Source: Eledone cirrhosa (taxonomy: Eukaryota). Taken from it: a DNA stretch of 64,000 nucleotides. The translations under genes were made by a program, and so were the position numbers. Location: positions 175,212,001 through 175,276,000 of the forward strand of contig OZ024743.1 of assembly GCA_964016885.1 (NCBI GenBank), in the 5' to 3' direction. The notes beneath the pieces were generated by a model that had not been told where the DNA came from, made no database searches, and saw only the letters and a list, made by a program, of their open reading frames with translations. Of the stretch, positions 1-64,000 are shown piece after piece; the stretch's first letter is position 1; each line of letters begins with the position of its first letter.

Positions 1-167
1 ACACTATTTCGCCTAAAGGCGTAGAATATTTTGAGAGACTGACCAGATCAAAGTTTGACCTGGCAGTCTCTCTACAAAATGGTACAAAAATGAAAGTTTA
101 CAGTTCACAATTTCCAGATAAATTTAAACGAAACTTACCGAGCGAGCTCAGCACATGTGTCTATCCC

Positions 168-265
168 AGATAGATAGATAGCAAGATAGATAGGTAGATA
201 GATAGATAGATTTATTTATTTATTTACTTTATTTATTTATTTATTGATAGATAGATTGATAGATC
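168..265. repeat. (GATA)n/(TTTA)n compound microsatellite
   Basis: Direct reading: agatagatagata... followed by tttatttattta... Confidence 0.9.
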
Positions 266-774
266 GATGAACTATGACATTCTATCATAAATACTAAGCA
301 AGTAAAAGAACGCTGTCTCTAGCCATGACATGACAATTCCACCATGACATGTTATTTGTAGTATTATATTTGTCATATCTTTTCTTCTTTTGATACATTA
401 CAAATATGAAACACACACTTTAACAAGAAACAAAACAAAGTCGTCTGCCGATTTACATATTCTTATATATAATATTTTTGTCATAACTCTTCAAAAGAAA
501 AACAGAACAATAAGAAGAACAGAAAAATAAGAAGAAAGTTAATGCGAGATATTCTTGAGTTTCTTTGGAAGAAATCTTAAATACATATTCATCACAGCAA
601 AATATTTCTGTCTTATCCTCTTTTTTTTTTTTATCTCACCATTAGAAGAATAGAAAAATGTAGAAGATCGGCAGTAAACATTAATGAATATATATCTATA
701 GCTTGAATTCGTTCGTCGTTTACGTTTGTTTTTCCCTGTGCATATTTGTTAATATTTATTATACTGGTAACCAG

Positions 775-946
775 GGCGGTGGATTAGCAGTGTCGGTAGA
801 GGATCGGACGCCATGCTTTGCAGCATAGAATTACGACCCTTTATGATCTGAATTCAAATCCTGCCGAGGTTAACTTTGCCTTTCATCCTTACTTGGTCGA
901 TAAAATAAAGTACCAATCACGCACTAGGTAGATTTAATCGACATTC

Positions 947-978
<32 letters not shown>

Positions 979-1015
979 AAATTGCTGGCCTTGTGCCTAT
1001 ATGAGAAACCATATA
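775..1015 (+). mobile_element. tRNA-related SINE (resembles octopus SINE families), near full length
   Basis: A-box-like ggcggtggattagcag and B-box-like ttcaaatcc, then core ttgcctttcatcc...gtcgataaaataaagtacc, a poly-C tract and 3' end ttgctggccttgtgcct...agaaac(aat)n. Homologous copies lie at 27107, 58745 and 59611. Confidence 0.75.
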
Positions 1016-1315
1016 ATAATACTGGTAACTGCTACGCACCCACATTTGATTTGATTCAACTAACGTTCACGTTTGCAACGACCATGATTGTGTTTTTAAA
1101 TACTCTTCACCTCTCTCCCTCCTTCCTTTTTGGCCGAAAGTCCCTTGTTTTCTTTCTTTCTTGCGTTACCTATTGCGCATATATCCTTGTCATTTTACAA
1201 GTTACATAGACTTCTTGAATGTTGTTTGAGTAGAGACACTTCTTTGTACTGTATATTTTCTGTTCAGTTTGTTTATGTGTTATCTTATGCAGCTCTCGGG
1301 CGCCTAAAAACATTA

Positions 1316-1346
<31 letters not shown>

Positions 1347-1347
1347 G

Positions 1348-1413
<66 letters not shown>

Positions 1414-1571
1414 TTTATGTCTTGTTATTCTGCAGTTTCGTCTGTTTTTCACAGGGTCATAAACAGGCCAAACTGGAGAGTAACAAGACTCAGGTTTTTA
1501 GCCTCAAATGAATATGAAAATATATCTACTTCGGTACTGAGTATTCCTTTCTCTCAGCCGTTAAACCCATG

Positions 1572-1647
<76 letters not shown>

Positions 1648-1671
1648 TATACATATATATATGTGTGTGTG

Positions 1672-2372
1672 TTGGTAAGGTCCACAAATACTTGGTAAAG
1701 TGAATGCTGCTCAACACACTTCTCCATAAGCTGACGGGCTGAGAAAATCATGTCCATAGTATCCCGCCCACCTCTGAATCCACACTGGGTCTCAGGGATG
1801 ACGCCAGGGCAGATCCATTTCATTAGACGATTCAGCAAGACCTTCGATAAGACCTTTCCTACCGATTCGAGTAGACTTATACCAAGATAATCACCGCATT
1901 CCGATTTGGCGCCTTTACAAAATTGCATGACAGGCTCACCATGCCATACAGATAAGGCTAGCTCATGAATAGCCATAGCAACATTTTCTCCTCAAAAGCG
2001 AATCAGCTCAACAGGTATTCCATCCAAATCTGGAGCTTCCTCTATATTTATCTCTTTAATAGTAGACATTATCTCGTTAAAGGTTGGATCATTCATCATC
2101 CCTGTTAGTCTCCTTTTGTGGCAGTCCTTTAACAATTTCCTCATCAGCTACACATGGATTGTGAAACAGAGCTTTAAAATGTTCAGTCCACCGACTCATA
2201 ATACATGCTGCATCTTTGATGAGGACGTTCCCATCTTTTGACTTTAATGGTGCCATTTTTGAGGTTTGTGGACCAAAAACCTATTTGCGGTATAGAGTTT
2301 TCAGGTCTCTGCAGGTATAAGCCTTCTGCATCTCTCCTGAAACTTCAGGCCACCAGTTATTCTTTATCTTTT
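1672..2372 (-). pseudogene. RTE-clade LINE, inverted 5' segment (pre-RT region and RT start)
   Basis: Minus-strand translation gives APLKSKDGNVLIKD...RWTEHFKALFHNP and GISLLESVGKVLSKVLLNRL...PETQCGFRGGRDTMDMIFSARQLMEKC...VFVDLT, with frameshifts. Confidence 0.9.
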
Positions 2373-3915
2373 GCCTTTGATACTGTTAATTGTAGTGCAT
2401 TGTGGGTCATATTGGGGAAAATTGGATGCCTTCATGAATTTGTTGGAATATTCAGAAAACTTCATCAAGATATGAAAGCAAAAGCGAACTTCAATGGGAC
2501 ACTTTCAGAGCCAATTTCAGTGGAAAGCGGTGTTAAACAAGGCGACATACTTGCACCCACTCTGTTCTCCATCTACTTTGCTGTACTGCTGACATATGCT
2601 TTCCAAGATTTTCGGTGTATACTTGCGAATTAGAACCTCTGGCAAAGTATTTGATCTAAGACGGTTTAACACTAAGGCGAAAGCTTTTGGCACTCTTGTT
2701 AGGGAGTTCCTGTATAGTGATGATGCAGATTTTGTGGTTCACACAGTAGAAGACATGCAGTTGATATTGGACACCTCTTCCAATGCATGTTCTGTGTTTG
2801 GGCTAAATATTAGTCTAAAAAAGACTAAGGTCATGTACAATCCACCAGTTGGGAAAGTGTATGTGGAGCCAGACGTTTTCGTGAAAGGAAAGACTTGAGG
2901 TGGTGGACAGCTTTGTGTATTTCGGAAATATACTTAGTAGAGATGGTACCCTCAATGCAGAAATAGATCACTGGATTGTGAAAGCAAGTCTGGCCTTCGG
3001 GAAGCTTGAGAAGCGAGTCTGGTCAAATCAGGGTATCACGAAAAACACAAAGCTCGCTGTGTATGAGGCCCGTGTTTTTATAGCCCTGCTATATGGATAT
3101 CAGGTAGCTGAAAAGATTTCATCAGCATTGTATACGACGCATCACGAACATCATGTGGTCCTCTTACACACACACAATGCTGCGGTACTTGAGAAAGTAG
3201 GTAGCACCAGTATTGAGAGGAGGATTATTATGAACCAGATGCGTTGTGCTGGTTATGTGGGCAGGATGGAAGATGGCATGCTGCCTAATCAGCTGTTTAT
3301 GGGGAGCTGACCAGTGGGAAAAGGCCGCAGCATAAACCAAAGAAGCGGTTTAAGCATGTCTTAAACGACAATCTTAAAGTTCTGAAGATTGATATGGAGA
3401 ACTGGGAGAGACTGGCTCAAGGCCGTACACCATGGAGAAAGATAATCAAATATGGATGTGATGTCTTTGCTTGCGAAAAAGTGAGTGGAGAATGCTGTTT
3501 TGAAGCGTTCACTTCGTGAGCGGGACTCTAGTGCAATGCCTGCAGAAATTCAGCAAGATTTGAGGTGCAATGTAAGTGGCCGATTTCTTATAACATGAGT
3601 TGGTTTTGTTAACCATCTGAAATCACAGGGGCCAGAGAGAAATAGAGCCAACTGTGAGATGGTTCTATCGCCACACACTCCACTGCATATTTGCAGTGAA
3701 TGTGGCTTAATTTGCAAGTCAGCGAGTCATCTGACCAGACATGGTAAAATGCATGAAAACACATCCCAGCCGGTATTGGCAGGAGACAGACAGTTCAAGT
3801 GTTACATCTGGGAACATATCTGCAAAACAAAAGCGGGTCTGAAAAGTCACCTGTGTGCACATGACCGTGCAATGTTCAATGAAGGGATGGCACTCTTCTG
3901 ATGAGAAGTACCAAT
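2373..3915 (+). pseudogene. RTE-clade LINE, 3' segment (RT core, thumb, C-terminal C2H2 fingers), frameshifted
   Basis: AFDTVN, GVKQGDILAPTLF, LYSDD, GLNISLKKTKVM, FVYFG, AFGKLEKRVW, then CSECGLICKSASHLTRHGKMH and CYIWEHICKTKAGLKSHLCAH; ends in (CA)n(TA)n. Confidence 0.9.
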
Positions 3916-3990
3916 CAACACACACACATATATATATATATATATATGGTGAACCTACAATAACTGGACGTTACATTTCCTAGATACATT

Positions 3991-4071
<81 letters not shown>

Positions 4072-4179
4072 TATATATATCCAGGGAGTGTAACTTGAAG
4101 TTACTGTAGGTTCACCCGGGTGACTACTCGTTGTTTAGGTTCACGTCAGTGGCGAGGTGTAAAGCTAGACAGAGTGTAA

Positions 4180-4378
4180 TATAATAATACAAGGACGATT
4201 TGTTAAGCCTTTATTACGTTTATTGATTGGTGACGGGCGTTTCGCTATGATCAGCTTTTGATTCCAGAGTCAGGCCAGATCGACACAGATCGAACTTTGA
4301 ACTGAACAATAGCGAAACGCGCGTCACCAATCAATAAACGTAATGAAGGCTTAACAAATCGTCCTTGTATTATTATAT
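4180..4378. mobile_element. Palindromic PLE-terminus-like insertion carrying the 3' half of a hammerhead
   Basis: Arms of ~68 bp (ataataatacaaggacg...tttcgctat / atagcgaaacgcgcgtcaccaatcaataaa...ttattat). Contains GAAAC-GCGC-GUC followed by AATAAA. Confidence 0.65.
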
Positions 4379-4805
4379 ATAAATATATATATGGCATTTC
4401 ACACATTTACAGAATAGTAGTGCATTGCATATAACGTATTGTATGTCTATAGTATATATATTTATGTGTGTGTGTGTGTGTGTGTGTGTGTGACAACTGA
4501 CGACCAAAGAGGGACGTCACCTGAAGCCATTTCAATAAATCTATTTTGCAAATTTGGAAATATATTTCATTCTTTCGAACCTCTTCTGTATCTAACAATA
4601 AACTATCTAATTTTGCTTAGAAGGAAATTCTTTTCTCTTCCTCTCTTTCTCTTGTGTTCTTTAGTTCGAAATCTTTCTAATATCCTTCCTGTTCCTTTTA
4701 AATTACTCCCAATATCGACCCCGCCCCCGCCACGCCCTCCGTCCGTTTTCATGTGGCCCTTAGCCCGTGCTATTAAATATCATCCAAATCTCGTTTGTCT
4801 TTCTG

Positions 4806-5176
<371 letters not shown>

Positions 5177-5218
5177 TATATATATATGCTATATGTATAT
5201 GCATATATATACATATAA

Positions 5219-5272
<54 letters not shown>

Positions 5273-5466
5273 TCAGGTTTGAGGTTCTCCACTGTATAGA
5301 GCTGGTCTATTCCGTATGGTCAATCGTAATGCAATACTATAGAGAGTACTCAACGTAAAGCAGTTCAACCGTCTTAGTTTTTGTAGTTGGTGGTGCTATT
5401 ACGGAGTTAAATATTATAATGAAATGACAGGAGGCTGGATTTGTGTAAATCCTTGAAAGGTTTATT

Positions 5467-5524
5467 ATACTATGATCATTTCAATGACCGGGTTCCGTAT
5501 GAATCCGGTGATATCATCAGGTAT
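5467..5524 (-). ncRNA. Type I hammerhead ribozyme motif (minimal helix III, PLE-type)
   Basis: Minus strand: AUAC-CUGAUGA-uau.ACCGG...CCGGU.cauu-GAAA-U-GAUC-A-UA^GUAU, immediately followed by AAUAAA. Confidence 0.7.
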
Positions 5525-5992
5525 TCGAAATATAATACGTGAATGTAATAGGTATCTGTGTGTTTCTAAATATATTAATAACTCCCTCTGGTCGAGCAAT
5601 CTTTGAAGTGTGGGGACAACTGGAAAGCTTCCATTACTCATACTTCTCGCCTTCTTCACTACCTCTTCTACGGCCTCGATATGAATACCCCCTCCGCCTC
5701 CGTGGTATTTTCTTCGTGGTTATAAGAGGCTTAGCTCTGTTTCTCGACCGTTATATCGCGTGACTATCTCCCCCTCCGCCTTTTGGGATTCTTTCTCACG
5801 TCGTGTAGACGCGTTCTTGAGACTAGTAAAATGAGGTATCCTCTTGATAAGTCGGCAGACCTCGCAAGGACTCTATATCTTTGATATATTGTTTTTGTTT
5901 ATGCCACGAAACTACGTAGTCGAGGAATTTAGGAACAGTTTAGGTATGATACATTTTATTACTAATTATATCTAAATGTTTCTTCTCTCTTC

Positions 5993-6023
<31 letters not shown>

Positions 6024-6026
<3 letters not shown>

Positions 6027-6596
6027 ATCCATGTGCAACCAGCAGTATTCTTCTCACCCATATTTTCATATATTTACCCAAACTGCAATTCTGTGTTTCT
6101 CTCTTTCTCTCTTACTGCTCCCTCGTTCTCTCTGTTTCTCTTACTTTCTTTCGTCCCCTCTGCCATGTCAGTTAACACTTTCTCTCTACTGACCTCTTCG
6201 TCGCACTCCCACTCACTCAGTCCCTGTTTCTCCCCTTCTTTCTTCCTCCCGTTCGCTGTGAAAACGGTTCTCCTTCTTTCTAACACCGAATTCACTAGCG
6301 AAAGGTCTGTTTCTGACTCGCGCATATTTTCACACAGCTTATGCTGAAAGAATAACTATGTTGCTTGTGTTTATTTCCATCTTCGGTTAGCTTCCCCCTG
6401 TGTTGTTTATTTGTCTCACTCGCTTTACGCGTTTCTATTGTCCTAATAACTTATTTTAGTTATTATCGCTCCAACGTGAGGTATATGATTTTTAATGCGA
6501 TGAAATACCCATGATCGTTTGGTAAATCACTGATGAGGGACTCATTTTATAACATGTTATCCATGTGCAACCAGCAGTATTCTTCTCACCCATATT

Positions 6597-6602
<6 letters not shown>
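6024..6602. mobile_element. Short element with ~47-bp terminal direct repeat, inserted in (TA)n
   Basis: gttatccatgtgcaaccagcagtattcttctcacccatatttttcat at 6024 and 6556; (TA)n on both sides. Confidence 0.55.
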
Positions 6603-6625
<23 letters not shown>

Positions 6626-6633
<8 letters not shown>

Positions 6634-7565
6634 TTTACATATATATATACATACACATACATATACGTGTTTTGCAACTGGTCACTTTGTGGCTCAATGA
6701 AAAATTAATAAATTAAACAATCAGAGCTATATATCATAAAACATGTCTATAGAATCACAAGATAAAATATATACTATTTCCTCTCCCAATTAGCATAATT
6801 AACTATATAAAAAATCGAATAGACCAGGCAGGCTATACAAATGAGGCTTCTATGAAGGAATCTCTGACAAATAACCAAAACTAGCGCTTCGCGTCGGCCG
6901 TAGCGGAATATTTATCGAATATTTCGACAGCGTAATCGCCTAGATATAGTCAACTAAACAGAATTAGGTTTAAAATAAACTAGGATAAAATAGAATACAT
7001 TTAAATACCTCTACCATGGTTTCGTCCGTGTTTTGAGTTTTCCAATAATTATGTAATAATTATATAAACTCGAGCGCCGGATTCTTCAGGAAGCTCGCTC
7101 ATATCTAGACATTAAATTTTCCAAAGCGATCGCGCCAAGAATTCATTTCAAAATGGCTAAAAATCGTGACGTAGTCGCGGTCAAGTTGGAAGGGGTGTAG
7201 TAGTTGCTTACGACTGGTGGCATTTTTGATTGAAAGCACAGCACAATACAGCCAAATTTATATCTCAACCTAGTGGGAGATTATTACATATAAAAGTTTA
7301 CATATATATATACATACACATACATATACGTGTTTTGCAACTGGTCACTTTGTGGCTCAATGAAAAATTAATAAATTAAACAATCAGATATTCCGCTACG
7401 GCCGACGCGAAGCGCTAGTTTTGGTTATTTGTCGGAGATTCCTTCATAGAAGCCTCATTCGTATAGCCTGGTCTATTCGATTTTTTATATAGTTAATTAT
7501 GCTAATTGGGAGAGGAAATAGTATATATTTTATCTTGTGATTCTATAGACATGTTTTATGATATA
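6626..7565 (-). mobile_element. Non-autonomous PLE/retrozyme-like element (~660-bp unit, partial tandem plus inverted tail)
   Basis: Direct repeat 6626-6726 / 7288-7388; 7389-7565 is the reverse complement of ~6729-6911; hammerhead at 7007-7094; (TA)n flanks; no ORF. Confidence 0.75.
7007..7094 (-). ncRNA. Type I hammerhead ribozyme motif
   Basis: Minus strand: GCUUC-CUGAAGA-a.UCCG...CGGA.c-GAAA-C-CAUG-G-UA^GAGGU; palindromic ACCAUGGU helix III. Confidence 0.7.
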
Positions 7566-7819
7566 TATATATATACATACACACACACACACACACATAT
7601 TTATGTGTATATATATATATATATATTGGTAAACGGAATAGAAAATGCTGACAAATTGTTCACAGTTGAAAAATGGTTTAATTAGGAATAAAAGAGTATT
7701 AGTGATTGTATGGGTTAGTATTCAGTTGTGGTTTTAAGTTTTTAAGTTTTTACCGGTTGCGCATTTCTAAATGCTTTTCAAAAATAATTTTGAGATAGAG
7801 TGTCCGTGCTGTTTGCTCT

Positions 7820-8017
<198 letters not shown>

Positions 8018-8784
8018 GAAATGAGAGCTATATATTAAGATCAGATCCGTTATATTCACCATGAACACAGTGTAATGACTTCTTACTTCGGGTTAAAGTT
8101 TCAGTTTTATTATAGAATAACAATACAAATATGTTCTTTCAAAACCTTTGTGAAGAACATTACTGAGAGCAATTATAGGCTGTATATATATCTATATCTA
8201 TATATATCTATATATATATGTGTGTGTGTATGTGTGTGTGTGTGTCTGTGTGTCTGTGTGTGTGTGGTGTGTAATACCAAATACACACGTACATATTACA
8301 ATTACCTCCCTTCCAAACACTCAAATATTGACATACAGTCAGATGAATAGCATATCTTCATATCTTCGTTCCTACATTATCTCTCTCTTTCTGTCTCTCC
8401 TCTCTCCCTCTCGCTCTCTCTATTTATCTCTCTACCACAAACGCTTTCCTGCTTCATCTAGAATATGTTTTTTGTGCTCCATGAAGCATTTTTAGAAGAA
8501 GAATATAAATTTGGGTGAAGGTCAAAGTTGATTAAATCAACCCCACTACTTGACTGTTATTTTATTGTATCGATTCTGAAAGGATGAAAGACCTAGCACT
8601 ATTAGGACAAAATGACCCACCCCACGAAATATAAAAAATATCTGTTTCAACACACGATTTCATATCAAAACCCTCGCACAACAAATTTGAACCCAGAATG
8701 TAAAAAGCAACAACAAATCCAACATTGTATCCAACGTTCATTCAGTTCTGCCAATCTTCTAGACTTGTAAACATTAGATAATGT

Positions 8785-9141
8785 ACAAATATCGGCTGAA
8801 AGTTTCACAGGCTGAAAAGTTCATATGTTGACCAAGATACTCTCGTGGAATGACAAAAATGAGGTTTATTTTTCAACATAATCCGTGAATAAAAAACAAT
8901 GCAGTTATTAATAAGATGATTTGAAATTAATGACATACAAGATTCCACTGCTCTAGCAGCACTCCTTCATAGTCAGCCTATGGCCAAGATACTCTCGTGG
9001 AATGACCAAATGATGTTTATTTTTCAACATAATCCCCGGAAAGAAACAATAAGAAGAGCTGAAATTAATGCATACAAGATTACACAGCTCTAGCACCAAT
9101 CCCTCATAGTCAACCTATGAATTTTTTAGCCGAACCTTGTA
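8785..9141. mobile_element. Non-autonomous Tc1/mariner-type element with internal duplication
   Basis: Imperfect TIRs tacaa..tcggctgaaagtttcacaggctga / tcaacctatgaaattttttagccgaaccttgta. Internal repeat ccaagatactctcgtggaatgac...ttatttttcaacataatcc at ~8832 and ~8984. Confidence 0.55.
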
Positions 9142-9326
9142 TTAAAAAATGTTCATGTTTGCTCAGTCAGAGTTGACATGGTGCTAAACAAAGAAAACAA
9201 CGAGTGCTAGATGCATTTTCGACATCACACATACAACTGAGTGAACTGAGTGATATTACGTTAATTTAGATTTCTAAGTAAGATCATATATATAGACGCA
9301 GCACCATGCCAAAATCACGAAATATG

Positions 9327-9630
9327 TGGCTAGTTTAGTGGTTAATATTTTCAGCTCATGATAGTAAGGTTATTTGTACGATTCCCTGTGGCGTGTTGTG
9401 TCCTTGAGCAAGACACTTTATTGAACGTTGCTACAGTCTACTGAGCTGGCAAAAATTGATTGTACCTACAACTTTTAAGGGACCAGCTTTGTCACACATT
9501 GTGTCTCACTGAGATTTACGTTAAGAGTACACGTGAATCTAGAATGCTAAGACATTTGCGCATTAATTTCACAAGTAGAATGCTATGTTTGAATCCACTG
9601 GAACACTCACCGTCGGAGGTCCAACACGCG
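9327..9630 (+). mobile_element. tRNA-derived SINE with CORE/Meta-type conserved domain
   Basis: A-box-like gtggctagtttagtggttaa and B-box-like tacgattccc, then tgtgtccttgagcaagacacttta; ends in (CA)n. Confidence 0.6.
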
Positions 9631-9976
9631 AGCGCACACACACACACACAAACAGTAGGCTATCAATATCGCGTGATTTACACTGACATAATACTGCATC
9701 AATGCAAGTTTTCAGAATCCATGCTGAGAGATTGAGAATCGTCTAAAGAGAAAACAACATTTTCCTCCGAAATATATTTTCTTTCAAACTAGTTACATTA
9801 CACCAAATAACTTCCATCTATTTAAACGAAAAGTTTTTCCTAAATTTACTTCTAAAACTAAATTCTAAGACTGGAATAAACAAATAAAAAACTATAAATT
9901 GTATCACATAATGTGCATTACATGATACATATGCAAGCATGCGCGCACTCACAAAAATATGCTCATACACGCATGC

Positions 9977-10026
<50 letters not shown>

Positions 10027-10028
<2 letters not shown>

Positions 10029-10230
10029 CGAAGAAAATGTGGTAAGGAACCAGATGGATCATAACGCACCAAAGTACTCAATACTTAGGGTAGTAGAGTG
10101 GGTAATAGGAACGAGTAGGACCCCGACGGCTGAGCTCAAGCTGTTTCGACGGCTAATTCTGGACTCGAATTCTGTCCCCAGAATTACCCGTCGAAACGGC
10201 TTGAGCTCAGCCGTCGGGGTCCTACTCGTT

Positions 10231-10234
<4 letters not shown>
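10027..10234. mobile_element. Asymmetric palindromic element, family F, copy 1
   Basis: Long arm ...gtggtaaggaacc...gagtgggtaatagg...gaccccgacggctgagctcaagc.gtttcgacgg and short inverted arm ending ttcc(ta)n. Confidence 0.85.
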
Positions 10235-10276
<42 letters not shown>

Positions 10277-10280
<4 letters not shown>

Positions 10281-10464
10281 AAAATGTATGACCCCGACGG
10301 GGCAGAGCTCAAGCTAGAATTTAGTCCAGAGATAGCTGTCGAAACGGCTTGAGCTCTGCCGTCGGGGTCATACATTTTCCTATTACCCACTCTACTACCC
10401 TAACTATTGAGTACTCTGGTGCGTTATGGTCCATCTTGTTCCTTACCACAACTCCTTCGTTATA
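10277..10464. mobile_element. Asymmetric palindromic element, family F, copy 2 (opposite orientation)
   Basis: cgaaacggcttgagctctgccgtcggggtc...cctattacccactctactaccc...ccttaccac...cttcgtta; (TA)n flanks. Confidence 0.85.
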
Positions 10465-10501
<37 letters not shown>

Positions 10502-10528
10502 GAGTGTGTGTGTGTGTGTGTGTGCATA

Positions 10529-10630
10529 TACGGGGTCTCCTAAAATGTATACACACTTTGATTACCTGTACAGGCAATATTTATGAGAATGCGGTTGAAG
10601 TGTGTATACATTTTTGGGGAACATCTTGTA
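10529..10630. mobile_element. Tc1/mariner-type MITE (~100 bp)
   Basis: TIRs ta-cggggtctcctaaaatgtatacacactt / aagtgtgtatacatttttggggaacatcttg-ta; TA at both ends. Confidence 0.55.
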
Positions 10631-10766
10631 TATATAGATATGCAAACACACATAAATACATGTGTGCGTTATTTAAGTGTGTAACTATAGTTACAGGCGG
10701 TGCGCCGCGAAGCAATCGATGTTGTCTCGAGTTCCATCTCGTGTTGTGTTGTATTCCACGGTTAAG

Positions 10767-11001
10767 ACGGCTGTAGTGTGTAGAGTGTAAATAAAGTAAG
10801 TTAGGATTGTTTTTGCACATATAAACTCACATAATTGAAGAGATGTCGAGGAAAGATTTGACCCCGGTCATTATGATTGCACCCTGAGCTGATCGATATT
10901 AAAGCGACCCTAATATGCCAATAAATGATTATATATATGCTGTAACACTGACTTCGATCCTACTTTATACACACGCACACACACACACATATATATATAT
11001 A

Positions 11002-11085
<84 letters not shown>

Positions 11086-11936
11086 TGTATGTATGTATGT
11101 ATGTATGTTTATATCAGGTCACCAGATGGTGCTACTGGTAACACGTATCCCAGTACAACCTGTCCCATGGTCGGGTCGTTGGCGACTAAACTGGCAACCC
11201 CACCAATGTTTCTTGGTGAGGAGGGTGACTTTGGACATCCTGCAGGACTAAAAACAAAACCTGTCAAAGGGCAAAGGAGCTCTTTAGAGTCAATGGCCAT
11301 CCAAAATCACCGGGAGAGATGACCCCTTAGCCTTTGTCAAGGCAGAATTCTAGGAGAAGGAAAACTCTGATATAACACCTGCAACCCTGATGGTATCCAA
11401 TGATGTTGACTTGTTCTTCTTTTTGGTAAATATCATCTTGGTTAAGGGAGTGGGACTGGCTTTGTGCAGTGCCTTTGCTCACTATAAAAGCTTCACGGCA
11501 CAGGCATTGCTTTATATCTGGAGATCTCTCTGCACTTGTCATCACATGGTACCATGGGCCCAGCACTATGTGTCAATAATTGTCACAAGTGTAGTGTTTG
11601 TACCAGAGTTTTCAAGTCGCTGGCTGGAATAAAAAGTCACACTCGTTTAGAGCATCGGTAGGAGATCTCCTACATGGATATAAAATAGTGGCCTTACTCG
11701 AAAACGAGTTGGCCGCCACCATGTATGTATATAAAGTAGGTAGGATCGAAGTCAGTGTTACAGCATATATATAATCATTTATTGGCATATTACAGTCGCT
11801 TCAATATTGATCACCTCAGGGTGCAATCATAATGACCGGGGTCAAATCTTTCCTCGACATCTCTTCAGATATGTGAGTTTATATGTGCAAAAACAATCCT
11901 AACTTACTTTATTTACACTCTACACACTACAGCCGT
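10767..11936. repeat. ~200-bp inverted repeat pair (10767-10970 / 11728-11936) with a degenerate hammerhead, enclosing an RTE derivative
   Basis: The arms are reverse complements. Motif catat-ctgaaga-gatgtcga...tcgatatt-(g)aag...gta-atatg followed by aataaa. Confidence 0.75.
11110..11725 (+). mobile_element. Short internally deleted RTE-like LINE derivative
   Basis: 5'-UTR-like gagaaggaaaactctga motif. 3' end encodes the C2H2 finger CSVCTRVFKSLAGIKSHTRLEH* (11581-11661). (TATG)n on both sides. Confidence 0.5.
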
Positions 11937-11938
11937 TT

Positions 11939-12096
11939 GAAAATGTTTAATCCCGTCGACTGAGCTCAAGCCGTTTCGAAACGGCTTGAGCTCTGCCGTC
12001 GGGGTTAAACATTTTCCTATTATTCACTCTATCACTCTAAGTATTGAGTACTTTGGTGTGTTATGGTCCATCTCGTTCCTTACCACACCTCCTTTG

Positions 12097-12100
<4 letters not shown>
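11939..12100. mobile_element. Asymmetric palindromic element, family F, copy 3 (central loop lost)
   Basis: ...gagctcaagccgtttc|gaaacggcttgagctctgccgtcgggg...cctattattcactcta...ccttaccac...gtta. Confidence 0.8.
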
Positions 12101-12139
<39 letters not shown>

Positions 12140-12145
<6 letters not shown>

Positions 12146-12249
12146 TAACAGATTAAAGTTTAAGCAAAGAATCACTGCTTATACCCTTAACGGGATCTTC
12201 TGAAAGAGTTTCAGAAGATCCCGTTAAGGGTGAAAGCACCGATTCTTTG

Positions 12250-12253
<4 letters not shown>
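12140..12253. mobile_element. Fold-back palindrome of the 3' terminus of the PLE family at 23057
   Basis: taaaataacagattaaagtttaagcaaagaatc...cccttaacgggatcttctgaaa-gag-tttcagaagatcccgttaagggtgaaagc; matches 23057-23120 and 25037-25087. Confidence 0.85.
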
Positions 12254-12325
<72 letters not shown>

Positions 12326-12514
12326 TAATAAACGAAAGATATACGCTTATATCATCTCTATTTATTTCATTATATACATATATTTCAAATATGCAAAGTT
12401 TTATGTATAATATAAAGCAAAACATGTTCTCCTCAGACAAAATACATAGAAAATGTATAATCTTTTCCTGATATGCTAGTAGACAAACAAACTGGACAGA
12501 TCGGTGACCACCAG

Positions 12515-13631
<1,117 letters not shown>

Positions 13632-13715
13632 AAAGGTAAACAGAAATAACAACACAGTCGGTACAGTATATGGAAGGAATATCTTAGGTTAACGCTTGAA
13701 ATAGCAGGAAGAGGG

Positions 13716-13751
13716 TCTTAACGTTTCGGACGCTAGTCCTTCCTCAGAAGA
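13716..13751 (-). ncRNA. Minimal type I hammerhead motif (PLE pLTR type)
   Basis: Minus strand: UCUU-CUGAGGA-A-GGAC-UAGC-GUCC-GAAAC-GUU^AAGA. Confidence 0.75.
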
Positions 13752-13906
13752 AAGAATGAGAAATAAGATAGATTGAAGGGACAGGCATTCAGATATTTAA
13801 AGCTCGGATGTGGTTTTTTTCAATATCCAGATTAGCGAAAAGTATTTCAGAGGTAAATCCAGTTGGTACACTTCCGGTCATCGTAGATTTATAATCACAG
13901 AGTATA

Positions 13907-14408
<502 letters not shown>

Positions 14409-14462
14409 TAAACAAATAATGAATAAAACAATGAAACAGTTCCTTATATTAAACAAAAAAAG

Positions 14463-14616
14463 TTCATTATTTAACGATCGTTTCTAGGATATATATGTGT
14501 TAGAATTGGCATGCATATTCAACAGATCTATGTACAAAATTATACAAAATTATACAAACTATCAAGATTAAATATACATACCAACACATATATACGCCGT
14601 CTTCAGAAATAATGAA
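14463..14616 (-). ncRNA. Type I hammerhead in the 3' pLTR, long helix II
   Basis: UUCAUUAUUU-CUGAAGA-...UAUAUAUGUGUUGG..(large loop)..CUAACACAUAUAUA...-GAAA-C-GAUC-G-UU^AAAUAAUGAA; perfect 10-bp helix I. Confidence 0.75.
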
Positions 14617-15255
14617 ATATATTTATTGATAATAACAACAATTCAAAATTTCAGGTCCGTTTGGGAACAAAATTGACCAATGAAAATACAAAAGGTTTAA
14701 TGCAGTTCGGTGTGTGTATATACATGTAACTACCCTTACACATATTTTACAAAAATGTATGCTCAACTTGTATACGCATACCAAAAGGATGGATGCAAAT
14801 ACAAAATTTCAAGGTTAATGTCTCTGTAAGTTTATAATGCACAGATAAGATGCGTATAAACACATAAATATGAAATAAGTGTATACACATATTCTCATAC
14901 TCACACATATCCGTACAATCACACACACACGCGCGTATATGCATAAACATACACATAACTACGAACATACAAATACACACACACCCCCACTCACATATAT
15001 ATATGTGGATATAAAATCCTAAGCACATGGATATTAATTCACTCACATAAACACTGGCACACACATTTAGATCAAGATACAGAAATTAGGTGGGAGGGGG
15101 GGAGAGGTCAGTATTCAACTGTTTGGGCAGACTGCTTATTATAGATGTATCTATAAACTAAGAAAATTAAAAAAATTAAAAATAATAAATAATAAATAAA
15201 CATTAAAAAGGAAAGAAAAGAAAAAGAAAAAAGAAAAAAGAAATATATCAAGAAA

Positions 15256-15300
<45 letters not shown>

Positions 15301-15446
15301 CATACATATATATACATATATATATATATACATATACAAACACATACATACATATACACACATCAACACTTAGAACATACATACACACACATATATAAAC
15401 ATATACATATACACACATACATACATATACACACATACATATAAAT

Positions 15447-15491
<45 letters not shown>

Positions 15492-15769
15492 TATACACAT
15501 ATAATCACAATACTATATAGACACACATATATATACACACATACACGCACATATACATACACTTACATACTTATATACATACAGATATACACATACATAC
15601 CTATATATACACACAAATACATACAGACATACATACATACATACAGACAAATACTTACGCATCCATATATCGGTATATACATACAAACACCACTACACTC
15701 TCACACAACTCAGACATACAAAGAAAAAGGTATATACCTATACACATATACATATACAAATAGATAAAC

Positions 15770-15842
<73 letters not shown>

Positions 15843-16038
15843 CACATATACACACATATACATACATACACATACATACATGTACACACACATAGATATA
15901 TATACATACACACATACACACATACATATATAGTCATACACACACATACACCTACACGAACATACACATACACATATATAAAGATATATATACACACACA
16001 CACACACATACACACACACACATATATATAAAAAATAA

Positions 16039-16089
<51 letters not shown>

Positions 16090-16668
16090 CATATACATAC
16101 ACACATACATAGACATATATGTACATACATACACATACATACATACATACACACACATACATACATATATATATACACACATAGACATATACATACATAC
16201 ACAGACAACATACATACACACACATATATACTCATACATAGAATTAGATATATATTCATACATACATACGCACTTACATATACTCATATATACAAATACA
16301 TACGCATCCATATATGCGTATATACATAGAAACACCACTACACCCTCACACAACTCAGACATACAAAGAAAAAGGCATATACATATACATATACATATAT
16401 ACACGCATTAATAGAGATATATATACACATATATATATATATATATATATATAGACATACATTTATATATATAGACCCACACACACATACAACCATAAAC
16501 ACACATACAAACACCCACATATACATATATATACACATATATATATATACACACACATAAAAAACAGACATGCACATATATATTTTTTTACACATATATA
16601 TACACATATATATACATATACACACCCTCACATATACACACATACACATAAGTTATATTATAATAATA

Positions 16669-16709
<41 letters not shown>

Positions 16710-16958
16710 CGAATATAGACATATATACACACATAGATATATATATATATATACACATACATATACACACACACATACACACACTCACATATATATGTGT
16801 GTGCACACACACATATATACACATACACACATATACACGTAAACACATATATGTGTATACATGCACACACACACATATATCCACATAGATACGAAGATAG
16901 ACATATAAATAGAGAGACATACATATATATACACACACATATATACATACATACATAG

Positions 16959-17024
<66 letters not shown>

Positions 17025-17801
17025 ACATACACATATATATACACATGCATATATACACATATATATATACATACACACATATATATACACACACAATCTT
17101 ACATTCTTATTTGCATGCGCATATATGTATTTTTATATTCAGATATAAATACCCAAACATATATACACCTACCTACATATATATTCATACATACACGCTT
17201 ACAAACACAGATGATAATAGTATGGGGGAAAGGGGGGGGGGGGTTGGAGAAGGGGATTATAGTAAATATATGTTTCAAGAAACATAGAATATTATCCGTA
17301 TCTGGATCCAATGTATGTTTTTACATAGTCTCAGTGTTAGGAAATACAATAAATAAGAAATAAGGCAAAATTTATGCATTTCAAAATAAATAAGTATACC
17401 ATTAATTATATGTTAACTAAACTAAAGATAGTTAACATATTGATTTCTAAGGTGTAAATTAGTTAGGTTTATAATATTTGAAGCAGAATTTTGAAGTTAA
17501 ATAGTAGTAGAGTATTAATTATAGTATAACTAAATTAAAGTTAATAACGTTATGGTATCAATATTAGGAAATGAATTTAGTAATAGGGAAAAAACAAATA
17601 AAGTATTACATCGGTAGTAGAATATAAATTATAGGTTAACTAAATTAAAAATTATATATTTATTTCTATAGTATATGTTAATTAGGTATATAATAAATAA
17701 AACAGATATTGTATTTTATCAATAGCAGAATATAATTATATGCAAATAGAAATCAAAATTAATACGCATACATATACATATACATACACATATATATATA
17801 C

Positions 17802-17850
<49 letters not shown>

Positions 17851-18338
17851 TACACATACACATACATACATACATATACATATTTTTTCAAAAATTGCAA
17901 AGAATATATTAACTAGGTATATATCCAAAACACATCCCATTCTATGATTACATGACATTCTGCAATTCGTCTGTATAAGGATACTAATTTTAAGCCAATT
18001 AAATTAAATTTTTAGGTTGACTAAATTTAAAACTAAATTATAAATATATTTCTAAAATGTATATTAATTAGGTCTATAATACTAAAAATTATTTCTCTGT
18101 CATTGGATACACGATATTTTGTTATATTTTATCCGTAAAGGAATTATAATAAAAGGTTTAAATAAATTAAAATTAATCTATAAATTAAATTACTAAGTAT
18201 ATATTAGTAATATTTAAAGGTTTTTCACAATTTATGATTACATAATATTTTATATTCTCATCTGTAATAGAATTTTAATTAAATTAAATTTATAGGTTAA
18301 CTAACATTTAAATTAAATTAATTTCTAAAATAATGTTA

Positions 18339-20780
18339 TTAATTAGGTTTATAATATTTAAATGTTTTTTTTAGTTTATGATTACACGATATAATTAATT
18401 CCTGTCGTTTATTTAATAGGATATCCTTAGATTTCATTATTTCAAATAGTTCTTGGGAACATAATCTACATTCATTTCTATTATTTTGATAAGGGGTGGC
18501 TCTTTTGAGCACACTCCAGGTCAAATCATATTCTATATTCTTATTTTTATAACTATTGATTTTTTCTGCTAGAGATGTTGTATTAGCCAGTGCGGCATTT
18601 TTAAAACTATGCTTGTGGGTATTAAACCTTGTCTTAAAATTGTTAGAGGTAGCTCCTATATATGAGCAAATAGAATCTTTAGTTTTAACATTACATTTAT
18701 AGACTATGTTGTTAACAAGACAATTCCCTTTTAATGGGCAGTTTGCTTTGTTTCTACAGTTACAACCTTTCGTTAATTCTGTATTTGAGGAGATATTATG
18801 GTTAATTTGATGTACTGGTGGTATACTTATGGTTTTCTTACATTTATATGCATTATAGGCATTTATATTTTGTTTTATGTTATTTGTTGTAGAGTATGAG
18901 AATTTAACTGTAGACCTATTTAAGATTTGATGGTATTTGTGGTTTGGCGGGAAGTTTTTCTCTAGGATATAAAAAAATTTTTTAGCAATATTATCCTTAA
19001 TTTGTAAATTAAATGGAGCATTATACCAAGTAACCCGTCTATTACGGTTTCTATGTTGTTTATTATTTTTATTATTTTTATAGGTTGTATCGTGATTTTT
19101 ACTAGGAGGATTAATGTTAATGATCTCACCACAACCATTTTTAGTTATATTTGTAGATTTAGGTGTTTTATCCTTTTTATTAGGAGTTTTATTATTAATA
19201 TTTATTAGAGTTGTATGATGAGTAGTTTTTTGAGAGTTACTATACTTTATATTAGAAGATTTGGTATTTTGGGGTATAGTGTGGGTGGCATTTAGGTGTG
19301 TACTTTTCATTTGGTGTTTGTTGGTAATATTAGGTTGTATGCTTTCAGTATTTTTAGTAGAAGGTATATATTCTAATCTATTTTTGTGGCCACTTCTATC
19401 TAGAGCTTCGTTATAGAAGGTCGCATTTTTATCAAATACATCTTGGTTAGAAGAAAGGTTAGAAATTCTAAGTGATATATTATATGCAAGGTTTTTAAGG
19501 ATAGATTTAGGGTGATTAGATTGTGAGTGTATGTAATGTAAGTTTTGGTTTGGTTTATGGTAAGGTTGGTAGATACCCGTAGCTAAATCTAAAGTTATAT
19601 CTAGGAAATTTACTACTTTACTTGTTTTTTCAAAAGTAATATTAAGATTATAATAGTCTTTAAGGAAAGTTCTAATATGTTTTTTGTTTTTTTCAATTTC
19701 TGAAAGGCTAAGGTTGTTAGAAAGAAGAAGACAGTCATCACGATATAAACCACCTTTGAGGTGGGGAAAGGAGGCATTTATGTTGAAAAGGAGAAAGAGG
19801 CCCACAAGATCAGTAATTTGGGCGGAATCGCTTGAACCCATAGTAATATCAAATAGATTACTATATGTGTTTCTGGTCCAGTATTCATTCTGAAATTCAA
19901 TAAGTGTTAGTCTAGCATGTGTAATAATAATAATGTCATCCAAAGTTAAGTTAGATCTATTTTTAGCAAATATCAATGCTTTGTTCAGGAGTATAGGTGA
20001 TATAGAAGAATAGTAATTATCTATATCAAATTGTAGAAATGAAGCAGAAGATTTACATCTAATATTTTTAAACCAGTTAATTACCTGGGAGGTGTTTTCC
20101 CAGAGTGGTAAAATAACGTGTTTTCTTATTTGTGGGATGACTCTATCCAAAATTTTTTTGCTAATTATTCCAATATCTGATTTGGAGGGACATATAAGTC
20201 TAATAGAAGGATTTGAGTTAAAGTTTGATTTATGATCCTTCAGGTTGAAGTGTGGTCTTTTCAATGCCAAAGGTTCAGTTCTATCTTCAATGTTTAGTTT
20301 TTTTACTATGTTGTGTGTTTTGTTGTTGATGTTGGTGAGTGACGCATTATTAGATTTTTTATAATTTTTTCTGAGTTCTTTATATATGAACTCATTATAA
20401 TGTTCAATATCCATATGATACAAGTTACCAGTTTTGTCCGAGTGGACATGGATTTTTTTAGACTTTTTTAGGTCCAATAGGGTAGAATCAAGGTCCTTTT
20501 GAAAGACGGATTTATACTTTTTAAATTTGAGGTGTTTAATTAAATTAAAAAGGTCTTTCTCGAAGTCTTCAAGTAAAAAGTTGTGTGGTGGATTCTTGTA
20601 AGTATTGAAATCATACATATATTTCCGATCTGCTTGTTTAGATTTTCTATCGAAGTGGTAGGCTCTCCATCTAACCCTTCTGATAAAATTATTAGTTTTT
20701 TGAATCATAAGGAGTAAGAAGTCATCCTTAGAAGGTATTGGTATGTTTTTTAAAGAGGTTCCCAAATATTGTTTTTCCAT
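18339..20780 (-). CDS. PLE polyprotein: reverse transcriptase plus C-terminal GIY-YIG endonuclease (probably Hydra clade), ~813 aa from the first ATG
   Basis: Uninterrupted ORF. SLKNIPIPS...RWRA, QFDIDNYYSSI, MGSSDSA, GLYRDD, FLDITLDL, YIHSQSNHP, CNCRNKANC (CxCx5C), IVYK...YIGATS...RF..H, CRLC..E...LNKRQE...CNH. Confidence 0.93.
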   Translation of the reverse strand: MEKQYLGTSLKNIPIPSKDDFLLLMIQKTNNFIRRVRWRAYHFDRKSKQADRKYMYDFNTYKNPPHNFLLEDFEKDLFNLIKHLKFKKYKSVFQKDLDSTLLDLKKSKKIHVHSDKTGNLYHMDIEHYNEFIYKELRKNYKKSNNASLTNINNKTHNIVKKLNIEDRTEPLALKRPHFNLKDHKSNFNSNPSIRLICPSKSDIGIISKKILDRVIPQIRKHVILPLWENTSQVINWFKNIRCKSSASFLQFDIDNYYSSISPILLNKALIFAKNRSNLTLDDIIIITHARLTLIEFQNEYWTRNTYSNLFDITMGSSDSAQITDLVGLFLLFNINASFPHLKGGLYRDDCLLLSNNLSLSEIEKNKKHIRTFLKDYYNLNITFEKTSKVVNFLDITLDLATGIYQPYHKPNQNLHYIHSQSNHPKSILKNLAYNISLRISNLSSNQDVFDKNATFYNEALDRSGHKNRLEYIPSTKNTESIQPNITNKHQMKSTHLNATHTIPQNTKSSNIKYSNSQKTTHHTTLININNKTPNKKDKTPKSTNITKNGCGEIININPPSKNHDTTYKNNKNNKQHRNRNRRVTWYNAPFNLQIKDNIAKKFFYILEKNFPPNHKYHQILNRSTVKFSYSTTNNIKQNINAYNAYKCKKTISIPPVHQINHNISSNTELTKGCNCRNKANCPLKGNCLVNNIVYKCNVKTKDSICSYIGATSNNFKTRFNTHKHSFKNAALANTTSLAEKINSYKNKNIEYDLTWSVLKRATPYQNNRNECRLCSQELFEIMKSKDILLNKRQELIISCNHKLKKTFKYYKPN

Positions 20781-21291
20781 TGTGATATGGATGATGGACA
20801 ATTGAAAGAGCTCAACTAAATGTATATGGGTTTATAAAATCATACATATATATGTATATACATAAATATAAAATTAATACACACATACAGTACAAAAATA
20901 CGAATATTTCCGTGAAAATAGGAGCAAAATTATGTAGATAAATCTACCAAGAGTTTACGGTAGTGTCCAATCCGTATGAAGAACTCAATGTATTCCGGAT
21001 ATCATGGAAAGAAGAGATGTAATGAAAAATCACTTTCGGTGAAAGATAAACGGTATACAGAGTCAAGATAAAATATTAAACAAATAATGAATAAAACAAT
21101 GAAACAGTTCCTTATATTAAACAAAAAAAGTTCATTATTTAACGATCGTTTCTAGGATATATATGTGTTAGAATTGGCATGCATATTCAACAGATCTATG
21201 TACAAAATTATACAAAATTATACAAACTATCAAGATTAAATATACATACGGACCTGAAATTTTGAATTGTTGTTATTATCAATAAATATAT

Positions 21292-21445
21292 TTCATTATT
21301 TCTGAAGACGGCGTATATATGTGTTGGTATGTATATTTAATCTTGATAGTTTGTATAATTTTGTATAATTTTGTACATAGATCTGTTGAATATGCATGCC
21401 AATTCTAACACATATATATCCTAGAAACGATCGTTAAATAATGAA
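21292..21445 (+). ncRNA. Type I hammerhead in the inverted pLTR copy
   Basis: Reverse complement of 14463-14616. Confidence 0.75.
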
Positions 21446-21667
21446 CTTTTTTTGTTTAATATAAGGAACTGTTTCATTGTTTTATTCATTATTTGTTTAA
21501 TATTTTATCTTGACTCTGTATACCGTTTATCTTTCACCGAAAGTGATTTTTCATTACATCTCTTCTTTCCATGATATCCGGAATACATTGAGTTCTTCAT
21601 ACGGATTGGACACTACCGTAAACTCTTGGTAGATTTATCTACATATATATATATATATATATATATA

Positions 21668-21857
21668 TAACGAAGGAAATGTGGTAAGGAACCAGGTGGA
21701 CCATAACGCACCAAAGTACTCAATACTTAGGGTAGTAGAGTGGGTAATAGGAACCAGTAAGACCCCGACGGCTGAGCTCAAGCCGTTTCGACGGCTAACT
21801 CTAATGAGAATTAGCCGTCGAAACGGCTTGAGCTCAGCCGTCGGGGTCTTACTGGTT

Positions 21858-21861
<4 letters not shown>
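21668..21861. mobile_element. Asymmetric palindromic element, family F, copy 4
   Basis: Same architecture as 10027: perfect arms taggaaccagtaagaccccgacggctgagctcaagccgtttcgacggctaa and its reverse complement; (TA)n flanks. Confidence 0.85.
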
Positions 21862-21908
<47 letters not shown>

Positions 21909-21939
21909 ATATATATGTATATATATATGTATATACCTA

Positions 21940-21985
<46 letters not shown>

Positions 21986-22061
21986 TATGTATATACATAT
22001 ATATATTTATACATACAAACACACACACACACACACATATATACATTTGTGTATATAAATA

Positions 22062-22135
<74 letters not shown>

Positions 22136-22590
22136 TCTGTATATTTATATGTATACACACGCGCGCACACACACAAACACGCGCGCGTGCGCGCACACAC
22201 ACACATACACACACTCATATATATGGATAGATGTTTACTTGATTTCATTCCCATATTTTATTTTAGACCTCTTTCGAAAGGATAACTCAATCAAAATACT
22301 CTTCAAAAGTTAATTTTGCTGGTGACAGCTCGGAGATGTCTAAGAGATAAGGAGGAACACAGAATAGGTAAACAGATAGACACAGGATATATATACATTA
22401 AGTTGTATAGACATTTACAAATGTTCATAGGCATATATCTACATCTGAGTATATATAGGTATATAGTTTAATGTGCATACATACTATATGCAGGCATACA
22501 TACTTACATACATACAAACGCACATTCATTCATCATAAATATATATATACACAGACTAAGATATATATATATATATATATATAATTTATA

Positions 22591-22704
<114 letters not shown>

Positions 22705-22901
22705 CGAAATTAATTTAAGTGTATCATGTCTGAGGGACATTTAGTTAAACTTTAATTAGTTTCCTATCTAGCTGTGTGTCGTTACACACTTTACAAATTA
22801 TTCTCTGTGATTGTTTCATATCTTTATTTTATATATATATATATATATAATAAATCAGGAAAGAAGAGTGACACGGTTTGCTATACAAAAAAGGTTTTTA
22901 A

Positions 22902-22950
<49 letters not shown>

Positions 22951-23056
22951 AATATATATATAGTAATAATAATAAAATTGAAGACTAAAATCCAAAGAGG
23001 GCTCGATAAGGAAAATATATATCAAATATATAAGAACCGTAGAGCAAATATTTATT

Positions 23057-25087
23057 AAAATAACAGATTAATGTTTAAGCAAAGAATCGCTGCTTTCACC
23101 CTTAACGGGATCTTCTGAAACTAACAAAGTCAATCTGTAAACTCAGAACTGGATATTTCAAAAAACGTTACAACCGGAGGAAGACAGGAAGACGATACTT
23201 TGGTTCGTGGAAACGTTCGCTGGCAAAGAACGGGAAAAAACGAATAATACGTCATTAATAGGAGCGGTGAAAAACAATTACGCGCAAAGACAGAACCACG
23301 TTTATGGTATAAAAGAGGTCGTAGACTAATGTTCTCTTAGGTGGTGCATAGAGACGAAGATAATAAGTCATATGTGGAGCGTGGAGAACAATAGCACGCA
23401 AAGACAAAACCACGTAAATGGGATAGCAGAAGTTGTAGACTAAAATTCTAACTAGGAGACCAAATGAATCTCCGCTACAGAGTTAAGAACAAAGTAAATA
23501 AATACAATACAGAAGTAATAGAAACAAATAAATACATACACGCAAACAGATACGTACATACACAAGCATACGCAAAACCTTACCATAGGTATACAAAACC
23601 ACGCACATATAATATGTGTGTGTGTGTATGCTTGTGTACAAATAAATAAATAATTATATAAACGTATATAAGTAAATAAATACGTATATAACAAGCGCAC
23701 ACGCATACCTACATATAAATACACGAATGTTCGGAGACGTAAGTCAACTAAAACAAGAAGTACACATATACACACACCCACCATAATTCGAACCTGCATA
23801 CTCACGCAGACGCAAAACTCCCGTATACACATAGCCAAACCCTAAATACCAGAATATGTAAAGATTATACGCCATAACAGTCAAATATACGTACGAGAAG
23901 GTATACATACCTTCACAAAACATACGGGTAATATATACTTACCTATGCAAATAAGTAAAGGAATAAACAAAACATATACTTAGCTCCTACATCAAGACGC
24001 AAAATATCCACGTATAGATCGTGCTATCCGTTAGGGTATAACGTGGGGCTGTAATACAGGAAAGTGTTGTGCAATTTATGTTTACAAGCCGAAATTTTTG
24101 TTTAAGATGTGGTCTGTGGCGTAGAGTATTTCCAGGGCCTCAGCGGCGCAGAGGTCACATGGTCTTTTATTTCCGTTATACGATCTAGCCCTAGCTAGGA
24201 TCTCCCAGTGTAACTTATATTGGGTGTGGTTGTCTTTTAGACTCCAGATATAAGCTGAAAGTGACGTCATATGGTGGGTTAAACCAAGAAATGCGACGGG
24301 ATCTATTTCTTCTAGGTCTATTTTCGACCTCTGTATATGCTACCTTATCGACATATCCACTTCGAGCAAGAGCTTCATTGTAATAAGTTGAATGGTCGTT
24401 GAAAATGCGCTCGTTGGTGGAAAGACGGGAAAGCCTCAACGAAACGTTTTTTACCAGGTTCTTGGTTATGCTGGCAGGATGGTTGGAATGCTTACTTATG
24501 TAATTAAGCGTATCATTCGGCTTTCTATACGGGTAATACAACCCATTCAATAAATTGAGGGTAACGTCGAGGTAATTAACGACCGAGAGATTGGCCTCAA
24601 CCTGTATAGAGAGGTTGAAGCCTTTAAAGAAGGCTGTGAGTTCTTTTCTGAACCTGTCGCAAGCACGAGGTCCGCACTTAGTCAGGGTCAAAAGACCATC
24701 GTCACGGTACAAACCACCGCCCGCGTAGGGGAATTCGTCCTTGATAGAGAAAAGAAGGAAAAGGCCAATAAGATCAGTAACCTCCGCAGAGTCAATGGCG
24801 CCCATACTCACGTCGAATGGGTACTATTGGATTTTTTAATCCAAATAGAGTCGTCGAAATTAATCACCGACTTTCGGACATTAAGGATGGCATCAACTTC
24901 GAAATCCTTAACCACTGTGAGTGTTTTAGCGAAATTGATAGCTCTAAGGAGAAGTGGTAAAGTGATGGAGGAGTAGTAATTGTTGATGTCGAATTGGATA
25001 AAACGGCAATGTTCCTTGTTACATATGCCGTTGAACCAAGGGTGAAAGCAGCGATTCTTTTCTTAAACTTTAATCTGTTATTTTAAT
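23057..25087 (-). mobile_element. 5'-truncated, internally deleted PLE (second family) with a short inverted terminus
   Basis: QFDINNYYSSI, MGAIDSAE, GLYRDDGL, YLDVTLNL, YISKHSNHP, WFNPPY, then a direct jump to TSLSAYIW...CDLCAAE...LNK. 25037-25087 is inverted 23057-23105. Confidence 0.88.
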
Positions 25088-25713
25088 AAATATATATATA
25101 TATATATTAGAGGTGCAAATTGATTACGTTCGTAGGCGGTATGTGCAGATGAGCGCTCGATGCTCGAGGAGAGCAGAGTATCACTAACAATACGTAAGGG
25201 AACAAAGAATCTTAGGCGTGAGTCTACAAGTGAACACATATTTGATGAGCCTCCGATTCCAGTGTCAGGATCGATCATTAATCAATCGACCCTGGAGTTG
25301 ATCGATACTGAAACATATGTAATATATATTTAAATATATATATGATGCAATACTGATTCTTTTTTCTCTTATATATTATAACACACAAACACACACACAC
25401 ACACACACATAGTAAAATATATATAAATAAATATCCAAAACATAAACATACACATACTCAAACTCACGCATATACGTAATAGTACGTAAACGTATACATT
25501 CACACATAAGTATATATGCGTCTATATGGAAATACAAATACACACATATAAACGTGTGATCTTAAGCTCACATATGCGCACACACAGGCGCACATTCACA
25601 CAGGTACTCAGTAATAACGTATAAATATATATACACATGCACATCTCTCCATACATATATATATATATAAATATACATATATATATACACACATATACAT
25701 ATATAAATGTATG

Positions 25714-25805
<92 letters not shown>

Positions 25806-25846
25806 CATACACGCATACACAAATATCTCTATACATACCCGCACAC

Positions 25847-25909
<63 letters not shown>

Positions 25910-26136
25910 TGTGCATATACTTACATGCATACACACATACATATATCTACTCAAACACATACAAACATGTGTAAACATACATGCGCATATCTGCCTATGT
26001 ACGCACGTATACACAGACGTACAAAAGTTCAGACACACGCGCGCACACTTACGCTTAATCACACGTATAGGCATGATACTACAAGGTACATTGGGAGGTA
26101 GTTGGGGAACAGATATGAATAAATTAAATAAAAAAA

Positions 26137-26421
26137 GTGTGGGAGTTTAAAGACAGAAACATTCCACACTCTATTGATTGGTCAATAGACCACTCAAGAG
26201 AATACCTAAGGGGCACAAAGAAATGTTCTTTGTGTACAACGGAAAAATTTAGAATTCTTCAAAACCTGAAAACCCCTCCCACTTGCCTCAATTCTAAGAC
26301 CGAGATCTTCAGAAGTTGTCCGCACCTGAAATCGCACCTCCTATTTAGCTGGATTAATACACAAATGATCACTCAACCACCCCGAGCTTCCTCTTTACAT
26401 ACTAATATCATTACTTTATGA
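26137..26421 (+). pseudogene. C-terminal GIY-YIG fragment of a third PLE family
   Basis: [16 protein letters not shown]...KKCSLCTTEKFRIL...LNSKTEIFRSCPH aligns with the C-terminus of the 18339 ORF. Confidence 0.8.
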
Positions 26422-27106
26422 ACACTACATCTTACCCAGTTCATTATATAAACACATACTTTCTACCAATATATACATTTTCCCCCTCATGTTTATTTAT
26501 TTATTTCATTTGATTTTTACTTACCCCCCCTTTTTTTCTACCATACTTCTAACACATACACACCCACCACCTTCATTCTGTCCTCTACGTTTACTCAGAT
26601 CACTTTATAACCACATACCTTTATCCAGACCTATATACAAACATTTAATTTCCACCATAATTTATACACCACTTTTCTCCCTCACCCTATGTCCTTACAT
26701 ATCCACCATGTTTTAAGTGTACTCACATATGGTTGTGTGGGCGCATGTGTGTGCGGACATATGTGTACATACATATATATATGCATATATATATGTATAT
26801 ATATGTATATGTGTATATATGTGTATTGTGTGTGTGTTTTGTATGTATATCTATGCATAACTGTGTCTGTATGTATATATATTTATATATATTTGGGTGT
26901 GTAGATATATTTTCTGTGTGTGTTTGTGTGCGTCTGTGTGTATCTACGTGTGTTATGTCCCCACACTTATATCGTGTATTTGTATTTGCGTGTGAACGCA
27001 TATACATGTGTATATACGTATATACAAATAAAATACAGAGTTACTAAATCATATTGATACCCTGCAATTATCAAGCTCAAAGTATAAATACTGAGCATTA
27101 TATAAT

Positions 27107-27194
27107 AATTGTTTCTATTTTTAGGCACAACGCCAGAAAATTACCCAGTACATTACTGGTACTTTATTTTATCGACCCCGTAAGGATGAAAGGC
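27107..27194 (-). mobile_element. 5'-truncated SINE with target-site duplication
   Basis: Matches the 3' half of the SINE at 775; gcattatataat is duplicated at 27095 and 27193. Confidence 0.75.
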
Positions 27195-27316
27195 ATTATA
27201 TAATTATATAATATATATATAATTATATAATTATATATATATTATAATTATATAATATATATATATAATTATATAATTATATATGATTATAATTATATAA
27301 TATATATATATAATTA

Positions 27317-27350
<34 letters not shown>

Positions 27351-27524
27351 ATTATATAATAATATATGTAGAAATAAACACAGAGAATTCTGTGTCTAAA
27401 ATTACGAGGGTAGAAAATACCACAATTGTTTTATATATTTAATCTGAATCATTTCGTAAGATATAAACATTTTTTCATAAGATATAAACAATTTTTCATA
27501 TACAGACCGTATCAATAACTATTT

Positions 27525-27615
27525 CATCTCTCGGACAGATTAGAGATATAATCTGTTTCGCCCTGAAAATTGTGTTTGTAACAGATAATCCGTATGCTTT
27601 CGTCAGCGAGAGATG
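27525..27615 (-). ncRNA. Type I hammerhead motif (strong helices I and III, degenerate helix II)
   Basis: CAUCUCUCG-CUGACGA-...-GAAA-CAGAUUA-uaucuc-UAAUCUG-UC^CGAGAGAUG. Confidence 0.75.
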
Positions 27616-29717
27616 GGATCAAATGAAACAAAACACATGTAACTACAATTCACAGAGGTGAATATCGCACCTCGTGTATTGGACGTTATTCGTGGTGTGA
27701 GTGGATATGCTAGAAATAATATGCCTTATTACACTCAACTTATAAACTCACCTAGTTAGGGATCCGAAATACAAATAAAATACAGAGTTACTAACTCATA
27801 TTGATACCCTGCAATTAAGCTCAAAGTATAAATACTGAGCATTATATAATAATATATGTAGAAATAAACACAGAGAATTCTGTGTCTAAAATTACGAGGG
27901 TAGAAAATACCACAATTGTTTTATATATTTAATCTGAATCGTACGTAAGATATAACATTTTTTGCATAAGATATAAACATTTTTTCATATACAGACCGTA
28001 TAAATAACTATTTCAACTCTCTGAAATAGTTATTGATACGGTCTGTATATGTAAAAAAATTTATATCTTATATAATTCAGATTATATATTTTATATGATT
28101 CAGATTAAATATATAAAACAATTGTGGTATTTTCTACCCTTGTAATTTTAGACACATAATTGTCTGTGTTTATTTCTACATATATTGTTATACACGTATA
28201 TATATATATATATATATATGAAAGGTATAGATTATGTTGTAGCGAGAAGCTAAAAGTATACTATAACATATATGCGACTATAGCGTCAAAATGGGAAAAA
28301 TAGTTAACGTAAGATGTGGGAAAATAATTCAAACTCATCTCAAAAAGAATCAGGATATAAATTCATCCACAGAATTTAGTGAAATCCAGGGAAAAATCAA
28401 TAGAGCCTTAACTCATGATAAAATAAAGTCTAAAATACTCATCCTTCAATTTGGAAAAACTTCAAATGCTCTGTATAGTCTTAAAGGCCATTTCATGAAC
28501 ACTTTCATTGGAGATGGTCACGGTTGGATTTCAATCGTCAGCAGAGCTCAATTTGATAACCAGGACTCTCACAGATATATATGCCAAAAAGGGAATTTTA
28601 AAACTGGCTGGTTCACCATCATGCGTGATTATGAAAAACGCACATGAGGAAAGACAGGGCTAGTGACGTCAGAATGATACGAATGTTTGTTTACAAGAAA
28701 CAACAGTCAAAAACATTCCGAAAAAAAACTCTACAAAAGGAGTTCAGCGAAAAGCAATATTATCGCAGTTTTTTATTAAAAAAACCGGGATTAGTCACAA
28801 AGAATTTAAGCACTCTAGTTCAAAAATCCGAGTATAAATATATAAATGAAAAGTATAGAAATTGTTGTAGCGAGAAGCTAACAGTATTCCATAACATATA
28901 TGCGACTATAGCGTCAAAATGGGGAAAATAGTTAACGTAAGATGTGGGAAACATAATTCAAACTCATCTCAAAGGGAATCAGGATATAAATTCATCCACT
29001 GAATTTAGTGAAATCCAGGGAAAAATCAATAGAGCCTTAACTCATGATAAAATAAAGTCTAAAATACTTATCCTTCAATTTGGAAAAACTTCAAATGCTC
29101 TGTATAGTCATAAAGACTATTCATGAAAACTTTCACTATAGATTGTCACGGTTGGATTTCAATCGTCAGCAGAGCTCAACTTGATAATCAGGACTCTCAC
29201 AGATATATATGCCAAAAAGGGAATTTTAAAACTGGCTGGTTCACCATCATGCGTGATTATGAAAAACGCACATGAGGAAAGACAGGGCTAGTGACGTCAG
29301 AATGAGACGAATGTTTGTTTACAAGAAACAACAGTCAAAAACATTCCGAAAAAAACTTAACAAAAGGAATTCCGCAAAAAGCAATATTATCGCAGTTTTT
29401 TATTAAAAAAACCGGGATTAGTCACAAAGAATTTAAGCACTCTAGGACAAAAATCCGAGTATAAATATATAAATGAAAAGTATAGAAATTGTTGTAGCGA
29501 GAAGCTAACAGTATTCCATAACATATATGCGACTATAGCGTCAAAATGGGGAAAATAGTTAACGTAAGATGTGGGAAAAATAATTCAAACTCATCTCAAA
29601 GGGAATCAGGATATAAATTCATGAACAGAATTTAGTGAAATCCATGGAAAAATCAATAGAGACTTTACTCATGATAAAATAAAGTCTAAAATACTTATCC
29701 TACAATTTGGAAAAACT

Positions 29718-29812
29718 TCAAATGCTCTGTATAGTCTTAAAGACTATTTCATGAAAAGTTTCACTGGAGATGGTCACGGTTGGATTTCAATCGTCAGCAG
29801 AGCTCAACTTGA
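29718..29812 (-). ncRNA. Type I hammerhead ribozyme (representative array monomer 3)
   Basis: UCAAGU-uga-GCUCUG-CUGACGA-u-UGAAA-(loop)-UUUCA-u-GAAA-UAGUC-uuuaa-GACUA-UA^CAGAGC-AUUUGA; predicted cut between 29730 and 29729. Confidence 0.85.
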
Positions 29813-29824
29813 TAACCAGGACTC

Positions 29825-29927
29825 TCACAGATTTATATGCCAAAAAGGGAATTTTAAAACTGGCTAGTTCACCATCATGCGGGATTATTAACAACGCACA
29901 TGAGGAAAGACAGGGCTAGTGACGTCA
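29825..29927 (-). promoter_or_regulatory. Candidate monomer-internal Pol II promoter (CRE plus TATA) upstream of the hammerhead
   Basis: Palindromic TGACGTCA (~29920-29927), and minus-strand CATATAAAT ~20 nt upstream of extended helix I; repeated per monomer. Confidence 0.3.
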
Positions 29928-32900
29928 GAATGAGACGAATGTTTGTTTACAAGAAACAACAGTCAAAAACATTCAGAAAAAAACCTCTACAAAACGAGTT
30001 CAGCAAAAAGCAATATTATCGCAGATTTTATTAAAAAACCGAGATTAGTCACAAATAATTTAAGTACTCTAGGAAAAAAATCCGAGTAAAAATATATAAA
30101 TAAAAGGTATAGAAATTGTTGTAGCGAGAAGCTAACAGTATTCCATAACATATATGCGACTATAGCGTCAACATGGGGAAAATAGTTAACGTAAGATCTG
30201 GGAAAAATAATTTAAAATTATCTCAAAGGAAATCAGGATATAAATTCATCCACAGAATTTAGTGAAATCGAGGTCAAAATCAATAGAGCCTTTACTCATG
30301 ATAAAATAAGGTCTAAAATACTTATCCCTCAATTTGGAAAAACTTCAAATGTTCTGTATTGTCTTAAAGTCTATTTCATGAAAACTTTCAGTGGAGATGG
30401 TCACGGTTGGATTTCAATCGTCAGCAGAGCTCAACTTAATAACCAGGACTCTCACAGATTTATATGACAAAAAGGCAATTTTAAAACTGGCTAGTTCACC
30501 ATCATGCGTGATTATGAAAAACGTACATGAGGAAAGACAGGGCTAGTGACGTCAGAATGAGACGAATGTTTGTCTACAAGAAACAACAGTCAAAAACATT
30601 CAGAAAAAAAACTCTACAAAAGGAGTTTAGCAAAAAGCAATATGATCGCAGTTTTTTTTATTAAAAAACCGGGATTAGTCACAAATAATTTAAGCACTCT
30701 AGGAAAACAATGAGAGTATTAATATATAAATGAAAGGTATAGAAATTGTTTTAGCGAGAAGCTAACAGTATTCCATAACATATATGCGACTATAGCGTCA
30801 AAATGGGAAAAATAGTTAACGTAAGATGTGGGGAAAATAATTCAAACTCATCTCAAAGAGTATCAGGATATAAATTCATGAACAGAATTTAGTGAAATCC
30901 AGGGAAAAATCAATAGAGCCTTAACCCATGATAAAATAAAGTCTAAAATACTTATCCTTCAATTTGGAAAAACTTCAAATGCTCTGTATAGTCTTAAAGA
31001 CTATTCATGAAAACTTTCACTATAAATAGTCACGGTTGGATTTCAATCGTCAGCAGAGCTCAACTTGATAATCAGGACTCTCACAGATTTATATGCCAAA
31101 AAGGCAATTTTAAAACTGGCTGGTTCACCATGATGCGTGATTATGAAGAACGCACATGAGGAAAGACAGGGCTAGTGACGTCAGAATGAGACGAATGTTT
31201 GTTTACAAGAAACAACAGTCAAAAACATTCAGAAAAAAACCTCTACAAAACGAGTTCAGCAAAAAGCAATATTATCGCAGATTTTATTAAAAAACCGAGA
31301 TTAGTCACAAATAATTTAAGTACTCTAGGAAAAAAATCCGAGTAAAAATATATAACTGAAAGGTATAGAAATTGTTGTAGCGAGAAGCTAACAGTATTCC
31401 ATAACATATATGCGACTATAGCGTCAACATGGGGAAAATAGTTAACGTAAGATGTGGGAAACATAATTCAAACTCATCTCAAAGGGAATCAGGATATAAA
31501 TTCATCCACTGAATTTAGTGAAATCCAGGGAAAAATCAATAGAGCCTTAACTCATGATAAAATAAAGTCTAAAATACTTATCCTTCAATTTGGAAAAACT
31601 TCAAATGCTCTGTATAGTCTTAAAGACTATTCATGAAAACTTTCACTATAGATAGTCACGGTTGGATTTCAATCGTCAGCAGAGCTCAACTTGATAATCA
31701 GGACTCTCACAGATTTATATGCCAAAAAGGGAATTTTAAAACTGGCTGGTTCACCATCATGCGTGATTATGAAAAACGCACATGAGGAAAGACAGGGCTA
31801 GTGACGTCAGAATGAGACGAATGTTTGTTTACAAGAAACAACAGTCAAAAACATTCCGAAAAAAAACTCTACAAAAGGAGTTTAGCAAAAAGCAATATTA
31901 TCGCAGTTTTTTTTATTAAAAAACCGGGATTAGTCACAAATAATTTAAGCACACTAGGAAAAAAATGCGAGTATAAATATATAAATGAAAGGTATAGAAA
32001 TTGTTGTAGCGAGAAGCTAACAGTATTCCATAACATATATGCGACTATAGCGTCAAAATGGGAAAAACAGTTAACGTAAGATGTGGGGAAAATAATTCAA
32101 ACTCATCTCAAAGAGTATCAGGATATAAATTCAGGAACAGAATTTAGTGAAATCCAGGGAAAAATCAATAGAGCCTTAACTCATGATGAAATAAAGTCTA
32201 AAATACTTATCCTTCAATTTGGAAAATCTTCAAATGCTCTGTATAGTCTTAAAGACTATTTCATGAAAACTTTCAGTGGAGATGGACACGGTTGGATTTC
32301 AATCGTCAGCAGAGCTCAACTCGATAACCAGGACTCTCACAGATTCATATGCCAAAAAGGGAATTTTAAAACTGGCTGGTTCACCATCATGCGTGATTAT
32401 GAAAAACGCACATGAGGAAAGACAGGGCTAGTGACGTCAGAATGAGACGAATGTTTGTGTACAAGAAACAACAGTCAAAAACATTCCAAAAAAAACCTCT
32501 ACAAAAGGAGTTCAGCAAAAAGCAATATTATCGCAGTTTTTTATAAAAAAAACCGGGATTAGTCACAAATAAGTTAAGCACACTAGGAAAAAAATCCGAG
32601 TATAAATATATAAATGAAAGGTAGAAAGACTGTTGTAGCGGGAAGCTAACAGTATTCCATAACATATATGCGACTATAGCGTCAAAATGGGGAAAATAGT
32701 TAACGTAAGATGTGGGAAAAATAATTCAAACTCATCTCAAAGAGAATCAGGATATAAATTCATCCACAGAATTTAGTGAAATCCAGGGAAAAATCAATAG
32801 AGCCCTAACTCATGATAAAACAAAGTCTAAAATACTTATCCTTCAATTTGGAAAAACTTCAAATGCTCTGTATAGTCTTAAAGACTATTTCATGAAAACT

Positions 32901-35900
32901 TTCACTGGAGATGGTCACGGTTGGATTTCAATCGTCAGCAGAGCTCAACTCGATAACCAGGACTCTCACAGATTCATATGCCAAAAAGGGAATTTTAAAA
33001 CTGGCTAGTTCACCATCATACGTGATTATGAAAAACGCAGATGAGGAAAGACAGGGCTAGTGACGTCAGAATGAGACGAATGTTTGTGTACAAGAAACAA
33101 CAGTCAAAAACATTCCAAAAATACCTCTACAAAAGGAGTTCAGCAAAAAGCAATATTATCGCAGTTTTTTATAAAAAAAACAGGGATTAGTCACAAATAA
33201 TTTAAGCACTGTATGAAAAAAATCCGAGTATAAATATATAAATGAAAGGTATAGAAATTGTTGTAGCAAGAAGCTAACAGTATTCCATAACATATATGCG
33301 ACTATAGCGTCAAAACGGGAAAAATAGTTAACGTAATATGTGGGGAAAATAATTCAAACTCATCTCAAAGAGTATCAGGATATAAATTCATGAACAGAAT
33401 TTAGTGAAATCCAAGGAAAAATCAATAGAGCCTTAACTCATGATAAAATAAAGTCTAAAATACTTATCCTTCAATTTGGAAAAACTTCAAATGCTCTGTA
33501 TAGTCTTAAAGACTATTTCATGAGAACTTTCACTGGAGATGGTGACGGTTGGATTTCAATCGTCAGCAGAGCTCAACTTGATAAACATGACTCTCACAGA
33601 TTTATATGCCAAAAAGGGAATTTTAAAACTGGCTAGTTCACCATCATGCGTGATTATTAACAAAGCACATGAGGAAAGACAGGGCTAGTGACGTCAGAAT
33701 GAGACGAATGTTTGTTTACAAGAAACAACAGTCAAAAACATTCCGAAAAAAAACTCTACAAAAGGAGTTTAGCAAAAAGCAATATTATCGCAGTTTTTTT
33801 CAATTAAAAAACCGGGATTAGTCACAAATAATTTTAGCACTCTAGGAAAAAAATGTGAGTATAAATATATAAATGAAAGGTATAGAAATTGTTGTAGCGA
33901 GAAGCTAACAGTATTCCATAACATATATGCGACTATAGCGTCAAAATGGGAAAAATAGTTAACGTAATATGTGGGGAAAATAATTCAAACTCATCTCAAA
34001 GAGTATCAGGATATAAATTCAGGAACAGAATTTAGTGAAATCCAGGGAAAAATCAATTGAGCCTTAACTCATGATAAAATAAAGTCTAAAATACTTATCC
34101 TTCAATTTGGAAAATCTTCAAATGCTCTGTATAGTCTTAAAGACTATTTCATGAAAACTTTCAGTGGAGATGGACACGGTTGGATTTCAATCGTCAGCTG
34201 AGCTCAACTCGATAACCAAGACTCTCACAGATTTATATGCCAAAAAGGGAATTTTAAAACTCGCTAGTTCACTATCATGCGTGATTATGAAAAACGCACA
34301 TGAGGAAAGACAGGACTAGTGACGTCAGAATGAGACGAATGTTTGTTTACAAGAAACAACCGTCAAAAACATTCCGAAAAAAACTCTACAAAAGGAGTTC
34401 AGCAAAAAGCAATATTTTCGCAGTTTTTATAAAAAAAACCGGGATTAGTCACAAATAATTTAAGCACTCTAGGAAAAAAATCCGAGTATAAATATATAAA
34501 TGAAAGGTATAGAAACTGTTGTAGCGAGAAGCTAACAGTATTCCCTAACATATATGCGACTATAGCGTCAAAATGGGGAAAATAGTTAACGTAAGATGTG
34601 GGAAAAATAATTCAATCTCATCTCAAAGAGAATCAGGATATAAATTCATCCACAGAATTTAGTGAAATCCAGGGAAAAATCAATAGAGCCTTAACTCATG
34701 ATAAAATAAAGTCTAAAATACTTATCCTTCAATTTGGAAAATCTTCAAATGCTCTGTATAGTCTTAAAGACTATTTCATGAAAACTTTCAGTGGAGATGG
34801 ACACGGTTGGATTTCAATCGTCAGCAGAGCTCAACTCGATAACCAGGACTCTCACAGATTTATATGCCAAAAAGGGAATTTTAAAACTCGCTAGTTCACT
34901 ATCATGCGTGATTATGAAAAACGCACATGAGGAAAGACAGGACTAGTGACGTCAGAATGAGACGAATGTTTGTTTACAAGAAACAACAGTCAAAAACATT
35001 CCGAAAAAAAACTCTACAGAAGGAATTCAGCAAAAAGCAATATTATCGCAGTTTTTTATAAAAAAAACCCGGGATTAGTCACAAATAATTTAAGCACTCT
35101 AGGAAAAAAATCGGCGTATAAATATATGAATGAAAGGTATAAAAACTGTTGTAGCGAGAAGCTAACAGTATTCCATAACATATATGCGACTATAGCGTCA
35201 AAATGGGGAAAATAGTTAACGTAAGATGTGGGAAAAATAATTCAAACTCATCTCAAAGAGAATCAGGATATAAATTCATCCACAGAATTTAGTGAAATCC
35301 AGGGAAAAATCAATAGAGCCTTAACTCACGATAAAATAAGGTCTAAAATACTTATCCTACAATTTGGAAAAACTTCAAATGCTCTGTATAGTCTTAAAGA
35401 CTATTTCATGATAACTTTCACTGGAGATGGTCAAGGTTGGATTTCAATCGTCAGCAGAGCTCAACTTGATAACCAGGACTCTCACAGATTTATATGCCAA
35501 AAAAGGAATTTTAAAACTGGCTAGTTCACCATCATGCGTGATTATGAAAATCGCACATGAGGAAAGACAGGGCTAGTTACGTCAGAATGAGACGAATGTT
35601 TGTTTACAAGAAACAACAGTCAAAAACATTCCGAAATAAAACTCTACAATAGGAGTTTAGCAAAAAGCAATATTATCGCAGTTTTTTTATTAAAAAAAAG
35701 CAGGATTAGTCACAAATAATTTAAGCACTATAGGAAAAAAATCCGAGTATAAATATATAAATGAAAGGTATAGAAATTGTTGTAGCGAGAAGCTAACAGT
35801 ATTCCATAACATATATGCGACTATAGCGTCAAAATGGGGAAAATAGTTAACGTACAATGTGGGAAAAATAATTCAAACTCATGATAAAATAAAGTCTAAA

Positions 35901-38900
35901 ATACTTATCCTACCATTTGGAAAAACTTAAAATGCTCTGTATAGTCTTAAAGACTATTTCATGATAACTTTCACTGGAGATGGTCAAGGTTGGATTTCAA
36001 TCGTCAGCAGAGCTCAACTTGATAACCAGGACTCTCACAGATTTATATGCCAAAAAAGGAATTTTAAAACTGGCTAGTTCACCATCATGCGTGATTATGA
36101 AAATCGCACATGAGGAAAGACAGGGCTAGTTACGTCAGAATGAGACGAATGTTTGTTTACAAGAAACAACAGTCAAAAACATTCCGAAATAAAACTCTAC
36201 AATAGGAGTTTAGCAAAAAGCAATATTATCGCAGTTTTTTTATTAAAAAAAAGCAGGATTAGTCACAAATAATTTAAGCACTATAGGAAAAAAATCCGAG
36301 TATAAATATATAAATGAAAGGTATAGAAATTGTTGTAGCGAGAAGCTAACAGTATTCCATAACATATATGCGACTATAGCGTCAAAATGGGGAAAATAGT
36401 TAACGTACAATGTGGGAAAAATAATTCAAACTCATGATAAAATAAAGTCTAAAATACTTATCCTACCATTTGGAAAAACTTAAAATGCTCTGTATAGTCT
36501 TAAAGACTATTTCATGAAAACTTTCACTGGAGATGGTCAAGGTTGGATTTCAATCGTCAGCAGAGCTCAACTTGATAACCAGGACTCTCACAGATTTATA
36601 TGCCAAAAAAGGAATTTTAAAACTGGCTAGTTCACCATCATGCGTGATTATGAAAATCGCACATGAGGAAAGACAGGGCTAGTTACGTCAGAATGAGACG
36701 AATGTTTGTTTACAAGAAACAACAGTCAAAAACATTCCGAAATAAAACTCTACAATAGGAGTTTAGCAAAAAGCAATATTATCGCAGTTTTTTTATTAAA
36801 AAAAAGCAGGATTAGTCACAAATAATTTAAGCACTATAGGAAAAAAATCCGAGTATAAATATATAAATGAAAGGTATAGAAATTGTTGTAGCGAGAAGCT
36901 AACAGTATTCCATAACATATATGCGACTATAGCGTCAAAATGGGGAAAATAGTTAACGTACAATGTGGGAAAAATAATTCAAACTCATGATAAAATAAAG
37001 TCTAAAATACTTATCCTACAATTTGGAAAAACTTCAAATGCTCTGTATAGTCTTAAAGACTATTTCATGAAAACTTTCACTGGAGACGGTCAAGGTTGGA
37101 TTTCTATCGTCAGCAGAGCTCAACTTGATAACCAGGACTCTCACAGATTTATATGCCAAAAAAGGAATTTTAAAACTGGCTAGTTCACCATCATGCGTGA
37201 TTATGAAAAACGCACATGAGGAAAGACAGGGCTAGTTACGTCAGAATGAGACGAATGTTTGTTTACAAGAAACAACAGTCAAAAACATTCCGAAAGAAAA
37301 CTCTACAAAAGGAGTTTAGCAAAAAGCAATATTATCGCAGTTTTTTATTAAAAAAATGCGGGATTAGTCACAAATAATTTAAGCACTCTAGGAAAAAAAT
37401 CCGAGTATAAATATATAAATGAAAGGTATAGAAATTGTTGTAGCGAGAAGCTAACAGTATTCCATAACATATATGCGACTATAGCCTCAAAATGGGAAAA
37501 ATAGTTAACGTAAGATGTGGGAAAAATAATTCAAACTCATCTCAAAGTGTATCAGGATATAAATTCATGAACAGAATTTAGTGAAATCCAGGGGAAAATC
37601 AATAGAGCCTTAACTCATGATAAAATAAAGTCTAAAATACTTATCCTTCAATTTGGAAAAACTTCAAATGCTCTGTATAGTCCTAAAGACTATTTCATGA
37701 AAACTTTCAGTGGAGATGGTCACGGTTGGATTTCAATCGTCAGCAGAGCTCAACTTGATAACCAGGACTCTCACAGATTTATATGCCAAAAAGGGAATTT
37801 TAAAACTGGCTAGTTCACCATCATGCGTGATTATGAAAAACGCACATGAGGAAAGACAGGGCTAGTGACGTCAGAATGAGACGAATGTTTGTTTACAAGA
37901 AACAACAGTCAAAAACATGAAAAAACTCTCCAAAAGGCGTTCAGCAAAAAGCAATATTATCGCAGTTTTTTATAAAAAAAACCCGGGATTAGTCACAAAT
38001 AAATTAAGCACACTAGGAAAAAAATCCGAGAATAAATATATAAATAAAAGGTATAGAAATTGTTGTATCTAGAAGCTAACAGTATTCCCTAACATATATG
38101 CGACTGTAGCGTCAAAATAGGGAAAAGAGTTGACGTAAGATGTGCGAAAAATAATTCAAACTCATCTCAAAGAGTATCAGGATATAAATTCATGAACAGA
38201 ATTTAGTGAAATCCAGGGAAAAATCAATAGAGCCTTAACTCATGATAAAATAAAGTCTAAAATACTTATCCTTCAATTTGGAAAAACTTCAAATGCTCTG
38301 TATAGTCTTAAAGACAATTTCATGAAAACTTTCAGTGGAGATGGTCATGGTTGGATTTCAATCGTCAGCAGAGTTCAACTTGATAACCAGGACTCTCACA
38401 GATTTATATGCCAAAAAGGGAATTTTAAAACTGGCTGGTTCACCATCATGCGTGATTATTAAAAATGCACATGAGGAAAGACAGGGTTAGTGAAGTCAGA
38501 ATGAGACGAACGTTTGTTTACAAGAAACAACAGTCAAAAACATTCCGAAAAAAAACTCTATAAAAGGAGTTTAGCAAAAAGCAATATTATCGCAGTTTTT
38601 TTTAAAAAAATAAGCGGGATTAGTTACAAATAATTTAAGCACTATAGGAAAAAAATCCGAGTATAAATATATAAATGAAAGGTATAGAAATTGTTGTAGC
38701 GAGAAGCTAACAGTATTCCATAACATATATGCGACTATAGCGTCAAAATGGGGAAAATAGTTAACGTACAATGTGGGAAAAATAATTCAAACTCATGATA
38801 AAATAAAGTCTAAAATACTTATCCTACAATTTGGAAAAACTTCAAATGCTCTGTATAGTCTTAAAGACTATTTCATGAAAACTTTCACTGGAGATGGTCA

Positions 38901-41900
38901 AGGTTGGATTTCAATCGTCAGCAGAGCTCAACTTGATAACCAGGACTCTCACAGATTTATATGCCAAAAAAGGAATTTTAAAACTGGCTAGTTCACCATC
39001 ATGCGTGATTATGAAAAACGCACATGAGGAAAGACAGGGCTAGTTACGTCAGAATGAGACGAATGTTTGTTTACAAGAAACAACAGTCAAAAACATTCCG
39101 AAAAAAAGCTCTACAAAAGGAGTTTAGCAAAAAGCAATATTATCGCAGTTTTTTTATTAAAAAAAAGCAGGATTAGTCACAAATAATTTAAGCACTATAG
39201 GAAAAAAATCCGAGTATAAATATATAAATGAAAGGTATAGAAATTGTTGTAGCGAGAAGCTAACAGTATTCCATAACATATATGCGACTATAGCCTCAAA
39301 ATGGGAAAAATAGTTAACGTAAGATGTGGGAAAAATAATTCAAACTCATCTCAAAGTGTATCAGGATATAAATTCATGAACAGAATTTAGTGAAATCCAG
39401 GGAAAAATCAATAGAGCCTTAACTCATGATAAAATAAAGTCTAAAATACTTATCCTTCAATTTGGAAAAACTTCAAATGCTCTGTATAGTCTTAAAGACT
39501 ATTTCATGAAAACTTTCAGTGGAGATGGTCACGGTTGGATTTCAATCGTCAGCAGAGCTCAACTTGATAACTAGGACTCTCTCAGATTTATATACCAAAA
39601 AGAAAATTTTAAAACTGGCTGGTTCACCATCATGCTTGATTATGAAAAATGCACATGAGGAAAGACAGGGTTAGTGACGTCAGAATCAGACGAACGTTTG
39701 TTTACAAGAAACAACAGTCAAAAACATTCCGTAAAGAAACTCTACAAAAGGAGTTTAGCAAAAAGCAATATTATCGCAGCTTTTTATTAAAAAACCGGGA
39801 TTAGTCACAAATAATTTAAGCACTCTAGGAAAAAAATCCGAGTATAAATATATAAATGAAAGGTATAGAAATTGTTGTAGCGAGAAGCTAACAGTATTCC
39901 ATAACATATATGCGACTATAGCCTCAAAATGGGAAAAATAGTTAACGTAAGATGTGGGAAAAATAATTCAAACTCATCTCAAAGTGTATCAGGATATAAA
40001 TTCATGAACAGAATTTAGTGAAATCCAGGGAAAAATCAATAGAGCCTTAACTCATGATAAAATAAAGTCTAAAATACTTATCCTTCAATTTGGAAAAACT
40101 TCAAATGCTCTGTATAGTCCTAAAGACTATTTCATGAAAACTTTCAGTGGAGATGGTCACGGTTGGATTTCAATCGTCAGCAGAGCTCAACTTGATAACC
40201 AGGACTCTCACAGATTTATATGCCAAAAAGGGAATTTTAAAACTGGCTAGTTCACCATCATGCGTGATTATGAAAAACGCACATGAGGAAAGACAGGGCT
40301 AGTGACGTCAGAATGAGACGAATGTTTGTTTACAAGAAACAACAGTCAAAAACATAAAAAAACTCTCCAAAAGGCGTTCAGCAAAAAGCAATATTATCGC
40401 AGTTTTTTATAAAAAAAACCCGGGATTAGTCACAAATAAATTAAGCACACTAGGAAAAAAATCCGAGAATAAATATATAAATAAAAGGTATAGAAATTGT
40501 TGTATCTAGAAGCTAACAGTATTCCCTAACATATATGCGACTGTAGCGTCAAAATAGGGAAAAGAGTTGACGTAAGATGTGCGAAAAATAATTCAAACTC
40601 ATCTCAAAGAGTATCAGGATATAAATTCATGAACAGAATTTAGTGAAATCCAGGGAAAAATCAATAGAGCCTTAACTCATGATAAAATAAAGTCTAAAAT
40701 ACTTATCCTTCAATTTGGAAAAACTTCAAATGCTCTGTATAGTCTTAAAGACAATTTCATGAAAACTTTCAGTGGAGATGGTCACGGTTGGATTTCAATC
40801 GTCAGCAGAGTTCAACTTGATAACCAGGACTCTCACAGATTTATATGCCAAAAAGGGAATTTTAAAACTGGCTGGTTCACCATCATGCGTGATTATTAAA
40901 AATGCACATGAGGAAAGACAGGGTTAGTGAAGTCAGAATGAGACGAACGTTTGTTTACAAGAAACAACAGTCAAAAACATTCCGAAAAAAAACTCTATAA
41001 AAGGAGTTTAGCAAAAAGCAATATTATCGCAGTTTTTTTTTAAAAAAAAAGCGGGATTAGTTACAAATAATTTAAGCACTATAGGAAAAAAATCCGAGTA
41101 TAAATATATAAATGAAAGGTATAGAAATTGTTGTAGCGAGAAGCTAACAGTATTCCATAACATATATGCGACTATAGCGTCAAAATGGGGAAAATAGTTA
41201 ACGTACAATGTGGGAAAAATAATTCAAACTCATGATAAAATAAAGTCTAAAATACTTATCCTACAATTTGGAAAAACTTCAAATGCTCTGTATAGTCTTA
41301 AAGACTATTTCATGAAAACTTTCACTGGAGATGGTCAAGGTTGGATTTCAATCGTCAGCAGAGCTCAACTTGATAACCAGGACTCTCACAGATTTATATG
41401 CCAAAAAAGGAATTTTAAAACTGGCTAGTTCACCATCATGCGTGATTATGAAAAACGCACATGAGGAAAGACAGGGCTAGTTACGTCAGAATGAGACGAA
41501 TGTTTGTTTACAAGAAACAACAGTCAAAAACATTCCGAAAAAAAGCTCTACAAAAGGAGTTTAGCAAAAAGCAATATTATCGCAGTTTTTTTATTAAAAA
41601 AAAGCAGGATTAGTCACAAATAATTTAAGCGCTATAGGAAAAAAATCCGAGTATAAATATATAAATGAAAGGTATAGAAATTGTTGTAGCGAGAAGCTAA
41701 CAGTATTCCATAACATATATGCGACTATTGCGTCAAAATGGGGAAAATAGTTAACGTACAATGTGGGAAAAATAATTCAAACTCATGATAAAATAAAGTC
41801 TAAAATACTTATCCTACAATTTGGAAAAACTTCAAATGCTCTGTATAGTCTTAAAGACTATTTCATGAAAACTTTCACTGGAGATGGTCAAGGTTGGATT

Positions 41901-44900
41901 TCAATCGTCAGCAGAGCTCAACTTGATAACCAGCACTCTCACAGATTTATATGCCAAAAAAGGAATTTCAAAACTGGCTAGTTCACCATCATGCGTGATT
42001 ATGAAAAATGCACATGAGGAAAGACAGGGTTAGTGACGTCAGAATCAGACGAACGTTTGTTTACAAGAAACAACAGTCAAAAACATTCCGTAAAGAAACT
42101 CTACAAAAGGAGTTTAGCAAAAAGCAATATTATCGCAGCTTTTTATTAAAAAACCGGGATTAGTCACAAATAATTTAAGCACTCTAGGAAAAAAATCCGA
42201 GTATAAATATATAAATGAAAGGTATAGAAATTGTTGTAGCGAGAAGCTAACAGTATTCCATAACATATATGCGACTATAGCGTCAAAATGGGAAAAATAG
42301 TTAACGTAAGATGTGGGAAAAATAATTCAAACTCATCTCAAAGAGTATCAGGATATAAATTCATGAACAGAATTTAGTGAAATCCAGGGAAAAATCAATA
42401 GAGCCTTAACTCATGATAAAATAAAGTCTAAAATACTTATCCTACAATTTGGAAAAACTTCAAATGCTCTGTATAGTCTTAAAGACTATTTCATGAAAAC
42501 TTTCACTGGAGATGGTCAAGGTTGGATTTCAATCGTCAGCAGAGCTCAACTTGATAACCAGGACTCTCACAGATTTATATGCCAAATATGAATTTTAAAA
42601 CTGGCTAGTTCACCATCATGCGTGATTATGAAAAACGCACATGAGGAAAGACAGGGCTAGTTACGTCAGAATGAGACGAATGTTTGTTTACAAGAAACAA
42701 CAGTCAAAAACATTCCGAAAAAAACTCTACAAAAGGAGTTTAGCAAAAAGCAATACTATCGCAGTTTTTTATTAAAAAAAAGCGGGATTAGTCACAAATA
42801 ATTTAAGCACTATAGGAAAAAAATCCGAGTATAAATATGTAAATGAAAGGTATAGAAATTGTTGTAGCGAGAAGCTAACAGTATTCCATAACATATATGC
42901 GACTATAGCGTCAAAATGGGGAAAATAGTTAACGTACAATGTGGGAAAAATAATTCAATCTCATCTCAAAGAGAATCAGGATATAAATTCATCCACAGAA
43001 TTTTTTGAAATCCAGGGTAAAATCAATAGAGCCTTAACTCATGATAAAATAAAGTCTAAAATACCTATCCTTCAAATTGGAAAAACTTCAAATGCTCTGT
43101 ATAGTCTTAAAGACTATTTCATGAAAACCTTCAGTGGAGATGGTCACGGTTGGACTTCAATCGTCAGCAGAGCTCAACTCGATAACCAGGATTCTCACAG
43201 ATTTATATGCCAAAAAGGAAATTTTAAAACTGGCTGGTTCACCATCATGCGTGATTATGAAAAATGCACATGAGGAAAGACAGGGCTAGTTACGTCAGAA
43301 TGAGACGAATGTTTGTTTACAAGAAACAACAGTCAAAAACATTCCGAAAAAAACTCTACAAAAGGAGTTTAGCAAAAAGCAATACTATCGCAGTTTTTTA
43401 TTAAAAAAAAGCGGGATTAGTCACAAATAATTTAAGCACTATAGGAAAAAAATCCGAGTATAAATATATAAATGAAAGGTATAGAAATTGTTGTAGCGAG
43501 AAGCTAACAGTATTCCATAACATATATGCGACTATAGCGTCAAAATGGGGAAAATAGTTAACGTACAATGTGGGAAAAATAATTCAATCTCATCTCAAAG
43601 AGAATCAGGATATAAATTCATCCACAGAATTTAGTGAAATCCAGGGTAAATTCAATAGAGCCTTAACTCATGATAAAATAAAGTCTAAAATACCTATCCT
43701 TCAAATTGGAAAAACTTCAAATGCTCTGTATAGTCTTAAAGACTATTTCATGAAAACCTTCAGTGGAGATGGTCACGGTTGGACTTCAATCGTCAGCAGA
43801 GCTCAACTCGATAACCAGGATTCTCACAGATTTATATGCCAAAAAGGAAATTTTAAAACTGGCTGGTTCACCATCATGCGTGATTATGAAAAATGCACAT
43901 GAGGAAAGACAGGGTTAGTGAAGTCAGAATGAGACGAACGTTTGTTTACAAGAAACAACAGTCAAAAACATTCCGAAAAAAAACTCTATAAAAGGATTTT
44001 AGCAAAAAGCAATATTATCGCAGTTTAAAAAAAAAAAAAAAAGCGGTATTAGTCACAAATAATTTAAGCACTATAGGAAAAAAATCCGAGTATAAATATA
44101 TAAATGAAAGGTATAGAAATTGTTGTAGCGAGAAGCTAACAGTATTCCATAACATATATGCGACTGTAGCGTCAAAATGGGGAAAATAGTTAACGTACAA
44201 TGTGGGAAAAATAATTCAAACTCATGATAAAATAAAGTCTAAAATACTTATCCTACAATTTAGAAAAACTTCAAATGCTCTGTATAGTCTTAAAGACTAT
44301 TTCATGAAAACTTTCAGTGGAGATGGTCAAGGTTGGATTTCAATCGTCAGCAGAGCACAACTCGATAACCAGGACTCTCACAGATTCATATGCCAAAAAG
44401 GGAATTTTAAAACTGGCTAGTTCACCATCATACGTGATTATGAAAAACGCAGATGAGGAAAGACAGGGCTAGTGACGTCAGAATGAGACGAATGTTTGTG
44501 TACAAGAAACAACAGTCAAAAACATTAAAAAAAAAACCTCTACAAAAGGAGTTCAGCAAAAAGCAATATTATCGCAGTTTTTTATAAAAAAACCCCGGGA
44601 TTAGTCACAAATAAATTAAGCACACTAGGAAAAAAATCCGAGTATAAATATATAAATGAAAGGTATAGAAATTGTTGTATCTAGAAGCTAACAGTATTCC
44701 ATAACATATATGCGACTATAGCGTCAAAATGGGGAAAATAGTTAACGTAAGATGTGGGAAAAATAATTCAAACTCATCTCAAAGAGAATCAGGATATAAA
44801 TTCATCCACAGAATTTAGTGAAATCCAGGGAAAAATCAATAGAGCCTTAACTCATGATAAAATAAAGTCTAAAATACTTATCCTTCAAATGCTCTGTATA

Positions 44901-47900
44901 GTCCTAAAGACTATTTCATGAAAACTTTCAGTGGAGATGGTCACGGTTGGATTTCAATCGTCAGCAGAGCTCAACTCGATAACCAGGACTCTCACAGATT
45001 CATATGCCAAAAAGGGAATTTTAAAACTGGCTAGTTCACCATCATACGTGATTATGAAAAACGCACATGAGGAAAGACAGGGCTAGTGACGTCAGAATGA
45101 GACGAATGTTTGTGTACAAGAAACAACAGTCAAAAACATTCCAAAAAAAACCTCTACAAAAGGTGTTCAGCAAAAAGCAATATTATCGCAGTTTTTTAAT
45201 AAAAAAAACCGGGATTAGTCACAAATAAGTTAAGCACACTAGGAAAAAAATCCGAGTATAAATATATAAATGAAAGGTATAGAAATTGTTGTATCGAGAA
45301 GCTAACAGTATTCCATAACATATATGCGACTATAGCGTCAAAATGGGGAACATAGTTAACGTAAGATGTGGGGAAAATAATTCAAACTCATCTCAAAGAG
45401 AATCAGGATATAAATTCATCCATAGAATTTAGTGAAATCTAGGGAAATATCAATAGAGCCCTAACTCATGATAAAACAAAGTCTAAAATACTTATCCTTC
45501 AATTTGGAAAAACTTCAAATGCTCTGTATAGTCTTAAAGACTATTTCATGAAAACTTTCAGTGGAGATGGACACGGTTGGATTTCAATCGTCAGCAGAGC
45601 TCAACTCGATAACCAGGACTCTCACAGATTTATATGCCAAAAAGGGAATTTTAAAACTGGCTAGTTCACCATCATGCGTGATTATGAAAAACGCACATGA
45701 GGAAAGACAGGACTAGTGACGTCAGAATGAGACGAATGTTTGTTTACAAGAAACAACAGTCAAAAACATTCCGAAAAAAAACTCTACAGAAGGAATTCAG
45801 CAAAAAGCAATATTATCGCAGTATTTTATAAAAAAAACCCGGGATTAGTCACAAATAATTTAATCACTCTAGGAAAATAATCAGCGAATAAATATATAAA
45901 TGAAAGGTATATAAACTGTTGTAGCGAGAAGCTAACAGTATTCCATAACATATATGCGACTATAGCGTCAAAATGGGGAAAATAGTTAACGTAAGATGTG
46001 GGAAAAATATTTCAAACTCATCTCAAAGAGAATCAGGATATAAATTCATCCACAGAATTTAGTGAAATCCAGGGAAAAATCAATAGAGCCTTAACTCACG
46101 ATAAAAGAAGGTCTAAAATACTTATCCTACAATTTGGAAAAACTTTAAATGCTCTGTATAGTCTTAAAGACTATTTCATGAAAACTTTCACTGGAGATGG
46201 TCAAGGTTGGATTTCAATCGTCAGCAGAGCTCAACTTGATAACCAGGACTCTCACAGATTTATATGCCAAAAAAGGAATTTTAAAACTGGCTAGTTCACC
46301 ATCATGCGTGATTATGAAAAACGCACATGAGGAAAGACAGGGCTAGTTACGTCAGAATGAGACGAATGTTTGTTTACAAGAAACAACAGTCAAAAACATT
46401 CCGAAAAAAAACTCTACAAAAGGAGTTTAGCAAAAAGCAATATTATCGCAGTTTTTTATTAAAAAAATGCGGGATTAGTCACAAATAATTTAAGCACTAT
46501 AGGAAAAAATTCCGAGTATAAATATATAAATGAAAGGTATAGAAATTGTTGTAGCGAGAAGCTAACAGTATTCCATAACATATATGCGACTGTAGCGTCA
46601 AAATGGGGAAAATAGTTGACGTAAGATGTGGCAAAAATAATTCAAACTCATCTCAAAGAGTATCAGGATATAAATTCATGAACAGAATTTAGTGAAATCC
46701 AGGGAAAAATCAATAGAGCCTTAACTCATGATAAAATAAAGTCTAAAATACTTATCCTTCAATTTGGAAAAACTTCAAATGCTCTGTATAGTCCTAAAGA
46801 CTATTTCATGAAAACTTTCAGTGGAGATGGTCACGGTTGGATTTCAATCGTCAGCAGAGCTCAACTTGATAACCAGGACTCTCACAGATTTATATGCCAA
46901 AATGGGAATTTTAAAACTGGCTAGTTCACCATCATGCGTGATTATGAAAAACGCACATGAGGAAAGACAGGGCTAGTGACGTCAGAATGAGACGAATGTT
47001 TGTTTACAAGAAACAACAGTCAAAAACATAAAAAAAACTCTCCAAAAGGCGTTCAGCAAAAAGCAATATTATCGCAGTTTTTTATTAAAAAAACCCCGGG
47101 ATTAGTCACAAATAAATTAAGCACACTAGGAAAAAAATCCGAGTATAAATATATAAATGAAAGGTATAGAAATTGTTGTATCTAGAAGCTAACAGTATTC
47201 CCTAACATATATGCGACTGTAGCGTCAAAATAGGGAAAAGAGTTGACGTAAGATGTGCAAAAAATAATTCAAACTCATCTCAAAGAGTATCAGGATATAA
47301 ATTCATCAACAGAATTTAGTGAAATCCATTGAAAAATCAATAGAGCCTTAACTCATGATAAAATATAGTCTAAAATACTTATCCTTCAATTTGGAGAAAA
47401 ATTCAAATGCTCTGTATAGTCTTAAAGACAATTTCATGAAAACTTTCAGTGGAGATGGTCACGGTTGGATTTCAATCGTCAGCAGAGTTCAACTTGATAA
47501 CCAGGACTCTCACAGATTTATATGCCAAAAAGGGAATTTTAAAACTGGCTGGTTCACCATCATGCGTGATTATTAAAAATGCACATGAGGAAAGACAGGG
47601 TTAGTGAAGTCAGAATGAGACGAACGTTTGTTTACAAGAAACAACAGTCAAAAACATTCCGAAAAAAAACTCTATAAAAGGAGTTTAGCAAAAAGCAATA
47701 TTATCGCAGTTTAAAAAAAAAAAAAAAGCGGGATTAGTCACAAATAATTTAAGCACTATAGGAAAAAAATCCGAGTATAAATATATAAATGAAAGGTATA
47801 GAAATTGTTGTAGCGAGAAGCTAACAGTATTCCATAACATACATGCGACTATAGCGTCAAAATGGGGAAAATAGTTAACGTACAATGTGGGAAAAATAAT

Positions 47901-50900
47901 TCAAACTCATGATAAAATAAAGTCTAAAATACTTATCCTACCATTTGGAAAAACTTAAAATGCTCTGTATAGTCTTAAAGACTATTTCATGAAAACTTTC
48001 ACTGGAGATGGTCAAGGTTGGATTTCAATCGTCAGCAGAGCTCAACTTGATAACCAGGACTCTCACAGATTTATATGCCAAAAAAGGAATTTTAAAACTG
48101 GCTAGTTCACCATCATGCGTGATTATGAAAAACGCACATGAGGAAAGACAGGGCTAGTTACGTCAGAATGAGAGGAATGTTTGTTTACAAGAAACAACAG
48201 TCAAAAACATTCCGAAAAATAACTCTACAAAAGGAGTTTAGCAAAAAGCAATATTATCGCAGTTTTTTTATTAAAAAAAAGCAGGATTAGTCACAAATAA
48301 TTTAAGCACTATAGGAAAAAAATCCGAGTATAAATATATAAATGAAAGGTATAGAAATTGTTGTAGCGAGAAGCTAACAGTATTCCATAACATATATGCG
48401 ACTATAGCGTCAAAATAGGGAAAATAGTTAACGTACAATGTGGGAAAAATAATTCAAACTCATGATAAAATAAAGTTTAAAATACTTATCCTACAATTTG
48501 GAAAAACTTCAAATGCTCTGTATAGTCTTAAAGACTATTTCATGAAAACTTTCACTGGAGATGGTCAAGGTTGGATTTCAATCGTCAGCAGAGCTCAACT
48601 TGATAACCAGGACTCTCACAGATTTATATGCCAAAAAAGGAATTTTAAAACTGGCTAGTTCACCATCGTGCGTGATTATGAAACACGCACATGAGGAAAG
48701 ACAGGGCTAGTTACGTCAGAATGAGACGAATGTTTGTTTACAAGAAACAACAGTCAAAAACATTCCGAAAAAAAACTCTACAAAAGGAGTTTAGCAAAAA
48801 GCAATATTATCGCAGTTTTTTATTAAAAAAATGCGGGATTAGTCACAAATAATTTAAGCACTATAGGAAAAAAATCCGAGTATAAATATATAAATGAAAG
48901 GTATAGAAATTGTTGAATCGAGAAGCTAACAGTATTCCATAACATATATGCGACTGTAGCGTCAAAATGGGGAAAATAGTTGACGTAAGATGTGGCAAAA
49001 ATAATTCAAACTCATCTCAAAGAGTATCAGGATATAAATTCATCAACAGAATTTAGTGAAATCCATTGAAAAACCAATAGAGCCTTAACTCATGATAAAA
49101 TAAAGTCTAAAATACTTATCCTTCAATTTGGAAAAACTTCAAATGCTCTGTATAGTCTTAAAGACTATTTCATGAAAACTTTCAGTGGAGATGGTCACGG
49201 TTGGATTTCAATCGTCAGCAGAGCTCAACTTGATAACCAGGACTCTCTCAGATTTATATGCCAAAAAGAAAATTTTAAAACTGGCTGGTTCACCATCATG
49301 CGTGATTATGAAACATGCACATGAGGAAAGACAGGGTTAGTGACGTCAGAATCAGACGAACGTTTGTTTACAAGAAACAACAGTCAAAAACATTCCGTAA
49401 AGAAACTCTACAAAAAGAGTTTAGCAAAAAGCAATATTACCGCAGTTTTTTATTAAAAAAAAGCGGGATTAGTCACAAATAATTTAAGCACTATAGGAAA
49501 AAAATCCGAGTATAAATATATAAATGAAAGGTATAGAAATTGTTGTATCGAGAAGCTAACAGTATTCCATAACATATATGCGACTGTAGCGTCAAAATGG
49601 GGAAAATAGTTGACGTAAGATGTGGCAAAAATAATTCAAACTCATCTCAAAGAGTATCAGGATATAAATTCATCAACAGAATTTAGTGAAATCCATTGAA
49701 AAATCAATAGAGCCTTAACTCATGATAAAATAAAGTCTAAAATACTTATCCTTCAATTTGGAAAAACTTCAAATGCTCTGTATAGTCTTAAAGACTATTT
49801 CATGAAAACTTTCAGTGGAGATGGTCACGGTTGGATGTCAATCGTCAGCAGAGCTCAACTCGATAACCAGGACTCTCACAGATTTATATGCCAAAAAGAA
49901 AATTTTAAAACTGGCTGGTTCACCATCATGCGTGATTATGAAAAATGCACATGAGGAAAGACAGGGTTAGTGACGTCAGAATCAGACGAACGTTTGTTTA
50001 CAAGAAACAACAGTCAAAAACATTCCGCAAAGAAACTCTACAAAAGGAGTTTAGCAAAAAGCAATATTATCGCAGCTTTTTATTAAAAAACCGGGATTAG
50101 TCACAAATAATTTAAGCACTCTAGGAAAAAAATCCGAGTATAAATATATAAATGAAAGGTATAGAAATTGTTGTAGCGAGAAGCTAACAGTATTCCATAA
50201 CATATATGCGACTATAGCGTCAAAATGGGAAAAATAGTTAACGTAAGATGTGGGAAAAATAATTCAAACTCATCTCAAAGAGTATCAGGATATAAATTCA
50301 TGAACAGAATTTAGTGAAATCCAGGGAAAAATCAATAGAGCCTTAACTCATGATAAAATAAAGTCTAAAATACTTATCCTACAATTTGGAAAAACTTCAA
50401 ATGCTCTGTATAGTCTTAAAGACTATTTCATGAAAACATTCAATGGAGATGGTCAAGGTTGGATTTCAATCGTCAGCAGAGCTCAACTTGATAACCAGGA
50501 CTCTCACAGATTTATATGCCAAAAAAGGAATTTTAAAACTGGCTAGTTCACCATCATGCGTGATTATGAAAAACGCACATGAGGAAAGACAGGGCTAGTT
50601 ACGTCAGAATAAGACGAATGTTTGTTTACAAGAAACAACAGTCAAAAACATTCCGAAAAAAAACTCTACAAAAGGAGTTTAGCAAAAAGCAATATTATCG
50701 CAGTTTTTTATTAAAAAAAAGCGGGATTAGTCACAAATAATTTAAGCACTATAGGAAAAAAATCCGAGTATAAATATATAAATGAAAGGTATAGAAATTG
50801 TTGTATCGAGAAGCTAACAGTATTCCATAACATATATGCGACTGTAGCGTCAAAATGGGGAAAATAGTTGACGTAACATGTGCGAAAAATAATTCAAACT

Positions 50901-53900
50901 CATCTCAAAGAGTATCAGGATATAAATTCATCAACAGAATTTAGTGAAATCCATTGAAAAATCAATAGAGCCTTAACTCATGATAAAATAAAGTCTAAAA
51001 TACTTATCCTTCAATTTGGAAAAACTTCAAATGCTCTGTATAGTCTTAAAGACTATTTCATGAAAACTTTCAGTGGAGATGGTCACGGTTGGATTTCAAT
51101 CGTCAGCAGAGCTCAACTTGATAACCAGGACTCTCTCAGATTTATATGCCAAAAAGAAAATTTTAAAACTGGCTGGTTCACCATCATGCGTGATTATGAA
51201 AAATGCACATGAGGAAAGACAGGGTTAGTGACGTCAGAATCAGACGAACGTTTGTTTACAAGAAACAACAGTCAAAAACATTCCGTAAAGAAACTCTACA
51301 AAAGGAGTTTAGCAAAAAGCAATATTATCGCAGCTTTTTATTAAAAAACCGGGATCAGTCACAAATAATTTAAGCACTCTAGGAAAAAAATCCGAGTATA
51401 AATATATAAATGAAAGGTATAGAAATTGTTGTAGCGAGAAGCTAACAGTATTCCATAACATATATGCGACTATAGCGTCAAAATGGGAAAAATAGTTAAC
51501 GTAAGATGTGGGAAAAATAATTCAAACTCATCTCAAAGAGTAGCAGGATATAAATTCATGAACAGAATTTAGTGAAATCCAGGGAAAAATCAATAGAGCC
51601 TTAACTCATGATAAAATAAAGTCTAAAATACTTATCCTTCAATTTAGAAAAACTTCAAATGCTCTGTATAGTCCTAAAGACTATTTCATGAAAACTTTCA
51701 GTGGAGATGGTCACGGTTGGATTTCAATCGTCAGCAGAGCTCAACTTGATAACCAGGACTCTCACAGATTTAAATGCCAAAAAGGGAATTTTAAAACTGG
51801 CTAGTTCACCATCAAGCGTGATTATGAAAAACGCACATGAGGAAAGACAGGGCTAGTGACGTCAGAATGAGACGAATGTTTGTTTACAAGAAACAACAGT
51901 CAAAAACATAAAAAAAAAACTCTCCAAAAGGCGTTCAGCAAAAAGCAATATTATCGCAGTTTTTTATAAAAAAACCCCGGGATTAGTCACAAATAAATTA
52001 AGCACACTAGGAAAAAAATCCGAGTATAAATATATAAATAAAAGGAATAGAAATTGTTGTATCTAGAAGCTAACAGTATTCCCTAACATATATGCGACTG
52101 TAGCGTCAAAATAGGGAAAAGAGTTGACGTAAGATGTGCGAAAAATAATTCAAACTCATCTCAAAGAGTATCAGGATATAAATTCATCAACAGAATTTAG
52201 TGAAATCCAGGGAAAAATCAATAGAGCCTTAACTCATGATAAAATAAAGTCTAAAATACTTATCCTTCAATTTGGAAAAACTTCAAATGCTCTGTATAGT
52301 CTTAAAGACAATTTCATGAAAACTTTCAGTGGAGATGGTCACGGTTGGATTTCAATCGTCAGCAGAGTTCAACTTGATAACCAGGACTCTCACAGATTTA
52401 TATGCCAAAAAGGGAATTTTAAAACTGGCTGGTTCACCATCACGCGTGATTATTAAAAATGCACATGAGGAAAGACAGGGTTAGTGAAGTCAGAATGAGA
52501 CGAACGTTTGTTTACAAGAAACAACAGTCAAAAACATTCCGAAAAAAAACTCTATAAAAGGAGTTTAGCAAAAAGCAATATTATCGCAGTTTTAAAAAAA
52601 AAAAAAAAGCGGGATTAGTCACAAATAATTTAAGCACTATAGGAAAAAAATCCGAGTATAAATATATAAATGAAAGGTATAGAAATTGTTGTAGCGAGAA
52701 GCTAACAGTATTCCATAACATATATGCGACTATAGCGTCAAAATGGGGAAAATAGTTAACGTACAATGTGGGAAAAATAATTCAAACTCATGATAAAATA
52801 AAGTCTAAAATACTTATCCTACAATTTAGAAAAACTTCAAATGCTCTGTATAGTCTTAAAGACTATTTCATGAAAACTTTCACTGGAGATGGTCAAGGTT
52901 GGATTTCAATCGTCAGCAGAGCTCAACTTGATAACCAGGACTCTCACAGATTTATATGCCAAAAAAGGAATTTTAAAACTGGCTAGTTCAACATCATGCG
53001 TGATTATGAAAAACGCACATGAGGAAAGACAGGGCTAGTTACGTCAGAATGAGACGAATGTTTGTTTACAAGAAACAACAGTCAAAAACATTCCGAAAAA
53101 AAACTCTACAAAGGAGTTTAGCAAAAAGCAATATTATCGCAGTTTTTTATTAAAAAAAAGCGGGATTAGTCACAAATAATTTAAGCACTATAGGAAAAAA
53201 ATCCGAGTATAAATATATAAATGAAAGGTATAGAAATTGTTGTATCAAGAAGCTAACAGTATTCCATAACATATATGCGACTATATTGTCAAAATGGGGA
53301 AAATAGTTAACGTACAATGTGGGAAAAATAATTCAGTCTCATCTCAAAGAGAATCAGGATATAGATTCATCCACAGAATTTATTGAAATCCAGGGTAAAA
53401 TCAATAGAGCCTTATCTCATGATAAAATAAAGTCTAAAATACCTATCCTTCAAATTGGAAAAACTTCAAATGCTCTGTATAGTCTTAAAGACTATTTCAT
53501 GAAAACCTTCAGTGGAGATGGTCACGGTTGGACTTCAATCGTCAGCAGAGCTCAACTCGATAACCAGGACTCTCACAGATTTATATGCCAAAAAGGGAAT
53601 TTTAAAACTGGCTAGTTCACCATCATTCGTGATTATGAAAAACGCACATGAGCAAAGACAGGGCTAGTGACGTCAGAATGAGACGTATGTTTGTTTACAA
53701 GAAACATCAGTCAAAACATTCCGAAAAAAAACTCTACAAAAGGAGTTCAGCAAAAAGCAATATTATCGCAGTTTTTATTATAAAACCGGGATTAGTCACA
53801 AATAATTTAAGCACTCTAGGAAAAAAATCCGAGTATAAATATATAAATGAAAGATATAGAAATTGTTGTAGCGAGAAGCTAACAGTATTCCATAACATAT

Positions 53901-54185
53901 ATGCGACTATAGCGTCAAAATGGGAAAAATAGTTAACGTAATATGTGGGAAAAATAATTCAAACTCATCTCAAAGAGAATCAGGATATAAATTCATCCAG
54001 GGAAAAATCAATAGAGCCTTAACTCATGATAAAATAAAGTCTAAAATACTTATCCTTCAATTTGGAAAAACTTCAAATGCTCTGTATAGTCTTAAAGACT
54101 ATTTCATGATAACTTTCAGTGGAGATGGTCACGGTTGGATTTCAATCGTCAGCAGAGCTCAACTCGATATCCAGGACTCTCACAG

Positions 54186-54216
<31 letters not shown>

Positions 54217-54217
54217 G

Positions 54218-54327
<110 letters not shown>

Positions 54328-54705
54328 TTATGTGCATGTACGCGCGTGTATGTATGCAGGGGGGGGGGGTATGTATATTATGTCCTCATCCTTTTATTGC
54401 GTACGTGCGTCCGTATATATTTGAATGTGTACGCATGAATTATATATGTATAGGCCTGTGTGGGTATGTCTGTGGGTATATATGTGTATGTGTATATATA
54501 TGCATATGTATATATGTGTACATATATACATATGTATATGTGTACGTTTGTGGATGTGTATGTGTATGTATACGTGTATGTGCGTGTGTGTGTGTATATG
54601 TACGTATGTTTATATATATATTTATATATTTAATTATTCCCCCTCACCTTTCGTTGTCAACACGTCTCTTTATGCTTTTTATTATATTTTTATTTCTTTA
54701 TTTTT

Positions 54706-54934
54706 TGCTTTTTTGATTTTATTTATTCATATTTGTTCCCCACCTACCTCCCAATGTACCTTGTAGTATCATGCCTATACGTGTGTGTATCTGTTGCCCA
54801 CCTACCTCCCAATGTACCTTTTTTATCATGCCTATACGTGTGATTAAGCGTAAGTGTGTGCGCGCGTGTCTGAACTTTTGTACGTCTGTGTATACGTGCG
54901 TACATAGGCAGATGTGCGTATGTATATTTACACA
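54706..54934 (+). repeat. Inverted counterpart of 25969-26136 (PLE 3' UTR), with an internal ~49-bp duplication
   Basis: ctacctcccaatgtacctt...tgattaagcgtaagtgtg...gtgtctgaacttttgtacgtctg is the reverse complement of 25969-26136. Confidence 0.85.
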
Positions 54935-55082
54935 CTGGTAAATGAAATAATTATCTTATTTTGTTTATTACATAACTATATATATATGACCAAAGATTAA
55001 TATGGTTCGTTGATTACTCAATGAATACAATTTTACAATAGATGAAAAGCACTCAACATGTTAGTCTTCTTGGAGTTTTTAA

Positions 55083-55430
55083 TATTATTCAAAATATTAA
55101 CAAATGAAAGATATTCACATAATCAAAATATATGCTTTATTATATATATTTCAAAGGTACTGTGTTGCTTTTTTTCCACGTACGTCTTCATCAGATAAAA
55201 TATATGATTTGATATATGACATACCGCTACGGTCTTGATTATACAATTCCAGTATTGGCAGTACTGGAATTGTATAATCGACCGTAGCGGTATGTCATAT
55301 ATCAAATCATATATTTTATCTGATGAAGACGTACGTGGAAAAAAAGCAACACAGTACCTTTGAAATATATATAATAAAGCATATATTTTGATTATGTGAA
55401 TATCTTTCATTTGTTAATATTTTGAATAAT
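55083..55430. mobile_element. Near-perfect palindrome (~170-bp arms) with a hammerhead on each arm
   Basis: Centre at ~55256. Plus arm tttat-ctgatga-agacgtac...gtacctt-t-gaaa-t-atat-a-ta^ataaa (55315-55378). Confidence 0.8.
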
Positions 55431-55497
55431 ATATATACTGTATATAATATATATATAATAAGACTCTCTATCTCTATCTCTCTCCCTTTTTCTCTCT

Positions 55498-55559
<62 letters not shown>

Positions 55560-56021
55560 ACACACATATAATATACACATATATATATATGTACATATAT
55601 ATATATATAATAATAATAATACTACTATTAACAGTTATGTATAAAGTATAGACAACTATAAACAGGAAAAGTCAGTAATTTCCTACTACCTTATTACCAG
55701 TAAGAGAAATAGCTCAATGTAAGATCATCAGTTGTTTTACAGAGCAGGAAAATAAATAAATTAGATTTAATTTGAATTTGAATTTTTGTACAATTCTCGT
55801 AAAATATATGTCACATCCATTCCAACCTGTAAATACGAAACTGTTGCTCACAACATCAATATATATGTATCTATATTATTGTTCAGTTGAATAGGATGTT
55901 AATTACATGTACAAACAATGATAATGCTCCGATGATTCCAAATGAGAGTTTGGAAGAAACGATTGTCAGCTATTAAAGGATTTGAACACAACTTTGATAA
56001 TTGTCTAATTTATTTATATAT

Positions 56022-56186
<165 letters not shown>

Positions 56187-56679
56187 GATGGTGCCATCAA
56201 CAGTATACGTGTGGATGTTTAAAACTCCTCTACTATCGTGTCGATCTAACTTTGCTAAAATTAATAACTGTATTGTTGTTAACACATTTTACTCAGTATC
56301 TTAACCTTATTCAAACCAGAATAAAATATTTTCTGCACGTTGGATTTCCTATTTATTAAAATAGCTGACATTGATAACAATAACACTAAATCCGATACCA
56401 ACAGTGCTTTCTGAACTGTGGCAATTCTATATTGGCGTAAGTATTCGTCTCAGTTGATTTTATATTTAAATCAACATTTGATCCGGTCTGATCTAGAGGC
56501 TCACGAAATATTCTTTATGGTAAATGTCAAGAAGCGCTAACTCCATATGGAGTTGAAGAGGCGCAGTTTGCATATACAGCGTGTCTTGGCCATTTTAAAC
56601 CTGACAAAGCCCATTCCTCTTTAGATCAGAACAAAGTCGATATCTCCCAGAGAAAGAAAATAACAGAAAGAAGAAAATT

Positions 56680-56736
56680 AAGAGAGCGAGAGAGAGTGAG
56701 AGAGAGAAAGAGAGAGAGGGAGAGAGAGAGAAAGAA

Positions 56737-56815
<79 letters not shown>
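56680..56815. repeat. (AG)n microsatellite
   Basis: Direct reading. Confidence 0.95.
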
Positions 56816-56820
<5 letters not shown>

Positions 56821-57699
56821 CTGACCCCAATGTTGGATTGGTACTTTTTTTGTCGACTTCGAAAGGAAAAAATAGAGCTGGGCGGCATATGAATCCAGAG
56901 AGCAAGGAAATGGAATGAATAATGTGAAGTTCTCTCCGACGTTCTAATGACTCAGCCAATTCCCTACTTTACAATACAGACAACCATCAACGCACACACT
57001 CATTTGATAAGACAACGATAGATCCTAAATTTATTATGGGTGAAATAACAAGACGCACGTTTACACACCTTGAAATCAACTAAACATAATGCAAATTAAA
57101 ATTAAAAGATAAATAGACAATACATTCACAAACCATTGGGAAGAAGTTAAAGAAAACTAGAAAAACTAAAAAAAACAGCGTGGATCCATACAATGCAAAA
57201 CTTTCGTTTGTAAAGAGATTAAATATCTAGATCTTTATTCTATGTAAAAATATATCATATAAATAAAATTTAATAGAAAAAGAAAAAAAAAAAGAAAATT
57301 TAGATTGAGAAGAAAGAATGGAATGTAAAATAAGAAAATATAAAAAAAGATGGGGAAAGGAAGGGAATGACAAGGGCTATAGTGTCACAGAAGAATGCGG
57401 AGGGGATATGAGCGGAATTCGAACTCAGAGAATAGTGAACAGGAATAAATATAACATATATATCTATTCGACGTTCTAATGACAATGTCACTCCTCGTTC
57501 ATATTATGCGGTTATGAAATTATTGGGAACAACTACATCAAAAATTAAATCTTACGTTTCCAGAAAGATAGCTGTTCTAGATAGCTATTATTATTCCAGC
57601 TCCTCTGATATTAATCGACTTTCTGAACATATCAAAATATTTTCTTTTTTGTTTTGTCTTTTCAAACCATTCTCAGTCAGGGGAAAATTTCAAAAAAAA

Positions 57700-57840
57700 T
57701 TCCATTACACAACAAATGGCTATATCATATATCAGAGATATTGTGTATTGCAACTAAAGCTATGGAATCGATAATCAAAGACAATTTAATTGATTTTTCA
57801 GAAGCAAATACTAATATATCCAATCTACAGCCTCGATAAA
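57700..57840 (+). pseudogene. Highly decayed CR1/Jockey-like RT fragment
   Basis: CIATKAMESIIKDNLIDFSEANTNISNLQ resembles the KxMExII...L..N..I...QHGF segment preceding the LINE RT core. Confidence 0.4.
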
Positions 57841-57898
57841 AGATCGACAGCTGGTTAACTTTTAATGTGTTTACATGAATGGACAAAGCCATTCCACG

Positions 57899-57957
<59 letters not shown>

Positions 57958-58097
57958 CATGTCTAATATAGAAATAGTTTCTACAGGATTAGAATTGATT
58001 CATTCAAAAGAAATCTTCAGGAAAGCAGACTTTTCTGAAGATTTCGATTGAATGAAACAGTTCTAATCCTGTAGAAACTATTTCTTTATTGGACATG
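57958..58097. mobile_element. Short palindromic insertion next to (TA)n
   Basis: catgtctaata.agaaatagtttctacaggattagaa...aaatcttcag / ctgaagattt...ttctaatcctgtagaaactatttct.tattggacatg. Confidence 0.7.
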
Positions 58098-58159
58098 GAG
58101 TTTACATTCTACTGATGTATTGAGTACCTTACTGTGGTTAGCCCCAATTGAACCCCGGA

Positions 58160-58229
<70 letters not shown>

Positions 58230-58234
<5 letters not shown>

Positions 58235-58420
58235 CCGAAATCAACTCAACAATTGATCTCCACGTGGGTCTGTCATTCATTGCCGTTGCCAAGTCGTGGA
58301 TTTCAATACCAGAATCTCTGGAGATGACATCGGAGTAGGAGAGCTTGCGCTCCCTCTTTTTAGTGACTGCTTGTGGTTTCCAAAGCACTAATGGGGACAC
58401 AGCCTCATAGGTGGTACAAT
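58230..58420 (-). pseudogene. 3'-terminal fragment of an RTE-like LINE with (TG)n tail
   Basis: LVLWKP...RKLSYSDVISRDSGIEIHDLATAMNDRPTWRSIV, typical of RTE ORF C-termini. Confidence 0.65.
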
Positions 58421-58744
58421 TGCAGTGGCCAGCAATTCTTACTCTCCTTTTACGTACAGCGACAGATATGCGTGGGAGGCCGGCATATCAGTCTCTCACA
58501 TACATATCTATATATACTCACAACTCAGTCTATGGATCAATACGACAGAAGTAATCGACTGGCTCTTAATGATTAATGATAATAAGGAAACCAAATTTCT
58601 CCAATTTAAATCGCAACTAGTTACCAAATGCAAACATCAGATCCAGAAATCGTACATCCGCTTCAAACCTACATATGACCTCTAGCTAAAAGAGGCAGCT
58701 AGCCGAAACCGCCTATTTTATAATATTTTACTAATATAATATAA

Positions 58745-58925
58745 TTGTTTCTACTTTAGGCACAAGGCCAGCAATTACCCAGTGCATTACTGGTACTTTA
58801 TTTTATCGACCCCGTAAGGATGAAAGGCAAAGTCAACCTCGGCGGGATTTGAACTCAGAATGGAAAGGGCCGTAACTCTATGCGTCAAAGCATGACGTCC
58901 GACCTTCTACCGATACTGCCAATCC
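58745..58925 (-). mobile_element. SINE, same family as 775-1015
   Basis: gtactttattttatcgaccccgtaaggatgaaaggcaaagtcaacctcggcgggatttgaactcag. Confidence 0.8.
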
Positions 58926-58926
58926 A

Positions 58927-59122
58927 ATAATGAAGGAAGTGTGGTAAGGAACCAGGTGGACCATAATGCACCAGAGTACTCGATACTTTGGGTAGTAGAG
59001 TGGGTAATAGGAAAAAGTTGTTCAGGACCCCGACGGCAGAGCTCAAGCCGTTTCGACGGCTATTTCTGGACTGAAATAGCCGTCGAAACGGCTTGAGCTC
59101 TGCCGTCGGTTCTGAACTTTTT

Positions 59123-59126
<4 letters not shown>
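58927..59126. mobile_element. Asymmetric palindromic element, family F, copy 5
   Basis: gtggtaaggaaccagg...gaccccgacggcagagctcaagccgtttcgacggctattt...aaatagccgtcgaaacggc...ttcc(ta)n. Confidence 0.85.
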
Positions 59127-59206
<80 letters not shown>

Positions 59207-59506
59207 TACACACACACGCGAAAATATATATTATATATATGGAGAGCTGACATAAATTATGAAATGATGATGATACCGAGTCCTATTAATTACAGTCAGT
59301 TGTTTTGTTGTCTGAACAATTGATATCTAAAACACAACAGAGGGTAATGATGAATTCATTGGAGTAGATCAAATAAATTGGTAATTAAGATAGAAATGAG
59401 TGACCACTTCATATTATATAATACGGACAGTCTCCCTCACACGCTATGCTGATGACACAGATTAAAGTTTAAGCAAAGAATCGTTGCTTTCACATTATTA
59501 AAGGAA

Positions 59507-59791
<285 letters not shown>

Positions 59792-60052
59792 TAATAATAA
59801 TAATAATGTTTTCTTTATTAACCACAAGGGTTTACATAAAGTAGACATTAAGGACAGTACAGGACAATACAGGACGGTACAAATGGGCATTTCTGCGTGT
59901 AAAAAAAAACAGAGGATGTAATAAAATAACAAAGAAAAATTCCCCAATAGGAGGGAGACTTCCGAGGGACATTTGTAGAGAAAGCCCATTAAAAGACCAC
60001 AGTGACCCTGACCACCAAGGCAAGTGCCCTCTCCCAGTTTTCCACCTTTAAT

Positions 60053-63000
60053 TTACAGACACATACTCACTCGGGCCATACTTGCTTCTCTCACCCATCT
60101 TTCAACAAAATGCAGGGAAGAGAGCACTTCCCTCTCTACCCTGATTTTCCTTTTCAAATGAAATTTGAAAAAGTTAATCAGGACATCACCGAAGAGGTAA
60201 GTGCTCATCTTCAGCCCTTTCAAACGTGTCCACCATGCTATCTCTTTCGCCATGGCCACCAGACAGATAAAAACTGCCTGCCCTTCCCGGCTAAAGGAGG
60301 AGGGCGGGGCAATTCTCACGATGTACTCAGCTGATAGCTGGATCCGTCCTACACGTGACAGCAGGTGTTCGACATAAACCCACAAGTCAGCAATGCTCGG
60401 ACACTGGACGAGTGTGTGCAGGACGGTTTCGTCGCCCTGCGCGCATCTCGGACATGCCCGGCTGACTGCACCTCCATGCCTGTAGAGTTTATCCCGAACT
60501 GGCAAAGCTCCCCGGTAGCACTGCCAGGCCAGGGATTTCTGGAAGTTGTCCATAGGCCCCGGCCCGAAAGTTCTTCCGAAGAGATTGGCTAGTTGATTTT
60601 CGTCGACGTCTAGAGTTTCTCCAAGTACGTCGTCGCTCTTCCCCTCCACTAATCCTCTATAGAACGCCGAGGTGGAGTTTCCACCGATCACATTGCCCGA
60701 TTGGTCGAGGGCTGTGAGCGGCTGAAGACATTCCAGTCTCCAGGCGCTCCCTCTCGGTCTTCGCTTGACCCAGGACTGCAGCTCCGTCAAGGAAACGAGC
60801 TGGGGAAATACGTGTCTAGCAAACGGCGACCACACCTGATCACCGTCGAGGAAGAGGTGGAGATGTCGTAGCTTGAGCGCGTGTCTGCGCATCATCAGCC
60901 ACAGCATTCCCAGCCCTCCACGTAGCGGGTGTTGACAGCAGATGGACCACCTGCCCATCGGAGCGCGTCCCTTCCACAAAAAGCGAAAGAGCAAACGCTC
61001 CAGCGCAGTCAGGCGGGGCATAGGACAAGGTACGACGGTCAGGCGGTAGCAGATGACAGACGCGATGTACGCGTTAGCCACCTCCGCTCGACCTTTCAGG
61101 GATAGCTTCTTCTCCGCCCATTTCTGGGTGAGAGAAGTCACCCTGCTCGTCACCTCGTCCCAGTTTTTGTCCGTCTGGAGGTCCGGACCTAACCAGACCC
61201 CTAGCAATTTAACCGGTCCGTCCGTCCAGCGTCCGACGACGCTGTTGGACGGCATGGACGTTCCTCTCCAGGTGCCGAGCTGCAGGCCCACTGACTTTTC
61301 CTGGTTGATCATTGCTCCTGTCACCGCTTCGTATTCTCTTAGTGTAGTGCCGATCGCCTCGATGTGTTTGGCGTTCGACACCACTACGGTGACATCGTCC
61401 GCATATGCTGACACGAATCTTCCGCATCCTAGTTCGCGCGGGACGCCCCTCAACGTCTCCAGTTTGTGCAGTAATGGCTCGAGATTCAATACGTACAAGA
61501 GGGATGAGAGGGGTTATCCTTGGCGGACCGAGCGCATGATGTTGAACGGTTCCGAAAGGTGACCGTTCACTCTCACCACAGAGCAGATGTCACTGTGCAT
61601 CGCAGTGATCCAGCCTCTGAAGACGGGCCCAAAGCCAGCCGCCCTCAGGACTGCCGCTAGGTAACGATGGTCGAACCTATCGAAAGCTTTCGACTGATCT
61701 AAATTGATCAAGGACCCACCCGTGCCAGGTTCCCTAGCTACCCTCTCTACGATGTATCGCATGAGGTGGAGGTTGTCGTGGATGGATCTGTCGGGAATGG
61801 CGCATGTCTGCGCCTCTCCCACCAGACCACGAACGACAAGCGCCAACCTCTTTGCTAGCACCTTAGCCAAAATCTTGAACTCTGTGTTTACCCCTTGTGC
61901 AGCCAGTCATTACCTCCCTTACTTCAGCGGCTGTTATCGGCTTTTCGCAACACTCCGCCTCAGTGGCCGAGAGCCGCGGCAGTCCGTCGAGGTAGACACT
62001 AAAGTCCATCCCTCGACCCGGCTCACCGCTGCCCTTGAACAGCTGAGCGAAGTGTCGCTGAAAAGCTTCACACATTTGCCCGGGTACGAGTAGCATGCGC
62101 CCGTCGTGGTCCACCAAAGACCGGATCGTGGCTTTGTTGCCACGGCAAGCCTCCGCCACTCGGGCCCATTGAACGGCTTTCGTCCCCTCGTGTCTGAGAG
62201 CACGCACCCTAGCTCTGACAACGCAGCCTTCGTGCTTTGCATTGAAGAATTGGTCAAGGGCCAATTTCGCCGCAAGCACGTCGGTCGCAATGCCTTTGCT
62301 AAGCGCCTCGTCTAATTTTCTAACTAGTTCTCCCTCTGCTCTATTTTTCTCTATTGCTAATGCCTTACTATACCTAATGGATTCTATTCTAATCGCTCTT
62401 TTCAGAGCAAACCACCACTTGTTGTTGACGATGGCCCCCGTAAACGCCCGCTTAACTAGTTCGCTAATCCGGTCTCTGTAGACCTTGCGCGCTGGTAAGG
62501 ACGCGTTTAGCTTCCAGTAGCCGGGTCCTCGTCTATGAAGCCTATCTAAGTCAAGCACACAGATCACGAATTTGTGGTCCGTGTAGCTGACTATCTTGAA
62601 TTGTGGACAGCCTATGCTAGACCTATCTATTTCCCTACAAAATACTCTATCTAGATATGATCTGGATGACCCTATGCGATTTGTCCAAGTCCACATTGGC
62701 ACATTCGGGAAATCCAATCGGTACCTGTCAGACAGTTCAAAACGCCTGAGCAGGTTGGTGAGGCTCTTGCACCCTCCACCCCTATCTGCTAATCACACAC
62801 GTTACAAGCGTGCATCTAAGATCCCGTTCCAGTCGCCCACTAACACTAAAGAGCGGGACGTTCCAAGAAAGGTCTCCAGACGCCGGAAGAAATCAGGCCG
62901 CCCTGCTCCTGTCGGGGCATAGACGCCCACTAGCCTGAAAGCTTGCCCGTCTCCGCTGGTCACGTCTAGCACCACCAACTTACCCTCTGGGTCCAGGAAG

Positions 63001-63253
63001 ATGGCCCGTATGGCGAGATCTAAACCTCTCCGAAAAAGCACAGCAACTCCTCCCCCGATCCAGGATGGCTGGGAGATGCGTACACATCGTAGCCTCTGAA
63101 GATCGGTGCGAAGGACCGTGCTTCGGAGATTCTGGTCTCGCTGATGGCCACTACATCTATGTTTTGTGACATGAGGTCGTTGAGCAGGTGACCCTGCTTC
63201 CATGACGACCCCAAGCCACGCGCATTTATGCTGCCTATTCTGAGTGAGGTCAT
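60053..63253 (-). pseudogene. L1/Tx1-clade LINE ORF2 (APE endonuclease, RT, C-terminal Cys/His motif), disrupted
   Basis: GSINARGL...ISETR, VYAPT, VGDWN, YLDRVF, YTDH, GYWKLN, NLDQSKAFD, VRQG*PLS, YADD, CPRC...ETVLHTLVQC. Frameshifts, an in-frame stop and a deletion at ~61890. 3' UTR ends aataaagaaaac(att)n at ~59810. Confidence 0.92.
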
Positions 63254-63404
63254 GTTTAAAATAGAGTGGAAAAGATGGGAAAGACCACTTACCGTACCTT
63301 TCGTAGAGGAAGGTGGTTTTTCCATCCCTTTTCACTTGATCGTCTGTTGAAGGGACCGTTGAATCGTCCCTTCAGCTGGTCGTCGGCTCTTCTATGAGTA
63401 TGTC

Positions 63405-64000
63405 CTAATATACTCTCCGGTTGAGAGTCCCTCCTAGGTCTCTGAAATCACCAACTGCGTTGGGGAATTTCGTTTTAATGTTTGTGTATTGTTTCTGTGC
63501 TATTTTTAGCAGTCTTATGTTAGTTGGCGTTTTGATTGGTGCTGGTATTATGTAGTCGTGCTGTGAAATGTCTGTGTGTACAATTATGTAAGTCATTAGT
63601 TTCTTGTTGTGTGTATTTATTGCCGTGCATTTGTTTTTCTGGGGGTGGGTGTGGTTCTGCTATTTTCTTGTCGTTGTTGCTGGGTGTGTGTGTTTTGTTG
63701 TTGTGTTTGCGATGTTGGTGCTTGTGGTGGTGGAGTTGAAGGTGTTGTTGTTGTTGGCGGTGGGGTTGTCGCCAGTGGTGATGGTGGTGCTAGTGCGGGT
63801 GGTGATGGTGTTGGTGGTGTTGCTGCTGTGAGTCTCTTTGCAGTAGCCTTTACCCTTTTTTCATTTCTTTCCTCCCTTTTCGAAGGCGACGATGCGCTGC
63901 TTCTGCGTTTTGCCTTTTTACGACCTTTTGGAATCCCTCTCCCACCTCACACTCCATGTCTGATTCTGTGAGGTCGGGGAGGGGTACCAGCTCCACTCTT
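63405..64000 (-). pseudogene. C-terminal part of ORF1 of the same LINE (basic and Pro/Thr/Gln-rich), runs off the window
   Basis: GIPKGRKKAKRRSSASSPSKREERNEKRVKATAKRLTAATPPTPSPP...TQQQ directly upstream of ORF2; contains stops. Confidence 0.6.

Follow-up and report, generated by a model that had tools for sequence, protein, structure and literature searches.

Arm ends of Penelope-like elements accumulate at a predicted hammerhead cleavage site in the genome of Eledone cirrhosa

Introduction

EN+ Penelope-like elements (PLEs) are found at (TA)n targets as partial tandem copies beside an inverted and truncated arm; only one of their ends carries a tail, and their 3' ends are fixed at two positions (PMC8557442, PMC3846280, PMC11167929). 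PAc nicks and extends both target strands, and two RT start sites define its tail; RNA-seq of PAc gave no reads that stopped at the cut, and its cleavage was not required in vitro (PMC11167929). PLE hammerheads are of type I with extra bases between A9 and the G10.1-C11.1 pair, and their description calls in vivo evidence for a role absent (PMC4209133). Palindromic PLE junctions have been read as self-priming, an account in which, as far as the available sections go, the ribozyme is not invoked (PMC3846280).

Metazoan non-LTR retrozymes are non-coding units of a few hundred nucleotides with a type I hammerhead, occur as more-than-unit insertions and have been proposed to originate from PLEs (PMC7229834; bioRxiv 10.64898/2026.07.22.740005). 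The second of these links retrozymes to PLEs, and the passages available from it contain neither junctions nor cleavage sites. R2 is the precedent for a 5' junction set by a ribozyme, the RNA 5' end made by the ribozyme being preserved in the DNA copy as its 5' junction (PMC3774820, PMC11331408). No report of PLE arm ends mapping to a hammerhead cut was found in the open-access literature.

The insertion described here lies in a 64-kb stretch of DNA, referred to below as the window. As a non-autonomous PLE or retrozyme the element is ordinary and of a known kind, and the anatomy of its family (family 1) matches the published PLE hallmarks (PMC8557442, PMC3846280). Its hammerhead shares the type I form and the extra bases with those of PLEs. 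It differs from EN+ PLEs in having no open reading frame, a unit of 466-490 nt, a tail of ~75 nt against their 30-40, and a hammerhead with a long stem III and a large loop II rather than a minimal one. With the retrozymes it shares the small non-coding unit, the hammerhead type and the insertions longer than a unit; however, family 1 consists of dispersed 1-1.5-mers with inversions, not long tandem arrays. A circular template is one option, and the longest arms are also compatible with a linear partial-tandem transcript; at the sequence level, the junction of a circle is identical to the tandem junction. The likeness to R2 would lie in the recording of a ribozyme-made RNA end and in the presence of both join and snap-back junction classes (PMC11331408). 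In R2, however, the cut of an HDV-like ribozyme defines full-length elements, whereas here the predicted cut is that of a hammerhead, no more than a few percent of arms end at it, and most junctions lead into an inverted arm.

Results

The insertion is built on a non-coding PLE unit of ~470-490 nt that carries a type I hammerhead on the minus strand. Positions along the unit are numbered from 0, the first nucleotide of the predicted 3' cleavage product (27533, minus strand), with negative numbers upstream in the RNA. The features, in window coordinates, are as follows.

27011..27022, plus strand: left copy of a probable 12-bp target-site duplication, 11/12 identical to 28189-28200; the TA-rich context weakens the case
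27022..27109, minus strand: 3' end of the element (tail), which starts at priming site S1 and finishes at +256, with 95% identity to 27769-27853; family 3' ends pile here
27110..27363, no strand: secondary insertion at S1, a truncated SINE-like repeat plus (TA)n, with a 13-nt flanking duplication
27364..27853, minus strand: full 490-nt non-coding unit, hammerhead read through (from direct repeats)
27526..27614, minus strand: type I hammerhead motif, stem II mismatched (from sequence, family covariation and fold)
27827..28021, minus strand: second partial unit with its 5' end at +1 from the predicted cut (from direct repeats)
28008..28029, no strand: head-to-head junction with an 8-bp stem and a 6-nt loop; loci L174 and L175 share this geometry
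28022..28192, plus strand: inverted arm from +8 to S1, without the tail and followed by (TA)n (from the inverted repeat)
28189..28200, plus strand: right copy of the probable target-site duplication, matching 27011-27022 at 11/12

The element reaches to 27022, is interrupted at 27110-27363 and is bracketed by the 11/12 direct repeat. A preliminary description of this DNA had proposed a 490-bp unit with a tandem second copy that stops about 1 nt from a ribozyme cut and continues as an inverted copy. All three points are borne out: direct repeats recur every 489-490 nt, the match of the second copy runs to 28021 (equivalent to 27532, or +1), and the inverted arm at 28022-28192 is 171 nt long, 88% complementary to 27845-28015 across a 6-nt loop, and starts at +8. 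The ends joined are +1 and +8, with no microhomology. The longest arm measures 746 nt in the window and up to 712 nt among fetched loci. The long arm of the window passes one hammerhead uncut and stops at the next, as would be expected if the template was a re-opened circle, and equally if it was a linear partial-tandem RNA that had been cut at the first of its ribozymes.

The surroundings are rich in repeats. A 26-kb satellite (28205-54193) begins 12 bp past the element; its 627-bp units are 92-95% alike, periodic shorter units suggest a higher-order structure, and its first two units gave no Rfam match. Further short repeats with tandem-plus-inverted anatomy beside (TA)n lie at 6622-7567, 9985-12140, 14400-21508 and 58927-59196, and are probably further non-autonomous PLE families. 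The SINE-like repeat, ~180 bp with one fixed end, occurs at 27110-27195, 58745-58925, 59613-59790 and 777-930, and once inside a second PLE family (L263). It may share a common endonuclease target or machinery with the element. The SINE-like repeats and the microsatellite load appear to resemble those of octopus genomes.

The hammerhead motif noted in the preliminary description, with its predicted GUC cleavage site, is present as a type I motif: CUGANGA, GAAA and NUH stand in order around three stems. The 5' strand of stem I occupies 27614-27607, followed by the core CUGACGA (27606-27600), stem II (27597-27594 with 27563-27560), GAAA (27559-27556), stem III (27556-27549 with 27542-27535) and GUC (27536-27534), which places the predicted cut between 27534 and 27533 on the minus strand. 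In 99 family hammerheads, for which GAAA belonged to the selection filter, core positions C3-A9 are kept in 94-98 apart from N7, and U16.1 and C17 in 94. N7 is free (C 49, G 43, U 6), and pair 3 of stem I varies as U-A 63, U-G 18 and C-G 15, a pattern that suggests a hammerhead under selection. Covariation also supports the stems, with C-G/U-G at pair 2 of stem I and U-A/U-G in stem III. Stem II of the family has four pairs, G-C, C-G, C-G and U-G (84, 89, 88 and 95 of 99), against which the window copy has an A.G mismatch, so its helix II is degenerate as had been noted. In the predicted fold of the 103-nt hammerhead region (z = -2.7), stems I and III form. The hammerhead fold is the MFE for L013; for L125 and the window copy its energy exceeds the MFE by 2 and 8.5 kcal/mol, respectively. 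The Rfam hammerhead model was absent from the 150 of 179 matches listed and from all 16 matches of another scan; the Rfam scans yielded only hairpin and microsatellite noise.

The 3.0-Gb genome contains 554 family 1 anchor matches at no more than one mismatch. Two subfamilies are present, with unit lengths of 466 and 479 nt. The 3' ends of the pieces are concentrated at S1 and at the tail end, which lies ~75 nt beyond it. Of the 229 passages of S1, 40 carry the SINE-like insertion and 55 run on into the tail; the others end in TA-rich DNA (88) or in other flanking sequence (46); TA-rich DNA is entered by 88 of the 134 arms that end at S1. Family 1 shows the partial tandem with an adjacent inverted 5'-truncated copy, a tail on one end only with two fixed 3' ends (tail/tail pairs 0/59), and an AT-rich or microsatellite target, which place it among the PLEs. 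The fetched loci contain 106 rows of head-to-head junctions, including some duplicates, scattered along the whole unit, and the idea of an inversion special to the window copy was rejected on these grounds. The preliminary description had offered the fold-back at the predicted cut as a footprint of ribozyme activity; 5' inversion is a standard PLE trait found all along the unit, but the ends are not uniformly distributed, and in that respect the claim stands. A second family (family 2) is an unrelated autonomous PLE with RT and GIY-YIG (L240, L241, L244). Its hammerhead, assigned by eye, is minimal, with a 5-bp AU-rich stem I and a stem III of 1-2 bp.

The arms start at S1 or the tail end, insert in TA-rich DNA and join head to head. 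In L1 twin priming, two cDNAs from opposite target strands are joined head to head through microhomology; here, by comparison, there are two fixed internal priming sites and the arms may overlap by at least 170 nt. We scored 59 family 1 junctions with both far ends at priming sites, after setting aside 46 split-arm rows and dropping one duplicate. The arm pairs were disjoint in 15, partly overlapping in 6 and contained in 38, with no tail/tail pair. Disjoint or partly overlapping arms (21/59) cannot be snap-back copies.

The preliminary description had the cDNA snap back at run-off to prime the second strand. In its full form, a single cDNA made from self-cleaved RNA would fold back, make the whole 171-nt arm and be resolved at S1 by the endonuclease. 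This would suit the inverted arm of the window, which is wholly inside the long arm and its near relative. It would also suit the short snap-backs at L174 and L175, which have the +1/+8 hairpin of the window with only 6-8 inverted nucleotides and which second priming at S1 cannot yield, and a family 2 junction with a self-priming stem of 3-4 bp that recurs at 6 loci among 100 rows. The self-priming reading of palindromic PLE junctions (PMC3846280) and the low-frequency snap-back junctions of R2 (PMC11331408) point the same way. However, the window junction offers no base pairing that could serve as a primer, and the 21 junctions above are incompatible with this route. The blunt or filler-joined 0/0 joins of family 2 need two cDNAs, and inverted arms end at S1, the fixed priming site also used by arms that cannot be snap-backs. 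Arm-to-arm similarity (40 pairs, mostly mutual closest) indicates one source per insertion and does not tell snap-back from twin priming. Short snap-backs therefore exist, but as a general route the proposal fails, and we regard fold-back synthesis of the whole window arm as unlikely. The favoured sequence for the window junction is run-off, possibly a short snap-back, and then joining to a second cDNA primed at S1. Such two-site priming agrees with the two-site, two-strand priming of PAc (PMC11167929).

The test for uniform breakpoints suggested in the preliminary description was carried out, and the ends were not uniform; they were enriched at the predicted cut in both families. For family 1, a genome-wide pattern for copies without the conserved GG at -30/-29 gave 86 rows, which were sorted by hand: 19 rows, equal to 16 events, ended at 0..+2, 34 ended at -5..-28, and 31, altered by indels or point changes, read through. 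The other two rows, of which one was ambiguous and one was an internal deletion ending at 0, were dropped, and the window insertion itself was left out of the count. End positions were hand-called, with loci checked for all 16 site events and 24 of the 34 background events. Of 50 ends in -28..+2, 16 fall at 0..+2 (6 at 0, 5 at +1 and 5 at +2) and none at -1..-4. The density is 5.3 ends per nt against 1.2 in the neighbouring positions, a ~4.4-fold difference (binomial p 1.2e-5; 2.5e-4 after scanning all 3-nt windows; 4.8e-4 without three weaker calls). In a set of 139 anchors at +8, picked only by exact match downstream of the site and overlapping the genome-wide set, of which it is not independent, 6 of 136 end at 0..+2 where 1.6 are expected (p 0.006).

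The share of arms concerned is small. Only 16 of the 554 anchors stop at the site, ~3.7% after filter correction (about 3-5%), and more than 95% of arms read through the hammerhead. With a hazard of ~0.004 per nt in family 1, roughly a quarter of the ends at 0..+2 are background. The 16 site events differ in partners and flanks. Symmetric junctions form 5 of 14 at the site, against 0 of 16 at -1..-29 and 9 of ~85 elsewhere (p 0.014 and 0.026), and a 0/0 palindrome, blunt or filler-joined, is present at L033. The first 30 loci, chosen for an intact hammerhead, were excluded from the enrichment, and a targeted fold-back search (6 loci) was not taken as a denominator.

For family 2, 189 of 3091 anchors passed the filter; the first 100 were read, with each repeated junction counted once. 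Of the 60 junction types in these, 31 fell at -2..+2, with 15 at 0..+2, 9 at -1 and 7 at -2, and 29 events fell at -3..-28, 8 of these at -4 (p 2e-10; strict 0..+2, p 5e-4). With the anchor moved 18 nt to +20, the first 100 of 396 rows gave 21 of 50 types at -2..+2 with the mode at 0 (7), 19 at +3..+19 and 10 at -3..-12 (p 8e-6). The edge is blurrier than that of family 1. Among twenty fetched loci are palindromes centred on the predicted cut, with arms from 0 to S1 and from 0 to the tail end, joined bluntly (L269), through filler (L270-L272) or by overlaps of 1-4 nt (L257-L263, L267, L268). An artefact of the anchor edge can be set aside, since the peak keeps its place at 0 whether the anchor is at +8 (family 1) or at +20 (family 2). 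A control stretch next to its anchor reached at most 1.6-fold (10/~61, p 0.08).

Two side observations concern the same family. In 30 unselected loci (L277-L306), ~8 arms end at -63..-75, downstream of an Inr-like motif and ~25-30 nt downstream of a TATA-like one, a pile that is the probable record of a transcription start in genomic copies; a palindromic derivative with a fixed junction near -63..-75 recurs at many loci. Head-to-tail jumps from 0 back to +52 at L264, L265 and L266 have produced 48-nt tandem duplications, possibly by a template jump at run-off.

A pile of ends could also form without cleavage, if RT stopped where stem I meets the structured hammerhead core and the stalled cDNAs were joined. 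In a ribozyme-free tail stretch examined by the same design (first 100 of 219 rows), 16 of ~61 ends cluster within 3 of 30 nt (p 2.5e-4), immediately on the 3' side of a small hairpin, and stem II is directly preceded by a pile of 9 family 1 ends, at -24..-26. A ribozyme is thus not needed for a threefold hot spot, which makes RT stalling a credible rival; both piles stand 1-3 nt before a stem, and the more than 95% of templates passed uncut are in keeping with it. However, the other piles populate the last unpaired base before the stem, whereas at the hammerhead none of the 16 ends is at -1 or -2, and the family 1 edge falls on the scissile bond. The peak moreover recurs in family 2, whose minimal hammerhead is a weak block, and stalling is in our view rather improbable as the cause. 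The predicted cut is set apart from other hot spots by having been predicted beforehand, by this edge and by the enrichment of symmetric junctions. Coincidence or sequence bias, by which a microhomology preference or a few propagated founder junctions would produce the peak, could draw on the spread of junctions over the unit, the background quarter, the 8-nt inverted repeat supplied by stem I (used at L091) and a family 2 junction that recurs at fixed spacing across many loci, which means that junctions can be inherited and that the recurring ones may be so rather than independent; but the site had been named before any ends were counted, partners and flanks differ among the 16 family 1 events, and in family 2 the peak remains at 0 for two anchors even when each junction type is counted once, so that this reading is very improbable.

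Discussion

The accumulation of arm ends at the predicted cut in two families is real, and cleavage by the predicted ribozyme is its probable cause. For the window junction, read from one insertion, the same origin is moderately likely. The preliminary description had seen here a genomic footprint of ribozyme activity in vivo. The enrichment in two families and the symmetric fold-backs (5/14 vs 0/16) support that claim, but for about 3-5% of arms only.

We propose the following course of events. A PLE RT/GIY-YIG protein acting in trans would nick both target strands, and two cDNAs would be primed, the first from the tail end and the second from S1. The majority of cDNAs would read past a hammerhead that had stayed uncut and would end at various positions; in ~3-5% of passages the cDNA would run off at the cut, where its RNA template began. 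The 3' ends of the two cDNAs would then be linked, whether directly, by microhomology of 1-4 nt, or following a snap-back of 6-8 nt, which would give the other cDNA an annealing partner. Two cDNAs that had both run off the same cut end would give a near-perfect palindrome centred on the cut, of which the +1/+8 junction of the window may be an example. In the window, RT likely ran off an RNA already cut by the predicted ribozyme, and we lean slightly towards this two-cDNA model as a whole. The broader proposition, that PLE junctions serve as a fossil assay of hammerhead activity, with a few percent of templates cut and the inverted pLTR made from two cDNAs off one RNA end, seems to us evenly balanced.

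The role of PLE hammerheads has been left without in vivo evidence (PMC4209133), and in PAc, the only PLE system studied in vitro, cleavage is dispensable (PMC11167929). If the present reading is true, PLE hammerheads would cut the retrotransposition template in vivo, in a few percent of cases only, and the peak would hold even for the minimal hammerhead of family 2, a kind that barely cleaves in vitro. If arm ends record RNA ends, genomes with young PLEs would allow cut sites to be mapped and the cleaved fraction to be estimated, and circular and linear templates could be weighed from genomes without experiment. Such data also allow twin priming to be told from snap-back as the origin of the inverted pLTR.

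EN+ PLEs are abundant in this genome (10597 candidates), and RT and GIY-YIG were present in 3 of 4 frames scanned. An autonomous partner sharing the unit was absent from 50 fetched GIY-YIG loci, where the best match was ~65% over 110 nt, in two small side insertions. A small palindromic family in (TA)n (L234:560-800, L227:2440-2800) has the terminal 110 nt in common with the window element, at ~65% identity. A near full-length autonomous PLE at L237:1273-7001 has 753-bp terminal repeats at 99% identity, ends in (AT)37 and retains a 938-aa open frame with RT and GIY-YIG; its repeat contains, by eye only, a hammerhead-like motif with a variant core.
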